Shown here: positions 1 to 64,000 of the stretch, in pieces
How the letters are laid out: every line of letters starts with the position of its first letter
Position numbering within the stretch: the stretch's first letter is position 1
Assembly: GCA_049840835.1 (NCBI GenBank)
Contig: JASGJG010000001.1
Coordinates: 199,282-263,281 of the forward strand
Source of the DNA: Armatimonas sp.
GTDB lineage: Bacteria > Armatimonadota > Armatimonadia > Armatimonadales > Armatimonadaceae
Direction of reading: 5' to 3'
Length of the DNA stretch: 64,000 nt
Notes under the pieces: model-generated
What the model was told of the DNA's origin: nothing
The model's input: the letters and a program-made list of their open reading frames with translations, nothing else
The model's database searches: none
Translations under genes and position numbers: made by a program

Positions 1-557
1 AGATGCGTTCTCCCTGCCTTGAGCACCCCGCTGAACTCCTGCGCCTTGCTCTGTAGCGCAGCGTGAAGCTCCTTCAGATTGGGAATCAGCTTTTCAGAAA
101 GCTCTAGGTACGCCGCCACATGAATGCAGGTAGGAATGACATCGTTAGATGACTGGCACTGGTTGACGTCATCATTGGGATGAACGACTGCTTTATCTCC
201 CAGTGTTCCTCCCAGAAACTCGATAGCGCGATTCGCAATTACCTCGTTCGCATTCATGTTCGTCGAGGTGCCCGAACCGGTTTGAAACAGGTCTACGGGA
301 AACTGATCCAACAGCAGTCCATCCGCCACTTCCAGGGCGGCGCGAGCGATCGCCTCCCCTTTCTCCCGCTCTAGTAGACCGAGAGCCATATTCGCCTGAG
401 CACTGGCCCACTTCACGGTTCCCAGAGCCTGAATAAAGCTATTGGGAAACCGCAAGTCGCTGATCGGGAAATTCAGGACAGCACGCTGGGTAGATGCACC
501 ATACAACGCTGTGTCTGGCACCTGCATCTCGCCCATGGAATCACGCTCGTTTCGCAT
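1..557 (-). CDS. fumC: fumarate hydratase class II (fumarase C), N-terminal part; 3' end runs off window
   Basis: Minus-strand translation from ATG (complement 555..557) gives MRNERDSMGEMQVPDTALYGASTQRA.. followed by lyase-I family blocks GSGTSTNMNANEVIANRAIE, QSSNDVIPT, KAGRTHL; absent from ORF track only because no stop lies within window. Confidence 0.85.
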   Translation of the reverse strand, partial: MRNERDSMGEMQVPDTALYGASTQRAVLNFPISDLRFPNSFIQALGTVKWASAQANMALGLLEREKGEAIARAALEVADGLLLDQFPVDLFQTGSGTSTNMNANEVIANRAIEFLGGTLGDKAVVHPNDDVNQCQSSNDVIPTCIHVAAYLELSEKLIPNLKELHAALQSKAQEFSGVLKAGRTH

Positions 558-571
558 AGGAACTCTTCATA

Positions 572-2311
572 TCATGACGCGCCGAGCAGCACTTCTAGAG
601 GCCGGTACTGGGCATCATGCAGACGCTGGTAGACACCGCCGCGCTGAAGGAGCTCGCTGTGCCTACCCTGCTCTGCGATACCCGATTCATCCACCACGAT
701 AATCCGGTCCGCATTTTGAATGGTGGCTAATCGGTGAGCAATGACCAGCGTGGTTCGTCCCACGGCAAGCTCGGTCAGTGAGGCTTGAATGGCTCGCTCG
801 GTCTCGGTATCCAAAGCGCTGGTAGCCTCATCCAGAATCAGAATCGGCGGATTTTTCAGGAAGATACGCGCGATAGCCAGGCGCTGCTTCTGCCCGCCGG
901 AGAGCTTCACACCGCGCTCCCCAATCACTGTATCCAGACCATCGGGTAGTTCGGCAATCATCGCGTCTAATCGGGCGCGGCGGGCAGCCTCGTGAATCTC
1001 TGATTCTGTGGCATCTAACCGACCGTAGGCGATGTTCTCTTTAATGGTGCCTGCGAATAAGAAGACATCCTGCTGCACAATTCCGATATTGCGCCGCAGA
1101 GAGGCCAGGGTCATGGTGTGGATATCCATGCCGTCTATAGAGATACTGCCAGAGCTGGGCTCATAGAATCGTGGCACCAGAGAGCAGATAGTCGTCTTAC
1201 CGGCACCACTGGGACCAACGAAGGCAACGGTTTCGCCCGCATGGATGCTCAGGTTGATGTTCTTCAGGACCGTTCGGTCCGCCTCGTAGCCGAACGTAAT
1301 ATTGGTGAACTGAATATCCCCGCGCAGCTTCTCGACTGTCTTCGCATTCGGTGCATCCGCGATATCCGGGTCTGTCTCCATAAGCTCTAGATAACGTTTG
1401 AATCCCGCAATGCCCTTGGGGTAGGTCTCTAGGACCGCGTTGATCTTCTCGATAGGCCGGAAGAACACCGTGACCAGCAGCAGGAAGCCCATGAAGCCGC
1501 CGACCGTGAGCTGGTTGTGCAGCACGAAGTATGTGCCCGCAATCATCACAAAAAGCTGCACGATGCGCATGGTCATGTAGCTGAGTGACATGCTCTTGGA
1601 CATCAGCCGATACGCATCTAATTTCGTGTCTCGGTAGCGGTTATTATCCTCCGCGAACAGTGCCCGCTCATGGTCTTCGTTCGCGAAGGCCTGCACCACT
1701 CGAATACCCCCCACGTTCTCTTCGATACGGGCATTGAAATCGCCCACACGGGCGAACAAGCTACGCATGGTCTGGGTCATGGCGCGGCCATAGCGGGTGG
1801 ATATCCAGGTCATGGGAGGCACTACCAGGCCGGTGATCAATGCCAGCGTGGGGTTGAGCGTGATCATCAGCACCAGCGCTCCGATAAACGTCATGACCGC
1901 AATAAACGCATCTTCCGGTCCATGGTGCGCTACTTCACCCACGTCTTCCAGGTCCTTGGTAATGCGTGCCACCAGTCGCCCGGTCTTCTGGTTGTCGAAG
2001 AACCGGAACGATAGCTTTTGTAGATGATCAAAGATCTTACGCCGCATCTCCGTTTCTATGGAGATGCCCAGCACGTGGCCCCAGTAATTCACTACGTACT
2101 GTAAACCGGTATTGATGAGATAGATGAGCAGAAGCCCTGCCGCCGCGCTGAGAATCAGGCTCCAATTCTGGCTGGGGAGCAGTTTATCCACAAACGATTT
2201 CACGGCTAGCGGAAACGCAAGCTCGAACAACCCGGAGATAACCGCGCAGGAGAAATCCAGGACAAAGAGTTTCTTGTGGGGACGATAGTAGGCAAAAAAC
2301 CGACGAAGCAT
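572..2311 (-). CDS. ABC exporter, fused transmembrane + ATP-binding protein (MsbA-like)
   Basis: 579 aa; N-terminal multi-TM exporter domain, Walker A GPSGAGKTT, ABC signature LSGGQKQRLAIARIF, Walker B ILILDEATS. Confidence 0.9.
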   Translation of the reverse strand: MLRRFFAYYRPHKKLFVLDFSCAVISGLFELAFPLAVKSFVDKLLPSQNWSLILSAAAGLLLIYLINTGLQYVVNYWGHVLGISIETEMRRKIFDHLQKLSFRFFDNQKTGRLVARITKDLEDVGEVAHHGPEDAFIAVMTFIGALVLMITLNPTLALITGLVVPPMTWISTRYGRAMTQTMRSLFARVGDFNARIEENVGGIRVVQAFANEDHERALFAEDNNRYRDTKLDAYRLMSKSMSLSYMTMRIVQLFVMIAGTYFVLHNQLTVGGFMGFLLLVTVFFRPIEKINAVLETYPKGIAGFKRYLELMETDPDIADAPNAKTVEKLRGDIQFTNITFGYEADRTVLKNINLSIHAGETVAFVGPSGAGKTTICSLVPRFYEPSSGSISIDGMDIHTMTLASLRRNIGIVQQDVFLFAGTIKENIAYGRLDATESEIHEAARRARLDAMIAELPDGLDTVIGERGVKLSGGQKQRLAIARIFLKNPPILILDEATSALDTETERAIQASLTELAVGRTTLVIAHRLATIQNADRIIVVDESGIAEQGRHSELLQRGGVYQRLHDAQYRPLEVLLGAS

Positions 2312-2350
2312 AACGCAATCAGTCTACCCGATACGCCCGCTTACTGGTTT

Positions 2351-2794
2351 TCAGTGCGCTCCCAGCCGTGCCTCACGCATGAGCGCGGCCCCAGTGAGAA
2401 TGAGCAGCCCGCAGACTATATTGATACCCGACCATAATCCTCTGTGGCGCTGCATGCCTTTCAGCCGCTCATTGGGCAGAGCGAGCAGAAACGTGATGCC
2501 GAACAGCCCCACTGCCCCGATCATCTTGATGCCGAAAGCAATCAGATAACCGCGCGGGTCCTTAATCTGTGGGAAGATAGCCAGCCACTGTACGATGCCC
2601 GTGACGGCTATGACACCCACACCGGTCCACTTAATCAAAGCGAAACGGGCAATCATACGCTTCAGAAACGGCTCACGCTCGGCTTCCAGAAGTGAGGGCA
2701 GTGATGGCCAGAGCACCGCGCGCGCGTAGAATAGGCCACCCAGTGACGTGCAGGTGGCAGCTAAGTGCAAAATATGGCAGACCAGGTTCAGCAC
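2351..2794 (-). CDS. small integral membrane protein (about 4 TM), unknown function
   Basis: 147 aa, strongly hydrophobic helices; no recognisable catalytic motif. Confidence 0.45.
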   Translation of the reverse strand: MLNLVCHILHLAATCTSLGGLFYARAVLWPSLPSLLEAEREPFLKRMIARFALIKWTGVGVIAVTGIVQWLAIFPQIKDPRGYLIAFGIKMIGAVGLFGITFLLALPNERLKGMQRHRGLWSGINIVCGLLILTGAALMREARLGAH

Positions 2795-2795
2795 A

Positions 2796-3698
2796 CTACG
2801 CCCCAGTCTGCTCTTCTGCTTCCTCTTGCGCCGCTAGCACCCGCCCCCGCCAGAACGTGAGTGCGTAGGTAATCACGCCACCTAGCGCGCCGACCAGTAT
2901 TGGGGCTGCCCAGAGCGTGCCGTCGAACCGGCGGAACAGCCAGCCGCTCGCGGCACCCTGGATTCCACCAACTATCAGGCAGATAAGGGTAACAAGCAGC
3001 AGAGACTTCTTCCAGGAATCGGGGGAGAAGTGGCTTGCGCCCGCCGCGAAGACACCACTCATGGCGCCGACCATGAGCGCGCTAACAGCTAAATCCGCAC
3101 TCTGAAACGGCAGAAACGCCAGCAGATAACCCGCTGCCCCGAAGGAGAACGGCTCTAGCCAGTGGCCATCGCGCCCGTAGTCTATGGGAAGGCCTTCTGC
3201 GGCGGCTTCCCGGTGGATACGCTCATCATCGCGCGCGAAGTAGGACAGAAACGCGCCCACCGGCGGGCCGACATAGAGAAACACCAGCAGCCATTTCCAG
3301 ACTGGCTGACCCAGAAAGGGATAGAAGGGTTTGAGCGCATAGAACAACGCAACCGCTATAGGCAACCCCCAGGCCGCGCCCACGCCGATATGCCGCCGCA
3401 TCTGGAGCGGCCCCAACAGGCTTTTCTGCACCAGCACCTGAAGGATAGCGGCAATCGCTCCCAGTCCGAAGAGGGTAAATGGAGGCACTGGAGTGCCGAG
3501 AACCAGCGCTCCTATCAATAAGAAGCCGCACCAGCCAATCAGCCCTGTCAGAAAGCTGGAGGGCCATGAGCTACGTCGCACAAACGGGTTGCGCGGAACC
3601 ACCGTCGTATCCGGCATGGCTGTAGTATAACCTGGAACCTTCGGCGATAGAGTATTGCTATGGCGTACTACCCGGACCTCAGCCCATATACCTACCAC
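2796..3698 (-). CDS. polytopic membrane protein, unknown function (true start may be internal Met near 3620)
   Basis: 300-aa ORF, multiple hydrophobic segments; overlaps 3660..4202 plus ORF so N-terminus uncertain. Confidence 0.45.
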   Translation of the reverse strand: MVGIWAEVRVVRHSNTLSPKVPGYTTAMPDTTVVPRNPFVRRSSWPSSFLTGLIGWCGFLLIGALVLGTPVPPFTLFGLGAIAAILQVLVQKSLLGPLQMRRHIGVGAAWGLPIAVALFYALKPFYPFLGQPVWKWLLVFLYVGPPVGAFLSYFARDDERIHREAAAEGLPIDYGRDGHWLEPFSFGAAGYLLAFLPFQSADLAVSALMVGAMSGVFAAGASHFSPDSWKKSLLLVTLICLIVGGIQGAASGWLFRRFDGTLWAAPILVGALGGVITYALTFWRGRVLAAQEEAEEQTGA

Positions 3699-4202
3699 CT
3701 TTTCCCAAGAGACCCATCGGCGATTGAAAAAGCGTATCCGGATGCACGGAATATCGGCTGGCTAGATAATTCGGAGCCATTTCCGCAGTGGGATACGCCG
3801 CCAGATGCGCTGCTATTGAAGCGACTTCTAGCGCATACCATCCTCTTTGTGATGCTGATGCGTGGCTATCATAGATGCCAATGGTGCTCTGGCAATAAGA
3901 ACGAACCTGGGCGTAACCTGCTTATCTATGAGGGGCATGAAATACTCTTAGACAACGGCGAGATTCTGGTAGTCGGCACCGATGGTGTCGCCTTTCGCGC
4001 CCCAGTGATGCTCTATCACTACATCACAGAGCATCGCTACAATCCGCCGCGAGTCTTCTGGGATGCTCTGCAGGTTTCATCACCGGCCCTGGGATTCGAC
4101 CTGGAAGATTCGGAGCGAACCCCTTTTAGCGACCAGGCGTATGAAAAGGGGCGTCAGGAAGAGCGGCGGAAAAGACGCGCTTTTGCACTACAGCTCCTTT
4201 AA
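3660..4202 (+). CDS. hypothetical protein
   Basis: 180-aa ORF in intergenic position between minus-strand genes; Cys-containing CQWCSG motif; no family assignment possible by eye. Confidence 0.35.
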   Translation: MAYYPDLSPYTYHLFPRDPSAIEKAYPDARNIGWLDNSEPFPQWDTPPDALLLKRLLAHTILFVMLMRGYHRCQWCSGNKNEPGRNLLIYEGHEILLDNGEILVVGTDGVAFRAPVMLYHYITEHRYNPPRVFWDALQVSSPALGFDLEDSERTPFSDQAYEKGRQEERRKRRAFALQLL

Positions 4203-5275
4203 TGGGGTGATGTTGTAACCGTAATCAAATAGCTCTGCTCCGCTGTCTGGAGCAGCAAATGCTGACTATCAGGGTGCCACACAAGGTCGTAAAGCAACTC
4301 CTGCCCCACATAGAGGCAGCGCTGAGCAGATCCGTCGCGGTGGGCTACCCATACTTCGAAGTGAATGGAGGGTTCTGGCCCGGCAATAAAGCGGCCCCAG
4401 AATTTCTGCCCGAAGGCGAGCTCTGTGGTGATGTAGGTTACGACCACATGATTTCCATCGGGGGAAATACTGGTTCCATAGGGGAGCATCATCGTATTGG
4501 TAGAACCATGTTGGAGGGGGAAATCGGCACTCTCACTTACTGTGAAAGGAGCCTGGCTATCTACCGTGTAAAAACGCAATTGCTCCAGCTCAACGAACTC
4601 GGTAAGACCCTCGGGGACTACCTGGTAACTCTCTCTAATAAGAATCTTTCCATCCGGCAGGAGACCACAGGGAGAGCGATGCCAGTTCTCGCTGGAAAGC
4701 GGTGGAAGAGGCACCGAAATACTCTGGCAGTTGAGGTCATAAATAAAAAGATTCGTGGCTGTTGTGGATGCCCAGTGCGAGGAATTCTGGAGCCAGAGAG
4801 GACCCGCTTCCAGAGGCTTATAGGCTGGCTGTGGAGTAGTGGTGAGTTTTCCATGGTCATCCATGAGCCAGCTACGCTGTTTTATAGGCCATAACCCTTC
4901 GGTGTAATCCCGCTGCTGAAATAGTATCTGTGTAATTAGAGTCCATTTTCCATCAGGAGAGAAACTCCAGTAAAGGGACTCCTGATCTGTGCCGTTCAGG
5001 CGCTTTTTCAAGATTCCCGGTGGTTGGGGTAGCGGTTTTGCTGGGAAAGTAACACCTGTAGAGGGATTCCAGAGAAAGCGTTGTTTTTTGGGAGTGATTA
5101 TCTCCACTGAGCCATCTAGCATCCATTGATACTTGCCCGGCAGAGGTACCGGAACCGCTTTTAAGTCCTTTAAAGAAGGATAGGTAGATTGCGGTGAGCT
5201 ATGCCGGGCCGAACGAAAAGCCACTCCAATACAGAAGGCGATTCCTAAAACAATGACTCCTAATTGCCACTTCAT
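4199..5275 (-). CDS. secreted/membrane-anchored hypothetical protein (possible beta-propeller)
   Basis: 358 aa; N-terminal signal/anchor MKWQLGVIVLGIAFCIGVAF; W/Y/G-rich repeats. Confidence 0.5.
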   Translation of the reverse strand: MKWQLGVIVLGIAFCIGVAFRSARHSSPQSTYPSLKDLKAVPVPLPGKYQWMLDGSVEIITPKKQRFLWNPSTGVTFPAKPLPQPPGILKKRLNGTDQESLYWSFSPDGKWTLITQILFQQRDYTEGLWPIKQRSWLMDDHGKLTTTPQPAYKPLEAGPLWLQNSSHWASTTATNLFIYDLNCQSISVPLPPLSSENWHRSPCGLLPDGKILIRESYQVVPEGLTEFVELEQLRFYTVDSQAPFTVSESADFPLQHGSTNTMMLPYGTSISPDGNHVVVTYITTELAFGQKFWGRFIAGPEPSIHFEVWVAHRDGSAQRCLYVGQELLYDLVWHPDSQHLLLQTAEQSYLITVTTSPH

Positions 5276-5378
5276 AAAGCCTTGCTGATTAAACGGAACT
5301 CAAGGCGAATTAGTTACGCAGGAGCAACCGTTAACCCGTTGTCCCTGTACCAGCCATAGTCCTGAACTCGACCAAAAC

Positions 5379-5888
5379 CTACTTTATAAAACCAGCGGCT
5401 CCTTCGCGTGGTACTGTTACGCCTCTAGCGTCTTGCTCATACGAAGTTACCTTCCACTTGCCCGCACGTAGCTGGATGGATTCCGTGGTACGGCCCCCTC
5501 CACTAGCGGCCAGTTGGGTGGCTTTTAAAAAAGAAACGTCTTCCAACTCTACCCGCTGGTATTCAAAAGGTCTTTCAGCACCACGCAGCATAACAAAATG
5601 GAGGATCAGCTTGCCGGGTATCCGTGCATTGGCAGCCAGACTCAACCATGCCGCAGAGTTACGGTCACTGGATTTTTCAAAGGCAATGGTAATATTTTTT
5701 CCGTCAGGAGTCAGAGTGCAAAACATCAACTCTGTCTGCCTGGGATAGTCTTTTTGGACAGACCCACCCTGAGGAGTTCCCGGCCCAACCCCCTCTAGAA
5801 ACAGGTCGGCTCGGGATACAGATGCTAGGGCGAGAAGGGCAGTGGCGCAAAGCAAAAGTCGTTTCATAATGCTCTGTACTATACCCAC
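5379..5888 (-). CDS. secreted hypothetical protein with signal peptide
   Basis: 169 aa; signal peptide MKRLLLCATALLALASVSRA. Confidence 0.5.
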   Translation of the reverse strand: MGIVQSIMKRLLLCATALLALASVSRADLFLEGVGPGTPQGGSVQKDYPRQTELMFCTLTPDGKNITIAFEKSSDRNSAAWLSLAANARIPGKLILHFVMLRGAERPFEYQRVELEDVSFLKATQLAASGGGRTTESIQLRAGKWKVTSYEQDARGVTVPREGAAGFIK

Positions 5889-5931
5889 GTTGGCAGGATT
5901 CGAAGCAGGGCATTATGCGCTTATGAGAATC

Positions 5932-6384
5932 TCAAGGAGTTCGCCACCGCGCCTGGTTGGATTGGAGCAGCACTTCTACATTTAACTCTATCGAGTTCGG
6001 TCGAGAAAGCTGCTCTGCCCGTGCAAAGATGCGTTGGGTACGTTCTTTCCATTCTGGATGCTCTATCCAGAAACTATCTTCCCGGTGTAGAACATATTCC
6101 AGTAGGTCGCCGGGATATAACTCGGCGTTGATCAGCGGCTGGCGCTCCAGCACTTCCAACGCCAGCGGTATCAGAAACTCTGTTCCGATATTCTGACCCA
6201 ACAGAATACGAAGATCCGCTGGTGTCATCTCGCCTACGGGAACGGTTCGTAGAGCATGGCATCGTCCGACAAGATGAGAGACGTAATCGTCCTCTTCAGG
6301 TGGCTCCCAGACATCGTTTTCTAGTTCGTTGAGGGTTTTTGTGCGGTCAAAAGATATAGGCTCAAGCTGCTCTTGCCTCGGCAT
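5932..6384 (-). CDS. small acidic cytoplasmic hypothetical protein (immunity-protein-like size/composition)
   Basis: 150 aa ORF at edge of low-GC island; no motif recognised. Confidence 0.4.
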   Translation of the reverse strand: MPRQEQLEPISFDRTKTLNELENDVWEPPEEDDYVSHLVGRCHALRTVPVGEMTPADLRILLGQNIGTEFLIPLALEVLERQPLINAELYPGDLLEYVLHREDSFWIEHPEWKERTQRIFARAEQLSRPNSIELNVEVLLQSNQARWRTP

Positions 6385-6763
6385 GGTCGCGATACCACTC
6401 TCGTACTCTCTCTATCATGAAATTCAGCGATTCTGGGGAGATTACTTTCAGAGCATCATTGTGCAGGATGTATCCATGGTCCATCTCGAAGCAAATAAAG
6501 AAGACTGGAAAAGCGAAGCGTTTAAAATGCTCGGTGGATTCTTTTAACTTACTTAATGAGATATCCCCCGCGTGACGAAAACCTTGGACTTCTATGCCAA
6601 AGAGCCGACCAATGTCTTGACTCTTTTCTAGAAGGGAGCAAACGATGTCCGGCCAATTTTTCTCGTCTACATCAATTAAGGAGATTTCATTCTGTCGAAG
6701 TAAGAGAATTCGACCCATATGAAAGGCACGAAGTTTTAAGAGAGATTCCTGTGTGGCTTCCAT
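6362..6763 (-). CDS. hypothetical protein, lower-GC
   Basis: 133 aa ORF, GC ~45%, immediately downstream (same strand) of the AT-rich 584-aa gene. Confidence 0.4.
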   Translation of the reverse strand: MEATQESLLKLRAFHMGRILLLRQNEISLIDVDEKNWPDIVCSLLEKSQDIGRLFGIEVQGFRHAGDISLSKLKESTEHFKRFAFPVFFICFEMDHGYILHNDALKVISPESLNFMIERVREWYRDHAEARAA

Positions 6764-6769
6764 ATGGTT

Positions 6770-8524
6770 TCATTCTTGATCAAAAAATTCAGATTTGATC
6801 GTTTCTATTGATCTTCTAAAATTCTCTAATAAATAATTTCCATCTTTTATTTCTTTCTTTAGATGATTGCTAATATAAAAGTTAATTCCTATTTCGTTAG
6901 ATGTTCTGAAGTGTCTGTACTGAGCAAGAAGATGATTGAATTGTAAGTTTTTGCTAAATGTTGAGTAGGCTTCAATGTCATCAATTGACATAACTGTTAT
7001 GCTATGCACGGGTGGTGTTGATAGCGAATCACTCATTGCGATTTGTTTGCCGAATTCAGACTGGAGATATCCTAAAATTCCCGGTGACATTATGGAAGGA
7101 TCGTAAGTGACTATTACAGGGTATATACCTCTGCATTTTTTAATATCAATCTGGTAGTTTACTATTGGTTGGCCATTGATAAGTTTATTGATGCTGTCTG
7201 ATAGCTGGCTGATGCCTTTTCTTGATTTTGGCTTTCCTATAAATCTGTCTACTACATCTTTATGTAAAATGTTAGGATCTCCTGAATATTTAGCTTGTGT
7301 TGTTAAAATAGAAGCTTTCACCTCTATGAGAATTAAAAATTCTCCATCGTTACATTCTAACAAGATGTCACAAACTTCAGCATTGTCTTTGAATTTTGGA
7401 TTTTTATAAACAATTTGGCTTTTCGATTTTAGATACTGTTCTGAAGTATGTTCTAGTATTGAATATGCGTATTCCTCTACTATTTCCCCGAAAAATGCTC
7501 TGAAATTTACTTTTTCTGGATCAGAGAGGTGGTCATTGATAGTCCAGTAAATTATATCAAAAAATGATTGATATAAAAATCCTCTGTCGTATATAACGTG
7601 GTTTTTATCAATACTTATAACTGGTGTCATTCTGAGGATTGTCATGTCGTTAATTCTAGAATGATGACCTTTAGAAAATAGAAGTGTTGATAAATCGTTT
7701 ATATCTCGTGATATTACTGCTAAACACATCTTGAAAATGTCTTTGGGGGATGTGGTGTTTGTTAAAAACAAATCTTCATTTACAATGAGTGGATCAGATC
7801 TTTCAATGGAGTGAGGGCTATATGATTCTGATCTGACAAATAAAAGAGTAAGGAACTTTATGAAGTATTCAAGACTTACCCCTGTGCATTCTAAAAATGG
7901 TTTTTCAAATGAAACGTAATTGCTTGATTTTTGTAATTTGTTTGGAATATTAAGCCAGATTTCATTGGCGCGTCCTATAACCGGAAGTGCTTGTTGACCA
8001 TAGCTCATTTCGGCGATAGGGATCATCATGGAGGCCAACTGAAACGGTTGCTGTGATGACGGAAGAGAATCATCAATTTTTGAGTTTTGAGAAAATAAAT
8101 CATTAACCATGAATAGTGCTTTGCCAAATTCAGTTAGAAATTGAGAATTGCCTTGAGCGGATGTTACTCTGGTTAGTCCGTTATTTTGAGGACATGATTC
8201 TATAGATAATTTCAAAAATAGTAAAAACTGATGACGATGGAATAATAATAAATCGGTTTTGTTCTGCTTTACAAAAGCGAAAATATTATCCTTGTAATCA
8301 GGAAGAAGAGTGTCAATAAGGCTTTTCTGAAGACGGTTATTTGATATATTGTTGTGATCTGCACCAGTAAGTGCAGGCATTATTACAGAAAGTAAACTAA
8401 TTACTTCGTATATATTGAGCTGGGATAAAATACGGATTATATCACTGTAATTTGCCTTTGATCCAGTAATATCTTCGTGTGTTATGTATGTTCGTATGTA
8501 GTCGTCAGAAGTCATAGGGTACAT
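6770..8524 (-). CDS. large AT-rich-encoded protein with PD-(D/E)xK nuclease-like motif; candidate defence/abortive-infection nuclease
   Basis: 584 aa; coding GC ~33% versus ~60% flanks; motif CDILLE..x10..ILIEVKAS fits D..ExK restriction-endonuclease-like core; AT-rich promoter-like region 8525..8610. Confidence 0.6.
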   Translation of the reverse strand: MYPMTSDDYIRTYITHEDITGSKANYSDIIRILSQLNIYEVISLLSVIMPALTGADHNNISNNRLQKSLIDTLLPDYKDNIFAFVKQNKTDLLLFHRHQFLLFLKLSIESCPQNNGLTRVTSAQGNSQFLTEFGKALFMVNDLFSQNSKIDDSLPSSQQPFQLASMMIPIAEMSYGQQALPVIGRANEIWLNIPNKLQKSSNYVSFEKPFLECTGVSLEYFIKFLTLLFVRSESYSPHSIERSDPLIVNEDLFLTNTTSPKDIFKMCLAVISRDINDLSTLLFSKGHHSRINDMTILRMTPVISIDKNHVIYDRGFLYQSFFDIIYWTINDHLSDPEKVNFRAFFGEIVEEYAYSILEHTSEQYLKSKSQIVYKNPKFKDNAEVCDILLECNDGEFLILIEVKASILTTQAKYSGDPNILHKDVVDRFIGKPKSRKGISQLSDSINKLINGQPIVNYQIDIKKCRGIYPVIVTYDPSIMSPGILGYLQSEFGKQIAMSDSLSTPPVHSITVMSIDDIEAYSTFSKNLQFNHLLAQYRHFRTSNEIGINFYISNHLKKEIKDGNYLLENFRRSIETIKSEFFDQE

Positions 8525-8610
8525 GTTGGCACCATGATTGAGATATTTCTATATCTCGCAGTTGCATATAAATGCTAGATTTTTATCTTTATTAGTATAG
8601 GGAAATCCTA

Positions 8611-11600
8611 TTACTCCACCCAGGCGCGGCGGGGGCCACCACCGAGGACGCGACGGACTTGCTCCACGGCGGCTTCATCAGCATCCATGTGGAATTTGGT
8701 CTGAATAACGTGCTCGCCAGAGGGTGTGTCAGCGTGGAGGAAGACAGACGAACCACCTTCGTGTTGGAGGAGCATTTCTTTTAGCATCTTGAGCATGTTG
8801 CGCACGCCATCGTCGATGCGGATATGGATGGTGCGGGGGCGGGCATCGGCGGACATGGCGTTCTCGACGATGCGCTCTACTTTGTCCGCAATAATTTCCA
8901 CGCTTTTCTCACCGCCGCCACCACCTTCGCCCTCTTCCGAGGACTCCGCGTTCTTTATAATCCGCTCCCGGTGCTGGGCCTTGCCGGAGATCACTACCAC
9001 AGAGTTTTGCAGCAGGAACTTGCCGTACTCGCTGGCGGTGCGTGGGAAGCAGGTAACGGACATCGACCCCACAGCGTCTTCAATCGTCACAAACAACATG
9101 GCGGAGCCGGTCTTGGTGTACTTGGTGCGTACTTCTGTGACCATACCACCGATAGTGATCTGCTGGTTCGGTTGGGTTTCGCCCAGCTCATCCGAGCGAA
9201 TCGCCCGGTGCTTCTTGCGCAGCTCCGGCTCAAAGGGCTTGACCGGGTGCTCGGTGAGGTAGATACCCAGCAGCTCTTTCTCCCAGGCCAGGCGCTCTCC
9301 ACGGGCATAGTCGGTTACCAGGGGAAGGGTTGCCGGGGCAAGGGAGGCAGCATCTTCGCTGGTGGCATCCCCAAAGAGGTTTTCTTGACCGGCTGCTGCA
9401 TCGCGCGCACCACGCTGGGCGGCGGAAACGCAGTCGTCTAAGACCTCTAAGAGCGCCCGGAAATTGGCGTGAATGCTTCGAAAGGCTCCGGCTTTAACCA
9501 GCATTTCAATGACTGACTTGCTGGTAAGCCCCTCGGCAAAGACCCGCAGGCAGAAGTCATCTAAGCTGATAAACGCGCCACCCTTGGCACGTGCGGCCAG
9601 AATCGCGTCTATGGGGGCTTTGCCTACGTTCTTGATAGCGAACAGCCCGAAACGCACCGCACCCACGTACTTCGGCTCGGTCGGCTCCGCGACAGTAAAG
9701 TCACCATCGGAGGCGTTCACATCGGGTGGGAGAACCTGAATACCCAGGCGCTCGCACTCTTCGATGGTGCCGACTACTTTGTCGGTTTTGTCCACATAAG
9801 CCGCCATCAAGGCCGCCAGATACTCGGATGTGTAGTTCGCTTTCAGATACGCAGTCTGATACGCCACCATGGCGTAGCAAGCAGCATGGGCACCGTTGAA
9901 GGCGTACCCGGCGAACGGTTCGATATCGGCGAAGATCTGCTCCGCAACCTTGGCCGTGACCCCGCGCTCCTTTGCGCCCTCCATGAACACGCCCTTCTGC
10001 TTGTCCATGTAGGCTTTCTGCTTCTTACCCATGGCGCGGCGCAGAAGGTCCGCCTGACCGAGCGAGAGGCCACCCACAGCCTGCACGATTTTGAGAACCT
10101 GATCCTGGTAAACAATGACCCCGTAGGTCTCCTCCAGAATCGGCTTGACCAGGTCATGTGCGTAGGTAATCTGGGTCGCGTCGAACTTGGAGCGGATATA
10201 GCGGGGAATATGCGCCAGCGGACCGGGACGGTAGAGCGCCACCATGGCCGAGAGCTCTTTCACGGAGTTTGGCTTTAGCTCCACAACATACTTCTTCATG
10301 CCCGCCGACTCCAGCTGGAACACACCCGTGGTCTCGCCACGACCCAGCATGTCGTAGGCTCTCTTGGCATCCGGATGCGAGTAGTCCAGTGGGATATCCC
10401 AAACATCCACCGTCTCGTTTCGGGTCTTCTGAATAAGCTTCACCGCGCGGGCCAGAATGGACAGGTTGACAAGACCCAGGAAGTCCATCTTGAGCAGCCC
10501 GATCTCCTCCAGCGACGAGTGCGGGTATTGCGTGGCCAGCGAGCCATCGTTGAGCTTGCGGAGTGGGGTGTACTCTACCAGCGGCCTATCCGAGATCATG
10601 ATTCCCGCCGCGTGTACCGACTCAGAGCGAGTGATTCCCTCTATACTCTTCGCGGTGTCTAAAAGCTTGCGGGCCAGTTCCTCGTTCTCGTAGGCGGCTA
10701 CCATTTCCGGGTTGCCGGAGTAGTCTTTCTCCTGCCAGCCGTGCATCGCCTTATCGATAGAGATACCCAGCGGCAACGCCGGAATCATACGGGCGATTCG
10801 GTCGACATCCGGTAGGGGCATAGACAGCGCCCGCCCGGCATCTCTGATTGCGGCCTTGGCACCCAGCGTACCGAACGTGGTGATGTAGCTGACGTTGTCT
10901 TTGCCGTACTGCTGGGTTACGTGCTCGATCACTTCGGCGCGGCGCGTATCCTCGAAGTCCATGTCGATATCGGGCATGGTCACGCGCTCTGGGTTCAAGA
11001 AGCGCTCAAAGGTCAGGCCATACTCCACCGGATCCAGGTCGGTGATCCCTAAGCAGTAGCTGGCCAAGGACCCCGCCGCACTACCGCGCACCCCGAAGAA
11101 AATGCCGGATTGGCGGGCGTGCTGCGCAATGTCTCTGACAATCAGGAAGTACTGCGCGAATCCGGTCTGCTCGATAATGTCCAGTTCGTAGTTCAAGCGG
11201 TCCTTATGCTCACCGGCATGCTCCGGTAAGCGTCGCTCCATTCCCTCCCAGCACAGCCGTGTCATAGTCTTCTGCGCTGTGCTGCCTTCATCCACACCGA
11301 CCACGGGCATGGGGGCGCGGCCTGTCTCGATTTCTAAATTACACTTCTCGGCGATTTCGAGAGTGTTCTCAATCGCATCCGGCGCAAAGTGCTCGAACTC
11401 ACCCATCATCTCGTCGTAGGACTTCAGGTAGAATTCACGCGGCTCGTAGCGCATGCGTTTGGGATCGTTTACCGTGGTGCCGGTCTGAATACAAATAAGC
11501 ACATCGTGCGGGTCGGCATCGGCAGCTTTCAGATAGTGGCTGTCATTGGTGGCCACCATCTTGATGTTCATGGAGCGTGCGATACGCTTGACCTGCTCGT

Positions 11601-12156
11601 TTATGTCCCACTGACCATCGGCATGGTGCCCCTGGACCTCTAAGTAAAAGTCCTCGCCGAACAGCTCCCGGTACCAGGCGGCCACACTCTTGGCTTCCTC
11701 GTACCCCTGCTTCATGATGGTCTGAGCAAGCTCGCCGCCCATACACGCCGAGCAGATAATCAACCCCTCATGGTGCTCTTCTAAAAGCTCTTTATCCACA
11801 CGCGGCTTGTAGTAGAATCCCTCCAGCGACGCCTTGGTCACCAATTTCATCAGGTTCTTATAGCCGGTCTCGTTCTTCGCCAGCGCGACTAAGTGGTGGT
11901 TGCCATCCTTCTTCGGGTCGCGGTCTTTGCGCCCACGGGTGGCCACATACAGTTCACTCCCCACCAGCGGTTTGATACCCGCTTTCTTGGCCGCGTTGTA
12001 GAACTCAAACGCCCCATACATCACCCCATGGTCCGTGAGCGCCAGCGCTGGCATCTCCATCTCCACGGCGTATTTGACCATATCTTTGATCTTGGAAGCG
12101 CCGTCGAGAAGGGAGAACTCCGAGTGGTTGTGGAGATGCACAAAGGGGGTGGGCAT
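8611..12156 (-). CDS. dnaE: DNA polymerase III alpha subunit
   Basis: 1181 aa; PHP domain start MPTPFVHLHNHSEFSLLDGASKI, polymerase core, OB-fold; unmistakable DnaE. Confidence 0.97.
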   Translation of the reverse strand: MPTPFVHLHNHSEFSLLDGASKIKDMVKYAVEMEMPALALTDHGVMYGAFEFYNAAKKAGIKPLVGSELYVATRGRKDRDPKKDGNHHLVALAKNETGYKNLMKLVTKASLEGFYYKPRVDKELLEEHHEGLIICSACMGGELAQTIMKQGYEEAKSVAAWYRELFGEDFYLEVQGHHADGQWDINEQVKRIARSMNIKMVATNDSHYLKAADADPHDVLICIQTGTTVNDPKRMRYEPREFYLKSYDEMMGEFEHFAPDAIENTLEIAEKCNLEIETGRAPMPVVGVDEGSTAQKTMTRLCWEGMERRLPEHAGEHKDRLNYELDIIEQTGFAQYFLIVRDIAQHARQSGIFFGVRGSAAGSLASYCLGITDLDPVEYGLTFERFLNPERVTMPDIDMDFEDTRRAEVIEHVTQQYGKDNVSYITTFGTLGAKAAIRDAGRALSMPLPDVDRIARMIPALPLGISIDKAMHGWQEKDYSGNPEMVAAYENEELARKLLDTAKSIEGITRSESVHAAGIMISDRPLVEYTPLRKLNDGSLATQYPHSSLEEIGLLKMDFLGLVNLSILARAVKLIQKTRNETVDVWDIPLDYSHPDAKRAYDMLGRGETTGVFQLESAGMKKYVVELKPNSVKELSAMVALYRPGPLAHIPRYIRSKFDATQITYAHDLVKPILEETYGVIVYQDQVLKIVQAVGGLSLGQADLLRRAMGKKQKAYMDKQKGVFMEGAKERGVTAKVAEQIFADIEPFAGYAFNGAHAACYAMVAYQTAYLKANYTSEYLAALMAAYVDKTDKVVGTIEECERLGIQVLPPDVNASDGDFTVAEPTEPKYVGAVRFGLFAIKNVGKAPIDAILAARAKGGAFISLDDFCLRVFAEGLTSKSVIEMLVKAGAFRSIHANFRALLEVLDDCVSAAQRGARDAAAGQENLFGDATSEDAASLAPATLPLVTDYARGERLAWEKELLGIYLTEHPVKPFEPELRKKHRAIRSDELGETQPNQQITIGGMVTEVRTKYTKTGSAMLFVTIEDAVGSMSVTCFPRTASEYGKFLLQNSVVVISGKAQHRERIIKNAESSEEGEGGGGGEKSVEIIADKVERIVENAMSADARPRTIHIRIDDGVRNMLKMLKEMLLQHEGGSSVFLHADTPSGEHVIQTKFHMDADEAAVEQVRRVLGGGPRRAWVE

Positions 12157-12357
12157 GACCGCTATTGTACAATATGCGAGGGCAATGAGTCGCTAAGATG
12201 CTGGCATGAGTACCGGGTATTGGTGTCGGGCAGCTAAAGCAGCCCGCTGCTAGGGCAAGCACCCTGAAGGGCGCTAATAACGTCCTTTTATGGAGGGGCC
12301 TTTAGGCTCCTTGTCGCAACAGCGGGTTCCTTCAGGGACCCGTTTTGTAATGGGCAT

Positions 12358-13308
12358 ATGAACACAGAAAACTCCATTACCCTTGAGCAGATTGCGGAAG
12401 TATTCCGGGCATATGCTCTGGCAGAAAATCCGTCTATCACCCGAATCACCTCAGGATTTACCAATGAAGTGTATGAGGTAGATGGCTACATCCTAAAGGT
12501 CTGCGTCAATCTGCTCAATGAGCCTAATTTCGAGCGGGAAGTTTTTCTGTACCAGATGCTGCGGGGCACAGTCCTCACACCAGAGCCCATTGTTGTTGAT
12601 ATCTCTAAGAGTCTCCTGAGTAAGTTCTATATGATCTACCCTAAAATCGAAGGGGAATCAGCGGGGCAGCGCTGGCACGGGTTGGATAATATGGCCCGAC
12701 GAGAGTTCGTAAGGGATTTATGCCAGCAGCTACAGCGAATGGATAACTTTCCCCTGAAAAGCTACACGGAGCGCTTTGGGCTAAATCTCAATCTGATATG
12801 GCAAGAAGAGGTTGTCAACGGGCTGTTTCGTTCGCTGGCAAAAGTCCAAGAGCAAGAGATTCCTATTCTGCCAGAAACCACTGTCCAGGCGATTGATACC
12901 TATATCCAAAAGACAGCCTATGTGCTGGAACCACAGAAACTTGGTCTGGTGTTCTGGGATGTGCAGTGGGACAACATGCTCATTGATAACCAGAATAGGC
13001 TAGCAGCCCTGATTGATTTCGAGGGCATCAGCATTGTCTCCATTGACTATCGTCTGTCCATCATCCGCGCGATGATGGAGCGACCGCATATTTTTCTGAG
13101 TAGTGAACTGGAGCCTTGTGCAAATACAGAAGACTACAAGCACCTTATGGAGTGGTACCGGGAGTTCTACCCGGAACTGTTTGACTTTCCTGAACTCGAA
13201 AAACGGGTGAGTCTCTATGAGTTGGGCGATGTGCTGGACCATTTGCCCGATTGGCCGAAAGCTCGGCAGCTTCATGAGCGATTAGAGAAAATTCTTAGTA
13301 CCTACTGA
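12358..13308 (+). CDS. phosphotransferase enzyme family protein (aminoglycoside/choline-kinase-like)
   Basis: 316 aa; catalytic-loop-like WDVQWDNMLID and IDFEG (DFG-like) motifs of APH/CHK kinases. Confidence 0.65.
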   Translation: MNTENSITLEQIAEVFRAYALAENPSITRITSGFTNEVYEVDGYILKVCVNLLNEPNFEREVFLYQMLRGTVLTPEPIVVDISKSLLSKFYMIYPKIEGESAGQRWHGLDNMARREFVRDLCQQLQRMDNFPLKSYTERFGLNLNLIWQEEVVNGLFRSLAKVQEQEIPILPETTVQAIDTYIQKTAYVLEPQKLGLVFWDVQWDNMLIDNQNRLAALIDFEGISIVSIDYRLSIIRAMMERPHIFLSSELEPCANTEDYKHLMEWYREFYPELFDFPELEKRVSLYELGDVLDHLPDWPKARQLHERLEKILSTY

Positions 13309-13314
13309 ATACCT

Positions 13315-14566
13315 ATGACATGGTCTGAACTATCCGAGAGATGGCGTGCAGAAGGTCTGCGCTATACGCAAGAAACCAATGCGTTTGTGGCGCGCGGAAT
13401 CGCCTCAAACTGGACGAGCGGAGAGCCAGAACCAACCCCAGATAGTCGAGAAGAAATCGCGGAAGCAGTGCTGGCGGAGGTACGGCGCGCCAACGATGAG
13501 GGAAACGCTGGCATACTCCGAAGCGCCTTTCCGCCTGCCTGGGAACCCTTTCATAAAACGCTAAATACTCGTGGTCAAGGGATTGACGGCGTTGTTCTGC
13601 TCCCCGACGACTCTATCTTGCTCAGGACAGCAGACACGAAGGGGCGCTATTACCGGGTATGGAAGCACTCGTATGATTGGCTTGAGGGAATCCACTATGT
13701 AGGAATAGCTCCCGATAGAAGCTGGCTGGCAGTCGCAACCTATTCCGGAGTGCAACTGCGGCGCACCTGGGAATCCTCCGTGGAGCTGCTGCTTCCCTGG
13801 TCCAGTCTTGGTTGTCCGGAGCAAATCACCCAGCTAATTCCATCTCCTAGAGGGAATTGTGCGCTGCTGGTAAACGAGCAAGGCTTCTTTATTTTGAAGC
13901 CGGACGGTGCTATACGACTGTTTGCAGCGGACAGTGACCGGGAGGAAGGTGAGGAGCTACCACTGCCGTACACGCTTGCTATGGAGCATGGTGCTATCTC
14001 CCGTGATGGCCGCTACTTTGTAGTGGGGCATCAATCGAGTAACCATGCCGTTTTCGATGAAGAGGGGAATCGGGTAGCCGATATCGGCCCGCACTGTGAG
14101 TACCCCCACTACGCTTTCTTTGACTATGAGAACGAGCACCTATTCGGCGAACTCCTGCCATTTCTATAATGGCGAGACTATCTCTGTCCCGGTAGCTACT
14201 CTAGAAGGGCTGAAGACCGCGCCTTATAAGGACGATGAGCGGATTCTGCCCTGCTCTGGGGGCGAGCGAATCTATGCCGCCGCGACTCGCTCCGGTGAGT
14301 TTATCGTGGGAGATGCCTATGGCTACGTACGTGCCTACGGGCACGATGGCAAGCTAACGTGGCAGCATTTTCTTGGGTCTACTATCACCGGCATGGACAT
14401 CTCCGCGAATGGGAAAACACTGGCCGTAGCTTCCTATGCCGGGATTGTCGCGTTGATTGACCTGGATACCGAAGCCGCTGACCCGTTCCAAATCGGCACG
14501 GCTACGCACCGGGAGCGTTTCCGTTGGCTATTCTGGAAAGGTGAGGAAAGCCCGCTGCTCTGGTAG
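13315..14566 (+). pseudogene. beta-propeller repeat protein split by a 1-nt frameshift near 14155..14170 (ORFs 13315..14169 and 14096..14566)
   Basis: Frame 1 ends ..NEHLFGELLPFL*; overlapping frame continues with sensible repeat sequence ..YNGETISVPVATLEGL..; beginning of second ORF is junk-like, indicating a frame switch rather than two genes. Confidence 0.45.
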
Positions 14567-14579
14567 GCTCCAGAGTTTT

Positions 14580-14966
14580 CTACGCTTCCTCTTCTTGAAG
14601 CCGAAGCATTTCTGTACGTAGGAATTCTGCAAAGGTATCGAAGTGGCAAAGCTGATTTTCGGCGAGCCAGCGAATTCCGGCGAAGCTGTTGGGAGAGCGA
14701 AGAGCGGCTTCGCTCTCCTCTGGAGACAATGCCCCATACTCCTCCTGGTCCGAAAAATCGCGGAAGGCAGAAGCCACCCACGGAAGCCACTCCCCAGGAA
14801 TGGGGAGATAGTTTCGGAAATAGGCCAGCTTCTGATTTTCCTCGAGAGGCTCCATAGCTTCCCAGTAGTCCATCAGGTAGGACTCTCCTTCGCCCATTCG
14901 CCAGCGAATCTCAAAGGGATCTGAGTTCGGATAGCGTACCCAGGGAGGGGGGAGGAGGTCAGTCAT
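14580..14966 (-). CDS. hypothetical 128-aa protein, last gene of the RT operon (8 nt after RT stop)
   Basis: ORF MTDLLPPPWVRYPNSDPFEIRWRMGEGESY..; W-rich; tightly coupled to RT gene; possible retron accessory/effector. Confidence 0.5.
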   Translation of the reverse strand: MTDLLPPPWVRYPNSDPFEIRWRMGEGESYLMDYWEAMEPLEENQKLAYFRNYLPIPGEWLPWVASAFRDFSDQEEYGALSPEESEAALRSPNSFAGIRWLAENQLCHFDTFAEFLRTEMLRLQEEEA

Positions 14967-14974
14967 GGTTATGT

Positions 14975-16372
14975 TTACACAAACGGGTTCTGGCGCTGGA
15001 TTTTCTCGGCCTCCTCAGGCCGCGTGGAGCGAATCCAGGCGATATAGCCACGGGCATAGGCCATGGAATCACGGCCTATCTTCGCGCTCATGGCATCCGG
15101 TCCCTCAGTTCGGCAATGATGCATGAACGCCCGGAATTTACGAAGGTCCTCACGAGAGACACGAGCCTGTCCTTCGAAACCCTGGTTTACGACCAGGCCT
15201 GTTACGCTCTGGCGCTGGCGAGTGCGAAGTACCTGGGTTTTGTCTTCGTTGATAACGAGGTTCTCCTCTGTAACGATCTTGCGAACCAGCGTGAGCAATG
15301 CGCCCACAGGAGCATCCGGCTTTTCGTGAGAGAAGGTCAGGTCGTCGGCGTAGCGGGTGTAGACAAACCCCAGGCTTTTCGCGGCGCCTTCGATGCGCGC
15401 ATCCAGCCCCAGGCAGAGCCAGTTCGTCAGCGCTGGCGATGTACAGGCACCCTGTGGCGTGGCACGCTCACCCACAGCGACGAACTTGCGCTCGCCATCG
15501 AAAGTAATACAAACGCGTGGAGAGTCGGTGCAGAGCAGGGCCAGCAGGGTGGCCACGCTCTCGCCATAGCCCAGCTTCTCGAACATCCCTTTCACGCGTC
15601 GCCAGGTCACGCTGGGGAAGAAGTCTTTCAGGTCTGTCTTGACTACCACAGCCTTGTCTACATGGGGCGCGGCGTTTTTCTGCACGGAGCAACCGGGCGC
15701 AAACGCCATTGCCGCCTGGTGCGGCGTGAGCGTTTCTAAGATCTCTTTGAGAATCCAGCTCTGCGCCACCCGCAGGGTGCGTTTGGGCGACGAAAGCACC
15801 CGTAGCCCCCCCTTTTTCTTAGGAATCGTAAAACGGGAGTAGTGCCCGGTTTTATCCGCGCGGCTCTGATAGCTCAGCCAGGCCAGCTTCTCGGGGGGCA
15901 GGCCAATAGCAGTTGCCAGCTCCTCAGGAGTGTTTACGATAGGCAGTCCACGCTTCTGCAGCGCTTCGGCATCGCTGGTAGTGCCGCTCAGGCCGCCGGA
16001 GACACCGACGCCCAAGTGTGGCAGGCTTTTCTTGCGCCAGGCGGCATCTGCTTCTTTCTTCTTCTGGCGCTCAGCGGCGCGAACTTTGGCTTTCTCTGTA
16101 CGCTCAGCACGCACACGCTCGATACGCTTGCGCCGAATCTCAGCCAGCAGGCGCGGTACATCGCCGCCCTCGCTGATTTCTTTTTCAATCTGGCGTAGCT
16201 CACGGCTGAATTTGGCGCGCTCTTCATAGAGCGGCTTCAACGTAGCTTCTATCTCGGCATACTCGGCGGCTTTTTCTGGGGATGGTGGCCAGTAGCCCAG
16301 CCGGGTCATCTCTTCTCGGATGAACCCGGACTTGCCCAGCTCGCCCATACGCTTTTTCTGATCTCCGGTCAT
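14975..16372 (-). CDS. retron-type reverse transcriptase with ~170-aa N-terminal basic coiled-coil extension
   Basis: 465 aa; motif 1-2 FTIPKKKGGLRVLSSP; retron-specific NAAPHV + DLKDFFPS (cf. Ec86 NATPHI..DLEDFFPS); motif 4 PQGACTSPALTN; motif 5 YTRYADDLTFS; LVINEDKT; conserved VTG (RQSVTGLVV). Confidence 0.9.
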   Translation of the reverse strand: MTGDQKKRMGELGKSGFIREEMTRLGYWPPSPEKAAEYAEIEATLKPLYEERAKFSRELRQIEKEISEGGDVPRLLAEIRRKRIERVRAERTEKAKVRAAERQKKKEADAAWRKKSLPHLGVGVSGGLSGTTSDAEALQKRGLPIVNTPEELATAIGLPPEKLAWLSYQSRADKTGHYSRFTIPKKKGGLRVLSSPKRTLRVAQSWILKEILETLTPHQAAMAFAPGCSVQKNAAPHVDKAVVVKTDLKDFFPSVTWRRVKGMFEKLGYGESVATLLALLCTDSPRVCITFDGERKFVAVGERATPQGACTSPALTNWLCLGLDARIEGAAKSLGFVYTRYADDLTFSHEKPDAPVGALLTLVRKIVTEENLVINEDKTQVLRTRQRQSVTGLVVNQGFEGQARVSREDLRKFRAFMHHCRTEGPDAMSAKIGRDSMAYARGYIAWIRSTRPEEAEKIQRQNPFV

Positions 16373-16412
16373 GCGATGTCTCCAATAAATATCGAGCCCG
16401 TGCCGATTCGTG

Positions 16413-16536
16413 CCAGGACGGTAAACGTCCGGCTATAGGCACTTCGTGCCGTCTCCCTGCAGGAGGGGTTTGGCCTGATTTGGCCGCAGGCCACGGCGGG
16501 CTTGTCCGCCACATAGCCGGACGTTTACCGTCCTGG
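16413..16536 (-). ncRNA. perfect 24-nt inverted repeats flanking a 76-nt multi-hairpin core, 40 nt upstream of RT start: candidate compact retron msr-msd (a1/a2-like repeats) or RT-operon regulatory structure
   Basis: ccaggacggtaaacgtccggctat (16413..16436) is exact reverse complement of atagccggacgtttaccgtcctgg (16513..16536); core contains small hairpins ggcgg..ccgcc, ggcc..ggcc, ctcctgcaggag. Confidence 0.45.
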
Positions 16537-16557
16537 AAACAGGAGCCAGATTCGTCA

Positions 16558-17733
16558 TCACGCCTTGCCTTCTTTCATATCCAGGAACTGCTGTTCGGTG
16601 AGCACGGGCACGCCCAGCTCGTTGGCTTTGGCTAGCTTGCTTCCCGCTTTGTCCCCTGCTACCAGGTAGGTGGTGTTCTTGCTCACGCTGCCGGAGGCTT
16701 TTCCGCCCAGCTGCTCCACGATAGACTCGGCTTGCTCACGGGTGAAGAGGGTGAGTGCTCCTGTGAACACAAAGGTCTGCCCGGTGAAGTCTACGGTCTT
16801 GCCCGATGCCCCTGTGGCAGTCGCTTTCGCGCCGATAAGGTCGCGGCTTGCCAGGGCGATAGCCGCGACAATATGGGCGCAGGGGCCTTTGCGCAGTTTC
16901 TCGCGGCGGAAGAAGGCGCAGGTGCAGGAGGCGAACTTGGCGCGGCCATCGGCATCCAGGTCCAGAGTGACGATGAACTTGCGCTCACGCTTGCTCTCGC
17001 CCCCTCGCACCGAAGCACGAAGTCGGGTGATGCCTTCGCCGGGGGCTCCGAAGAACCCGCCACCATCTTCATCCTCCTCTTCGCCGGGTTTCAGGAACGT
17101 TACGCCGCCAGAGTTCACGATACGGGCAGCCAGGCGAGACGGCTGGCTTTCATCGTCCTCTTCGGGTGCGGGGAATGGGAGGAGCTGGCGCCAACGGTAG
17201 CGGTTAGTGGGCAGGTCGAACATCGCGCGACCCTGGCGACAGAGGCGCTGAAGCGCAGCGGTCGCGGCCTCTCGGGATAGGTCGGAGGAGCTGAAAAGTT
17301 CTTCGGGGGTAAGCGCCAGACGCTTTTCTAAAACCTCGGCGGCAGCCGCGACATCACCTTCACTGGCACCACCTACAGCGGCGAGTACATCGAAGCGAGC
17401 GGCGGCGGACCAGTCGTTTTTGGTCCACCCGGAGATACCTAAATCGAACCGATGGCCCTGCAGCGTGACGGACCAATAGGATGGCATGCCGGTGCCGAGT
17501 AATCGAACATCTACCCGGTCGGCGTGGGGAAGCAGGTCGATCAAGGTCATCAGGCGGCGGCGGCCCCACAGGCGGATTTCCTGCGCCGCGCTACCCTGCC
17601 AGCGGTGGGTGTGCTCTTTGATCTCTATTCCCCACGGCTCCACGATGACTTTGGGATACTCACCCGGCTCCAGAATAAACTTCAGCGAGCGAGGGCTTTC
17701 TTTCTCTCGCTGCCCTTCCAGCACGGCCAGCAC
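16558..17733 (-). CDS. SWIM zinc-finger + C-terminal BRCT domain protein
   Basis: 391 aa; SWIM CxCx(n)CxH: [22 protein letters not shown]; C-terminus [69 protein letters not shown] closely resembles LigA-type BRCT. Confidence 0.75.
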
Positions 17734-17738
17734 GTCAG

Positions 17739-18539
17739 CTAGGGTATCTGGCGAGAGCGTGACATCGGTGCCGGGAAACGTGGCGGCGGACTGTACCTGG
17801 AGGAAGCCGCGAATCCAGGTGGGGGCAGGTCGATTTTCTTTTCGTAGCGCTCGCCCGCACCCGTCGCTATAGACACGCCGCCCGAACCTACATTGAGAAA
17901 TGCTGGGCGATAGCTGCGCACGCGCCGAATCTCATCGGCCAGCGCACGGGAGTAATCCACATTGGTGGTACCGAAGACAGTCTCGCCAAATGTATCTAGC
18001 TTTTCAAAGGGCACCGTCACGCGGCCATAGCTGGACTCATCGATAGAGAAGACCTCGAAGACCACAGCATCCGGGTGCACGGAAACCACCGGGTCTAAGA
18101 CCCACCAGGCGTCTGAGTCGTTTTTATGAAGCCAGGCGAAGTACTCCCCACGCTTTTGATAAAAATCCGAAGTTTCGGTCTTGCGCTCCAGGGGCTGAAT
18201 ATCTCGGTCCAAATCCTTCAGAGTCTTCCGAAGGGCATCACGGCGATCCATGAGGCCAGGCACGCGCTTTAGAAACTCGCCGCGCTCGGCTTGTAGCTCT
18301 TCTAAGTAGCGTGCCTGCACCCAGTTCTGGTAGGCCGTGTGGTCTTTCTCTTTGCGGCGCAGATCACTGGTCACAGTGGCATAGAGCGCCAGCATGACCC
18401 TGGCATAGGCCCTGCTGTCCTTGATCTGTGCGCTAAGCTGCACGCCGGGGCGGTGTAGCTCGGCGGAGACAGACATCTTCAGGCCAGAATTATCCCAGGT
18501 GGCGCTGGATGGTTTGGCATAGGCTTGTGTGACGTTCAT
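17739..18539 (-). CDS. hypothetical 266-aa protein within RT operon
   Basis: ORF translationally coupled on both sides (4-nt overlap with upstream gene, 5-nt gap to downstream); no family recognised. Confidence 0.5.
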
Positions 18540-21500
18540 TGAGCTATCTCCATTCCGTCGATGACTTCTCCGGCAAGGGCGCGCTTAACTAGTTGGCTCA
18601 GCGCCCACTCGGCATCTTTCGGCGAAGTCTTCTGCCGGGCAAGTACGAGCAGGGCGGCAGTGTCCATGGTCGGGCGAGCTTCTTGCCGCGCTTTGATTTT
18701 CTCCTTAGCTCGGCGTGCTCGGCGTCGGGTTTTGAGTACAGCAGCATCGAAGGCAGGCGCATCGATTTCCGCACCGGTCTCCGCCACGAAGTCCTGCATC
18801 TCGGGGTCGTCGTGCTCCAGCAGGGAGGTCAGTATCTGTTCGGCGGGCAGAGTTGCCTGTCGCGCTGTCACAAACTCCCGGCCCCGGGCACGTACGGAGC
18901 GGGCCGGACTGTCGCAGAGCGCCAGCGCCGCGCCATACTCGTCCAGACCACCAGGGGGCAGGTTATCGAAGTAGCCCGCGCCGAGCTTGATCGCATCCGG
19001 TACTTCGGACTCTAATAAGTGCAGCGCGAACGGCATAGTGAGTGGGCGCTTAGCGACCTCGGCAACTCCGATAGCACGAATTTCGCTGAGGGAATGCGTA
19101 GCCGCGAGAAGGCGCAGGCTATCGCTCTCACCAATCATCTCCTGGTGCCGCTCAGCCCAGCGACCCAGGAGCGGACCGAAGGCGACGGCTCGGATACCCA
19201 GCAGCACCTCGCCGTCTGTCAGACCGAGTAGTGTGTTTGCGAACTCGTCGTCATTCAACAAGCGGGCTTCCAGGACTTCGCCGCCCGCTTCTGGTAAGGC
19301 GCGTTCTACGGCTTCCCAGAAAGGTAGCAGGCGAATACCTTCCACCAGGTTCTGCAAAAGCCCGCGGCGCAAGCGCCCCCAGCTTGCATCGCTGGCTGCC
19401 GCACTCAATCGGAGCACTACATCAAGTGACAAGGTCTGGCTCAGGCTCTTGAACGTTTTGGCATCTAAAGCCGCCACTAAGAAGGGGCGCTCCTGCAGTG
19501 CCTGCTGGAATTCCTCATTGGGAATGTACTTCGCCAGTAGTGCCAGTGCGTGTGGCGAGGTCATGGCAGTTTCCAGGGAACTTGTGAGCACATTCGCGCT
19601 TAGAAGCGCGCGCCAGACTATAGGGGCAGCTTCGGCGGCGACTTTATGCACCGCCAGGAAACGCCACCAGGCCGCCCGCGTGAAAGCGCCATTGTTATCG
19701 TTGTTAATCAGCTTCCACTGCCACCACCAGACATTGGAGTTGCCTCCTTTGCGCATTACCTCAGCGAGGACATCCAGGGCCGCTTCACGCGCCTCTACGT
19801 TCTTGACACCTTCCAGATCCGAGAGCCAGTCTTCGACTTCGCCATGCTTGAGGGTTCTAAGGCGGGCCAAGGCCAGTTCTCTAAGAGCGCCGCCGCCATC
19901 CAGCAGCATCACAAGCCAGCCTGATTGCATCTGCGGCCCCGCGACCTCAGGGAAGCGCTCTGCCAGAAGCGCTAGAGCGGCTCGCTCACGGGCAGAGGTC
20001 GGCGTCTCGCTCAGGTGAGAGGCCAGGGCTTTGCAGAACTCGGCGGGGTTCTTGGTGCTGGCTATGCCAGGCTCCAGTTTTGCCCGATTCGCCCGCCCAG
20101 CACGGAACCACACATGGCCCAGAAGTGCGGAAGAGAGCGCTGTGCCATTCTGCACTTTTTGAATCGCTACTCGCACGGCCAGCGCCTGAAGCAAGGCAGA
20201 TGGTGAGGCCAGGTCGGCTATCAGCGCGGCATCTGGCACGGAGGGAAGCTTGCGCTTGGCGACGCGAAGCTGGCGAGCTACCATTTCACGGGCGCCCCAA
20301 CCGGCTTTCGGATCGGTGTAGATGCTCTCGGAAAGCTCCGGGCGAGCATCCCAGGCTTCTGGACAGAGCTCCTCGCGACGACGCAGATTGAGGCTTGGAC
20401 CAGGAGTTAGTGAGACCACACCACGCCCGTGGTGCGCCTGTCGCAGCCGTCCGCCGCCACCGTAAATAACCTCTGCCAGCGCCCAGTTGTGATTCAGGTC
20501 GAACCCATCCGAGGCTTTCAGCGTGGCATGAGCCAGCTCCACATAGGCGGTGCGACCAGTCTTGGCCAGAGTTTTCAGCAAGCGCCGGGTGCGGCGCTTC
20601 ATGTAGCCAATCGTTGGACCGCTGGGAGCGGCGCCCAACTGAACCGGGCGTGCTTCCTGAGAAGCGAGAGGCTGTTGCCACACGCGCCCTCCCTGCCAGT
20701 TACCGGTACAGACAATCAAGCCGTTGCCGGTACAGACCGCTCCCTCAGGACCGATACGCCAGCGCTCTATCTTGGGTACGCCTTTGTCATCCACGAAGAC
20801 ACATCGGCTGTTATAGGAAGTCGCGAAGATAGCACGTCGTCCCAGGGTGATTGCTTTGACCTCACCACTGATATAGTCCAGGGTGCACTTGCCAGTCTCT
20901 GTCAGAGTGTCACCGCTATAGGAATAGACATGGCAGGTACGCTCCCACCGGTTGGATTCCGGCAACACAGCAATAAAGCCATCACCTCCAATAGCAGCCT
21001 CGGGCTTGATAGTAATAGTGTTGCTCTGTTTGGGCCGGGCCGGATCGGAAAGATCGATAAACGAGATTCCCTCAGCGCGGGGAAGGCCCTTTAGGGAGAG
21101 ACCACGACCACTCTGGTGAACAATAACTCCACCTACGGCGCTCCATAAATTCGCGCCACTATCCAGGCTCAGCGCAGACTGGCGGGTCAGTACGCCACCC
21201 TCTGAGAGGGTATAGACCAGCAACTCTGGGCTTTTGCCACCTGTAAGAACGCAGAGAAGCGAACCGCTTCGTACAACCGCTTTTAGCTCCGGCGCGTCTA
21301 CTTTCTCTGCAGCAACTCGCGTTACATCTTTGCCAGAGACTTTCCAGGTTATGAGCCAGGTACCGGTTTTATCTGACTGCCCGGCAATACAGTAAGAACC
21401 CAGAGGGACAATCTGCTTGACTTCCGCCCCTATATCTTTTGAGGCTAAGCGCTCTGTTTTCAGGCGCTCCGCATCTAGCTGATAGACCTGAAGGTTTCGG

Positions 21501-21787
21501 TCTCGCCAGCCATCGCCTCCCAGGCCCCAGAGAAGCCGACCATCTGCGGTTTCGAGAATGGGCAGGTAGCGTGCGTTCTTGAACTTCAGCGCTTCTGGGG
21601 TGGCATAGGGATCGGCCTGCGCGGCATCTAGGCGGGCAATGAGCGCTCCTAGGCGGGAAATATCTTCGCTAGGGTTTGCTTCTAATTGCTTGTAGAGAGA
21701 TTTCAGAGTCCGCCAGCTTCCATATTTCAGCGGAAGGGTGCGGATAGCATCGGGAGTAGGAAGGGCGTCGTTGGGCATAGCTCTCAC
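18536..21787 (-). CDS. 1083-aa repeat protein: N-terminal beta-propeller-like region, C-terminal alpha-helical (ARM/HEAT-like) repeats; first gene of RT operon (GTG start at 21787 or ATG at 21778)
   Basis: Long ORF with G/W-rich beta-strand repeats in first ~450 aa and Leu/Ala-rich helical repeats afterwards; no enzymatic motif found. Confidence 0.6.
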   Translation of the reverse strand: MRAMPNDALPTPDAIRTLPLKYGSWRTLKSLYKQLEANPSEDISRLGALIARLDAAQADPYATPEALKFKNARYLPILETADGRLLWGLGGDGWRDRNLQVYQLDAERLKTERLASKDIGAEVKQIVPLGSYCIAGQSDKTGTWLITWKVSGKDVTRVAAEKVDAPELKAVVRSGSLLCVLTGGKSPELLVYTLSEGGVLTRQSALSLDSGANLWSAVGGVIVHQSGRGLSLKGLPRAEGISFIDLSDPARPKQSNTITIKPEAAIGGDGFIAVLPESNRWERTCHVYSYSGDTLTETGKCTLDYISGEVKAITLGRRAIFATSYNSRCVFVDDKGVPKIERWRIGPEGAVCTGNGLIVCTGNWQGGRVWQQPLASQEARPVQLGAAPSGPTIGYMKRRTRRLLKTLAKTGRTAYVELAHATLKASDGFDLNHNWALAEVIYGGGGRLRQAHHGRGVVSLTPGPSLNLRRREELCPEAWDARPELSESIYTDPKAGWGAREMVARQLRVAKRKLPSVPDAALIADLASPSALLQALAVRVAIQKVQNGTALSSALLGHVWFRAGRANRAKLEPGIASTKNPAEFCKALASHLSETPTSARERAALALLAERFPEVAGPQMQSGWLVMLLDGGGALRELALARLRTLKHGEVEDWLSDLEGVKNVEAREAALDVLAEVMRKGGNSNVWWWQWKLINNDNNGAFTRAAWWRFLAVHKVAAEAAPIVWRALLSANVLTSSLETAMTSPHALALLAKYIPNEEFQQALQERPFLVAALDAKTFKSLSQTLSLDVVLRLSAAASDASWGRLRRGLLQNLVEGIRLLPFWEAVERALPEAGGEVLEARLLNDDEFANTLLGLTDGEVLLGIRAVAFGPLLGRWAERHQEMIGESDSLRLLAATHSLSEIRAIGVAEVAKRPLTMPFALHLLESEVPDAIKLGAGYFDNLPPGGLDEYGAALALCDSPARSVRARGREFVTARQATLPAEQILTSLLEHDDPEMQDFVAETGAEIDAPAFDAAVLKTRRRARRAKEKIKARQEARPTMDTAALLVLARQKTSPKDAEWALSQLVKRALAGEVIDGMEIAQ

Positions 21788-21827
21788 CGAACTGGGGAAG
21801 TACCTTCAGAGGGTAGCTATTTTTGTC

Positions 21828-22060
21828 GCTACTATCTCCCCGAGGACCGGTGACGGCCACTGTAGGAGCCGGACGGACAAGTAGTGTACCGTCGGTGGTG
21901 GACGTGTCGGATCAGCGCTATCGACGGTACACTACTTGTCCGTCCGGCTCTGAGTCGAGACGACATCCGGTGGCGTGAAATCAGCTTCACGGCAACCGCT
22001 GCGAAACACAGCGTGTGGGTGGCAGCAAGCTGCCTCCCGTGCTAACGATGTATCCACCCT
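21828..22060. ncRNA. structured repeat unit A (candidate ncRNA, possibly retron ncRNA on minus strand) immediately upstream of the 1083-aa gene
   Basis: Second copy 348 bp away (unit B); 29-bp perfect stem 21866..21894 / 21922..21950 enclosing conserved loop ggtggacgtgtcggatcagcgc; further small conserved hairpins; stem sequences differ from unit B by fully compensatory changes. Confidence 0.5.
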
Positions 22061-22175
22061 CTGAAGTTTTCCCGAAGGGGATTGTCTCCCCGTCGAGTTT
22101 CCCACTCGGATTTCTTCGGGGAATCCGGAAAGTCCTTGTTGGAAATCGCACAAGAAATTCCAAAGGCAGTATTTC

Positions 22176-22402
22176 GCTACTATCTCCCCAGGGACCGGCG
22201 GTGGCCACTGTAGGAGCCGCGGGGTTCAATCGCGGCCCTGGATGGGTGGACGTGTCGAATCAGCGCCTGTCCAGGGCCGCGATTGAACCCCGCGGCTCTG
22301 AGTCGAGACAGCGTCCGGTGGTGTGAAGTCAGCTTCACGGCGACTGCTGCGAAACACAGCAGGGAGAAGGTGGCAAGCCACCTTCCAGTGCTAACGATAC
22401 TC
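22176..22402. ncRNA. structured repeat unit B (tandem copy of unit A with covarying stems)
   Basis: Same flanks gctactatctcccc..ggccactgtaggagcc and ggctctgagtcgagac..gtgaag.cagcttcac..gctgcgaaacacagc; long stem 22214..22241 / 22271..22298 has different sequence but same structure; small stem ggtggcaagccacc vs ggcagcaagctgcc also covaries. Confidence 0.5.
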
Positions 22403-22451
22403 CTGCCTTTGGAATTACATGCTTCTTCGGGTGAAAGACCGGGAATTCCTG

Positions 22452-23684
22452 CTAAAATGTATTTATTCTTGCAACTACATCCCCATCTTGAGTAGCCTCA
22501 TAGACATGGGAGTTGTTATTCTTAGCGGGAATCGGGCTTCCGCCGTTATCTTTCCCGTCTGGCCCCACGCTCCAGAGCCGATAACCATCCGACTTCTTTT
22601 CGTAGTGCAGTGGCTGGTTCTGGTTAAAGGGGTCTGCCGGGGCATCGAAACTTGCCGGAATGCTCTGCGCCTTGATCTTTAGGCAACCACGAAGCAGAGC
22701 AGAGTCTGTGAGGTTGCGGGTGGTATTGAAGTAGGCCTGCTCGAACACCGGAGCCAGAATCTGATTGATAGTATCTCCGGGAGGCTGCGGCATTACGCCG
22801 CGTGTATAAGGGCGGCTCCAGTAGTCTTCTAGAGTGTCGTAGTACTGACCGCTTGCTTTCCAGGCTTTCCCCTTATCGGTGAGCGCCAGAGCTAGCATCA
22901 GTTTGCCCTGCTCAGCCCCGTTTTCGGTATTCCCATTGGTAGGGGTAACGAAATCAGCGGGTTTTATCGTACGGTGAGCCAAATCGGAGATAATCTTCTG
23001 CGCATAGGCTCGCTCGACAGTCAGGAATTTCCTAGAGGGATTACGCCGCTTCTCCAGACTTTCCAGGCGAGTCAAAGCCTCACCCGCTTCTTCTGGGGTG
23101 AGCGCGTCTAGCTGATCCCAGAGAGCCTTACGCCCTATAGTCTCACAGGCTGTGCCAACCAGGTATCCAATTATGGGACCATCGCCGCCAACCATGATGC
23201 CCATTTCAATGGCATCCAATGCGCACCGAATCGCCTCTTTACGATTGCCCATCTCAGCATAGGTTGCTGAGGCAAGGGCCAGCTGGCGGGCCAGCTCTCT
23301 GTGTTCCGCATACTGCGGAAAGGTCTGTGCCATCGGGTTATGCCAGTCAATCGGAGTGGCATAGCTCTGGTTCAGTGCCTCGCGAACACGGGTTATAACC
23401 TTCTCATTGGCAGCCAGGTTCTTCTGGCGCTCCGCCAGCGGCATCTTGAGGGTATCCTCGAAACGTGTTTTCGGTTTCTCCCAGGTGTTTACCCGCAGGT
23501 TGTAGGCACTCCGAAGTGTCTCCATGGCGTTCGGCGCGGGAATGCTCTGCGGTGGTGGCACAAAGTCAGGAACAGTATTGAGTTTGCGATCTACCCCTAC
23601 CCAGGCCAGCACCAGCGTGGGGACCAGGATTCCGAAGCTTATCAGGGCGCGTTCTCCGCGCGTGAAGCGTTTCTCTTGGCTCAT
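22452..23684 (-). CDS. membrane-anchored hypothetical protein with pseudopilin-like C-terminus
   Basis: 410 aa; N-terminal TM segment; C-terminal ..GYRLWSVGPDGKDNGG.. resembles type II secretion GspG-like pseudopilin tail. Confidence 0.5.
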   Translation of the reverse strand: MSQEKRFTRGERALISFGILVPTLVLAWVGVDRKLNTVPDFVPPPQSIPAPNAMETLRSAYNLRVNTWEKPKTRFEDTLKMPLAERQKNLAANEKVITRVREALNQSYATPIDWHNPMAQTFPQYAEHRELARQLALASATYAEMGNRKEAIRCALDAIEMGIMVGGDGPIIGYLVGTACETIGRKALWDQLDALTPEEAGEALTRLESLEKRRNPSRKFLTVERAYAQKIISDLAHRTIKPADFVTPTNGNTENGAEQGKLMLALALTDKGKAWKASGQYYDTLEDYWSRPYTRGVMPQPPGDTINQILAPVFEQAYFNTTRNLTDSALLRGCLKIKAQSIPASFDAPADPFNQNQPLHYEKKSDGYRLWSVGPDGKDNGGSPIPAKNNNSHVYEATQDGDVVARINTF

Positions 23685-23715
23685 GCTCCCTCTAACGCGT
23701 AAAACCGGAATCTGG

Positions 23716-24624
23716 TTACGGCAGCATTTTGAGTGTCAGGCAGCGGGTCCAGAAATCATCTAATACTTTGCCGAACCCAGGGCCGCCAGGAAAGCTATGC
23801 CCACCATCGGAGACCCAGTAAGCGGGCTTTGAGCCTGCCCTCTGTAGCGCCAGATAGAGGTCTTTCCCCATACAGCCAGGCACAATGGGGTCATGCGCCC
23901 CGTCACAGATAAGCACTGGTGGTACATCGCGGCGAACATGCCCGATAGGCGACATGAGCCGATAGAGTTCGCGCTGCTTCGGAGTCTCTGCACCGACTCC
24001 GTGGAAGAGCGCCCGCAGGTGTGGGCGGGCATCGTTCGGGTACTTCTGGTCATCCCAGGGGCGGTAGGTTATTGAGCCATCGCCCTGCCGAATCACATCG
24101 TCTGGTCCCTGATCCCAGAAGCGCGGAAAGTCGCTCGGGGGAATCCAGCTAAACGAACCGCTGACTTTTGCGGAAACGCCTTTTAGCTCCGGGATTGGCC
24201 CACCATCGGGGAAGTTTTCAGGGACCATAGCTACCATCAGGCTCAAATGACCGCCCGCTGACTCTCCCTGCACACCAATTCGCTTCGGATCGATATGGAA
24301 CCGGGCCGCGTTCTTTCGCAAGAATCGAATCGCGTTCCGGCAGTCTCGAATGCACTCCGGAAAGCCGCCCCCATTGCCACCGAGCCGATATTGAATCGAA
24401 AAGAAAGCGACTCCGTCCCCATTCGGGCTCTGCCGCCGAGCGATATAGTCCGGCACGCCACCTGCGGGTCCGCCCCCAATAAACCAGCCGCCATGTATAT
24501 CAACCACAGCAGCCGTTGGCGCCTTGGTGCCCTCAGGCAGCCATGCGTTCAGGATAAGTGTCTTTCCGTCGATCTGGCAGTAGGGAACATCGCGCTCGGC
24601 GCGATAGGTGGTGTTCGTGGGCAT
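23716..24624 (-). CDS. alpha/beta-hydrolase fold esterase/lipase
   Basis: GxSxG nucleophile elbow GESAGGHLS, HGGW oxyanion-hole region; start taken at internal Met (MPTNTTY) to avoid overlap with AraC gene. Confidence 0.75.
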   Translation of the reverse strand: MPTNTTYRAERDVPYCQIDGKTLILNAWLPEGTKAPTAAVVDIHGGWFIGGGPAGGVPDYIARRQSPNGDGVAFFSIQYRLGGNGGGFPECIRDCRNAIRFLRKNAARFHIDPKRIGVQGESAGGHLSLMVAMVPENFPDGGPIPELKGVSAKVSGSFSWIPPSDFPRFWDQGPDDVIRQGDGSITYRPWDDQKYPNDARPHLRALFHGVGAETPKQRELYRLMSPIGHVRRDVPPVLICDGAHDPIVPGCMGKDLYLALQRAGSKPAYWVSDGGHSFPGGPGFGKVLDDFWTRCLTLKMLP

Positions 24625-24628
24625 GAAG

Positions 24629-25567
24629 TTATGTCTGGCGGCGCAGCTCGGTAGGAGTCTGACCGCGCTCCTGACGAAGCGTGCGCGTGAGATGGGCGGC
24701 ATCGGCGAACCCAGATGCCTGAGCGATATGGGCTACGGTGTGGTCGGTGGAGAGCAGCAGGCGGCAGGCGTGCTCCAATCGCACATGGCGCAGATAGTCC
24801 CGCGGAGTGCGCCCCATGAGCGCTGAGAACACCTCGGTGAAGCGGTCCGGGGAGAGTCCAACCTCTGTAGCTAAGCGCTCAATACGCATCGGCTCCGCAA
24901 AATCCGTATCCAGGCGCCGCACCGCCTCCGCGATAATGCGCTCATGACCGGGGCGGGCATCTGGCTCGGTAAACAGGCGCCCCGCGTGCCGCCTGGCCAG
25001 CGTGACCAGCAAGCGCAAGAAGTGGGCACGGACCAGAAGAGCGGCTTCCGGGGTACCCAGATCCCACTCCCTGCGTAGCTCCTCAATGATGCTCTCTATC
25101 TCGGTCAAGGCCCCAGGGGTCAGGCGCAGCCAGCGCCCTACGGGGCCATCTTCCGCCATGAGTGCCGAGAAGCCAGGGGTTGCCGCGAGAACCGTATTGG
25201 TGTTCTCATCGAACAAAGAAAGCTGGAAGTGGATGGCATCTAACAGCAGGCTGTCGCCGCCTTCGTAGTTATGCGCCATGCCGGGGCGCATCACATAGAC
25301 ATCGCCACGGGCTACCGAGAAGGCACGCCCCTCTACCCGGTGTACACCGCGCCCGCGCCGCACCAGATAGAGTGCCCAGAAGTCAGAGTGCACATTGGTT
25401 CGGCCCTCTATCTGAGTTGCTACATCGGACCAGATAGTGAGCGGTAAATAGTCCGCCCCGGTACCAGCTCGCCCCGCCCGGAGCGTCGCAAAGTCGTGGT
25501 TATGCCGGTGGGGTTCCTGCTTGTGCCGGTTTCGTTCTTTCCCTGGCCTCATAACCGTCGGTACCAT
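24629..25567 (-). CDS. AraC-family transcriptional regulator with N-terminal cupin-type sensor
   Basis: C-terminal HTH ..DYLRHVRLEHACRLLLSTDHTVAHIAQASGFADAAHLTRTLRQERGQTPTELRRQT; ORF track extends to 25675 but likely start is internal Met. Confidence 0.8.
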   Translation of the reverse strand: MVPTVMRPGKERNRHKQEPHRHNHDFATLRAGRAGTGADYLPLTIWSDVATQIEGRTNVHSDFWALYLVRRGRGVHRVEGRAFSVARGDVYVMRPGMAHNYEGGDSLLLDAIHFQLSLFDENTNTVLAATPGFSALMAEDGPVGRWLRLTPGALTEIESIIEELRREWDLGTPEAALLVRAHFLRLLVTLARRHAGRLFTEPDARPGHERIIAEAVRRLDTDFAEPMRIERLATEVGLSPDRFTEVFSALMGRTPRDYLRHVRLEHACRLLLSTDHTVAHIAQASGFADAAHLTRTLRQERGQTPTELRRQT

Positions 25568-25603
25568 GCAGGCTAATTCTACAACCAAAAGCGAGGCTTT
25601 CCA

Positions 25604-26398
25604 TTGAAGGAAATTACCTATAAACAGCAGACATTCTCCCAGGATGCCACCGACGCGATGACCGAGGCGCTCCATGAAGATGGTTTCGCACTCATTCCCG
25701 GCGTTCTAAACGCAGAGGAAGTACAGGCCTACAAAGACGCTATCGACCGCCTTGTGCCTTTCCACTGGGATGGTCAGGGTAAGACCGACCACTACAAGTG
25801 TGTCTTCAACCGCGAGAAAATCTTCCTGGACCTTCTGGATCGCGAACCGGTGATTACGCTGGCCGAGAAGACCATGGGCGAGCAGTGCCATATCATCGGG
25901 CAGAGCGCCTGGCGCTCGCATCCCGGCCATAATGGCTGGTCCCCCCATACCGACCGTGTATTCGTGGAGTACCCCGAGAACATCACCGACCTGGATCCTA
26001 ACTGGCGCATGCCTATCTATCTGTGCACCGCCCACTTCTATCTGAACGATATCGATGAAGATCTCTGCCCCACCTATGTGATTCCTGGCAGCCACAAGTC
26101 CGGCAAGGCCAAGGTCTGGGGTGCGGACAAAGATCCTGAGTACAAGGGCCGCAAGCTGGAGCCCGTGCTCTGCAAAGCGGGCGATGTGCTCTTCTTCCGC
26201 TCCGAGATCTGGCATACCGGCAGCGAGAATAAATCGGATCAGACTCGCTACCTGATTCAGAACCACTACTCGCATCGATTCATAGCACCGCAGTACAGCC
26301 CGTTTCTAGAGTGGCAGTTCGCGCCGCATATTCTCGCAAACGCCACCCCACGCCAGCGCCGCCTGATGGGTGAGCACAATCGCGGAGCCTACGACTAG
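25604..26398 (+). CDS. phytanoyl-CoA dioxygenase (PhyH) family Fe(II)/2-oxoglutarate oxygenase
   Basis: 264 aa; HTD..H metal-binding arrangement (WSPHTDRV .. IWHTGSEN), typical PhyH length and spacing. Confidence 0.75.
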   Translation: MKEITYKQQTFSQDATDAMTEALHEDGFALIPGVLNAEEVQAYKDAIDRLVPFHWDGQGKTDHYKCVFNREKIFLDLLDREPVITLAEKTMGEQCHIIGQSAWRSHPGHNGWSPHTDRVFVEYPENITDLDPNWRMPIYLCTAHFYLNDIDEDLCPTYVIPGSHKSGKAKVWGADKDPEYKGRKLEPVLCKAGDVLFFRSEIWHTGSENKSDQTRYLIQNHYSHRFIAPQYSPFLEWQFAPHILANATPRQRRLMGEHNRGAYD

Positions 26399-26427
26399 TC
26401 AAGAAGGGATACGTCCCTCAGAAAGCG

Positions 26428-26456
26428 AAAGCCCCGGAAAGCCGGGGCTTTTTTCA
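26428..26456 (+). terminator. Rho-independent terminator
   Basis: gccccggaaagccggggc hairpin followed by tttttt. Confidence 0.7.
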
Positions 26457-26460
26457 CACT

Positions 26461-27216
26461 ATGATAGACCTTTCCAATCAGCATGTTTTCATCGCGGGTG
26501 GCTCGCGCGGCATCGGGGCGGCGGCAGCCAAGCTTTTAGGGAGCTGTGGGGCTGCCGTGAGCGTGAACTACCTCTCTAACTCAGCAGCGGCACAGGAGAC
26601 TGTAGACGAGATTCTAGCCGCAGGCGGACGCGCGGCGGCGTTCCAGGGTGATGTTTCCGAGGACGGCGTGGCGAAGCGAGTCGTTGGGGAGGCCGTCGCA
26701 AAACTGGGACCGCTTACCGGGTGCGTGATTTCGGCGGGCATCTTTGAGGGCAAGGCCATTGATGAGATGGACCTGGCGTTCTGGGACCGCACCATGCGTA
26801 TCAATGTCACGGGGACCTTTTTGACCACTCAGGCCTGTGCACCGCACATGAGAACAAGTGGCGGTGGGTCTATTGTTATCTACACATCTACAGCAGGGCA
26901 GCGGGGCAGCGATGTGTTTTCTGCCTATGCCACCAGCAAGGGCGCGCAGATTCTCTTTATGCGCTCCATGGCCCGCGAGTTGGGCAAAGATAAGATTCGG
27001 GTGAACTGTGTGGCCCCTGCCTGGACCGAGACCGATATGGCGGCAGCTAGCCTGGATGCGCTGGGCCGTGAAGAAGTGGCCAAGAACTTTGTGCTGGGGC
27101 GAATCGGGCTGCCAGAAGATGTGGCGGGGTGTACAGCGTTCCTGCTTTCGGAGCTCGCATGCTTCGTAACCGGGGTTACGCTGACCTGTGATGGTGGCAT
27201 GGATATGCGAGGTTAA
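26461..27216 (+). CDS. SDR-family oxidoreductase (3-oxoacyl-ACP reductase-like)
   Basis: 251 aa; GGSRGIGAA Rossmann motif, YxxxK (YATSKGAQ), NxxG. Confidence 0.9.
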   Translation: MIDLSNQHVFIAGGSRGIGAAAAKLLGSCGAAVSVNYLSNSAAAQETVDEILAAGGRAAAFQGDVSEDGVAKRVVGEAVAKLGPLTGCVISAGIFEGKAIDEMDLAFWDRTMRINVTGTFLTTQACAPHMRTSGGGSIVIYTSTAGQRGSDVFSAYATSKGAQILFMRSMARELGKDKIRVNCVAPAWTETDMAAASLDALGREEVAKNFVLGRIGLPEDVAGCTAFLLSELACFVTGVTLTCDGGMDMRG

Positions 27217-27345
27217 CAGGGGGTTAAGGAACCCAATCGGTGGGGGCTTCGTCCTATAGGAGTAAGAAGGCCCCTTCCCTTAACCAGAATTCACGAGGGG
27301 GCTCTAAGGACGGTACCTTACCATCCAACGAAGGAGTTTCCTGAA

Positions 27346-28269
27346 ATGCCTCGCTCTTGCCCGGCTTTCAACCGCTCAGCGGCATTTACCCGCACAGCGG
27401 GCTTTACTTTAATCGAGCTTCTGGTTGTCATCGCGATCATCGCGATCCTTGCGGCGATTCTGTTCCCGGTTTTCGCACAGGCGCGAGAAAAAGCCCGACA
27501 GACAAGCTGCCTCTCCAACACCAAGCAGCTCGCCACCGCGACTCTGATGTACGTGCAGGACTACGATGAAGTCTTCCCACAGGCCGCCTATGTCGGTCTA
27601 CGCCCGGCTGCGGTCACAAACCCGGTCTCGCTGCCCGCTGGCGGGGTGGCCGTGATCACCGTCTATGATCTGCTTCAGCCGTACATCAAAAACGTAGACA
27701 TCTTTAACTGCCCCAGCTACAAGCCCGGCCTGGACTGGTACAGTCGCTTAGGCCCGCTATGGTCGGGCGGTTTCCGCTATGTGGGCTATGTACCGAACTT
27801 CGGTCTGTTCGGCGAAAACCTCTGTGGCGGCGGCGGTCTGCCATTGATTAAGCCCGGCTATACCGCCGCAGTATCGCTGGCGGCGGCAGGTTTCCCCGCG
27901 GAGACGATTATGTTCTTCGATGGTACGCATCGTAATGATACGAATGCGGCCACCAAACTGCAGGCCTTCAACTTCCTGGCAGACGGACGCCACAACGATG
28001 GCTCGAACATCAATTTCTCCGATGGGCACTCCAAGTGGTTCCGCTATGGCACCAACCCTGCGCCTGGACAGCTCACCACGGCTGTTGTCAATGGCCGCCC
28101 GATAGGAACGCCGGTCTATGGCTGGCGTGCAGGAATCACCGCGCCAGTGAAGGGGCAGGCGCTGGAAAACCCGGCAAATACGACCAGTACGGCGACCGAT
28201 CCGTACAACGATTACCATGGAATTCCGGGTGGTCCGAACTTCGATTCTGAGGATGTCGCCTGCCCCTAG
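27346..28269 (+). CDS. prepilin-type N-terminal cleavage/methylation domain protein, DUF1559 family
   Basis: [34 protein letters not shown]-terminus; C-terminal H-x9-G..DG..H motif ([22 protein letters not shown]) characteristic of DUF1559. Confidence 0.8.
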
Positions 28270-28293
28270 TGACCCTTGGAAACATTTTGGAAA

Positions 28294-28322
28294 AAGACCT
28301 CGCTTTTGGCGGGGTCTTTTCC
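28294..28322 (+). terminator. probable Rho-independent terminator
   Basis: gacctcgc-ttttg-gcggggtc hairpin then ttttcc. Confidence 0.5.
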
Positions 28323-28421
28323 TTGACAGGTGGGTTTGCGTCGGCTACAATTCCTCTCGGGCCGGTGCACTGTTGCGCCGTTGTTTCGGGCCGCATGGAG
28401 GCGGACGCGAAAGGACGAATA

Positions 28422-29455
28422 TGGCGAAAGCGAAACTGGAATATATCTGGCTAGACGGCTATCAGCCGATGCAGAGCCTGCGCAGCAAGACGAAGATTGA
28501 GTCGGATTTTTCGGGCAAGCTGGAAGACTGCGAGATGTGGAGCTTCGATGGCTCCTCGACCGAGCAGGCTCCCGGTGGCTCGTCGGACTGTCAGCTCAAG
28601 CCGGTCTTCATCTGCCCCGATCCCGAGCGCTCCAAGCTGGGCACCCCCGCCTATCTTGTTATGTGCGAGGTTCTGGATGCGTATGGTATGCCGCACCGGT
28701 CTAATGGCCGCGCAACTATTGACGACGACGATAACGATTTCTGGTTCGGCTTCGAGCAGGAGTACTTCCTGTACGATGGCGCGAGCAACAAGCCCCTCGG
28801 CTTCCCCGAGCGCGGCTACCCGGCTCCTCAGGGGCCTTACTACTGCTCCGTGGGTGCGCGTAATGCCTTTGGCCGCACCATTGTTGAGGAGCATCTGGAG
28901 CAGTGCCTGCAGGCTGGCCTGAACGTTGAGGGTATCAACGCCGAGGTCGCCACAGGCCAGTGGGAGTTCCAGATCTTCTCCAAGGGGGCCAAGGAAGCCG
29001 GCGACCAGATCTGGGTGGCTCGCTACCTGCTAGAGCGCATCGGCGAGGAGCACGATGTCTGGGTGAACTGGCACTGCAAGCCGCTAGGCGATACGGACTG
29101 GAACGGTAGTGGTATGCACGCCAATTTCTCCAACACCGCCCTGCGCACTGCGGGAGACAAGTCTGTCTTCGATAAGATCTGCTCCGCCTTCGCGCCACCA
29201 GAGATTATCGCTGCCCATATCGAGGTCTATGGCCCCGATAACCACATGCGTCTGACCGGTAAGCACGAGACCCAGTCTATCGACAAGTTCTCTTACGGCA
29301 TCTCTGACCGTGGCGCTTCTATCCGTATCCCCATCGGTGCGGTTCAGAAGGGCTGGAAGGGCTGGCTGGAAGATCGCCGACCGAACTCTGCCGCCGACCC
29401 CTACAAGGTGGCCGCGCGAATTGTTCAGACTGTCAAGCTGGCCGACCTCAAGTAA
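28422..29455 (+). CDS. glnII: glutamine synthetase, type II (eukaryote-like GSII)
   Basis: 344 aa from MAKAKLEYIWLDG; FDGSST, GFEQEYFL, NWNGSGMHANFS, ASIRIP blocks of GSII; upstream part of ORF track (from 28217) is non-coding leader. Confidence 0.85.
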
Positions 29456-29471
29456 GGTAGGCTATCGCAGC

Positions 29472-29503
29472 AAAAAGCCCCCGCAAATGTGGGGGCTTTT
29501 GTT
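29472..29503. terminator. bidirectional Rho-independent terminator between convergent genes
   Basis: aaaaagcccccgcaaatgtgggggcttttgtt. Confidence 0.75.
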
Positions 29504-29515
29504 ATTGGTGCTTAG

Positions 29516-29788
29516 CTAGGAATGGCTCTGGTGGTCGTCGATTTTTATTTCGAACTGCAGGGTCAGCCTGCCATTTTCCGCGCTGACTCTGGCTCGCTTC
29601 ACATAGGGAATCAGGGCATTGGCGTCTACCTGGGGGCGATCCGGGGACCGTTCCGGCACGCCATGTTCCAGAGTTTCCGTAATGACCTCATTGATAAGGT
29701 CCTGGCCAATCGGTATCGTGCCGCTCAGCTCCAGACCCGCCAGCTCCTGTAATCCGCCCGCTAAGGCTTTCTCAATCAGCTCTTTCAT
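29516..29788 (-). CDS. hypothetical protein
   Basis: 90 aa, coupled to upstream 188-aa ORF. Confidence 0.4.
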   Translation of the reverse strand: MKELIEKALAGGLQELAGLELSGTIPIGQDLINEVITETLEHGVPERSPDRPQVDANALIPYVKRARVSAENGRLTLQFEIKIDDHQSHS

Positions 29789-29791
29789 GTT

Positions 29792-30358
29792 TTAAATCTT
29801 CTTCTCCGGAAGGGATAGCGCGAAATCTACCCAGAGTACACCGCGCGCGCCGCGAAGCTCCAATCGGGTAATGAATCCCATCAGCTCGTCAAGGCCCTGT
29901 TCTTTCAGTAGCGTGCCAAGCGCTATGTTCACATGCCGACCCTCCGCGCGTATGCCACTATTTTTTAGCGAGCCGACGATCAACGGGATCGCGGTTCCGA
30001 GCAGGCCGGTGGCTTCGTGGGTCAGACGCAAAATAGGGCCGCCGGGCACGCCTGTCTCTACCTTCGGATCCCAGATAAAGGGAATCTCAATCAGCTTGGG
30101 CAGAGGCCACTGCTCCAGGGAGACCAACAAGGTACCCCGCGTAGTGTCTTGGATCGCCAGGGCGATGCCTTTTACCGGTGATGCATCGTCTTCGGGCTTA
30201 CCCTCGCGTAGCGCCTGGTTGAGCCACTCGCCCGGAACGGGGATTCGCCCGGTAAGAGAGAGACCTCTCAGGTTCGAAAAGCCACGAGAGCGTTCACGTT
30301 CAAAAATCTGCTTCAAATACGGGGGCGACGGCATGCGTCCCATTGTACCGCGCAACAA
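29792..30358 (-). CDS. hypothetical protein
   Basis: 188 aa ORF; no family recognised. Confidence 0.45.
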   Translation of the reverse strand: MLRGTMGRMPSPPYLKQIFERERSRGFSNLRGLSLTGRIPVPGEWLNQALREGKPEDDASPVKGIALAIQDTTRGTLLVSLEQWPLPKLIEIPFIWDPKVETGVPGGPILRLTHEATGLLGTAIPLIVGSLKNSGIRAEGRHVNIALGTLLKEQGLDELMGFITRLELRGARGVLWVDFALSLPEKKI

Positions 30359-30408
30359 AATGGCTAGTTAAGGGTCTCTTAGACAAGAACTAAGAAAGGA
30401 GGACGCCA

Positions 30409-31035
30409 ATGAATCTGTTGCGCTGGGAGTGGCTCATTTTTCTGGTTCCACTGGGGCTTGGAATCCTGATTGCGCTCTCGGCTGTGGTTGGTGTGGGAGG
30501 AGAGCACGATGCTGACACAGACCATGCTCTGGAAATGGACCACGATGGTGGGTCCGACCTGGATCACAATGGCGATGGTCATGTTTCCTTTCTAGAGTGG
30601 ATGGGAGTCGGTGCTGCTCCGCTCTCTCTGGTGGGCTTGAGCTTTTTACTGCTCTTTGCTGTGGTCGGGTTACTGGGCAACCTAGCCTGGGGCATAGAGC
30701 GGGTCTGGTTTTCCCTAGGGCTGGCTACCGTAGTTACCACAGTGGGTACACGGTATCTCGCAAAAGGGCTGGCTCGGCTGGCCCCAGCTACAGAGACTCA
30801 CTCCGTGGCTCGGCATGAGCTAATTGGCTGCGAAGGAGTGGCTATCTACCCCATTACTGCTACATCGGGCACGGCGCGGCTCTATGACCGATTGAAAAAC
30901 CTGCGCCAGCTCGATTGCCGAACCTTCACGGGAGACGACGACATCCCGGAAGGCGCCAGAATCACTGTCGTCGATTATGACACCGAGCGGCAGGTCTTCA
31001 CCGTACGTCGCCCGGAGAGTGTTTTTAAAAACTAA
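30409..31035 (+). CDS. NfeD-like membrane protein (partner of SPFH/flotillin)
   Basis: N-terminal His/Asp-rich segment and TM helices, C-terminal OB-fold-like beta region; immediately precedes flotillin gene as in canonical nfeD-floT operons. Confidence 0.6.
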   Translation: MNLLRWEWLIFLVPLGLGILIALSAVVGVGGEHDADTDHALEMDHDGGSDLDHNGDGHVSFLEWMGVGAAPLSLVGLSFLLLFAVVGLLGNLAWGIERVWFSLGLATVVTTVGTRYLAKGLARLAPATETHSVARHELIGCEGVAIYPITATSGTARLYDRLKNLRQLDCRTFTGDDDIPEGARITVVDYDTERQVFTVRRPESVFKN

Positions 31036-31051
31036 GTAAGGAGGACTAACA

Positions 31052-32950
31052 ATGAAAGAGAACACGGGATTGGCTGGAGGGCTGATTGCCGGTGTACTGG
31101 TGGGAGTGGCGATGATGGTTGGGCCCTTCTTCGCCCCGATTGACCGTATTGCGCAGATGGTGCTGCTGACCTTTGGCGCTATCACCGCCGCAATCTGTGC
31201 GACCCTGGCTGTGTACTCCAAGCTCTATGTACGCACCCGCCCCGATGAAGCCTTCGTGCGAACTGGTGGCGGGGGAGCGAAAGTGTTGATAGATGGTGGC
31301 GCCATGGTCTGGCCTATTGTCCACCAGGTAAAGCGAGTCCCCCTGCGTACCCTGAAGCTAGAAGTCGAGCGAAAGGGCACCGAAGCGCTGATTACCTCAG
31401 ACTTCCTGCGTGTGGATGTGAAAGCGGCGTTCTTTGTGCGAGTCGCTAAAGAAACAGAGGCGATTCAAACAGCGGCCTCTACTCTGCCGGATGCCTTTAC
31501 TGGCACCCATGCCATTCAAGACCTGGTTCAGGAAAAGCTGGTCTCCGCGCTCCGCACCGTTGCGGCGCAACAGACCCTGAACGACCTGAATACCCGCCGC
31601 AATGAGTTCGCGGCCAGGGTGCAGGAAATGGTGACCCATGACCTCGCCGCCAACGGCCTGACACTGGAGTCAGTAACTATCTCCAACCTGGACCAGGCGC
31701 CTCTAGAAAGCCTGAGACCCGACCAGAACGTGTTCGATGCTCAGGGTGCACGCACCATCTCGCAGATGGTAGCCGAGGAGAGTGTCCGGCGCAACGATAT
31801 TGAACGCACCGCACAGCGACAGAAGAAAGAGCAGGATGTCGCGGCGGCCAAGTACATCGCCGAACGCGAAGTAGAAGAGGCCAATGCCCGTGCTGAGGCC
31901 GAGAAGAACAAGCAGATAGCTCAGGCTGCCGCACAGCGCGCCGCCGCAGAAGCCATTGCTCAGGCAGATGCCGAGCGCAAGATAGCCGAGGCCAAGGCCC
32001 GCCAGTCCGCCGAGTCCACCGAAGCCGAAGAGCGGCGAAAAGCCGAAGTTGCCAAAGCGGCTTCTGAGCAGGCGATTCAAGTTGCCGAAGTCGAAAAACA
32101 GAAGGCGGTAGAGCTAGCCAACCAGGAGAAAGAGAAAGTCTCTCAGGTAGCAGGTGTAGAGCGCGAAAAAGAAGTGTCTGTGCGAGAGCAGGAGCGCGCC
32201 GCTGCGATTGCTGCCGCCGAGCAGGCTCGCGCCAAGGCCGAAGCCGAGAAGCTGGCCGCGGAGAACGCCCGAGAGGCCGCCGCGCAGGCGGTAGAGACCA
32301 CCCGCGTGGTTGCCGAGTCTGAGCGGCGCAAGCGCCAGGAGATTATCCAGAAGGAGACCGAGGCCGAGCGGCTCAAGCTGGAGCAAGCTGCCAAGTCCGA
32401 TGCAGATGCCTATGCCCGGCAGAAATCGGCAGAAGCAGATCAAATAGCCGCCGTGAAAATGGCGGAGGCCATGCTCTTGAAAGCGAAAGCCGAAAAAGAA
32501 GCCAAGGAGCTGGCTGCTGCGGGTGATAAAGCCGCGCAAATGGTGCCGGTTATTGTAGAGGCCGAGCGGGTTATCATCGAGCGGCAACGGGTAGAGGTGC
32601 TTCAGGCCGAGCTGGAAGCCAAGAGCGCCCATGCCAGTGTCTCTGTACAGGTCGAAATAGCCAAGGCTGTTATCGAGGCCGAGAAAGACTCACGCGTAGC
32701 AGCAGCACAGGCCATGGGCCAGGCACTCTCGAGCGCCAATATGACCGTCTGGGGCGATCCGGAGTCCGTGAAAAAGATCAGCGACTCGTTTCTCAGGGGC
32801 CAACAGGTCGGTACTCTCTTAGATGGTGTAGCATCGAATCTGCCGGATTCGGTACGCGGGCTGGTAGAGTCGGCGCTGGGGAAACTCACCGAAGTGACTG
32901 AGGCTGCCAAACCGAAGGAGCCAAAAGAGTCGGAAAAGAAGGCTGCCTAG
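31052..32950 (+). CDS. flotillin-like SPFH/band-7 domain protein with long Ala/Glu-rich coiled coil
   Basis: 632 aa; N-terminal TM hairpin, SPFH core (..KVLIDGGAMVWPIVHQVKRVPLRTLKLEVE..), extended EA-repeat coiled-coil. Confidence 0.85.
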   Translation: MKENTGLAGGLIAGVLVGVAMMVGPFFAPIDRIAQMVLLTFGAITAAICATLAVYSKLYVRTRPDEAFVRTGGGGAKVLIDGGAMVWPIVHQVKRVPLRTLKLEVERKGTEALITSDFLRVDVKAAFFVRVAKETEAIQTAASTLPDAFTGTHAIQDLVQEKLVSALRTVAAQQTLNDLNTRRNEFAARVQEMVTHDLAANGLTLESVTISNLDQAPLESLRPDQNVFDAQGARTISQMVAEESVRRNDIERTAQRQKKEQDVAAAKYIAEREVEEANARAEAEKNKQIAQAAAQRAAAEAIAQADAERKIAEAKARQSAESTEAEERRKAEVAKAASEQAIQVAEVEKQKAVELANQEKEKVSQVAGVEREKEVSVREQERAAAIAAAEQARAKAEAEKLAAENAREAAAQAVETTRVVAESERRKRQEIIQKETEAERLKLEQAAKSDADAYARQKSAEADQIAAVKMAEAMLLKAKAEKEAKELAAAGDKAAQMVPVIVEAERVIIERQRVEVLQAELEAKSAHASVSVQVEIAKAVIEAEKDSRVAAAQAMGQALSSANMTVWGDPESVKKISDSFLRGQQVGTLLDGVASNLPDSVRGLVESALGKLTEVTEAAKPKEPKESEKKAA

Positions 32951-32959
32951 TTAGGGAAA

Positions 32960-32997
32960 ATTTACCACCCGAGAGTCTCTCGGGTGGTAAATTTTTT
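32960..32997 (+). terminator. Rho-independent terminator
   Basis: ttaccacccgagagtctctcgggtggtaaatttttt. Confidence 0.75.
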
Positions 32998-33029
32998 GCC
33001 TCGGAAATTAATTGGAACAGTTTGAATAG

Positions 33030-33572
33030 GTGGGGCGTCTGTGGAAGGGCAATAGTTGCGGTTGCGCAAATGTTGCTAAATCGGTATCTTATATGGTATC
33101 TCGAACAGTAGGTTTCTCATCCGTGCCGACGCATTACCAGGGGTCTGAAGCTGAGCGACGCGCGCTTGACATCTACATCAAGCTGCTGCGTGCTGCAGAC
33201 TCTATTGCCTCCCATGCCCTCTCCTCCGTTCAGGAGTTGGGCCTTACCGTCACTCAGTTTGGTGTCCTGGAAGCCCTGTGGCATCTAGGACCTCTAACTC
33301 TCTCCGAGCTGGCCAATAAACATCTTAAGAGCGCCAACAACCTCACTGTGGTTGTAGACAATCTGGAAAAGATGAACCTGGCCCGCCGGGAGCGTAGCAC
33401 TACCGACCGCCGGGTTATCTATGTGCATCTCACCGAAGATGGTGAGGCACTTATCCGGCAAGCGTTTCCTCCCCATGTGGAAGCGGTTGTACAGCTAGTC
33501 TCTGTCCTCACCGAAGAGGAACAGGATACGCTCTCTGTCCTCTTGCGCCGCCTCGGTAAGCAAGAGCGCTGA
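33030..33572 (+). CDS. MarR-family transcriptional regulator
   Basis: winged-helix region LTVTQFGVLEALWHLGPLTLSELANKHLKSANNLTVVVDNLEKMNLARRERSTTDRRVIYVHLTEDGE. Confidence 0.8.
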   Translation: MGRLWKGNSCGCANVAKSVSYMVSRTVGFSSVPTHYQGSEAERRALDIYIKLLRAADSIASHALSSVQELGLTVTQFGVLEALWHLGPLTLSELANKHLKSANNLTVVVDNLEKMNLARRERSTTDRRVIYVHLTEDGEALIRQAFPPHVEAVVQLVSVLTEEEQDTLSVLLRRLGKQER

Positions 33573-33583
33573 ATTCAAAAAAT

Positions 33584-33628
33584 AAAAACAGGCATGGTGT
33601 CGTTCACGAACACCATGCCTGTTTTGTC
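33584..33628 (+). terminator. Rho-independent terminator
   Basis: aaacaggcatggtgtcgttcacgaacaccatgcctgtttt. Confidence 0.75.
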
Positions 33629-33680
33629 TGTTCTGGCATCGGACAAAGGAAAGTCGAAAGACATTCTGAAATAGCCTTTT

Positions 33681-34910
33681 ATGTCTTTCGAGAAAGTCAG
33701 GATTGGCGTGGTTGGGTGCGGAGTGGTGGCAACAGCGTACTACCTGCCCTATATTCTGCGGCAAAGCGACATAGAGCTGGTGGCTGTCTGTGATACCAAT
33801 TCTCGGCGTACCGCAGCCTGCCAGCGGCTTTTCGGTGCCAAGCAGCAATACACAGACTACTTTGCTATGCTGGAAAAGGCTGAGCTAGATGCGGTCTTTA
33901 TCCTGACCGGACCGGGTACTCATGCTAAGTTCGCGCTGGCAGCAGCCGAACGCAATCTCCACTTCCTGCTACAAAAGCCCATGGCTCTGACTATGGCTGA
34001 TACCAACGCCATAGTAGATGCTGTGCGGAAGCACGGCGTAAAGGCCCTGATAGAGCCAAGCAGCAGTACCGCTCTGGAGCCGCACTATCAGCGTATTCGA
34101 CAACTAGTGCTAGAAGGAGCGCTGGGCAATCCATACTGGTTTACCTGGATGCCGGGGGTAGCGAACGGTCCGCACCCTTCTCTGGGAGGCAATCCCTATG
34201 GGGTAGGAGCGTTTTACGCGAAAGACTCTGGGGGAATGCTCCTAGACTTTCCCTACGCTCCTGTACAGATAGCCTCAGTACTCGGCTCCTGCAAGAAAGT
34301 CTCTGGCATGGCGAAAATCTCCATCCCGGATCGCCATATCGTGCCTGAGGACGAGTACGATACGTTCTTAGAAAGCGTAACCGATCCAGAGGACGCCAAC
34401 TACTGGCGCGTGGTCGTGGACCTGCCGAAGACTCAGCCTGTACAGATGGAGGCTGAAGACAACAGCTTCAGCCTGTATGAAATGGATAACGGCTGCATTG
34501 GTGCCTTCCACATTGCCCGTGCCATGCACCCCATGCCGCCGGGCGTAAACAACGGTGGCTTCCGTATCTTCGGCACCGAAGGCAATTTAGTGCTCGGAGG
34601 TACGGGCCACGCCGCCTCGCTCTATACCACCCGCAAAGACCTGAGGCTGGAGACGGATGAGAACGGCTGGCACCATATCTCGGATGGGCGGACCTACGGC
34701 AGAGCGCCCTGGCCGATTCCACCACCGGGTGCCTTCAATTATTACCACGAATCTACCCGGCACCTGATCGACTGCATTAAAGAGGACAGGGACCCGCTTA
34801 TGAACGTGGAGTGGGGCCGCCACATCAACGAAATGATGCTTGGCTCCCTACTCTCCGCCCACGAAGGTATTACCTACGAAATGACCTCTACTCTGACCGG
34901 GCTACGTTAG
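33681..34910 (+). CDS. Gfo/Idh/MocA-family NAD(P)-dependent oxidoreductase
   Basis: 409 aa; N-terminal Rossmann IGVVGCGVVATAYYLP..VAVCD. Confidence 0.85.
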   Translation: MSFEKVRIGVVGCGVVATAYYLPYILRQSDIELVAVCDTNSRRTAACQRLFGAKQQYTDYFAMLEKAELDAVFILTGPGTHAKFALAAAERNLHFLLQKPMALTMADTNAIVDAVRKHGVKALIEPSSSTALEPHYQRIRQLVLEGALGNPYWFTWMPGVANGPHPSLGGNPYGVGAFYAKDSGGMLLDFPYAPVQIASVLGSCKKVSGMAKISIPDRHIVPEDEYDTFLESVTDPEDANYWRVVVDLPKTQPVQMEAEDNSFSLYEMDNGCIGAFHIARAMHPMPPGVNNGGFRIFGTEGNLVLGGTGHAASLYTTRKDLRLETDENGWHHISDGRTYGRAPWPIPPPGAFNYYHESTRHLIDCIKEDRDPLMNVEWGRHINEMMLGSLLSAHEGITYEMTSTLTGLR

Positions 34911-35881
34911 ATACCCTGGAAGGGGTGTGCCCCGGCGGACTTGGCCACGTGGCGCAGCAGGGTTGCCAGAGTCTCTTCGCGATCCACGCCGGAGAGGGCG
35001 AGAGCCATCTGGGTTTCTATGTAGCCTGCAGGCACACCCATATCCAGGCGCTGGCCCACAGTTTCCACGGCCACGTAGCGCTCACGGGTGCGCAGAAGCT
35101 CCTGGCTGCTGGTAAGCTGAATCTCACCCTTCTCACGCCAGTTGTTCACAATGTGCTCTTCCAGGCAATCAAAGATGGCGGGCGGGAAGACATGCATGCC
35201 GAAGAAGCACAGATAGTAGCCGCGCTTTACACCGGGGGTTTGCAGGTGCTCTGCCGCGAACTCGATACTGGGCTTCTCTACAATTTTCTCCACAGCGTAG
35301 GTCGGCGGTGCACCTGTGCCGAGTCGATTTCCCGCGACTGTACCGAAGAGATGCAAATCATCATCTGGGGTCTGCTGCACGGCGCTCACGGCGCACTGCA
35401 CAAGAGCGTAGGTATCGATTACCTGGCGGGCGCAACGGGTCTCGGTGCCAGAGATATAGACATGGTCGCCCAGCAGCAGAAGGAACGGTTCATCGCCCAC
35501 GAACTCCTTGGCCTGAAACACCGCATGGCCATAGCCCTCCGGTGAGGGCTGTTCCACATAGGTGATGCTTTCAGAAATACGCTCCAGCATTTCCGCCTGC
35601 TTGATCGCCCATTCTTTACCCTTGAAACTGGCTAGCTCATCTTGAGCGAGTTTCGAGAAGTGCTCTCGAAAGCGCTCTTCGCCAACACCCTTTTCTACAA
35701 TCACGCAGATGTCTTCGATGCCGCTTTCCAGGCACTCTTCGAAGATAATCTGAATAGTGGGCTTGGAGATGCCGTCTCTGTCGACCAGAGGCATCAGCTC
35801 TTTCTGGAGAGCACGAGTCGCGGGGAACTGCCGTGTTCCACGACCTGCTGCGGTAACAACAGCCTTGCGAACGGTTTTCAT
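34907..35881 (-). CDS. sugar-1-phosphate nucleotidyltransferase (UTP--glucose-1-phosphate uridylyltransferase-like)
   Basis: 324 aa; N-terminal KAVVTAAGRGTRQFPATRALQKEL nucleotide-binding motif of GalU/GlmU-type transferases. Confidence 0.7.
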   Translation of the reverse strand: MKTVRKAVVTAAGRGTRQFPATRALQKELMPLVDRDGISKPTIQIIFEECLESGIEDICVIVEKGVGEERFREHFSKLAQDELASFKGKEWAIKQAEMLERISESITYVEQPSPEGYGHAVFQAKEFVGDEPFLLLLGDHVYISGTETRCARQVIDTYALVQCAVSAVQQTPDDDLHLFGTVAGNRLGTGAPPTYAVEKIVEKPSIEFAAEHLQTPGVKRGYYLCFFGMHVFPPAIFDCLEEHIVNNWREKGEIQLTSSQELLRTRERYVAVETVGQRLDMGVPAGYIETQMALALSGVDREETLATLLRHVAKSAGAHPFQGI

Positions 35882-36881
35882 AGCTTCCTCAGCAGAGCCA
35901 GAAGCTCCGGCTCAATGATGTTTTTTAGAGTGGCGTTGGCATAGCCGCACCAGGCCACATCGGCGCGAATATCCAGCGGGGCAGAGAGCGGCTGGCCCTT
36001 CTCGTCGGTTATAAACACGCCTGCTTCACGAGCGATTAGCTCCACACAGATGTCATACGGATGGCAGACAAGTTTCTTGGGTAGGCCCAGCTTCTCAAAG
36101 AAGATAGGGCGCAGGTCGGCCAGGAACCGGTCATGACCGACTAAGAGCTCGTAGATCTGTCCGCCCGTGGAGATGTACTCATCATCGAACACAAGTGGGT
36201 TCTCTCCCGCGTCATCGGGCATCACGCGCGCCAGAAGCTCCTCTTCAAACGCCGCCGTGGCCGCCTTGGCCGGGGGAAGAACTTGGCGATAGAGGCGAAA
36301 CCATGCGCCAAGTTGGGCGACTGTGAGGGGCGCAGGGGAACAGAGGTAATCTCGCCTGTAGCCAGGTCCTGAGTATCCCGGTGGGCGCCGCTGCCCTTAG
36401 TGGCCCAGAGAATGTCTCCCACACGGTGCCGAGTAGTGGGTAGCTCGGTCATCACGGCAGCCTCAATGTCTGCCAGAGTGGTTTCGCGGCCCTTGTTGGG
36501 AGCTATACCGGTTAGAATCCAGGCGCTCCGCTTGTCGTACATGATGTTGCGGGTCCCGTCTATGGGGTCCACCATCATCAGAAAGCTGGCGTCCTCTTCC
36601 TTCGCCCCCTCGGGGAAGACATGCCAGCCCGCGCCTTCGATACCTTCGGCAATCAGTGCCAGCGGTCCGATTTCCTTGGCCCACTCGGTGCAGAAGGCGT
36701 GCAGGATTTCATCGGCGTGGGCGTCAATAGTATAAATCGTGTCGCCACCGCGCACATCGGCTACCGAGGAGAGCGCCTCGCTGGCCTGCTCGCGAATGGC
36801 CTGAAGCAGTCCATCGCGCATAGAAATATGCAGCGTCCGGACCTTCTCAATGTAATAATTTAGCTCTCGGGTTAGGCTCAC
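35878..36881 (-). pseudogene. inositol monophosphatase-family gene split by a frameshift near 36222..36235
   Basis: ORF 36222..36881 carries the MMVDPIDGT metal-binding motif but ends in junk-like PRPRRPRRRLKR tail; ORF 35878..36225 carries the C-terminal ..HPYDICVELIAREAGVFITD.. block in another frame. Confidence 0.55.
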
Positions 36882-36940
36882 ATAGTCATTTTAACCCGGC
36901 TATTTCAGATTTCCACGGTTGGGTTGTGCTAAATATAGTC

Positions 36941-37612
36941 TTATTGTGTCAGCTTGCGCCGCGCCAGTAGCGTGCCCCCTGCAATGAAACCGGGACCGAG
37001 TAAAAGTCCCAAACCGGGCACCAGCGCGGCCAACCCGACAACCAACCCGAAGAGAACAGAAGGGCGATCCAACCGGGCAAACATCTCCCTGCGTTGCACC
37101 GGGAAGAGCTTGCCCCGGCGTAGATAGCCCACAGAACTATAGTCCAGCAAGCCAATGACACCAGCAATAGCGACGGCGGCGATAGTACCGACTACAGGGA
37201 TAAAGCCCAGCCCGAAGGCAAGTAGTCCGAGCAGTGCATTGAAGCCAAGGCGCTGAAGCGAATCGGCAAAAAGTGTCTTCCAGGGATAAGGACACGCCGG
37301 GGGGAACTCGCCCGAAACTTCTCGCTCCACTTCGCGGGAGAGCGGGTCGAAGATCACCCCGATAAAGGCGCTCATTACAACCACAGAGAGTAGCGCCAAC
37401 CCGACCAGCACGAGCAAGACGTAGAAAACTTGCCCCAGCGCATTCAGAAAAGCAATAGACTCCTGCCATTCGGTAAACGCAGCGGGTGGATGGGTGAGCA
37501 ACCACCAGGCAGCCAGCACATACAACCCCAGCCCTGCCAGAGTTGGGGCCATACACAGCGGCCACAGGCGCGGGCGGCTCAGCACTAGCCCGATTCCACG
37601 AAAAGCGTCCAC
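36941..37612 (-). CDS. membrane protein (CysZ/EI24-like topology), unknown function
   Basis: 223 aa, multiple TM helices. Confidence 0.4.
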   Translation of the reverse strand: MDAFRGIGLVLSRPRLWPLCMAPTLAGLGLYVLAAWWLLTHPPAAFTEWQESIAFLNALGQVFYVLLVLVGLALLSVVVMSAFIGVIFDPLSREVEREVSGEFPPACPYPWKTLFADSLQRLGFNALLGLLAFGLGFIPVVGTIAAVAIAGVIGLLDYSSVGYLRRGKLFPVQRREMFARLDRPSVLFGLVVGLAALVPGLGLLLGPGFIAGGTLLARRKLTQ

Positions 37613-37825
37613 GCTACATCAGACACATAGAGTGGCCTAAGGGTTACGCACTCTGTTTTCTAGCCCGCTGCCGGTAAATAATAGGTGTTTTCCTCTCGAA
37701 ATACTCTCCTGTAAAATCCAGATTCTACCCATAATTGTACGGACCGCGTCTCGCAAGTCAATTTCATAATTTCCCCTCGTGCTGTCTATTCTGCGGAAAA
37801 GAGAGCACTGGAAAAGCGGTTTGTA

Positions 37826-40413
37826 TGGCATCCTCCACGCTCACAGATAGCAATCGGCTGGCAGCGCTTGCTGCCTACCATATTCTCGACACTCCACCCG
37901 AGCAGGGCTACGACGATATCACTCAGTTGGCGGCGATTCTATGCGACGTCCCTATATGTGTGATTACCCTGTTAGACGATTCCAGGCAATGGTTCAAATC
38001 CTGTATTGGTATTGAGGGCTCAGAGACTCCACTCTCTGTCTCTTTTTGTGCCTATGCCATCCAGACTCCGAGTACTCCCATGATTATTCCGGATGCTCTG
38101 GAAGACCCACGCTTTGTTCATCATCCTATGGTAACAGGCGACCCCTATATTCGGTTCTACGCGGGTGTTCCGCTGATTACACCCGAGGGCTACGCTCTAG
38201 GAACACTCTGTGTTGTCGATAGGATGCCACGAACGCTGACAGAGGCTCAGTTAAAAGGGCTTCAGGCCCTGGCAAGGCAGGTCGTTTGCCTGCTGGAAAT
38301 GAGAAAGCAGGTTCGCCAGAAAGAGGCCATAGAACAGCTTTTTTTCTCTGCTCTGAACGTGATGCAGGAAGGCTTTCTGCTGATAGACAGAGACGGACAT
38401 ATTGCCTACTCAAACACCCGTGTCGAAGAAATACTCGGGCTTGCCAAAAAGCAGATTACAGGGTGTGAAAAAGCGGAGGCCATATGGCATGAGGGGGATA
38501 CGCAGTCCTCAGCTATGACCATGGTAGAGCTGCAAAAAACGCTCTTTCAACCTCGTACTAGCTCTTTGTTAGAAATCCGGCCTGCTGATGGGGAATCTAC
38601 CTGGCTCTGGGTAAACTCCTGCCCGATTCCACAATGGGATGTCACAGTATTGGGTAATAGCTCACTAGACTCGTATTCTGTAGTCGTCACCCTGCGGGAT
38701 GTCACGGAGCAAAAACGCGTTGAAGCAAATCTGGCCCAGGCTCATGAGTGGACCAACAGTATCCTATCCAGCATTACCGATGCCTTCATGGTTCTGGATA
38801 GGCAGTGGCGCTTTGTCTCTGTGAATAAAGAGGCGGAGCGGCTCATTGGGCGCTCCCAGGAAGAGCTCGTTGGAAAGAGTGCGTGGCAGGAATACCCGGA
38901 AGCCATTGGTGCCACCTGGTACCGACAGTACCGCCGCGCCATGCACAAAAATGAGGCCGTGGCTTTCGAGGCATTCAATCCCCTCAATCAGACCTGGAAT
39001 GATGTCAGGGCCTACCCCTCTGCGCAGGGCATAGCCATCTACTTCCGGGACATTACGGATAAGAAACGGGCCGAGAAAGCGCTCCAGGAGAGTGAAGCCC
39101 AGTTGGATGAAGCGCAACAGATTGCTCAGCTGGGGAGTTTCGAATACCACCTGGCAACCAATCAGATCAACTGGTCTAAGGGAATCTTCTCCATCTTGCA
39201 AAGAGAGCCGGAACTAGGACCTCCTACATATGAGGAAGCTGTTTCGTATTTTGATCCTGAGGACTATCAGCAACTTCTAGAGCAGAGGAAGGAAGCATTG
39301 CGACTACGGCTGCCCTATGAGTACGACACTCGCGTTCGGCGGAGAGATGGCTCCTATCGGTGGATTCACAATCGGTCACAGTTCTTCTTCGATGAGCAAG
39401 GGGAACCTCTAGGAATCCGCGGCACCATGATGGACGTTCATGATCGTAAGCTAGCGGAGAGCCGGATTTTAGTTAGCGAGGCGAACTTGAATCGTGCTCA
39501 GGCGCTAGCCCATATCGGTTCCTGGGAGCTAGATCTGAAAACCTTTCAGGGTCACTGGTCTGATGAGATGTACCGTATCTATGGACTGGAACCGAGAGGG
39601 AAAGACAGCCGTGCCCCCTCTTTTGAAGAATCTCTGAATTATGTACACCCCGAGGACCGAGAGAGGGTGCGCAGCCATGCTAGAACCGCTCTGGAAGAAG
39701 AAATAGAATTCCGCATAGTCTTGCCGAATGGGGAGTTGCGCTACGCTCGTGTTCTCAGTGAGCTCTTTCGTGATGGAGATGGGCGACCCTGTCTGCTCCG
39801 CGGGACGCTCATGGATGTTACAACCGAGAAAGAGGCGCAGCTACAGATTCAAGAGCAGATGGACCAGATTCAGGAAGCGAACGAGCGCCTTTCTGCTCTG
39901 GCCACCATAGATGGGCTTACTGGACTGAAGAACCATAGGACGTTTCAGGAGAAACTCTCCAAAGAGTTCGCCCGCTCACGCCGTTATGACCATCCGCTGG
40001 CTCTGCTACTGCTAGATGTGGACTACTTCAAGCAGTTCAATGACTGCTTCGGGCATCCAGCGGGTGACTCGGTCCTGAAAGCTGTAGGAGCAAAGCTCCA
40101 GGGCCAGTGCCGCACCAGCGATATGGTGGCGCGTTATGGCGGAGAAGAGTTTGCTCTTATCTTGCCTGAAACCAGCAGTCAGGGCGCACTGGAGCTTGCC
40201 GAGCGAATTCGCGCTGCCATAGAGGCGGGCCCCTGGTCGGAGCGAGCGATAACTGTCAGTATCGGAGTGTCCGTCTTGCAGGTCGCCACAGAAGATGAAG
40301 CGGCGCTTATCTCAGCGGCAGACAAGGCGCTCTATCAGGCGAAAGCCCTGGGGCGAAACTGTGTCGCTCTCGCCTCCGTCATGGCAGAGCAAGAAGCCGA
40401 GCTACACGTTTAG
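37826..40413 (+). CDS. sensor diguanylate cyclase: GAF + multiple PAS domains + GGDEF
   Basis: C-terminal GGDEF domain with RYGGEEF active site and DVDYFKQFND; upstream PAS repeats; start taken at MASSTLTDSNRL. Confidence 0.85.
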
Positions 40414-41783
40414 ACAGACTCACGCTCAATATTCACGGTCTCCGATTCTTGCGACGAGAAGCCCAGAAGGCTTCGTGTCAGCGCTCCGCCGCCATAGACC
40501 ATCTCTCGGAGGGCTATGTCCATGTGTGAATCGGAGACTTGAATAACGCCGTCAGTAACATCGCCCTGCTCTGCGGCAATCATAGCGGCTTTGCGAATCA
40601 GCTCCTGAATAAACGCAGGGCTTGCGCCTGCGGTTCGTTCCACGACCTGGCCTGGCTCTTTCAGACTCAGGGTCAGCCCCTTGCTATAAAACGAGAGCAA
40701 GCGCTGTCGGCACTCGGCGTCCGGCAAGGGGAACTCTATCGCCTGATCGATACGCCCAGGGCGTGCGGCAATCGCGGACTCAATCACCTCGGGGCGGTTG
40801 GTTGTGAGTAAAAACAGAACTTCCAGGTTGCTGGAAAGACCGTCCATCTCGTTCATGAGCTGGTGTAGCGTTATCTGATAGGCTGGATGTCGCTTTTCAT
40901 CACGCTCACCTGCAATCAGGTCTACGTCTTCCAGAATCACCAGGGCCGGAGCCAGTAGGCGGGCAAGCTGACAGCACTCCTTTATCAAGCCAAGCTGGTC
41001 AGCAGAGATAAGAATGGTCGTAACATTGGGCAGGGCTTGCGCCAGCCACTTTGCCGTGTAGGTCTTGCCAGTGCCTGGCTTGCCATGGAGCAGTAGACCG
41101 CGCTTGAGTGCCCGTCCACTTTGTCGCAGAAGAGCGACATTCTGGAAGTAGCGAACAGTATTGCGCTCCAGCATCTCCAGAGTGGCTGCTGGCAGAATAA
41201 TCTCTTCACGCTCCACCCTGGGAAATCGATGGAAACGGAGAGCAGAGAAACCGGAGCGACCCGGCATCCGAGCGTCGCATTCCAGAGAGAGCGCTTTGCC
41301 ACGATAGACATTCGCTTCGGCAATCGCAACACGGACTTTCTCCAGGAAGTCACTCGCAAGCTCTGGTGAGGTAGTCAGTACCTCCATCTCCAGCCCGTGT
41401 GTCATCCGGTCAGAGCGCACGTGCGCTGCTATAAGACCTACTGAATCTTTAATAAGGTGGATTCCGTTCTCCACGCAGCGCATCTGGCTGTTGACATCAA
41501 TATCTACTTCACGGTAATCGGGCGCAGTAACTGTAGCCTTGGTACTGAAGAGAGCCCGTAACTCGTTATAAAAAAAGCTCTGCTCAGAGATATAGCCAAT
41601 GGCTCGATAGCTAGCACTGGTCTTTTCGGCATATCCTGTAATAGCTCGTTCCAGGTTGGGTAGGTCCACCATAGAATAGGAGCGGCTTACTATAGGCAAA
41701 TTGCCGACATCTTCTCCAAAAAACTGAGTTAGCTCTGATTCCAGAGACGCACCGGATTTGTTCCCAGGCATAAATCGCATCAT
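40410..41783 (-). CDS. AAA+ ATPase family protein
   Basis: 457 aa; Walker A LLHGKPGTGKTY, Walker B ALVILEDVD, arginine finger region. Confidence 0.8.
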   Translation of the reverse strand: MMRFMPGNKSGASLESELTQFFGEDVGNLPIVSRSYSMVDLPNLERAITGYAEKTSASYRAIGYISEQSFFYNELRALFSTKATVTAPDYREVDIDVNSQMRCVENGIHLIKDSVGLIAAHVRSDRMTHGLEMEVLTTSPELASDFLEKVRVAIAEANVYRGKALSLECDARMPGRSGFSALRFHRFPRVEREEIILPAATLEMLERNTVRYFQNVALLRQSGRALKRGLLLHGKPGTGKTYTAKWLAQALPNVTTILISADQLGLIKECCQLARLLAPALVILEDVDLIAGERDEKRHPAYQITLHQLMNEMDGLSSNLEVLFLLTTNRPEVIESAIAARPGRIDQAIEFPLPDAECRQRLLSFYSKGLTLSLKEPGQVVERTAGASPAFIQELIRKAAMIAAEQGDVTDGVIQVSDSHMDIALREMVYGGGALTRSLLGFSSQESETVNIERESV

Positions 41784-41824
41784 TACCCCCTGGAATAGTT
41801 TAAGCGAGAAAAGCTCAGTTCCTG

Positions 41825-43240
41825 TTGCAGACGGATGATTTTTTGTGTTACCTTGAGGTCATGGACCGACGGGGGTTTTTGCTACAGGCCGGAGCGGGGC
41901 TGAGTGCGGTTGCTCTGCCGTATTTGCTGCAGTCCGAAGCATTGGCGGCAGCGCCTGTGGGAAAGGCAAAGCGCGTTATCTTTGTCTTCTGTTGTGGGGG
42001 TGTCAGCCACATAGACACCTTTGACTACAAGCCAGAGCTGAAGAAGCGTGAGGGGCAAGAGCTGACCGGCAAAGGCAAGTTGGATACATTCTTTGCGCAG
42101 CCCGGAAAGCTCATGGGAAGCCCCTTTGAGTTCCGCCAGCATGGGCAGAGCGGGGCCTGGGTTAGCAGCTTACTCCCCAATATTGCTGAGCATGTGGATG
42201 ACATGACCTTTATCCACTCCATGGTCTCTAAGAGCAGTAATCACACCCCCGCCACGTTTTTCTTTAACACCGGTTTCACCATGAACGGGTTCCCCTGCTT
42301 AGGGGCATGGCTCAGCTACGGGCTGGGTTCGCTGAATGAGAATCTACCCTCGTTTGTAGTGCTCCCCGATCCGCGCGGGTTGCCTGCGGGTGGGCCGATC
42401 AACTGGACCAGTGGGTTTCTGCCAGCCTCCCATCAAGGGGTCGCGTTTCAAACAAAAGGCGATCTGATTCCTGAGCTTTTCCCCGCAGACCCCGAGGCAC
42501 AGAAGAAGCTCGCGGGGCGTCTGGCGTTTCTACAGAAACTCAACCGAGAGGATGAAGCAGCGCACCCCGGAGACAGCACACTCTCTGCCCGTATTCGCTC
42601 CTATGAGCTGGCTGCCCGCATGCAGGTCAGTATCCCGGAGGCTGCTGGAATCGAGAAAGAGAGCGAGGCTACGAAGGCGCTCTATGGGCTGGACCGGGAG
42701 ACGACCGCCGGTTTCGGACGCAACTGCCTGCTGGCACGGCGACTGGTGGAGCGGGGTGTGCGGTTTGTACAGCTATTCCATGGCGGAGCCTTCGGTGGCT
42801 CACCGCGCATCAACTGGGATGGGCACGAGGATATGGTGGATAACCACACCCGCCAGGCAGAGAATTTAGACAAGCCACTGGCCGGGCTGCTGACCGACCT
42901 GAAACAGCGCGGGCTACTCGACGACACACTGGTGGTCTGCGCCACCGAGTTCGGGCGCACTCCGTTTACCCAGGGAGTCGGCACGCGCGGGCGAGACCAT
43001 CACCCACATGCCTTTACTATATGGATGGCTGGGGCAGGCGTGAAGAAGGGCCTGCACTACGGCACTAGCGATGAAGTGGGCTACAACGCGGTAGAGAATC
43101 CAGTAGAGGTGTACGACCTCAATGCGACGATTCTCCAATTGCTTGGAATCGACCACAAGCAGCTGACCTATTACCACAACGGTATTCGCCGTCGCCTGAC
43201 GGATGTCCATGGAACGGTGGTTAATGCGCTTCTGGCTTAG
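41825..43240 (+). CDS. DUF1501 family protein (sulfatase-like, Tat signal)
   Basis: twin-arginine-like N-terminus MDRRGFLLQAGAGL; DUF1501 blocks; classical partner of following DUF1549/DUF1553 gene. Confidence 0.8.
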   Translation: MQTDDFLCYLEVMDRRGFLLQAGAGLSAVALPYLLQSEALAAAPVGKAKRVIFVFCCGGVSHIDTFDYKPELKKREGQELTGKGKLDTFFAQPGKLMGSPFEFRQHGQSGAWVSSLLPNIAEHVDDMTFIHSMVSKSSNHTPATFFFNTGFTMNGFPCLGAWLSYGLGSLNENLPSFVVLPDPRGLPAGGPINWTSGFLPASHQGVAFQTKGDLIPELFPADPEAQKKLAGRLAFLQKLNREDEAAHPGDSTLSARIRSYELAARMQVSIPEAAGIEKESEATKALYGLDRETTAGFGRNCLLARRLVERGVRFVQLFHGGAFGGSPRINWDGHEDMVDNHTRQAENLDKPLAGLLTDLKQRGLLDDTLVVCATEFGRTPFTQGVGTRGRDHHPHAFTIWMAGAGVKKGLHYGTSDEVGYNAVENPVEVYDLNATILQLLGIDHKQLTYYHNGIRRRLTDVHGTVVNALLA

Positions 43241-46016
43241 TGGTCTCTCCAGTCTTGTAGTATTGGGGCTCGCTCTTGCGGCACCGCCTGGTATTCCCAC
43301 CGAGGTTGCCCCGATAGTTAAGACGAAGTGCCTGCCTTGCCATAATGCGAATACGCACTCTGGTGGGCTGGACCTCAGCGTGGCACCCGCACCCGCCATG
43401 CTCGGGCGTATCGTGAAGCAAGTGGAGGCAGGGAAGATGCCTCCGGGCGCGCCGCTTCCCCCCGCAGAAAAAGCCCGGTTTGCCGCCTGGGTCAAGTCTG
43501 GCTCGGGAGCTACCTGGTGGTCGCTACGTCCAGTGCCACCCCCCGCTCCCGCAGCTACTCTGGATGGCTTTATTGAAGCAGGCTTGAAAGCGAAAGGGCT
43601 TAGCTTTTCGCCGGAGGCAGATAAACGCACTCTCTTACGCCGCGTGGCTCTGGACCTCACCGGGTTGCCACCCACACCTGAAGAAACCGCCGCGTTTCTA
43701 GCAGACAAGTCTCCGAATGCCTATGAGAAGCGAGTCGATGCCCTATTAGCATCCCCCGCTTATGGCGAGCGCTGGGCGCGGCACTGGCTAGATGTAGCTC
43801 GGTTCGGAGAGAGCCACGGCTTCGAGCGCGACCAGCTCCGGGAGCATTCCTGGCGCTATCGGGATTGGGTCATCAATGCTCTGAACTCTGACCTGCCTTA
43901 TGATGAGTTCGTTCGACAGCAGGTCGCCGGAGATGTACTCTACCCGGACAATGCCAGTGCGATTACTGCCACGGGTTTCCTGGTCGGTGCGCCCTGGGAT
44001 GAAGTTGGCCAAACTCAGGCCAGCGCCTTAGCTCGTGCCCGCACTCGGGAAGAAGAGCTAGAGGAACTTATCGGCACGGTGGGGCAGGCGTTCCTGGGCC
44101 TCAGTGTGCAGTGCGCGCGCTGCCACGACCACAAGTTCGACCCCATTCCTACAAAAGACTACTATCGGTTTCGAGCCGCTCTCTCCGGTGTGCGCCATGG
44201 TACTCGCCCCTTACCCAGCCCCGCCGAAAAGCGCTTGCGAGTCGTAGAGGCGCAGCTAACGACGCTGGATGAGGCAGCGAGGAAGCGTATTACCCTGCCG
44301 GGACAGCAGAAGTTTGGCCCTGCACCAACTCTCCGCTGGAGCTTCGATGAGGGGCCGAAAGATAGCGTGCGTGGTCTGCCTTTGCATATGGAAGGCGGTG
44401 CACAAATAGCTGCCGGGCGGCTCAAACTACCGAAGTCTGGCGCGTTTGCCGCTACGGATGCCCTGCCCCTTGCTCTAGGCGCGAAGACTCTCGAAGCCTG
44501 GGTAGCTCTACCCAATCGCACTCAGCGAGGTGGTGGCGTTATCTCCGTGGAGCTACCCGATGGCACCATGTTCGACGCCATAGTCTATGGAGAGCGAGAT
44601 CCAGGTAAATGGGCCACGGGCAGCGATAATTTTCGCAGGAGCCGAAGCCTCAATGCGCCTGTGGAGAGCGCCGCACCCGATGCTCTGATTCATGTCGCTG
44701 CCGTATACGAGGCGAATGGGCGTATTCAGCTCTACCGAAATGGCGTGCCCTACGGGGAGAGTTACGCAACCGAGGGGCCACTGAAGTTCACTGCGGGAAA
44801 TGCGAAGCTGCTACTGGGAATGCGCCATACCGGAGGCGGGAACGCGTTTCTAACCGGCGAGCTGGAAGAAGCGCGGGTCTACGACCGAGCCCTGAGCGCG
44901 GAAGAAGTCGCCGCTTCGTATGCTGCTGGCGTGGCTGCACTCGATGAGAAGACGATTGAAGCAGCTCTGACCGAGCCGGAACGTGCCGAACGCCGGAAAC
45001 TCAAAGCCGAGCGAGCCAATCTCCTCGTTGCCACAGCAACACCCGCGCAGGTCTATGCCTGTACCCCGCGTGCGCCAGAGCCCGGCTTTGTGCTGGCACG
45101 CGGCGATGTGGAAAGCCCGAAGGAGCCGGTGACACCGGGCGCGCTCTCCGCACTACCAGGTGATTTCTCGCTACCCGCGACAGCGACGGATGTCGAGCGG
45201 CGGACTCAGTTGGCTCGCTGGCTAAGCGATGCAAAGAACCCGCTTACCGCACGGGTCATGGTGAACCGGGTCTGGCAGGGGCACTTCGGGCGGGGAATTG
45301 TAGGAACGTCCAGTGACTTCGGTGCTGTGGGGGAGACTCCCAGTCATCCTGAGCTCCTGGACTGGCTAGCAGCGACGTTTATGAAAGACGGTTGGAGTAT
45401 CAAAAAGCTCCACAAGCGCATCGTACTCTCGCGGGCCTATAAGCAGGCGTCGGCAGCTACGAAAGAGGGGCTGGCGAAAGACGCCGACGACCGCCTGCTC
45501 TGGCGCTTCGCTCCCCGTCGGCTAGAGGCGGAGGCTATTCGAGACGATATTCTCTTTACCAGTGGACGGTTGAATACGGCGCGTGGCGGACCTGGGTTCC
45601 GCCCGTTCAAACTGGTGATTGATAACTCCTACTTCTACAATCTGATCGATTCCGATGCACCGGAGTTCCGAAAGCGCTCCATCTACCGCATTCAAGTACA
45701 GTCCGCCCGCCCACCGCTACTGGAAGCCTTAGACTGCCCCGACCCTTCCACGCGCACTCCACGCCGTACTCAGACCGTGACCCCACTTCAGGCGCTGGAA
45801 CTGATGAACGCACCGTTTATACTGCGGCAGGCCCATATGCTGGCGGAAGCAATAGGAGGCACCTCTGACCCGGTAGCGACTGCGTATCGTCGCGTGCTGG
45901 GTCGCTCTCCCTCAGAGAAGGAACGCACAGAGGCAACTACATTCGTAAAGCAAGATAGCCTGGAAGGGCTCTGCTGGGCGCTCTTTAACAGCAGCGAGTT
46001 TCTGTACCTGCGCTAG
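43203..46016 (+). CDS. PSCyt (planctomycete cytochrome-c-like) + DUF1549 + LamG-like + DUF1553 protein
   Basis: 937 aa; N-terminal CLPCHN haem-motif region, conserved DUF1549/DUF1553 architecture. Confidence 0.8.
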
Positions 46017-48568
46017 TTCGCGGGAAAAGTGACACCCTCTAACCAGCGAGGAACATCATCGAGCGGAATGGCTTTCAGGTCTAGCAAAAAGCGATCGGCG
46101 TCTCTGCTCTGTGAGAACACAGCACGGGCCAGTGCTTCTGGACCATCCGGGGTGGCGGGTAGCCCAAGCCACAGTGGAGTTTGAAGAAACTGGCCAGGTG
46201 TACAGGAAACATAGTGCATCGTCCGTGCGGGGGAGGTCGCTGCTCCGGCGGGTTGCGGAATAGGGCGGTCCCAAACTGTAAGGTTCCCGGAACCAGAACC
46301 TGGCTGCTCTATCCAGAGAGGCAGCATGGCTGAGCGAGCCCGTAGGTTCGTAAACAGCTCAGGCAGAAGGGCGTTTACTTTGGCCTCCAGAAACTTCTGC
46401 CAGTCTTTCTGCAACCGTCTCCCTTCGTCTGGCGCGATGCCAAGGTTGATAGGGCCGTTGGGCATGACCCGAATACCTGGTCCATGTGCGTTGGGAGCTA
46501 CCAGAGAGATACCCGAAAGTTCACCACTGGAAAAGAAGGGGCCATAAAGTAGGCCTGCATCGAGGTCAAGTGGGTCGGCACCTGTCTGCCGTAGAAACGC
46601 CAGCCGATTTCCTGGCCGTCCGCCAAGTCCTCTCGAGCAGATTCATAGCGCGCCGGAAGCTTACTGTAGTAGCCCATTGGGGCGGTTTCTACCACCGCCA
46701 ATCCAGCCAGACCCTCCAGGGTGGCTAGAGTGCTCAGGCGGGTACGGAGTTTTTCGGTGACCCCTGGTGCATCGGGAGCGATCCATTCCAGCGAGGTCCC
46801 TTGCAAGTGTGAGGGGGATTGTGCAGGTTGGCGTCCTCCTGTCAGGCGCTCATCTCGGTCGGGTGCCTGGGAGTCGGGTGACGTAGTCAGTAAATGCACC
46901 AGCGCACCAACGGCAACCTTTTGTGTTTTTCCTTCGGCCAGAGCTGCCGTAAGTAGGGCTTTTTCTGAGGCGCTATTGGTAGCAAGAGGCAGTGCTAGCC
47001 AGAGCTCAGGGATATGGTGTGTCGCCGCTAGCTGAACAGCGCGGCGGGCAGACTCCGGAGTGTCCACTCTCAGTAGCAGCGAAGGCGCGCGTTTCAGAGC
47101 GATTTGTTTTGGAAAGACTGGTGTGGAACTGTTCGCGCCCTGTGTTGCCGATTGGATAATCTGGGTCAGTCTGCCATCACGTACTGCTGCCCCATTGGGC
47201 AGAAGCAGTTGACCTTCTAGGGGAGTGCTTATCTGTACGGCATCAGGCACAAAACTATTCGCAGTGACGGGTACCCCATTGATACTGAAAGAGGTATTTA
47301 TGGAGGTTATGGAAATTCCATTAGCGGTGGTAGTGGTATCTTCCGGGCTAAATCCCTTCCGCCGTTGATCGACTAAGGCACGAATCTCTGGCGGGAGTTG
47401 AGATACCGAATAGCGGCCTTCCGTCTTGCCTGCCAGACTTCCTACTGAGGGAGCTTCCGGAAGTGTCCAGCTAATGCGCGTAGATGTGATGTCGCCTACT
47501 TCTGAAATGGCGGAATCTACCCATTTTTGTCTTTGAGCTAGGCGAACGCTTACTGGCTCCAGATCGCCCGTAAGCACCCAGGGACCGCCTTCTATGCGGC
47601 GGAAGGTGCCGGTGAGGGCATAGGCCAGTCCCTGTAAAACATCTCCAGCGCGTGCGGAAGTACCCAGGAAATGGACCCTATACAGAGCAAGCCGTGGGTC
47701 TACATAGAGCTCTACTCCTGTGCGCTTTGCCGCCAGCGCTATGAGCTCTCCTACGTTTTTTGCACTCTCTGGCGAAAGGGAAGCGTTTAGCTCCGATGCG
47801 CCATAGTTCAAATCCGAGCGTTTAAGCTGATTCGGTACATCGCGGTAAAGCACGGAACCCAGCAGAGTGTTGTTATCCGGGTTCTGCTGGTAGTAGGCTA
47901 CCGACCAGAACGTTTCAGACGGTAGAGTTACTGCCTCTCCTCTTGCTTTTTGTAGGGCAGGCTCCTGGAGGATGAGCCGGACAGTAGGCGTACGTACTAC
48001 ACGCAGGCGAACGGCATTGCGGTCACTATCCGAGAGTACAGGTGGCTGGGGCGGCTGCCCAGCTCCAGGAATTAGAATCGCCCGTGTATCCAATCCCAGC
48101 GGCGTGGGTAATGAGGCAAGGAATAGCCGCTGTTGATCCAGGTTGAGGTCCGGAAGTCCCAGCCCCTGCTCGGAGAAAAGCGCTTTTTGCTGAGACTCTT
48201 TCAGCGAGGCCAGAAGGCGCAGGCGCCGTTCTCCAAAGGGGAGAGCCTGCTGCCATATCGGGCTTCCGTGTCGGTTCCGGAAAAAGGCGCATCGTCTGCG
48301 GCACCCAGACCGTTAAGCGTCCTGCTTTAGCACTTTTTAGATCTGAGGAGGCAGTCAGGTCCTCGGGGGTCCAGGAGTCCGCTTGAGGGGATTTAATCGC
48401 TGTCGCTAGAGTATCGACAATAAGCAGCGGGCCTCGCTTTGCCGTATCCCAGCGCAGTTTCGGTAACTCATCGGAGAGCTTCTGGGCCTGAGCGTTTAAG
48501 GGCAGTAAGGTGAAGGCGACGAATAGTACTATGGCATGCCGCATAGGCGAGTATACCAGGAAATACAC
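46013..48568 (-). pseudogene. degraded paralog of gene 48580..51084, broken into three ORFs (48026..48568, 46498..48093, 46013..46465)
   Basis: The three ORF products align in order with N-terminal, middle and C-terminal parts of the intact 864-aa neighbour (e.g. ..LPLWIEQP.., ..AIPLDDVPRWLEGVTFPA..). Confidence 0.6.
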
Positions 48569-48579
48569 TCCTACTTTCT

Positions 48580-51084
48580 CTAAGGAGCAGCGGGAAAGCT
48601 AACTCCTTCCAGCCAGCGAGAAACGTCTTCCAACGGAATTGCCTGCAGATCCAGAAGAACCTGCTCAACACCATCGGCCTGCGTAAATACGGTGCGTGCC
48701 AAGGCCTCGGCGCCATCGGGAGTGGGGCGCCAGGAAGAGAGATACTGTCCGGGAGCACAGATTATATAGCGCATCGTCCGCGCCTGGGGAGCAGGCGTGG
48801 AAAACGATTGATTGGCTTTGTCCCAGACTGCCAGACTCAATAAGTCACCCACAGCCGGCTGCTCTATCCACAGAGGCAGAGCTGCCGAGTGGGATCGCAC
48901 CACGGGAAAAAGTCCCTGACGCAGGGTGTCTATTCGGGCGCCCAGAAACTGCTGCCAGTCTTTCATAAGCCGCTTGCCTTCGTCGGTGGCTGCGGTGGCC
49001 ACATGGATACTATTCGGACCGACGGTCACCCCAGGCCCATGGGCATTGGGAGCGAGCAGAGAGACACCCGGAACCACAACCCCTATATGGAACGGTCCAA
49101 AAAGGATGCCCCTATCCAGATCAAGCGGGTCTGCCCCGGTGCGCCGCAGGAATGCCAACCGATTCCCCGGTCGCCCCCCGAAGTCATAGCGGGTGGAGTT
49201 GGAGAAGAAGGAGGGTTTGGGGGAGTACCCTGGCGGAGCGGTGTCAACAAGGGCAAGTCCTGCCAGCCCTGGTAGACCCGCCAACTCGTTTATCCGTGCG
49301 CGTACTTTCGCGGTTACTCCCGGTGCATCCGGGGCAAGCCACTCGAAAGCGGTCTTAGGAAGATAGGGGGATGGTTGGTCGGGTTCACGCCCACCGGTCA
49401 GGCGCTCGTCTCTATCCATCGCTTCTGGATTCGGAGTGGCCGCGAGCAGGTGTAGCAGGGCACCCACGGTTACTTTCTTTGTCTTTCCCTCTGCCAGGGC
49501 GGCAGAGAGAATCGCTTTCTCGGTGGCAATATCGGCGGAAAGCGGCATTGCCAGCCACAGGTTAGGCAGATGGCGCTCCGCCGCGAGCCGAACCAGACGC
49601 CTAGCTGTCTCCTGAGTGTCGGCCTGTAAAAGCAATATGGGAGGGCGCTTTAGAGCTACTTGTTTTGGTGGGGGCGGAGGCTCGTCTTCCACCTGTTCTG
49701 GGTCCAGGTCAGAAACAATTTGCCTCAGTGTCGCATCGCGCACAAGTGTGCCATCAGGGAGAATCAGCTCTCCCACCAGTGGTGCTTCTATCTGTACAGT
49801 ATCCGGCGTAAAGCTCTCGGCAGTAAGTTTGATTTTGTTGAAGCTCGCGGAGTAATCAGGGCTGTCGTAGCGGTTGCGAAAGGCTTCGACCTGTGATCGA
49901 ACATCGGGTGGAAGCTGCGCCAGAGGCTTTTTACCGGCGGATATACCGCTCAGGCTTCCCACGGAGAGAACCTCCGGTAGCGCCCAGGAGATTCGCTTCT
50001 CCTTCAGTTTGCTGGCTTCGGCAAGCGCGGGAGCGGCCCATGCCTGTCGCCGTGCCAGGCGAGCCAGAATCGGTTCCTTATCCACAGTAAGGACCCAGGC
50101 CTGCCCCTCCACCCTCCGAAACGTTCCGGTAAGGGCATAGGCAAGAGCCTGCAGAACATCTCCCACTCGCGCCGAGGCGCCCACGGAGTGCACGCTATAC
50201 CGAGCTAGTCTTGGGTCTACATACAACTCAGCGTTAGCTAGTTTCGCCGCCCGCGCTACCAGGTCGCCTACTGTCTTTGCTCCTTGCAAGGAAAGAGGAG
50301 CATCTAACTCTGGGGCCGCGTAGTTCAACTCCGAGGCCTTGGGTTGGTTCGGCACATCGCGCACCAGAGAGGAACCCAGCACAGTGTCGGTTGGCTGTTT
50401 GGGAGTGTTGTAAAGAATAGACAGATCTGGTTCGGAAGAAAGGACGATAAGCGGACCCTCTTCTTTTTGAAGCTCCGGCACCTGAAAGACCAGGCGAGTT
50501 CGAGGAGAGCGCACTACGCGCAGGCGAATCGCAGCTCGTTCGTCTCCAGAGATTTGCCGTGGCCGAAATACGAATCCAGCTCTAAGAGCAGGAGTATAAG
50601 GGTTCAACTCTATCGGATCCGGCAGCGACGATAGAAGCATGCGCGCCTGGTCCGGATTGATGTCCTCCATACCCAATCCTCGCTCGGAGAACAGGGCTTT
50701 GCGCTGTGATTCCTTCAGAGAGACAAGCAGGCGCAGGCGTCGCTCGCGGAAAGGAATAAGCTCTGTTGCATCGGGTTGGCGGGTAGGAGCGGGGAAGGTC
50801 CGCATCATCGTCGGCACCCAGACAGTGAGCCCACCTACCGAGGCGCTTTTCAGGCCGGAGGCAGCCGCCAATCCCTGCGGTGTCCAGGAACCGGATACAG
50901 GGGAAGGCGAAGTCAGAGAGATAGATGTTGCGTCTACTAGGAGCAAAGGCCCTTTTGGGGCAGCATCCCAATTTAGCTTCGGTAGCTCTTCAGCAAGCTT
51001 CGGAGGTTCATCCCCGAGATTCTGAGCATATACGGGCAAAGACAAAAAAGTAAGTGCACCAAGTAATACTAGTATGTCTCGCAT
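48580..51084 (-). CDS. secreted hypothetical protein (intact paralog)
   Basis: Signal peptide MRDILVLLGALTFLSLPVYAQ; ORF track extends to 51174 but likely start is MRD; unknown function. Confidence 0.6.
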   Translation of the reverse strand: MRDILVLLGALTFLSLPVYAQNLGDEPPKLAEELPKLNWDAAPKGPLLLVDATSISLTSPSPVSGSWTPQGLAAASGLKSASVGGLTVWVPTMMRTFPAPTRQPDATELIPFRERRLRLLVSLKESQRKALFSERGLGMEDINPDQARMLLSSLPDPIELNPYTPALRAGFVFRPRQISGDERAAIRLRVVRSPRTRLVFQVPELQKEEGPLIVLSSEPDLSILYNTPKQPTDTVLGSSLVRDVPNQPKASELNYAAPELDAPLSLQGAKTVGDLVARAAKLANAELYVDPRLARYSVHSVGASARVGDVLQALAYALTGTFRRVEGQAWVLTVDKEPILARLARRQAWAAPALAEASKLKEKRISWALPEVLSVGSLSGISAGKKPLAQLPPDVRSQVEAFRNRYDSPDYSASFNKIKLTAESFTPDTVQIEAPLVGELILPDGTLVRDATLRQIVSDLDPEQVEDEPPPPPKQVALKRPPILLLQADTQETARRLVRLAAERHLPNLWLAMPLSADIATEKAILSAALAEGKTKKVTVGALLHLLAATPNPEAMDRDERLTGGREPDQPSPYLPKTAFEWLAPDAPGVTAKVRARINELAGLPGLAGLALVDTAPPGYSPKPSFFSNSTRYDFGGRPGNRLAFLRRTGADPLDLDRGILFGPFHIGVVVPGVSLLAPNAHGPGVTVGPNSIHVATAATDEGKRLMKDWQQFLGARIDTLRQGLFPVVRSHSAALPLWIEQPAVGDLLSLAVWDKANQSFSTPAPQARTMRYIICAPGQYLSSWRPTPDGAEALARTVFTQADGVEQVLLDLQAIPLEDVSRWLEGVSFPAAP

Positions 51085-51146
51085 ACTGAAGTATACAAGA
51101 GGGTACAGGCTGCACAGATTAAGATTTTGCCGCGTACAATAGCGGA

Positions 51147-53150
51147 ATGAAACCGTACTATGGGCCGCTAGCACTCCTGCTGCTATTAGCGCTCACGGTT
51201 CTTTCTATGGATCCACCGTTGGCAGCGCCTACCAGTGCCCCAGAGAGTGAGTTCTCTGCGGAGAGGGCTATGACCCATGTACGTGACCTGGCACGGGCGC
51301 CGCATCCACCGGGTACTCCAGAGCACACCCACGTTCGCAAGGAGCTGATCAAGCGCTTTCAAGCGCTTGGGCTGACAGTACGTACACAAAAAGTGCGCGT
51401 GGTCCAGAAGTTTTCCAAAGAAGTACGTGTAGTTGAGGCACAGAATATTCTGGCGCGGTTGCCTGGGCAGGAAAAAGGGCCGGGGTTGATGCTCTGTGCT
51501 CACTATGACTCTCACCCCACCGGACCGGGGGCTGGCGATGATATGGCAGGAGTCTCCGTGCTCCTGGAGACGGCACGCGCTCTTGCATTAGAGAAACCAC
51601 GCCGCGATGTACTATTTCTGATTACCGATGCGGAAGAATATGGGCTGCTCGGAGCCGAAGGATTTGTAGACGATGCCCAGGAGCTAGAGGATTTTCCTCT
51701 GGTGCTGAACTTCGAGGCGCGCGGCGGCAGCGGTCCGGTCTTTATGTTTGAGACGGGGAAAGATAATGCCCCATTAATTGAGGCTCTGGCGCATACCCCA
51801 CGCCCACTGGCAACTTCGCTCATGTACGCGCTCTACAAAACCCTGCCCAACGATACAGATCTATCTGTCTTCAAGCGTGCGGGAAAGACCGGGCTAAACT
51901 TCGCGTTTGCCGAAAGCTGGAGTCACTATCACACAGCGCTGGATACCCCGGAGCGTTTAGACGCGCGAAGTGTGCAGCATCAGGGAGACTACGCCCTGGC
52001 TCTGGCCCGGCTGCTTCCCGGTACAGTTACAGAGAACAAGGGCGATGCTATCTACTTCGATCTCTTCAGTCGGCTTCTGGTTCGCTATCCCGAGTCTCTG
52101 GTCTGGCCACTGACGGCGCTGGGATTGGCGGCTTACCTCTGGGCGATACTCTCTACTCGGCGCGAGGAAAAGTTCTGGCGCAGCTGGCTAATCGGTATCG
52201 GGCTGGGGCCGCTGGCGCTTCTGAATGGTGCGGTTGTAGCGGTGTGCTTCGGGTTTCTGATAGGGCCACTCCGCGCCGGGGCTCCCTGGCGTGACCCCTA
52301 TGGCGCCCGCTGGCTAGAAGCCGCACTCTTCTTATTGTCACTGGCTGCGGCGCTGGTTCCACTGGGAATCGCACTACGAAAACAGTCTGCAAAGCCACCG
52401 ACTCTGGGAGCGCTGCTCTGGTGGGTACTGCTTCTGCTGGCGACTACTCTATGGCTACCAGGAGCTAGCTATCTGTTCCTCTGGCCGTTGCTTTTGGCTA
52501 CTCTAGGGCAGCTACTACGCCCCCATCCGGTATTGGCAATAGCGGCCAGTGTTCCAACGGTGGTATTGCTAACCCCGGTCTGGCATGGGCTGGCGCTGCT
52601 ATTAGGCTTCTCGCTGCCGCCACTGTTGGGTGGTCTAGTGGGGTTAGGATTGCTGCCACTGCTCCCGGTACTGGAAGGGCTGAAGCCGCGCGGGCTCTAT
52701 CTATTGGCTGGGGTAGGCGCTCTCTGTATACTGGTCGGTTGGCTGGGATTCCGTACCAGTGAGCGCTATCCACGTGTGGTCGCGGATTCCAAAGAGCAAA
52801 GCGCTCCGGCAACACCTAAAGCCACGGTAGTGCCGGGCAAGCTGACGCTGGCTCCGGCTCGCAGTGGATTCGAGCTGAGCGCCTTTACGAAGACAAAGGT
52901 TTCCAGCGCTATCTTAGATGGCAAACTGCTGCCACTGATAGACGGGAAACTGGCTCTGCGATTCTTAGCGCCCCCGCCCACCGGATTTGTGCTGCAGATA
53001 GACGCTCCCTTGGAGACAACAGTGACTGTGGGAGAAGACATTTTAAAGACCGACACTTCATTGCCGCCGAATAGCATCGTCGCGCCGGGGCCGTTTCCAG
53101 GGAATCGGTTACAGTATCGACGTAGCGTGACGCTACCGGCCCAGCCGTAA
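51147..53150 (+). CDS. M28-family peptidase fused to C-terminal polytopic membrane domain
   Basis: signal peptide; M28 zinc-ligand blocks LMLCAHYDSHP and ITDAEEYGLLG; then ~8 TM helices. Confidence 0.75.
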   Translation: MKPYYGPLALLLLLALTVLSMDPPLAAPTSAPESEFSAERAMTHVRDLARAPHPPGTPEHTHVRKELIKRFQALGLTVRTQKVRVVQKFSKEVRVVEAQNILARLPGQEKGPGLMLCAHYDSHPTGPGAGDDMAGVSVLLETARALALEKPRRDVLFLITDAEEYGLLGAEGFVDDAQELEDFPLVLNFEARGGSGPVFMFETGKDNAPLIEALAHTPRPLATSLMYALYKTLPNDTDLSVFKRAGKTGLNFAFAESWSHYHTALDTPERLDARSVQHQGDYALALARLLPGTVTENKGDAIYFDLFSRLLVRYPESLVWPLTALGLAAYLWAILSTRREEKFWRSWLIGIGLGPLALLNGAVVAVCFGFLIGPLRAGAPWRDPYGARWLEAALFLLSLAAALVPLGIALRKQSAKPPTLGALLWWVLLLLATTLWLPGASYLFLWPLLLATLGQLLRPHPVLAIAASVPTVVLLTPVWHGLALLLGFSLPPLLGGLVGLGLLPLLPVLEGLKPRGLYLLAGVGALCILVGWLGFRTSERYPRVVADSKEQSAPATPKATVVPGKLTLAPARSGFELSAFTKTKVSSAILDGKLLPLIDGKLALRFLAPPPTGFVLQIDAPLETTVTVGEDILKTDTSLPPNSIVAPGPFPGNRLQYRRSVTLPAQP

Positions 53151-54068
53151 GGTTTGCTGCTCTGGTTCGGTAGTGGTGTAGGTGCCTACACCGACTGCCT
53201 GGGCCAGCTCTTCTTGAGCGGCCGCTACAGAGGCGGCTTCGCGAGCCACTCCCTGCACTTGCTCGGCTAGGGCAGAGAATCTCCCTATACCCAGGCTACT
53301 GGCAGCTCCGCTGGTGCGTGCCAGCGCAGGCAGGGCCGCACGACAACCCTCTATCTGGGCCAGCACTTCTTGCCGGAGTGTGCGGGTGCGGCGGGCGAGT
53401 TTCAGAGCGTCCGTGGTAGCCCGAGCACGCCGCACCGTGGCCTCCGCCTGCCGTTGTAGCGAGGAAGCAATGACTTCGTCTTTTTCACGCCGGGCACGTA
53501 TGAGAAGAGTCTCGGCATCCACTACCAGGTCCGCCACATCGATGTCGGGCAGCTCGGCAGGAGCGGGCAGGTCACTAACGGCGTCGCCCAGAGCTTTCAG
53601 GGTGCGGCGTAGCTCGTTGGCCGTGCTTTCTTCACTGACCTCTAGCTCCCGCATCTGTTGCGCTAGCTTTACAAACGCTTCTTCCAGTCCATCGCTGACT
53701 TTGGGCATAGGTAGCGGGCGACCAATAAGACTTGCCAGAAACGCTACCGGAGCGGGAATGTCGAACGCTTTCTGTGAGGCGGGCCGAATGAACTCTATTT
53801 CATCGTCCGTGACTGGGGCGGTTGTCAGTTGGCGGCGACCTCGCCAATCATTGTGCAGAAAACCGGCTCCCAGCGCTATCATCACCCCACCAACGGCAGC
53901 AACTATAGTGGCCTGAGAGAGCGCCCCGACGCTAAAGGTTCCGGCACCCACCACGGCGGTACTGATCATTCCGATTTTCTCGGCGGGGCTCATGGTCCGT
54001 ATTTCACGGCGACGATTGATGAGCGTGCTTTCAAATCCTGTGCCCAGGTCGGCGGGAGTGAGGTTCAT
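53133..54068 (-). CDS. membrane-anchored coiled-coil protein, paralog 1 of 4
   Basis: N-terminal M.L.P.DLG motif, Gly-rich TM segment, Ala/Arg/Glu-rich coiled coil; aligns with three upstream neighbours. Confidence 0.55.
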   Translation of the reverse strand: MNLTPADLGTGFESTLINRRREIRTMSPAEKIGMISTAVVGAGTFSVGALSQATIVAAVGGVMIALGAGFLHNDWRGRRQLTTAPVTDDEIEFIRPASQKAFDIPAPVAFLASLIGRPLPMPKVSDGLEEAFVKLAQQMRELEVSEESTANELRRTLKALGDAVSDLPAPAELPDIDVADLVVDAETLLIRARREKDEVIASSLQRQAEATVRRARATTDALKLARRTRTLRQEVLAQIEGCRAALPALARTSGAASSLGIGRFSALAEQVQGVAREAASVAAAQEELAQAVGVGTYTTTEPEQQTLRLGR

Positions 54069-55051
54069 CGGCGGAGTACCTGCTGTTGTGGTGTCTCTGA
54101 CTCTACCACGACCGGGCGAGGAGAGATACGGTCCACTTCGTTTTCTGCATCTATGGAACTGACTGCCTCTGCGGCTACACGCCGAACGTTCTCCGCCATA
54201 TGGGATAGGTCCGCCAGGGAGGAGCGTGCGGTATCCACGCTCAGCGCGGCGAGTCCTTCGCGCAGGGCCTCTATCTGAGCCTGAATCTCAGCTTTCAAGG
54301 CTGCTGTGCGCTTCCCAGCAAGAGCAGTGCGCTCCGCAGACTCGGCGCGGCGGCGTAAGGCATCCGCGCGCCGGGTGAACGAATCACTGGTCACTCGATC
54401 TGTCTCCGCGAGTGCCTGAGCATCTATAGAGTCGGCCTCCGCACGTAGATTATCCGTATCCACGGCAGAGGGGGCGACTTCCGGCAGAGAGTCCAGCGCC
54501 TCAGCGAGCGCGGAGATACTTTTGCGAACCTCGGAGGCGGGTGGATCCGGCAAGTTTGTGCGAATCGCATCGCGCACCAGCCCCAGAAACGTTCGCTCTA
54601 AATCGTCTTCTGATTTCTCTACCAGCGCGTCGATCTCGCTCACACTCAGTGGTTTCCGGTTCAGGTCTTTGAAAGCTGCCTGAGCAAAAGGACCGGCTCC
54701 CAGCGCGAAGAGCCCTGCGGTTGCCGCGGTCCAGCTTGCCCACCCGATAGCCGGGTCCAGCCCACTCTTCTTGCAAAGTATCAGGAAAACCATGCCCGAG
54801 AAGAAGCTACCCAGGCCGCCTGTTAGCCAGGTTGAAGCCTGCGTATGTGTGGAGGCGGCAGGATTCACACGGGCCGCCTGTGCCTCGGTCAATCCGCTCC
54901 CTTTCGCCCAGATGCGTCCCAGAAAACCCAATTTTGGTGGAGGCGGCTCCGCAGGCGTGCTGACGCCGGGCTGGCCATAGCCCGCCATCGCTCTTGCATA
55001 TACCGTCTGCGTATGGTGCCGGGCACGCAGGTCATACGGGAAAAGATCCAT
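54065..55051 (-). CDS. membrane-anchored coiled-coil protein, paralog 2 of 4
   Basis: shared blocks EIDALV..LERTFLGLVRDAIR, VTSDSFTRRADALRRRA, LKAEIQAQIEALREGLAAL; 4-nt start/stop overlap with neighbours. Confidence 0.55.
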   Translation of the reverse strand: MDLFPYDLRARHHTQTVYARAMAGYGQPGVSTPAEPPPPKLGFLGRIWAKGSGLTEAQAARVNPAASTHTQASTWLTGGLGSFFSGMVFLILCKKSGLDPAIGWASWTAATAGLFALGAGPFAQAAFKDLNRKPLSVSEIDALVEKSEDDLERTFLGLVRDAIRTNLPDPPASEVRKSISALAEALDSLPEVAPSAVDTDNLRAEADSIDAQALAETDRVTSDSFTRRADALRRRAESAERTALAGKRTAALKAEIQAQIEALREGLAALSVDTARSSLADLSHMAENVRRVAAEAVSSIDAENEVDRISPRPVVVESETPQQQVLRR

Positions 55052-55053
55052 AC

Positions 55054-56004
55054 TTAACCCAATCGTACCTTTTGCGGGGCGGAATCCAGCTCGTTACGGG
55101 CATCTGCCAGAGAGGTAGCTTCGGCAGCCACGCGCCGCGCAGACTCGGCCAGGTTCGCCAGCTCGCCAATGCCACTCTGTTCTGTACTCTGTACAGCTAA
55201 GCCGATTCTCAGGGCTTCGGTCTGTGCCACTAGCTCATCACGCAGCACTGCGTTGCGCCGCAGAGTCTGCTGGGAGCGGGAAATTGCATTTGCGGAGCGC
55301 TCGCGGGCATCTGCCTGGCGAATCAGAGAGTCGGAAACAGTCTGATCTGACTCCTGCATTCCCTTTTCGCGTAGCGCTTTCGCCTCTGCCTGCAGGGTTT
55401 CTGGAGCAACGGCAGCACTCTCTGGCGCAGCAGAGGGTAGCTGCTCCATAGCGTCACCCAGGGCACGCAGGGCGCTACGAAGCTCATTTTCCGCAGACTC
55501 GCTCAGGTTGCTCTGACGCAGGGTGTCCTTTATCAACTGGAAATAGGCGCGCTCCAGCGGGTCATTGGCAGCGGCCAGCAGGGCATCTAACTCCGCTTCC
55601 TGCAGGGGAGCCTTGCAGTCGCGGCTCAGCAGAAAGCGCGGCGGAAGCTGCCCAAGGGTGATACCCACGGCTGCCAGTACCGGAACCACTACAGCGACAG
55701 TGGAGAGACCGTGGGGCATTGCGGACAGCCCCATCATTCCCAGAGCGCCACCCCAGGCGCAAGAGAGCACCGTGCCAAAAGTAGAGAAGGATTGCCCAAC
55801 CCTGTCCATAGTCAGGGTAGCGGCAGGCTCTGTCATGCCGGTGCTGCGCTTCAGAAATCCCTGGAAAGGACCGAAAGCCGGGCCAGTCTGGTTCATCATG
55901 GCTCGGCGGCCATGGGTTCGGGAGCTTCCTACGCTTGCCGCTACACGCCGGGCGACAAGCTCTGCGCCCAGCTCCGGGCTGAGGTCACCGGGCAGAAGTT
56001 TCAT
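55054..56004 (-). CDS. membrane-anchored coiled-coil protein, paralog 3 of 4
   Basis: shared blocks ELDALL..LERAYFQLIKDTLR, VSDSLIRQADARERSA, LRDELVAQTEALRIGLAV. Confidence 0.55.
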   Translation of the reverse strand: MKLLPGDLSPELGAELVARRVAASVGSSRTHGRRAMMNQTGPAFGPFQGFLKRSTGMTEPAATLTMDRVGQSFSTFGTVLSCAWGGALGMMGLSAMPHGLSTVAVVVPVLAAVGITLGQLPPRFLLSRDCKAPLQEAELDALLAAANDPLERAYFQLIKDTLRQSNLSESAENELRSALRALGDAMEQLPSAAPESAAVAPETLQAEAKALREKGMQESDQTVSDSLIRQADARERSANAISRSQQTLRRNAVLRDELVAQTEALRIGLAVQSTEQSGIGELANLAESARRVAAEATSLADARNELDSAPQKVRLG

Positions 56005-56990
56005 CGGCGGCCTGCCTGGACTAACTGTGGGCCAGCGTCCAGTTCCGCTGTCGCACGTGCCAGCGAGGTCGCCTCGCCCGCCACAGCGCGTGCGGAGGTC
56101 GCCAGCTGGGTCAGCGCGGTTTCATCAGTATGTCCTGCGGTGTAGTAGGCACTCAGGCCGAGCCGTAAGGCTTCGATCTGCGCGGAAAGCTCCTCACGCA
56201 AGGCTGCCGCGCGTCGGAGACCGAGCTGCGAGTGTCCCAGAGCATCTGCTTGCCGTGCTAGCGCATCTGCCCGGCGCTCCAGAGACTCGGAGACAACGGG
56301 GTCCGCTTCAGCAAGCGCTTTTTTGTGTAGCGCCGCAGCGTCGGCACGGAGTGCATCGGCATCGGGTAGGTCGCCATCCATTACCGGCAGTGGTGGCAGA
56401 GATGCTATGGCTTCACCAACGGTTTTTATTGCGGAACGGACTTCATCTGCTGCTTTTTCCGGAGCGCCTTGAATTCGCACCGCCTCGCGCACCAGCCCGA
56501 GATAGGCTTTCTCTAAAGCATCGCTGGTTTCATGGAGTAGGGCATCTATCTCACCCTCGCTCAGTGGCGTACTTGCCCAGCGCTTCAGATACGCCCGGGG
56601 AGCCGTCAGGCCCGCGAAGATACCACCAACACCAGCCACGGCGAAGACCGAGCCCAGAATCAGCATGACAGTGCTATCATTGCCCCGGCCTGCCAGGCCG
56701 CCTGCCAGCATACCAATAGCCGGGCCGCCGAATCCGCCGCCGAATCCGCCCGCGAAGCCACCTACGATTCCACCGGTGAACCCGCGTGTAGCCGCAAGAA
56801 GCGCCGCGCCGGTTTCCTCATCTACATCCAAACCCTTGAGCCAGTAGCGGCCCAATGCTCCAATAGACGTGGGGGTTACTGTAGAGCGGGGAAACTGCGC
56901 TGCGCCCGAACGACTGACATAGGGAGCAACCCGCCCCAGAACAAGCTGCGCGCAGCGCTTTGAACCAAGGTCCGTGGGGCGGATATCCAT
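56001..56990 (-). CDS. membrane-anchored coiled-coil protein, paralog 4 of 4
   Basis: shared blocks EIDALL..LEKAYLGLVREAVR, VVSESLERRADALARQA, LREELSAQIEALRLGLSA; long GGFGGGFGG region. Confidence 0.55.
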   Translation of the reverse strand: MDIRPTDLGSKRCAQLVLGRVAPYVSRSGAAQFPRSTVTPTSIGALGRYWLKGLDVDEETGAALLAATRGFTGGIVGGFAGGFGGGFGGPAIGMLAGGLAGRGNDSTVMLILGSVFAVAGVGGIFAGLTAPRAYLKRWASTPLSEGEIDALLHETSDALEKAYLGLVREAVRIQGAPEKAADEVRSAIKTVGEAIASLPPLPVMDGDLPDADALRADAAALHKKALAEADPVVSESLERRADALARQADALGHSQLGLRRAAALREELSAQIEALRLGLSAYYTAGHTDETALTQLATSARAVAGEATSLARATAELDAGPQLVQAGRR

Positions 56991-57012
56991 ACAAAAAGCT
57001 CCTCGATACCAA

Positions 57013-57672
57013 TTAGCGACGAGTCATCACGATAATAATAATGGTCAGCGCCGCGATTCCGCCCAGTCCCAGCACCATCCAGTCGTAGGTGCCGAAGAAC
57101 GTGACCAGGAAGACCGCCGTGGCTCCGATAATGCCGAGAATGATTCCCAGTCGGGCCGCGCTGGAGGGATTGCCCTGTTTATTCACAGAGCGCGCAATTA
57201 AGTAGAAGAGAAAGGGAATCGCCAGGAGGCAGACCAGAATACCGATGCCCGCCTTGAGCCACTTATCGCTCACCGACGATACCGAGAACGTGTAGAACTT
57301 GGCCGCATCTTCCGGGTAGCGCGTGGTTTTACCCGTAGCAGTCTTTACCTCGAAGTAGCCGCTGTGCGCGCCCTTCTCAAAGCCATTGATAGCCCAGATA
57401 AGCGTAGCGCCGTTCTCCATGGTTCCTTCCATAGACTTAAAGTCGAAGGAAACACGGGTCGGGGTTTCGTTGATGAACTGGGCGCTCTTGATTCGGTCAC
57501 CGTCTTTATCGGTGTACTCCAGGCGCAGAGAGTAGGGTTTGCCTGGCTCATAGTCGCTCTGGAGCTTGAACTGCGGCTCAGAAGCTTCTTTGAGGGTGGG
57601 AGCCTGCGCAAAGACGGGCAGAACCATCGCCAGCATGGCGAGCAGCGTTACGAAAAGTCGAGTCTTAATCAT
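57013..57672 (-). CDS. exported protein with C-terminal membrane anchor helices
   Basis: signal peptide MIKTRLFVTLLAMLAMVLPVFAQA; two C-terminal TM helices. Confidence 0.5.
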   Translation of the reverse strand: MIKTRLFVTLLAMLAMVLPVFAQAPTLKEASEPQFKLQSDYEPGKPYSLRLEYTDKDGDRIKSAQFINETPTRVSFDFKSMEGTMENGATLIWAINGFEKGAHSGYFEVKTATGKTTRYPEDAAKFYTFSVSSVSDKWLKAGIGILVCLLAIPFLFYLIARSVNKQGNPSSAARLGIILGIIGATAVFLVTFFGTYDWMVLGLGGIAALTIIIIVMTRR

Positions 57673-57677
57673 GTTTT

Positions 57678-58865
57678 TCAGAAACTCTTGGCCGGGTCTA
57701 TGAGCTTGAGCCGTATCTCTTTGTCTGTCAGACTCACCCGAATCTCATCGCCATAGCGTACGACGGTGGGTTTGTCTAACGGCACTCCGTTGATAAAGAC
57801 TCTTGCGGCGGCATTTGGTTGCGGGTAGAGCATAAGCTGCCCGCGTGCACCCGTGAGTTTCCCTACCGGATCTTTTGTGCCAGCCAGTGGGTAGGCGTCG
57901 AAAGAGGCCGCAGCACCCTCACCGCCGAGCCGCACACCCACATTACCTTTGAGCTGAAAATCTTTCGGACTGCCCCCCGAGGAAAGCGCGACACGCAACG
58001 GCATAGGCTTGGGGTTCAAGAAGAAGTATGCCCCCGCTCCCAGAGCGAGCACGGCCAGCCCGCCTATAATGGCAGCGACTGGGGGACCATCTGGCTTTTC
58101 GGAGTTCGGTATCGGCGGTGGCGTGGTCTCAACAACAGGGGCAGGAGTAGGGGCATCCTTGGGCAAGCGCTCCTTGGGGCGCCCATTCTCATCTAAGCCG
58201 ATACCCACGCCAAACGTATGGTCCTTATACTTCAGCAGAAGTCGCTCATAGTCAGCGTTCTCCGTAGTCTTGGGATACTTATCCAGCCGCCCACCCGGAA
58301 TGTAGTACTTCAGGTAGGTCACGCGCTCCGGGTCTTCCGGCTTCGGTTCATCGTTGAACGAGTCCGTGAGCAGCACAATATACGAAGGCTTCGGCTCCGC
58401 GCCCTCTGCCAGCTTCAGAGCTTCATGGTGGGGCTTGCGGATATTGGTGCCAGCACCATTCTCCGGCTGCGTGGGCACCTGCGCGAAAAGGCTCTTTTTG
58501 TCGGACTCGCTCTGCAGGGTCTCATCAAAGACTTTCTTGTAGCCAGAACCGAAGGTGAACAGGGCGACTCTATCGCCTTTTTGAGCACCTTCGTTCAGCA
58601 GGGTATAGATGGCTTCGCGGGTGCGGGCCAGCATCCGGTCCTTTCTCATGGAGCCGGAGACGTCTAAGACCAGAAGCAAATTTTTTGGCGAGGTGGTCTG
58701 CATAGCATGAACCGCGTCGCCTGCCTCGCCAAGATCGGTATCCTGAGCATGAGTCGGGCTCATCCCCAGAATCCACAGCGCCCACAGCGCCAGCATCCAC
58801 CGTAAAGTTCGCACGATAGTCCATTGTACCGATACAATAGCCCGGTTTCCAAAGATGCTGGTCAC
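57678..58865 (-). CDS. von Willebrand factor A domain protein with C-terminal FHA-like domain
   Basis: MIDAS LLLVLDVSGSM; C-terminus ..VFINGVPLDKPTVVRYGDEIRVS.. FHA-like. Confidence 0.7.
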   Translation of the reverse strand: MTSIFGNRAIVSVQWTIVRTLRWMLALWALWILGMSPTHAQDTDLGEAGDAVHAMQTTSPKNLLLVLDVSGSMRKDRMLARTREAIYTLLNEGAQKGDRVALFTFGSGYKKVFDETLQSESDKKSLFAQVPTQPENGAGTNIRKPHHEALKLAEGAEPKPSYIVLLTDSFNDEPKPEDPERVTYLKYYIPGGRLDKYPKTTENADYERLLLKYKDHTFGVGIGLDENGRPKERLPKDAPTPAPVVETTPPPIPNSEKPDGPPVAAIIGGLAVLALGAGAYFFLNPKPMPLRVALSSGGSPKDFQLKGNVGVRLGGEGAAASFDAYPLAGTKDPVGKLTGARGQLMLYPQPNAAARVFINGVPLDKPTVVRYGDEIRVSLTDKEIRLKLIDPAKSF

Positions 58866-60174
58866 CTCTCGTTTCCTCTGGTTACTATCCCTGGGTGTAT
58901 TGCCGCTACTGGGAGCCTATGCGCTGCCGCCTCTAGGAACCCTGACCGCTCTCTGGAACCTTGCGCTGGCTACATTAGCCGTTATTGACTTCCTCCGCTG
59001 CCCGAAACCTATTGACGCACTGGAAGCAAGCCGCATAACCGACGACGTACTCTCTGTAGCTACTCAAAACGAAGTTGAGGTTCGGTTACGAAACTCCACA
59101 AACCATGCATTACGGGTTGTTTTACGCGATGAACCGCCGCCAGAGTTCGCTCTAACCGGAGTCCGGCAGAAAGAGTTGGCTCTAAAGCCGCGCGGAGAGT
59201 TTACGCTGACCTACTCGCTGACCCCACCTGCGCGGGGCAATTTTCGGTTCGGCGATATCTACGCCCGCATCGTAGGGCCATTGGGGCTAGTGATTCGGCA
59301 AGGGAAACTCAAAGATGGCGCGGCTCCGGTTGCAGTCTTTCCCAATATCAAGCAAATCGGAGAGTACGAGCTAAACCTGCGGCGCACCCAGCGGGCACGG
59401 ATGGGAGTGCGCCGCCTGCGCCTGACCGGTGGTGGGCGTGAGTTCAGCTCCCTGCGCGACTACACTCCCGATGATGAATTCCGGGTTATCGACTGGAAAG
59501 CGACCGCCCGGCGTGGCAAAGCCACAGCACGTACTTTTGAAGCCGAGCGTGCTCAAGATGTCCTGCTACTGATTGACAAAGGCCGACTCATGCGCCAGGA
59601 AATCGGCCACGTGCAGAAGCTGGATACCGTGATCAACGCCGCGATGCTGCTGGCCCACGTGGTGGTCAATGCCGACGATAGGATAGGTCTATTGCTTTTC
59701 GATGATGAAGCTCGGACCTGGGTACCCCCACATAAAGGCAAGTCACAGACCACGCACCTGCTGCATGCCCTGTACGCCACTCACGCCGACCCGGTAGAGT
59801 CCGACTATCGTGTGGCGTTTCGGCATCTGGCCGCCCGCTGGCGTAAGCGCAGCTTGATCGTGCTCTTTACCGACCTCGCCGACCCGGAGACCTCTGCCGT
59901 GCTGCTCTCAGAGATTGCGCATTTAAACCGAGCGCACTTGGTCTGCTGCGTGACCGTGCGTGACCCCTTGCTCTCCGAGCAGGCCCGCCAGTTCCCCAAC
60001 AAAATCGAGCATGTCTTTGAAAAAGCCGTAGCTTCAGAAACTCTGGCCGAGCGAAGAAAAACCCTGGCATTACTGGAGCGCCAGGGAGTGTTAGTGGTAG
60101 ATGCAGAGCCGAAAGAGCTTTCCGCCGAGCTGGTGGCCCGCTACCTCGCTGTGAAGCAGCAGGCTATGATTTAA
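58855..60174 (+). CDS. DUF58 domain protein
   Basis: N-terminal TM helices; signature GGREFSSLRDYTPDDEFRVIDWKATARRGK. Confidence 0.8.
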   Translation: MLVTSRFLWLLSLGVLPLLGAYALPPLGTLTALWNLALATLAVIDFLRCPKPIDALEASRITDDVLSVATQNEVEVRLRNSTNHALRVVLRDEPPPEFALTGVRQKELALKPRGEFTLTYSLTPPARGNFRFGDIYARIVGPLGLVIRQGKLKDGAAPVAVFPNIKQIGEYELNLRRTQRARMGVRRLRLTGGGREFSSLRDYTPDDEFRVIDWKATARRGKATARTFEAERAQDVLLLIDKGRLMRQEIGHVQKLDTVINAAMLLAHVVVNADDRIGLLLFDDEARTWVPPHKGKSQTTHLLHALYATHADPVESDYRVAFRHLAARWRKRSLIVLFTDLADPETSAVLLSEIAHLNRAHLVCCVTVRDPLLSEQARQFPNKIEHVFEKAVASETLAERRKTLALLERQGVLVVDAEPKELSAELVARYLAVKQQAMI

Positions 60175-60180
60175 GCTCAC

Positions 60181-60597
60181 TTATGAGTTTTTTTGTTGAG
60201 CAATCACATCGCGAAAAAGTACATAATGCATCATCTCGCCCAGGCTAAACACTATATGTGGTTTGGTCATATAATCCCCTGCTTCACCTGACAAAAAAGC
60301 TGCGGGTATATTCAGGGTGCCATCTTCTTTGAAATGTTGATTCAAATTCTCTGACTCTAATATCTCAGGTGGGTAATAAGAAACACAAAAGCGCATTTGC
60401 ATATCGTGATAGAGAAGCGGTGAGTCTACAATAGTTTTCTTGTCACAGATATTGCAATCGAAGATATTTATATTGCCCGAAAATAGCTTTTTCTTTAGCT
60501 CTGGATCAAGTGTGACGTTGATAGATTCCCATATAGTCATCTTTTGTTTCGAGCCGCAGTGAGGACACTGAAGTTCATGCTGTGCCATCTTAGACAT
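60181..60597 (-). CDS. CpXC-type zinc-ribbon protein, AT-rich gene
   Basis: 138 aa; CPHCG .. CNIC cysteine pairs; GC ~42% in a 60% GC genome. Confidence 0.5.
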   Translation of the reverse strand: MSKMAQHELQCPHCGSKQKMTIWESINVTLDPELKKKLFSGNINIFDCNICDKKTIVDSPLLYHDMQMRFCVSYYPPEILESENLNQHFKEDGTLNIPAAFLSGEAGDYMTKPHIVFSLGEMMHYVLFRDVIAQQKNS

Positions 60598-60668
60598 AAT
60601 TCGCTGCTACCTCCGATGTAAAGAACAGGTACTCGTTCGTCGTAGAAGATATTATTCCTGCCCAAAAA

Positions 60669-60699
60669 GAACCCTGGCGCTCTCTGAGCGCCAGGGAAT
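60669..60699 (-). terminator. Rho-independent terminator for the phospholipase gene
   Basis: ccctggcgctc-tctg-agcgccaggg hairpin, T-run on minus strand (aaaaag on plus at 60664..60669). Confidence 0.65.
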
Positions 60700-60718
60700 A
60701 CTGTGATATAGCTAGGGG

Positions 60719-61993
60719 CTAGTGCAGAGTGCGGGTGAGTTTACCCTTCTGAATCCAGTCGTTCAGGGTGAAGCGCTTCGTGGCGATATTCGGGCCGCTG
60801 ATCTCCACCCAGCCCAGATACCAGTCGGAGCCGGGGTAGGAATCATCGCTACGAATGGTTATGCTCTGAATCTCTCCGATTGCCGGGAAACCTTTGAGAG
60901 TAATGGTATCTGTCTGATTGCGCTCAAAGGCGTTTCCAGAGATAAGCGGGTTCAGGCGGACTTCATTGATTTTCCCAGTTGCTCCCTGAATCGCCAGGAA
61001 GATGTTGGAGTCGGTTCCAGCCAGGAATTTGTCTCCGGTGTATACCTTCACTGTGTAGTTCGTGGAACCGATATTGGCCCCGGCAAGCTGAGCCGTGGTC
61101 AGGGTGGTTATCTTCTGGCGGCTTGTAGGAATCGTGATCGGGCCTACCAGATTGGTGGCTCCATTCAGCACTTGCTGGAGAGCAATGCGTACCTTGCCGT
61201 AGTTCGCTTCATCGGCAGTGAAGCGTCCGGGAAAGAAAAGGTCCAGAGACGAGCTATACGCCCCTATCTGCGCACGAATCAAGCCCGTAAGCAAGCCCCG
61301 AGCCGGAGTTGAGTTATCCAGCGCAATCTGGTGGAAGTATTTCCCTTTGCGGTCATCCTTCCACCCGGAGTCTTGCTGTCCACTGGCAGGGCTATAAGAG
61401 GCGAAAGCGGCATTCGGAGTGCGTTTCAGCGAGGTCGTCAGAAAGCTTTTCGCATAGCCGATACCATCCTCCAGGCAGCGCAGCGCACAGACCGGATCGA
61501 ACGGTGGGCGGTCCGGCTGGTGTCCATCGGGGGCATGCCCGAAGGGAACGGAGTAGGGGCTAAAGTTCGTGGGGTGGCTGTTCTCATGGTGCCGGTGCGC
61601 CCAGGTGTCCTGCTGGTAGTGAAAGAACACGCCTAGGCGCTGGAGTTTTTTCTGCGGATCCTGCTCACTGATAGCCTGATTCCAGAGGACCTGTTTGCGC
61701 GCTAAGACTTCGGCTGCGGTGCCATTTTGCGGAATGGAGTGCCACAAATGTTCCTCGGCCACATTGGGAATGATTCCACCCACTCCGCCATTGGCGACCG
61801 TGCCAGAGGAATCGTCCATGCCCTGGTCATAGCTGGCGACTACCAGCGCTTCTGCGTCTGTGAAGCCAGCCATACGGCACTGAACATAGGTCATGGTGAA
61901 GTGGGTGTCTTCTTCGTAGGCATAGGCTGGAGCGCCTGCCAGCGCGCTCAGCAGAGCGATACCTCCGAGAATAGATAGGGTTTTGACTCTCAT
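60719..61993 (-). CDS. secreted zinc-dependent phospholipase C-like N-domain + C-terminal PLAT/LH2 domain (alpha-toxin-like architecture)
   Basis: signal peptide; His-rich Zn-site blocks (YEEDTHF, DTWAHRHHE); C-terminal beta-sandwich ..KVYTGDKFLAGTDSNIFLAIQG..DWYLGWVEISGP.. typical PLAT. Confidence 0.65.
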   Translation of the reverse strand: MRVKTLSILGGIALLSALAGAPAYAYEEDTHFTMTYVQCRMAGFTDAEALVVASYDQGMDDSSGTVANGGVGGIIPNVAEEHLWHSIPQNGTAAEVLARKQVLWNQAISEQDPQKKLQRLGVFFHYQQDTWAHRHHENSHPTNFSPYSVPFGHAPDGHQPDRPPFDPVCALRCLEDGIGYAKSFLTTSLKRTPNAAFASYSPASGQQDSGWKDDRKGKYFHQIALDNSTPARGLLTGLIRAQIGAYSSSLDLFFPGRFTADEANYGKVRIALQQVLNGATNLVGPITIPTSRQKITTLTTAQLAGANIGSTNYTVKVYTGDKFLAGTDSNIFLAIQGATGKINEVRLNPLISGNAFERNQTDTITLKGFPAIGEIQSITIRSDDSYPGSDWYLGWVEISGPNIATKRFTLNDWIQKGKLTRTLH

Positions 61994-62073
61994 GGGTGTG
62001 AATATTCCCTGGAGTGTTTAATCTTAAACATGTTTGAGCAAACTGGTTCTTTGTTGCGATATGGAACCAGACG

Positions 62074-62225
62074 CACATCGCGGCGTGGAGGAAATAGGAG
62101 ACTCGCCGGTTGCTCGAAAGAGCGGTTCCCCCTTTTCGCCCACTTGTCCGGAGTTCCGGGCCGACAGAGGAGGGTTATCTAGGGAGCCGGTGTCCAAAAG
62201 GACGTGCCTGGTGCGAATCCGGGTC
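62074..62225 (+). ncRNA. possible degenerate Y-RNA-like element
   Basis: contains the same conserved insert core ttgtccggagttccgggccg..ggttatc and a T-arm-like cctggtgcgaatccggg, ends partially complementary; no clear D-arm. Confidence 0.3.
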
Positions 62226-62252
62226 GCCGCGACTACTCTAAGAATTACATAT

Positions 62253-62375
62253 CGAGGCGTAGCTCAGTAGTAGAGCAATGGAATATCCTCTCGTCCTCTT
62301 GTCCGGTATCCGGGCCGCTTGAGTAGGGTTATCGTTAATCCATAGGTCGCAAGGTGCGAATCCTTGCCGCCTCGG
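62253..62375 (+). ncRNA. Y-RNA-like (YrlA-type) tRNA-like ncRNA 1
   Basis: acceptor-like pairing cgaggcg/cgcctcg, D-arm tagctcagtagtagagc, T-arm caagg-tgcgaat-ccttg, anticodon-arm position replaced by ~50-nt conserved insert cttgtccggtatccgggccg..ggttatcg; located upstream of Ro60 gene. Confidence 0.55.
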
Positions 62376-62498
62376 CAGTTAGTGTGTTTGAGAATCGGGC
62401 CGACGTTCACGGGTTACCGTCATTTTTGCAAGGGATCGCGGTATGCGAAATACAACCCTGCAGTTTCCTGTGGCAATCCTTGTCTGATTCTCTGTCTT

Positions 62499-62638
62499 GC
62501 GGGTGGGCCAAGCCACAGCGTCTCCAAAGCGCGGTGGGGCGGCAATTTTCCGTTTTGCGCTCTTTGCCTGGAGCCTCAAACTTCGGGCCGTAGCAAGAGG
62601 GTTATCTGGCAAATCTGGTTCGAATCCGACCACCCGCG
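62499..62638 (+). ncRNA. Y-RNA-like tRNA-like ncRNA 2 (more divergent)
   Basis: acceptor gcgggtg/cacccgc, T-loop ggttcgaatcc, same insert family tttgcctggagcc..ttcgggccg..gggttatc. Confidence 0.45.
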
Positions 62639-62745
62639 CTGGAATATACTTGGATATAGAGGGATGGGCCGATGTTTACCGTTATCGTTCCCTCGATGGA
62701 GCAGATGCTCCTTCGGTAGACAACCTTTGCCTATCCTGAACAAAT

Positions 62746-62879
62746 GGGAGCGTAGCTCAGTGGGTAGAGCGGGAAAAATTCCGTCTTCGTCCTTTGCCTG
62801 GAGGGTGACTTTCGGGCCGCAGAATGATGGTTATCGATTGTAACTCGCCAGGTCGAGGGTTCGAATCCCTCCGCTTCCA
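62746..62879 (+). ncRNA. Y-RNA-like tRNA-like ncRNA 3 (ends nearly identical to adjacent tRNA-Ile)
   Basis: 5' gggagcgtagctcagtgggtagagcg and 3' gtcgagggttcgaatccctccgcttcca match tRNA-Ile gene ends; insert tttgcctggagggtgactttcgggccg..ggttatcg in anticodon region. Confidence 0.55.
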
Positions 62880-62904
62880 TAGAAGATTTAGAGAATGGAA
62901 TATC

Positions 62905-63025
62905 AGGGGTGTAGCTCAGTGGTAGAGCACAAGGCAAACTCGTCGCGCTTACTTGTCCGGTATCCGGGCCGCCAGTGATGGTTATCGCAACCTTGCCGTC
63001 GTGGGTTCAAATCCCATTACCCCTG
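62905..63025 (+). ncRNA. Y-RNA-like tRNA-like ncRNA 4
   Basis: acceptor aggggtg/tacccct, D-arm tagctcagtggtagagc, T-arm gtggg-ttcaaat-cccat, insert ttgtccggtatccgggccg..ggttatcg. Confidence 0.55.
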
Positions 63026-63034
63026 AAAAAATTT

Positions 63035-63108
63035 AGAAGCGTAGCTCAGTTGGTCAGAGCACACCCCTGATAAGGGTGAGGTCGCGGGTTCGATTCCCTC
63101 CGCTTCTA
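63035..63108 (+). tRNA. tRNA-Ile (anticodon GAU)
   Basis: cloverleaf: acceptor agaagcg/cgcttct, D-arm gctcagttggtcagagc, anticodon stem cacccc/ggggtg loop cTGATAa, T-arm gcggg-ttcgatt-ccctc; no encoded CCA. Confidence 0.7.
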
Positions 63109-63128
63109 TTAAGACAAAAAGAATATCT

Positions 63129-63200
63129 AGAGGTGTGGCGCAATGGTAGCGCAGCGGATTCCAAATCCGACGGTTGTGGGTTCAAATCCTGTCACCTCTG
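63129..63200 (+). tRNA. tRNA-Trp (anticodon CCA)
   Basis: acceptor agaggtg/cacctct, D-arm gcgc-aatggta-gcgc, anticodon loop ttCCAaa, T-loop ttcaaat; T-stem uses G-U pairs. Confidence 0.6.
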
Positions 63201-63227
63201 TATCGATTAAAAAGGAGAAACACGACG

Positions 63228-64000
63228 ATGCGTTACTTGAAGAACACACTCAACCGAAAGGTGACCCCACAGAATCAGCCGATTCCGGGCTCGGCGCAGG
63301 TACCCAACTCCGCGGGTGGCTACAGCTTTGCCCTGGGAGACTGGGAGCGCCTGGAGCGCTTCCTGATTCTGGGGTCTGAGGGGGGCTCGTACTACGCCAC
63401 CGAGCGTGAACTGACACTTCAGAACGCAACGATTGTACAGAAGTGCGTGAAGGCAGATGGCGAGCGCTTGGTGAAGACCGTAGCCGCTATCTCAGATGCC
63501 GGGCGCGCTCCAAAGAACGATCCGGCTATCTTTGCACTGGCGATTGCTGCTGCCGAGGGCGATGAGAAGACGCGTAAGGCGGCTCTGGCTGCCCTGCCGA
63601 CGGTCTGCCGCACGGGCACGCACCTTTTCCACTTTGCGCAGTTCGTAGATGGCATGCGCGGCTGGGGCCGTGGTCTGCGCCGCGCCGTGGCCGACTGGTA
63701 CACGGACAAGGATACGGACGCGCTGGCCTACCAGGCAGTGAAGTACCAGCAGCGCGATGGCTGGAGCCACCGTGACCTGCTGCGTCTGGCCCACCCGAAG
63801 CCAGAGTCTGAGAGCCGCAAGGCGCTCTACCACTGGGTGACTCAGCACACGCTGACGGATCAGGCTCCGGCCATGGTGCATGCGTTCGAGAAGGCCAAGG
63901 TCAGCACGAATGCGAAGGAACTGGCAGCTCTGATTCGAGAGTCGAAGCTGCCACGTGAGGCGATTCCTACGCAGTTCTTGAATGAGCGCGTGGTGTGGGA
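63228..64000 (+). CDS. rsr: Ro60-kDa autoantigen ortholog (TROVE domain, Rsr), 3' end beyond window
   Basis: RBS aaaggag; MRYLKNTLNRKVTPQNQPIPGSAQVPNSAGGYSFALGDWERLERFLILGSEGGSYYATERELT matches conserved Ro60/Rsr N-terminus. Confidence 0.85.
   Translation, partial: MRYLKNTLNRKVTPQNQPIPGSAQVPNSAGGYSFALGDWERLERFLILGSEGGSYYATERELTLQNATIVQKCVKADGERLVKTVAAISDAGRAPKNDPAIFALAIAAAEGDEKTRKAALAALPTVCRTGTHLFHFAQFVDGMRGWGRGLRRAVADWYTDKDTDALAYQAVKYQQRDGWSHRDLLRLAHPKPESESRKALYHWVTQHTLTDQAPAMVHAFEKAKVSTNAKELAALIRESKLPREAIPTQFLNERVVW

What the first reader, a model, noticed from the sequence alone, without database searches (positions are those of the whole stretch)
62074..64000. Tandem array of tRNA-derived Y-RNA-like ncRNAs upstream of Ro60 (rsr)
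Four elements (and possibly a fifth degenerate one) have tRNA-like acceptor, D and T arms. Each carries a conserved ~50-nt insert (core ttgtccgg..ccgggccg..ggttatcg) where the anticodon arm should be. They sit immediately 5' of a TROVE/Ro60 gene. Bacterial Y RNAs (YrlA) are known to be tRNA-like and encoded next to rsr, so this is the most economical interpretation. An array of four or five copies is still striking. Copy 3 shares its 5' and 3' ends almost exactly with the adjacent bona fide tRNA-Ile, an unusually clear snapshot of a Y RNA evolving from a tRNA by insertion.
Basis: partly seen in the sequence, partly recalled or inferred. Interest (0 to 1): 0.7.

Follow-up and report, generated by a model that had tools for sequence, protein, structure and literature searches.

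The report
tRNA-shaped Y RNAs beside Ro60
Upstream of a bacterial Ro60 gene lie seven small-RNA genes carrying the same Ro60-binding motif as human Y RNAs, and in five of them the motif is built into the anticodon arm of a tRNA-like RNA, an arrangement I could not find described anywhere.

Summary
Window 62078-63025 (+) holds five tRNA-like elements. Each carries the block YUUGYCYG-loop-CGGGCCG-N8-9-GGUUAUC (5 hits, 0 expected by chance). They are followed by tRNA-Ile, tRNA-Trp and a TROVE/Ro60 gene.

- Only three elements (E2, E4, E5) are full cloverleaves. E1 and E3 keep only the acceptor stem and T arm.
- Two classic stem-type Y RNAs (62390-62492 and 62661-62737) were missed, so the array has seven Ro-site modules.

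The block is not the YrlA motif. It is the vertebrate Y RNA / nematode sbRNA Ro60 site: a bulged-C helix, an 8-nt spacer and GGGUUAUC. Here a hairpin loop closes it instead of the RNA termini.

In 80 related Ro60 loci from several phyla, 77 carry such modules (median 4, maximum 10). About 100 of them are tRNA-embedded. Covariation supports the acceptor, T and split anticodon stems and the module stems; the D stem is conserved but does not vary.

Rfam YrlA scores only 29 bits against a threshold of 69, and that match spans two adjacent units.

Best reading: these are Ro60-binding Y RNAs released from a polycistronic precursor by tRNA processing. They work like YrlA but have a different topology. 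Expression and Ro60 binding are untested.

The parts
62078..62233 (+). E1: closed Y module (UUGUCCGG-AGUU-CCGGGCCG...GGGUUAUC, core at 62157-62179) inside an RNA with an 8-bp terminal acceptor-type stem and a T arm with loop UGCGAAU (62206-62224). No D arm.
   Evidence: Motif hit. MFE fold. R1 gives 23.5 bits, E 3e-4. Orthologue in L002 3135-3273 at 71% identity.
62253..62374 (+). E2: full cloverleaf with a 7-bp acceptor, D arm and T arm. The 5-bp anticodon stem (AUGGA/UCCAU) encloses the closed Y module (core 62311-62333). The elbow is variant: D loop AGUAGUA without GG, T loop UGCGAAU.
   Evidence: The MFE fold gives the cloverleaf, z = -2.8. R1 gives 83.5 bits, E 9e-20. Elbow association.
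62390..62492 (+). YB1: classic open Y RNA. 5' AGAAUCGGGC-C-GA pairs with 3' UUGUCUGAUUCU, leaving a bulged C. An upper stem CACGGG/CCUGUG follows, then UUACC and a loop.
   Evidence: Fold z = -2.96. Terminal extension pairs 5/5. Weak Rfam match to nematode sbRNA RF01656, 20.6 bits; relatives exceed the gathering score.
62499..62637 (+). E3: closed Y module (core 62584-62606, 8-bp distal helix) in an RNA with terminal stem GCGGGUGG/CCACCCGC and a degenerate T arm (GGUUCGAAUCC). No D arm.
   Evidence: Motif hit. Fold. R1 gives 34 bits, E 6e-7.
62661..62737 (+). YB2: classic open Y RNA. GGAUGGGC-C-GA pairs with UUUGCCUAUCC. An 8-bp upper stem GUUUACCG/CGGUAGAC follows, then UUAUC and a loop with a hairpin.
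   Evidence: Fold z = -4.6, 0 of 200 shuffles fold as well. Classified open.
62746..62879 (+). E4: full cloverleaf of the 'alpha' type. The Y module (core 62813-62835) is a side arm inserted between nt 28 and 29 of the anticodon stem. A 3-bp lower stem and a 7-nt anticodon-like loop UUGUAAC are retained.
   Evidence: R1 gives 112 bits, but E4 is in the model's seed. The family structure has 93.9% of cells paired. Pairs 27-28:42-43 covary. Orthologues in L001 and L002 at 79%. 27/30 identity to the tRNA-Ile 3' end.
62905..63025 (+). E5: full cloverleaf. The anticodon stem CAAGG/CCUUG encloses the closed Y module (core 62965-62986). There is no anticodon loop.
   Evidence: Rfam tRNA 50 bits with a 55-nt insert. 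R1 gives 71.5 bits. Fold.
63034..63109 (+). tRNA-Ile(GAU), a genuine tRNA 9 nt after E5.
   Evidence: ARAGORN. Rfam 68.3 bits.
63128..63201 (+). tRNA-Trp(CCA), a genuine tRNA 27 nt before the rsr start codon. It is conserved at this position in L002.
   Evidence: ARAGORN. Rfam 62.3 bits. 84% identity to L002 3767-3841.
63228..64000 (+). rsr (Ro60 orthologue), N-terminal 257 codons. It runs off the window end. An AAAAGGAGAA Shine-Dalgarno sequence lies at 63210-63219.
   Evidence: Pfam TROVE 1.2e-28. PDB 2nvo 2.2e-50 and 1yvp 5e-49; the His aligned with Ro60 H187 is conserved. The full-length orthologue in L002 has TROVE plus vWA_Ro60.

Best explanation
The region is a Y RNA-tRNA-rsr operon of an Armatimonadota-like bacterium. 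It encodes seven RNAs, each presenting one Ro60-binding module of the metazoan/Deinococcus type. The module is a 6-10-bp helix, a bulged C in GGGC-C-G, an upper stem and the UUAUC motif.

In two RNAs (YB1, YB2) the RNA's own 5' and 3' ends form the helix, as in every characterised Y RNA. In the other five (E1-E5) a hairpin loop closes the helix, and the whole module is grafted into the anticodon arm of a tRNA-like body whose ends form a normal 7-8-bp acceptor stem.

Inferred mechanism:
1. One precursor is transcribed towards rsr.
2. RNase P and the tRNA 3'-end machinery cut at the tRNA-like bodies and at the two real tRNAs. This releases RNAs of about 80-155 nt and the rsr mRNA.
3. Ro60 binds the module on its outer surface.
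4. The tRNA-like body (elbow, acceptor end and, in E4, an anticodon-like loop) acts as the effector or tether domain and as a nuclease-resistant scaffold, as proposed for YrlA.
5. Distinct paralogues (alpha with an anticodon-like loop, beta with an altered elbow, acceptor/T-arm-only forms, open forms) would couple Ro60 to different partners.

Shown here: the sequence anatomy, conservation, covariation and linkage to Ro60. Inferred: transcription, processing, Ro60 binding and tethering.
For: Motif and model in the window:
- 5 motif hits against 0 expected.
- The model R1 finds only E1-E5 and the two tRNAs in 64 kb.

Linkage to Ro60:
- In 80 Ro60 loci from other genomes, 77 carry modules. 286 lie on the Ro strand and 11 on the other. 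About 6 are expected in shuffles.

Identity of the module:
- hY4 reads GGUCCGA-UGGUAGU-GGGUUAUC and hY1 reads GGUCCGA-AGGUAGU-GAGUUAUC; both 5' sequences are verified in the literature.
- The window has GGGCCGA-CGUUCAC-GGGUUACC in YB1 and GGGCCGC-UUGAGUA-GGGUUAUC in E2.
- The sbRNA consensus is UCGGUCCGGaGucgaUGGGUUAUC.
- Open relatives exceed the Rfam gathering score of sbRNA family RF01656 in 4 of 16 loci.
- UUAUC is a known conserved motif of sbRNAs and vertebrate Y RNAs (PMC4726728). GGUCCGA with its bulged nucleotide is the Ro60 determinant (PMC11277228).

Structure:
- 25 alpha units have 93.9% of cells paired against 45-50% when partners are slid. 112 cells show changes on both sides against 34 in shuffles, 0 of 500 shuffles reaching the observed value.
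- Pairs 27-28:42-43 are formed in 44 of 46 cases across 11 different paired dinucleotide combinations, 0 of 5000 shuffles.
- The closing pair of the lower helix is GC in 39 sequences and AU in 14.
- Stem 2 pairs better with its own partner than with others, 0 of 2000 permutations.
- The terminal stems of open RNAs pair at 3.67 of 5 against 2.14 in shuffles, 0 of 5000.

Operon layout:
- Spacers are 5-27 nt and there is no terminator-like site.

Precedents:
- A Yrn2-tRNA-Asp-Yrn1 polycistronic precursor exists in D. radiodurans.

Ro60 protein:
- It is a close homologue of the solved Rsr and X. laevis/human Ro60.
- The His aligned with H187 is invariant.
Against: - There is no expression, processing or binding data.
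- No sigma-70-type promoter was found upstream of E1.
- The Rfam Y RNA-type models do not reach threshold on the window's own copies. YrlA scores 29 against 69, sbRNA scores 20.6 against 38, and metazoan Y_RNA gives no hit at E<=10.
- Whether Ro60 tolerates a loop where all characterised Y RNAs have free termini is unknown.
- E1 and E3 match the family model only weakly.
- Shuffle controls ignore phylogenetic relatedness, so their counts are not probabilities.
- No effector gene (PNPase, rtcB) lies next to rsr in the two relatives examined.
Confidence: 0.75

Rival explanations
1. The functional RNAs are YrlA-type, circularly permuted molecules. Each would run from the middle of one unit to the middle of the next, with the Ro stem made by the 5' strand of unit i and the 3' strand of unit i+1. 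The cloverleaf reading would then be an artefact of tandem arrangement.
For: The Rfam YrlA model aligns in this register across E4/E5 at 29.3 bits, E 6e-4 in a 1.3-kb search. Ro-helix strands are conserved between units, so inter-unit pairing is possible. A dimeric-tRNA origin of YrlA has been proposed (bioRxiv 10.1101/312249).
Against: The score is far below the gathering score of 69. No YrlA hit reaches threshold in 16 related loci. Acceptor strands pair within units, with 6 of 7 pairs showing compensatory changes; the E4-3'/E5-5' pairing would be 6 bp with 3 G-U. Many closed units are flanked by open Y RNAs or real tRNAs, not by another closed unit (for example E2-YB1-E3-YB2). The hairpin loops closing the helix are as short as 3 nt.
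Confidence: 0.06
2. The elements are real tRNA genes interrupted by an excisable insert (an intron-like Y module) and mature into decoding tRNAs.
For: Alpha units such as E4 would become a perfect tRNA if the module were removed between nt 28 and 29. The anticodon-like loops keep U33 and A37/A38. rsr is linked to the RNA ligase RtcB in other bacteria (established knowledge).
Against: Near-identical alpha orthologues carry different triplets, including A34 triplets unusual in bacteria (CAU x7, GAU x3, UCU, AUU, GCU, UUU, AUC, CAG, UGU, GUA, CCA), while acceptor and T arms stay the same. E2 and E5 have no anticodon loop, and E1 and E3 have no D arm. The insert position, inside the stem, is unlike known bacterial group I tRNA introns. 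The module is under its own purifying selection and is identical to the one in free-standing Y RNAs. No rtcB lies near rsr in L002 or L010.
Confidence: 0.04
3. The array is mainly a cis-acting leader of the rsr mRNA. Ro60 would bind the repeated sites in its own 5' region to autoregulate its synthesis, and no stable trans-acting RNAs would accumulate.
For: All seven sites lie upstream of rsr on the same strand with no terminator. In most related loci the modules are within 1.5 kb upstream of the start codon.
Against: Two genuine tRNAs sit between the array and rsr, so processing must sever the leader. In several loci (L036, L044, L045, L066, L069, L080) modules lie downstream of rsr. The tRNA-like bodies and open terminal stems are conserved with covariation, which a mere protein-binding leader would not need. 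Y RNAs in characterised bacteria are stable and Rsr-bound (PMC4201824).
Confidence: 0.08
4. The elements are decaying tRNA pseudogenes or remnants of a mobile or phage tRNA cluster and have no function.
For: E1 and E3 are incomplete tRNA-like bodies. Related modules occur in predicted viral contigs and in dense tRNA arrays.
Against: About 100 tRNA-embedded units score 59 bits or more in 80 loci from several phyla. Compensatory changes are seen in every stem except the invariant D stem. Distinct paralogue types are each conserved across species.
Confidence: 0.03

Closest known systems
YrlA (Rfam RF02553), the tRNA-like bacterial Y RNA of Salmonella, Mycobacterium and others
   Same: It is encoded within a few kb of rsr on the same strand. 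It combines a Ro60-binding module with a tRNA-like domain (D arm, T arm, acceptor-type stem), and the Ro module occupies the anticodon-arm direction. [quoted passage not shown] The expected function is the same: a tether, gate or scaffold for Ro60.
   Different: The connectivity is circularly permuted relative to YrlA. Here the order is the normal tRNA one (D before T), the ends form the acceptor stem, and a loop closes the Ro helix. Both strands of the Ro helix and the UUAUC motif are conserved, whereas YrlA keeps only a 5'-strand GNCGAA motif. Some units keep an anticodon-like stem-loop, which YrlA lacks. The Rfam score is 29 against 69.
D. radiodurans Yrn1/Yrn2 and vertebrate Y RNAs / nematode sbRNAs (RF00019, RF01656 and related families)
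   Same: The Ro60 site has the same layout: a helix with a bulged C in GG(U/G)CCG, a 3' strand YUUG(A/Y)C, an 8-nt upper-stem strand and then GGGUUAUC. YB1 and YB2 have the full classic architecture, with a terminal stem made by the RNA ends. Like Yrn1/Yrn2, they are co-encoded with tRNAs upstream of rsr.
   Different: In E1-E5 the helix is not formed by the RNA termini. The effector domain is a whole tRNA-like body. In Yrn1 the Ro stem sits at the acceptor position, whereas here it sits in the anticodon arm. Bacterial transcription and processing replace Pol III and La.
tmRNA and viral tRNA-like structures
   Same: A tRNA-like acceptor/T-arm domain with a large functional insertion elsewhere in the molecule. 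The Rfam tmRNA model weakly matches E4's acceptor and T arm (25 bits).
   Different: There is no mRNA-like ORF, no pseudoknots and no SmpB context. The insertion is a protein-binding hairpin for Ro60.

Membership tests
YrlA (RF02553) | Match to the Rfam covariance model at or above the gathering score (69 bits) | tested here: not met
   The best match is 29.3 bits at 62831-62949 and spans two adjacent units. No YrlA hit reaches the gathering score in the window or in 16 related loci.
YrlA (RF02553) | Permuted order: T arm, closed acceptor-like stem-loop, D arm. The Ro-binding stem is formed by the RNA's 5' and 3' ends. | tested here: not met
   E2, E4 and E5 have D before T, an open 7-bp acceptor formed by the ends, and a Ro helix closed by a 3-12-nt loop.
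YrlA (RF02553) | GNCGAAN0-1G motif near the 5' end as the sole conserved Ro-site strand | tested here: not met
   The conserved site is YGGGYCG with both strands conserved, followed by GGUUAUC.
YrlA (RF02553) | Encoded within about 4 kb of rsr on the same strand, with a tRNA-like D/T elbow | tested here: met
   The array ends 27 nt before rsr. 286 of 297 modules in relatives lie on the Ro strand. Canonical D and T arms are present.
Metazoan-type Y RNA / sbRNA | Lower-stem Ro60 site: helix with a bulged C in GGUCCGA-like 5' strand paired to a UUGAC-like 3' strand | tested here: met
   All 7 window modules have it. The helix is 100% paired in 25 relatives, and its closing pair is G-C in 18, A-U in 3 and G-U in 2. 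The variant here is GGGCCG / UUG(C/U)C.
Metazoan-type Y RNA / sbRNA | UUAUC motif following the upper stem | tested here: met
   GGUUAUC is present in E1-E5, YB2 has CGUUAUC and YB1 has GGUUACC. The motif is described for sbRNAs and vertebrate Y RNAs in PMC4726728.
Metazoan-type Y RNA / sbRNA | Ro-binding stem formed by pairing of the RNA's 5' and 3' termini | tested here: inconclusive
   Met for YB1 and YB2. Not met for E1-E5, where a hairpin loop closes the helix.
Metazoan-type Y RNA / sbRNA | Match to an Rfam Y RNA-type model at the gathering score | tested here: not met
   Window YB1 scores 20.6 bits against RF01656, whose gathering score is 38. RF00019 gives no hit at E<=10. Open relatives in L017, L038, L044 and L048 do exceed the RF01656 gathering score, at 39.4-42.9 bits.
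Any Y RNA | Physically bound and stabilised by Ro60/Rsr | not testable with these tools
   This requires co-immunoprecipitation or EMSA.
tRNA (RF00005), functional decoding tRNA | Cloverleaf recognised by tRNA models, plus a 7-nt anticodon loop with a conserved anticodon | tested here: not met
   Only E5 passes the Rfam tRNA model, at 50 bits with a 55-nt insert. ARAGORN calls none of E1-E5. E2 and E5 lack an anticodon loop. Alpha-type triplets vary among orthologues.
Ro60/Rsr (TROVE) protein | TROVE HEAT-repeat ring followed by the Ro60 vWA domain | tested here: met
   The window fragment matches TROVE at 1.2e-28. The vWA part lies beyond the window end. The 73%-identical orthologue in L002 has TROVE plus vWA_Ro60 at 2e-67. 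PDB 2nvo 1.9e-132 and 1yvp 2.5e-127.

The most novel reading that the evidence does not exclude
This is a previously undescribed class of bacterial (and probably phage) Y RNAs found in several phyla. The vertebrate-type Ro60 site, including the UUAUC motif, is grafted as a closed side arm into the anticodon stem of a complete, non-permuted tRNA with a free acceptor end. Ro60 would then be tethered to a full tRNA mimic that could receive CCA, and perhaps an amino acid, and engage tRNA-binding machinery. Tandem copies of such units would be the missing precursor state for the proposed dimeric-tRNA (permutation-by-duplication) origin of YrlA. The near-identity of the module to animal Y RNAs and sbRNAs would contradict the view that bacterial Y RNAs are unrelated to the animal ones.
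Probability: 0.45. Interest if true: 0.8.

Novelty: new variant of a known kind. Interest (0 to 1): 0.68.

Why it matters
The two Y RNA papers I could read make statements that these RNAs contradict.
- Every characterised Y RNA is said to present its Ro60 site in a stem made by the RNA's own ends (bioRxiv 10.1101/312249).
- Bacterial Y RNAs are said to be highly divergent from the animal ones (PMC4726728).

The RNAs here break the first rule. They also carry a Ro60 site with the same layout as human Y1/Y4 and nematode sbRNAs, including the UUAUC motif.

If Ro60 binds them, three things follow:
- Ro60 can read its site in a hairpin context.
- There is a natural series of tRNA/Y RNA chimeras (a full tRNA with an anticodon-like loop, an altered elbow, an acceptor/T minihelix only). 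This series can be used to find what the tRNA-like domain of bacterial Y RNAs recruits, which is still unknown for YrlA.
- The dimeric-tRNA model for the origin of YrlA becomes directly testable.

On the practical side, annotation pipelines will call these loci intron-containing or pseudo-tRNAs, or miss them. The covariance model built here finds about 100 of them in 80 loci.

Tried and rejected
- The Rfam gathering search of the window gave only tRNA hits. The permissive search gave YrlA at 29 bits in a junction-spanning register, which I rejected as membership.
- MAFFT plus RNAalifold on 54 isolated modules recovered only the 5-bp lower helix, because stem 2 was out of register. I replaced this with a cognate-versus-non-cognate pairing test and with the better-aligned alpha-unit alignment.
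- A sigma-70 promoter and intrinsic terminator scan of 61900-63300 found nothing.
- I looked for a conserved effector gene (rtcB, PNPase) downstream of rsr in L002 and L010 and found none.
- A test for a genome-encoded CCA at the 3' ends of closed units was uninformative: 14 of 52 have one.
- ORFs overlapping the array have no Pfam match at E<=0.01 (one chance-level CarD_C hit at E 0.071).
- Literature searches found no description of closed or tRNA-embedded Y RNAs, or of UUAUC-type bacterial Y RNAs. The main reviews (Sim & Wolin 2018, Sim et al. 2020, Boccitto & Wolin 2019) and the supplementary tables of Chen et al. 2014 are not held, so prior description cannot be excluded.
- In the viral pattern scan, single hits are at chance level for a 14-base pattern. 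I regard only the multi-hit contigs as real.
Full report
OBSERVATION

The stretch 62074-64000 was read directly. ARAGORN finds only tRNA-Ile(GAU) at 63034-63109 and tRNA-Trp(CCA) at 63128-63201. The Rfam tRNA model also hits 62905-63025 at 50 bits, with a 55-nt insertion in the anticodon loop. The ORF starting at 63228 is a TROVE/Ro60 protein (Pfam 1.2e-28). It is a close homologue of D. radiodurans Rsr and of X. laevis and human Ro60.

All five lie between 62157 and 62986 on the + strand, against 0.00 expected in shuffles.

ANATOMY OF THE ARRAY

I call the five elements E1 to E5:
- E1, 62078-62233
- E2, 62253-62374
- E3, 62499-62637
- E4, 62746-62879
- E5, 62905-63025

E2, E4 and E5 have a 7-bp acceptor stem made by their ends, a canonical D arm (UAGCUCAG...AGAGC) and a T arm. 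E2 and E5 fold into the cloverleaf as the unconstrained minimum-energy structure. E1 and E3 have an 8-bp terminal stem and a T arm but no D arm.

A looser scan for the 5' strand of the motif found two more copies, at 62396 and 62665. There the complementary strand lies 57-79 nt downstream, not immediately upstream.
- YB1 (62390-62492) reads 5'-AGAAUCGGGC-C-GA ... UUGUCUGAUUCU-3'.
- YB2 (62661-62737) reads 5'-GGAUGGGC-C-GA ... UUUGCCUAUCC-3'.

Both fold as textbook Y RNAs: a terminal stem with a bulged C, an internal loop, an upper stem and then a loop (z = -2.96 and -4.60).

The order is therefore E1, E2, YB1, E3, YB2, E4, E5, tRNA-Ile, tRNA-Trp, rsr. Spacers are 5-27 nt and there is no terminator-like site.

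WHAT THE CONSERVED BLOCK IS

In E1-E5 the block reads YUUG(C/U)C(C/U)G - loop - CGGGC-C-G - 8-9 nt - GGUUAUC. The two halves form a helix of 6-8 bp, followed by a bulged C and a G-U pair. The next strand pairs with sequence upstream to make a second stem.

This is the layout of the Ro60 site of animal Y RNAs.
- hY4 begins GGCUGGUCCGAUGGUAGUGGGUUAUCAG and hY1 begins GGCUGGUCCGAAGGUAGUGAGUUAUCUC. Both strings are verified verbatim in the literature.
- The Rfam consensus of nematode stem-bulge RNAs is UCGGUCCGGaGucgaUGGGUUAUC.
- Compare YB1, UCGGGCCGACGUUCACGGGUUACC, and E2, CCGGGCCGCUUGAGUAGGGUUAUC.

Three published points bear on this:
- The bulged nucleotide within GGUCCGA is the critical Ro60 determinant (PMC11277228).
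- UUAUC is a recognised conserved motif of sbRNAs and vertebrate Y RNAs (PMC4726728).
- The same review states that bacterial Y RNAs are highly divergent from the vertebrate ones.

The window's own YB1 matches sbRNA family RF01656 only weakly (20.6 bits). Open-type relatives in four of sixteen related loci exceed that family's gathering score, at 39.4-42.9 bits against 38.

In the Ro60 protein, the His aligned with H187 is invariant in this clade. H187S is reported as a Y-RNA-binding-defective mutant (PMC11277228).

RELATED LOCI

The Ro60 fragment is 76% and 73% identical to those of Armatimonas and Armatimonadota MAGs. I fetched eighty related loci labelled Armatimonadota, Chloroflexota, Abditibacteriota, Verrucomicrobiota, Myxococcota and others.
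- 77 of 80 loci carry the module, and 45 carry four or more. The median is 4 and the maximum 10.
- 286 modules lie on the Ro strand and 11 on the other. About 6 are expected in shuffles.
- Both arrangements are common: closed by a hairpin, or opened with the strands at the RNA ends.

For 140 open candidates, the 5 nt flanking the helix pair at 3.67 of 5 positions against 2.14 in shuffles. No shuffle of 5000 reached the observed value, and there are 118 distinct flank combinations.

A covariance model (R1) built from 25 closed units gives the following:
- In the window it finds only E1-E5 and the two tRNAs.
- In the 80 loci it finds 225 hits at E<1e-6. About 100 of these are longer than 100 nt and score 59 bits or more. 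These are tRNA-embedded Y modules.

The Rfam tRNA model itself calls many of these 105-130-nt units. Arrays like the one in the window are therefore the norm in this Ro60 clade, not an oddity.

The same modules occur in multi-copy arrays on some predicted viral contigs.

STRUCTURE OF THE tRNA-EMBEDDED UNITS

On the alignment of 25 'alpha' units (E4 and its relatives), the structure I proposed has 93.9% of cells paired, against 45-50% when the partners are slid. There are 112 cells with changes on both sides against 34 in shuffles, with 0 of 500 shuffles reaching the observed value. Compensatory changes occur in 6 of 7 acceptor pairs and 3 of 5 T-stem pairs; the D stem is 99% paired but invariant, so it neither supports nor opposes the structure.

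The module is not simply in the anticodon loop.
- The two nucleotides after position 26 pair with positions 42-43. This holds in 44 of 46 cases, with 11 different paired dinucleotide combinations such as CG/CG, GG/CC, AU/AU, CU/AG, UC/GA and CC/GG. No shuffle of 5000 reached the observed value.
- Positions 29-31 come from the end of the UUAUCR motif and pair with 39-41.
- A 7-nt loop of the form YU-NNN-AA is retained.

In alpha units the Y module is thus a side arm inserted into the 5' strand of the anticodon stem. The rest is a complete tRNA.

The 'anticodon' is not conserved among otherwise near-identical orthologues. The triplets seen are CAU x7, GAU x3, UCU, AUU, GCU, UUU, AUC, CAG, UGU, CCA, and GUA in E4. 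These are therefore not decoding tRNAs.

In E2 and E5 an intact 5-bp anticodon stem encloses the module and there is no anticodon loop.

E2 belongs to a 'beta' type with a coordinated change of both elbow loops. T loop UGC goes with a D loop lacking GG in 7 of 7 units, and E2 shows the same combination. T loop UUC goes with a D loop containing GG in 43 of 43 units.

Stem 2 of the module pairs better with its own partner than with those of other copies (0 of 2000 permutations). The closing pair of the Ro helix switches between G-C (39 sequences) and A-U (14 sequences).

COMPARISON WITH KNOWN FAMILIES

The closest functional analogue is YrlA, a Ro60-binding stem joined to a tRNA-like domain and encoded next to rsr (PMC4201824). 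Membership fails on the defining features that I tested.
- The Rfam score is 29.3 against 69, and the match spans E4's 3' half and E5's 5' half.
- No YrlA hit reaches threshold in 16 related loci.
- YrlA's order is T arm, closed acceptor, D arm, with the Ro stem made by the ends. Here the order is the normal tRNA one, with an open acceptor and a closed Ro helix.
- YrlA keeps only a GNCGAA 5'-strand motif.

D. radiodurans Yrn1 and Yrn2 share the metazoan-like two-strand helix and co-transcription with a tRNA. In Yrn1, however, the Ro stem occupies the acceptor position.

Wang et al. (bioRxiv 10.1101/312249) state that all characterised Y RNAs carry the Ro60 site in a stem formed by the 5' and 3' ends. 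E1-E5 and about 100 relatives do not.

The same paper reports the model that YrlA arose from dimeric tRNA transcripts. Tandem closed units such as E4-E5 are the configuration from which a YrlA-type molecule could arise by a shift of the transcript or processing frame. That is why the YrlA model weakly matches the junction. This evolutionary link is my inference.

MECHANISM

Shown here:
- the sequence anatomy
- tight, strand-specific linkage to Ro60
- conservation in every phylum group sampled
- covariation for every helix except the invariant D stem
- a Ro-site layout matching that of animal Y RNAs

- One precursor is cut by RNase P and the tRNA 3'-end enzymes at the tRNA-like bodies and the two tRNAs.
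- Ro60 binds each module on its outer surface.
- The tRNA-like bodies serve as stable scaffolds and as effector-binding domains.
- The different paralogue types recruit different partners.

No effector gene is linked to rsr in the two relatives I examined.

RIVALS

- A junction-spanning YrlA reading is disfavoured by in-unit acceptor covariation and by closed units that are not followed by another closed unit.
- Spliced functional tRNAs are disfavoured by the drifting triplets, the missing anticodon loops and the selection acting on the module.
- A purely cis-acting autoregulatory leader is disfavoured by the two tRNAs that separate the array from rsr, by modules lying downstream of rsr in other loci, and by conservation of the tRNA-like bodies.
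- Pseudogenes are excluded by covariation.

E4 matches tRNA-Ile at 27/30 positions at the 3' end. At the 5' end it matches at 22/27, no better than E2 or E5. E4 has orthologues at about 79% identity in L001 and L002. Units of the alpha type occur in every phylum group sampled. The fusion is therefore old. Alpha-type loops such as CUGAUAA and CUCAUAA fit an Ile/Met-like ancestor. The local 3' identity may equally reflect gene conversion.

NOVELTY AND CAVEATS

I found no paper or Rfam family describing closed, tRNA-embedded Y RNAs, or bacterial Y RNAs with the UUAUC-type module. The key reviews and the supplementary tables of Chen et al. 2014 are not available to me. I therefore rate this as a new variant of a known kind. 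There is a substantial chance that it is an undescribed class.

No expression or binding data exist here. The shuffle controls do not correct for phylogeny.

Noticed in passing
L038, L048, L055, L066 (whole loci): The Ro60 genes of Verrucomicrobia-like and Kofleriaceae loci sit inside very dense tRNA arrays. Rfam finds roughly 10-25 tRNA genes within 8.8 kb, interleaved with Y modules. ARAGORN finds 315 tRNAs in the window plus the 80 loci.
   Followed up: partly
L101 918-1511; L103 5112-5940; L123 2850-3228; L150 9018-9489; L160 4519-4817; L106; L124: Predicted viral contigs (IMG/VR, 24-465 kb) carry arrays of 2-6 of the same metazoan-type Y modules, often beside tRNA genes. L103 includes closed, tRNA-like units. 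I did not check whether these contigs encode a TROVE protein.
   Followed up: partly
window 62253-62374 (E2); L005 3580, L006 2392, L008 3798, L009 3753, L011 3683, L012 3729, L014 3724: One paralogue type has a coordinated change of both loops that form the tRNA elbow. The T loop is UGCRANU (position 55 is G, not U) and the D loop is AGYAGYA-like without the GG. The association is perfect (7 of 7 units, and E2 shows the same combination, against 43 of 43 canonical). This suggests a remodelled elbow with a different partner.
   Followed up: partly
L006, L007, L009-L012, L014, L035 (3' ends of alpha units): Many Armatimonadales and Capsulimonadaceae alpha units end ...CGCUUUCC-ACCA, with a G before the 7-bp acceptor. 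They could therefore form an 8-bp acceptor stem followed by A-CCA. Chloroflexia units (L023, L026) encode N73-CCA directly. The window's units and its two real tRNAs encode no CCA.
   Followed up: partly
L008, L055, L063, L074 (record titles): Several contigs carry a taxonomic label that does not fit their Ro60/Y RNA locus. L008 is labelled Janthinobacterium lividum but has an Armatimonadales-type array. L055 is labelled Pseudomonadales, L063 Saccharimonadales and L074 Akkermansia muciniphila, yet all three have Verrucomicrobia-type loci. These are probably mis-binned MAG contigs, or possibly horizontal transfer.
   Followed up: no
window 55054-60174: Upstream of the array is a cluster of VWA and DUF58 proteins: 57678-58865 (-) has VWA domains and 58855-60174 (+) has DUF58 plus VWA_2. 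Three further ORFs (55054-57672, - strand) have no Pfam match. A CpXC protein (60181-60597, -) and a PLAT/LH2 plus DUF6765 protein (60719-61993, -) are transcribed divergently from the Y RNA array. No link to Ro60 is evident.
   Followed up: no
L005 3580-3714, L006 2392-2527, L011 3683-3816, L012 3729-3865, L014 3724-3859: Beta-type units carry an extra conserved GNRA-capped hairpin (GCCGCAAGGC) between the D arm and the Y module. This makes a multi-branched anticodon arm. The window's E4 has a GGAAAAAUUCC hairpin in the same place.
   Followed up: no
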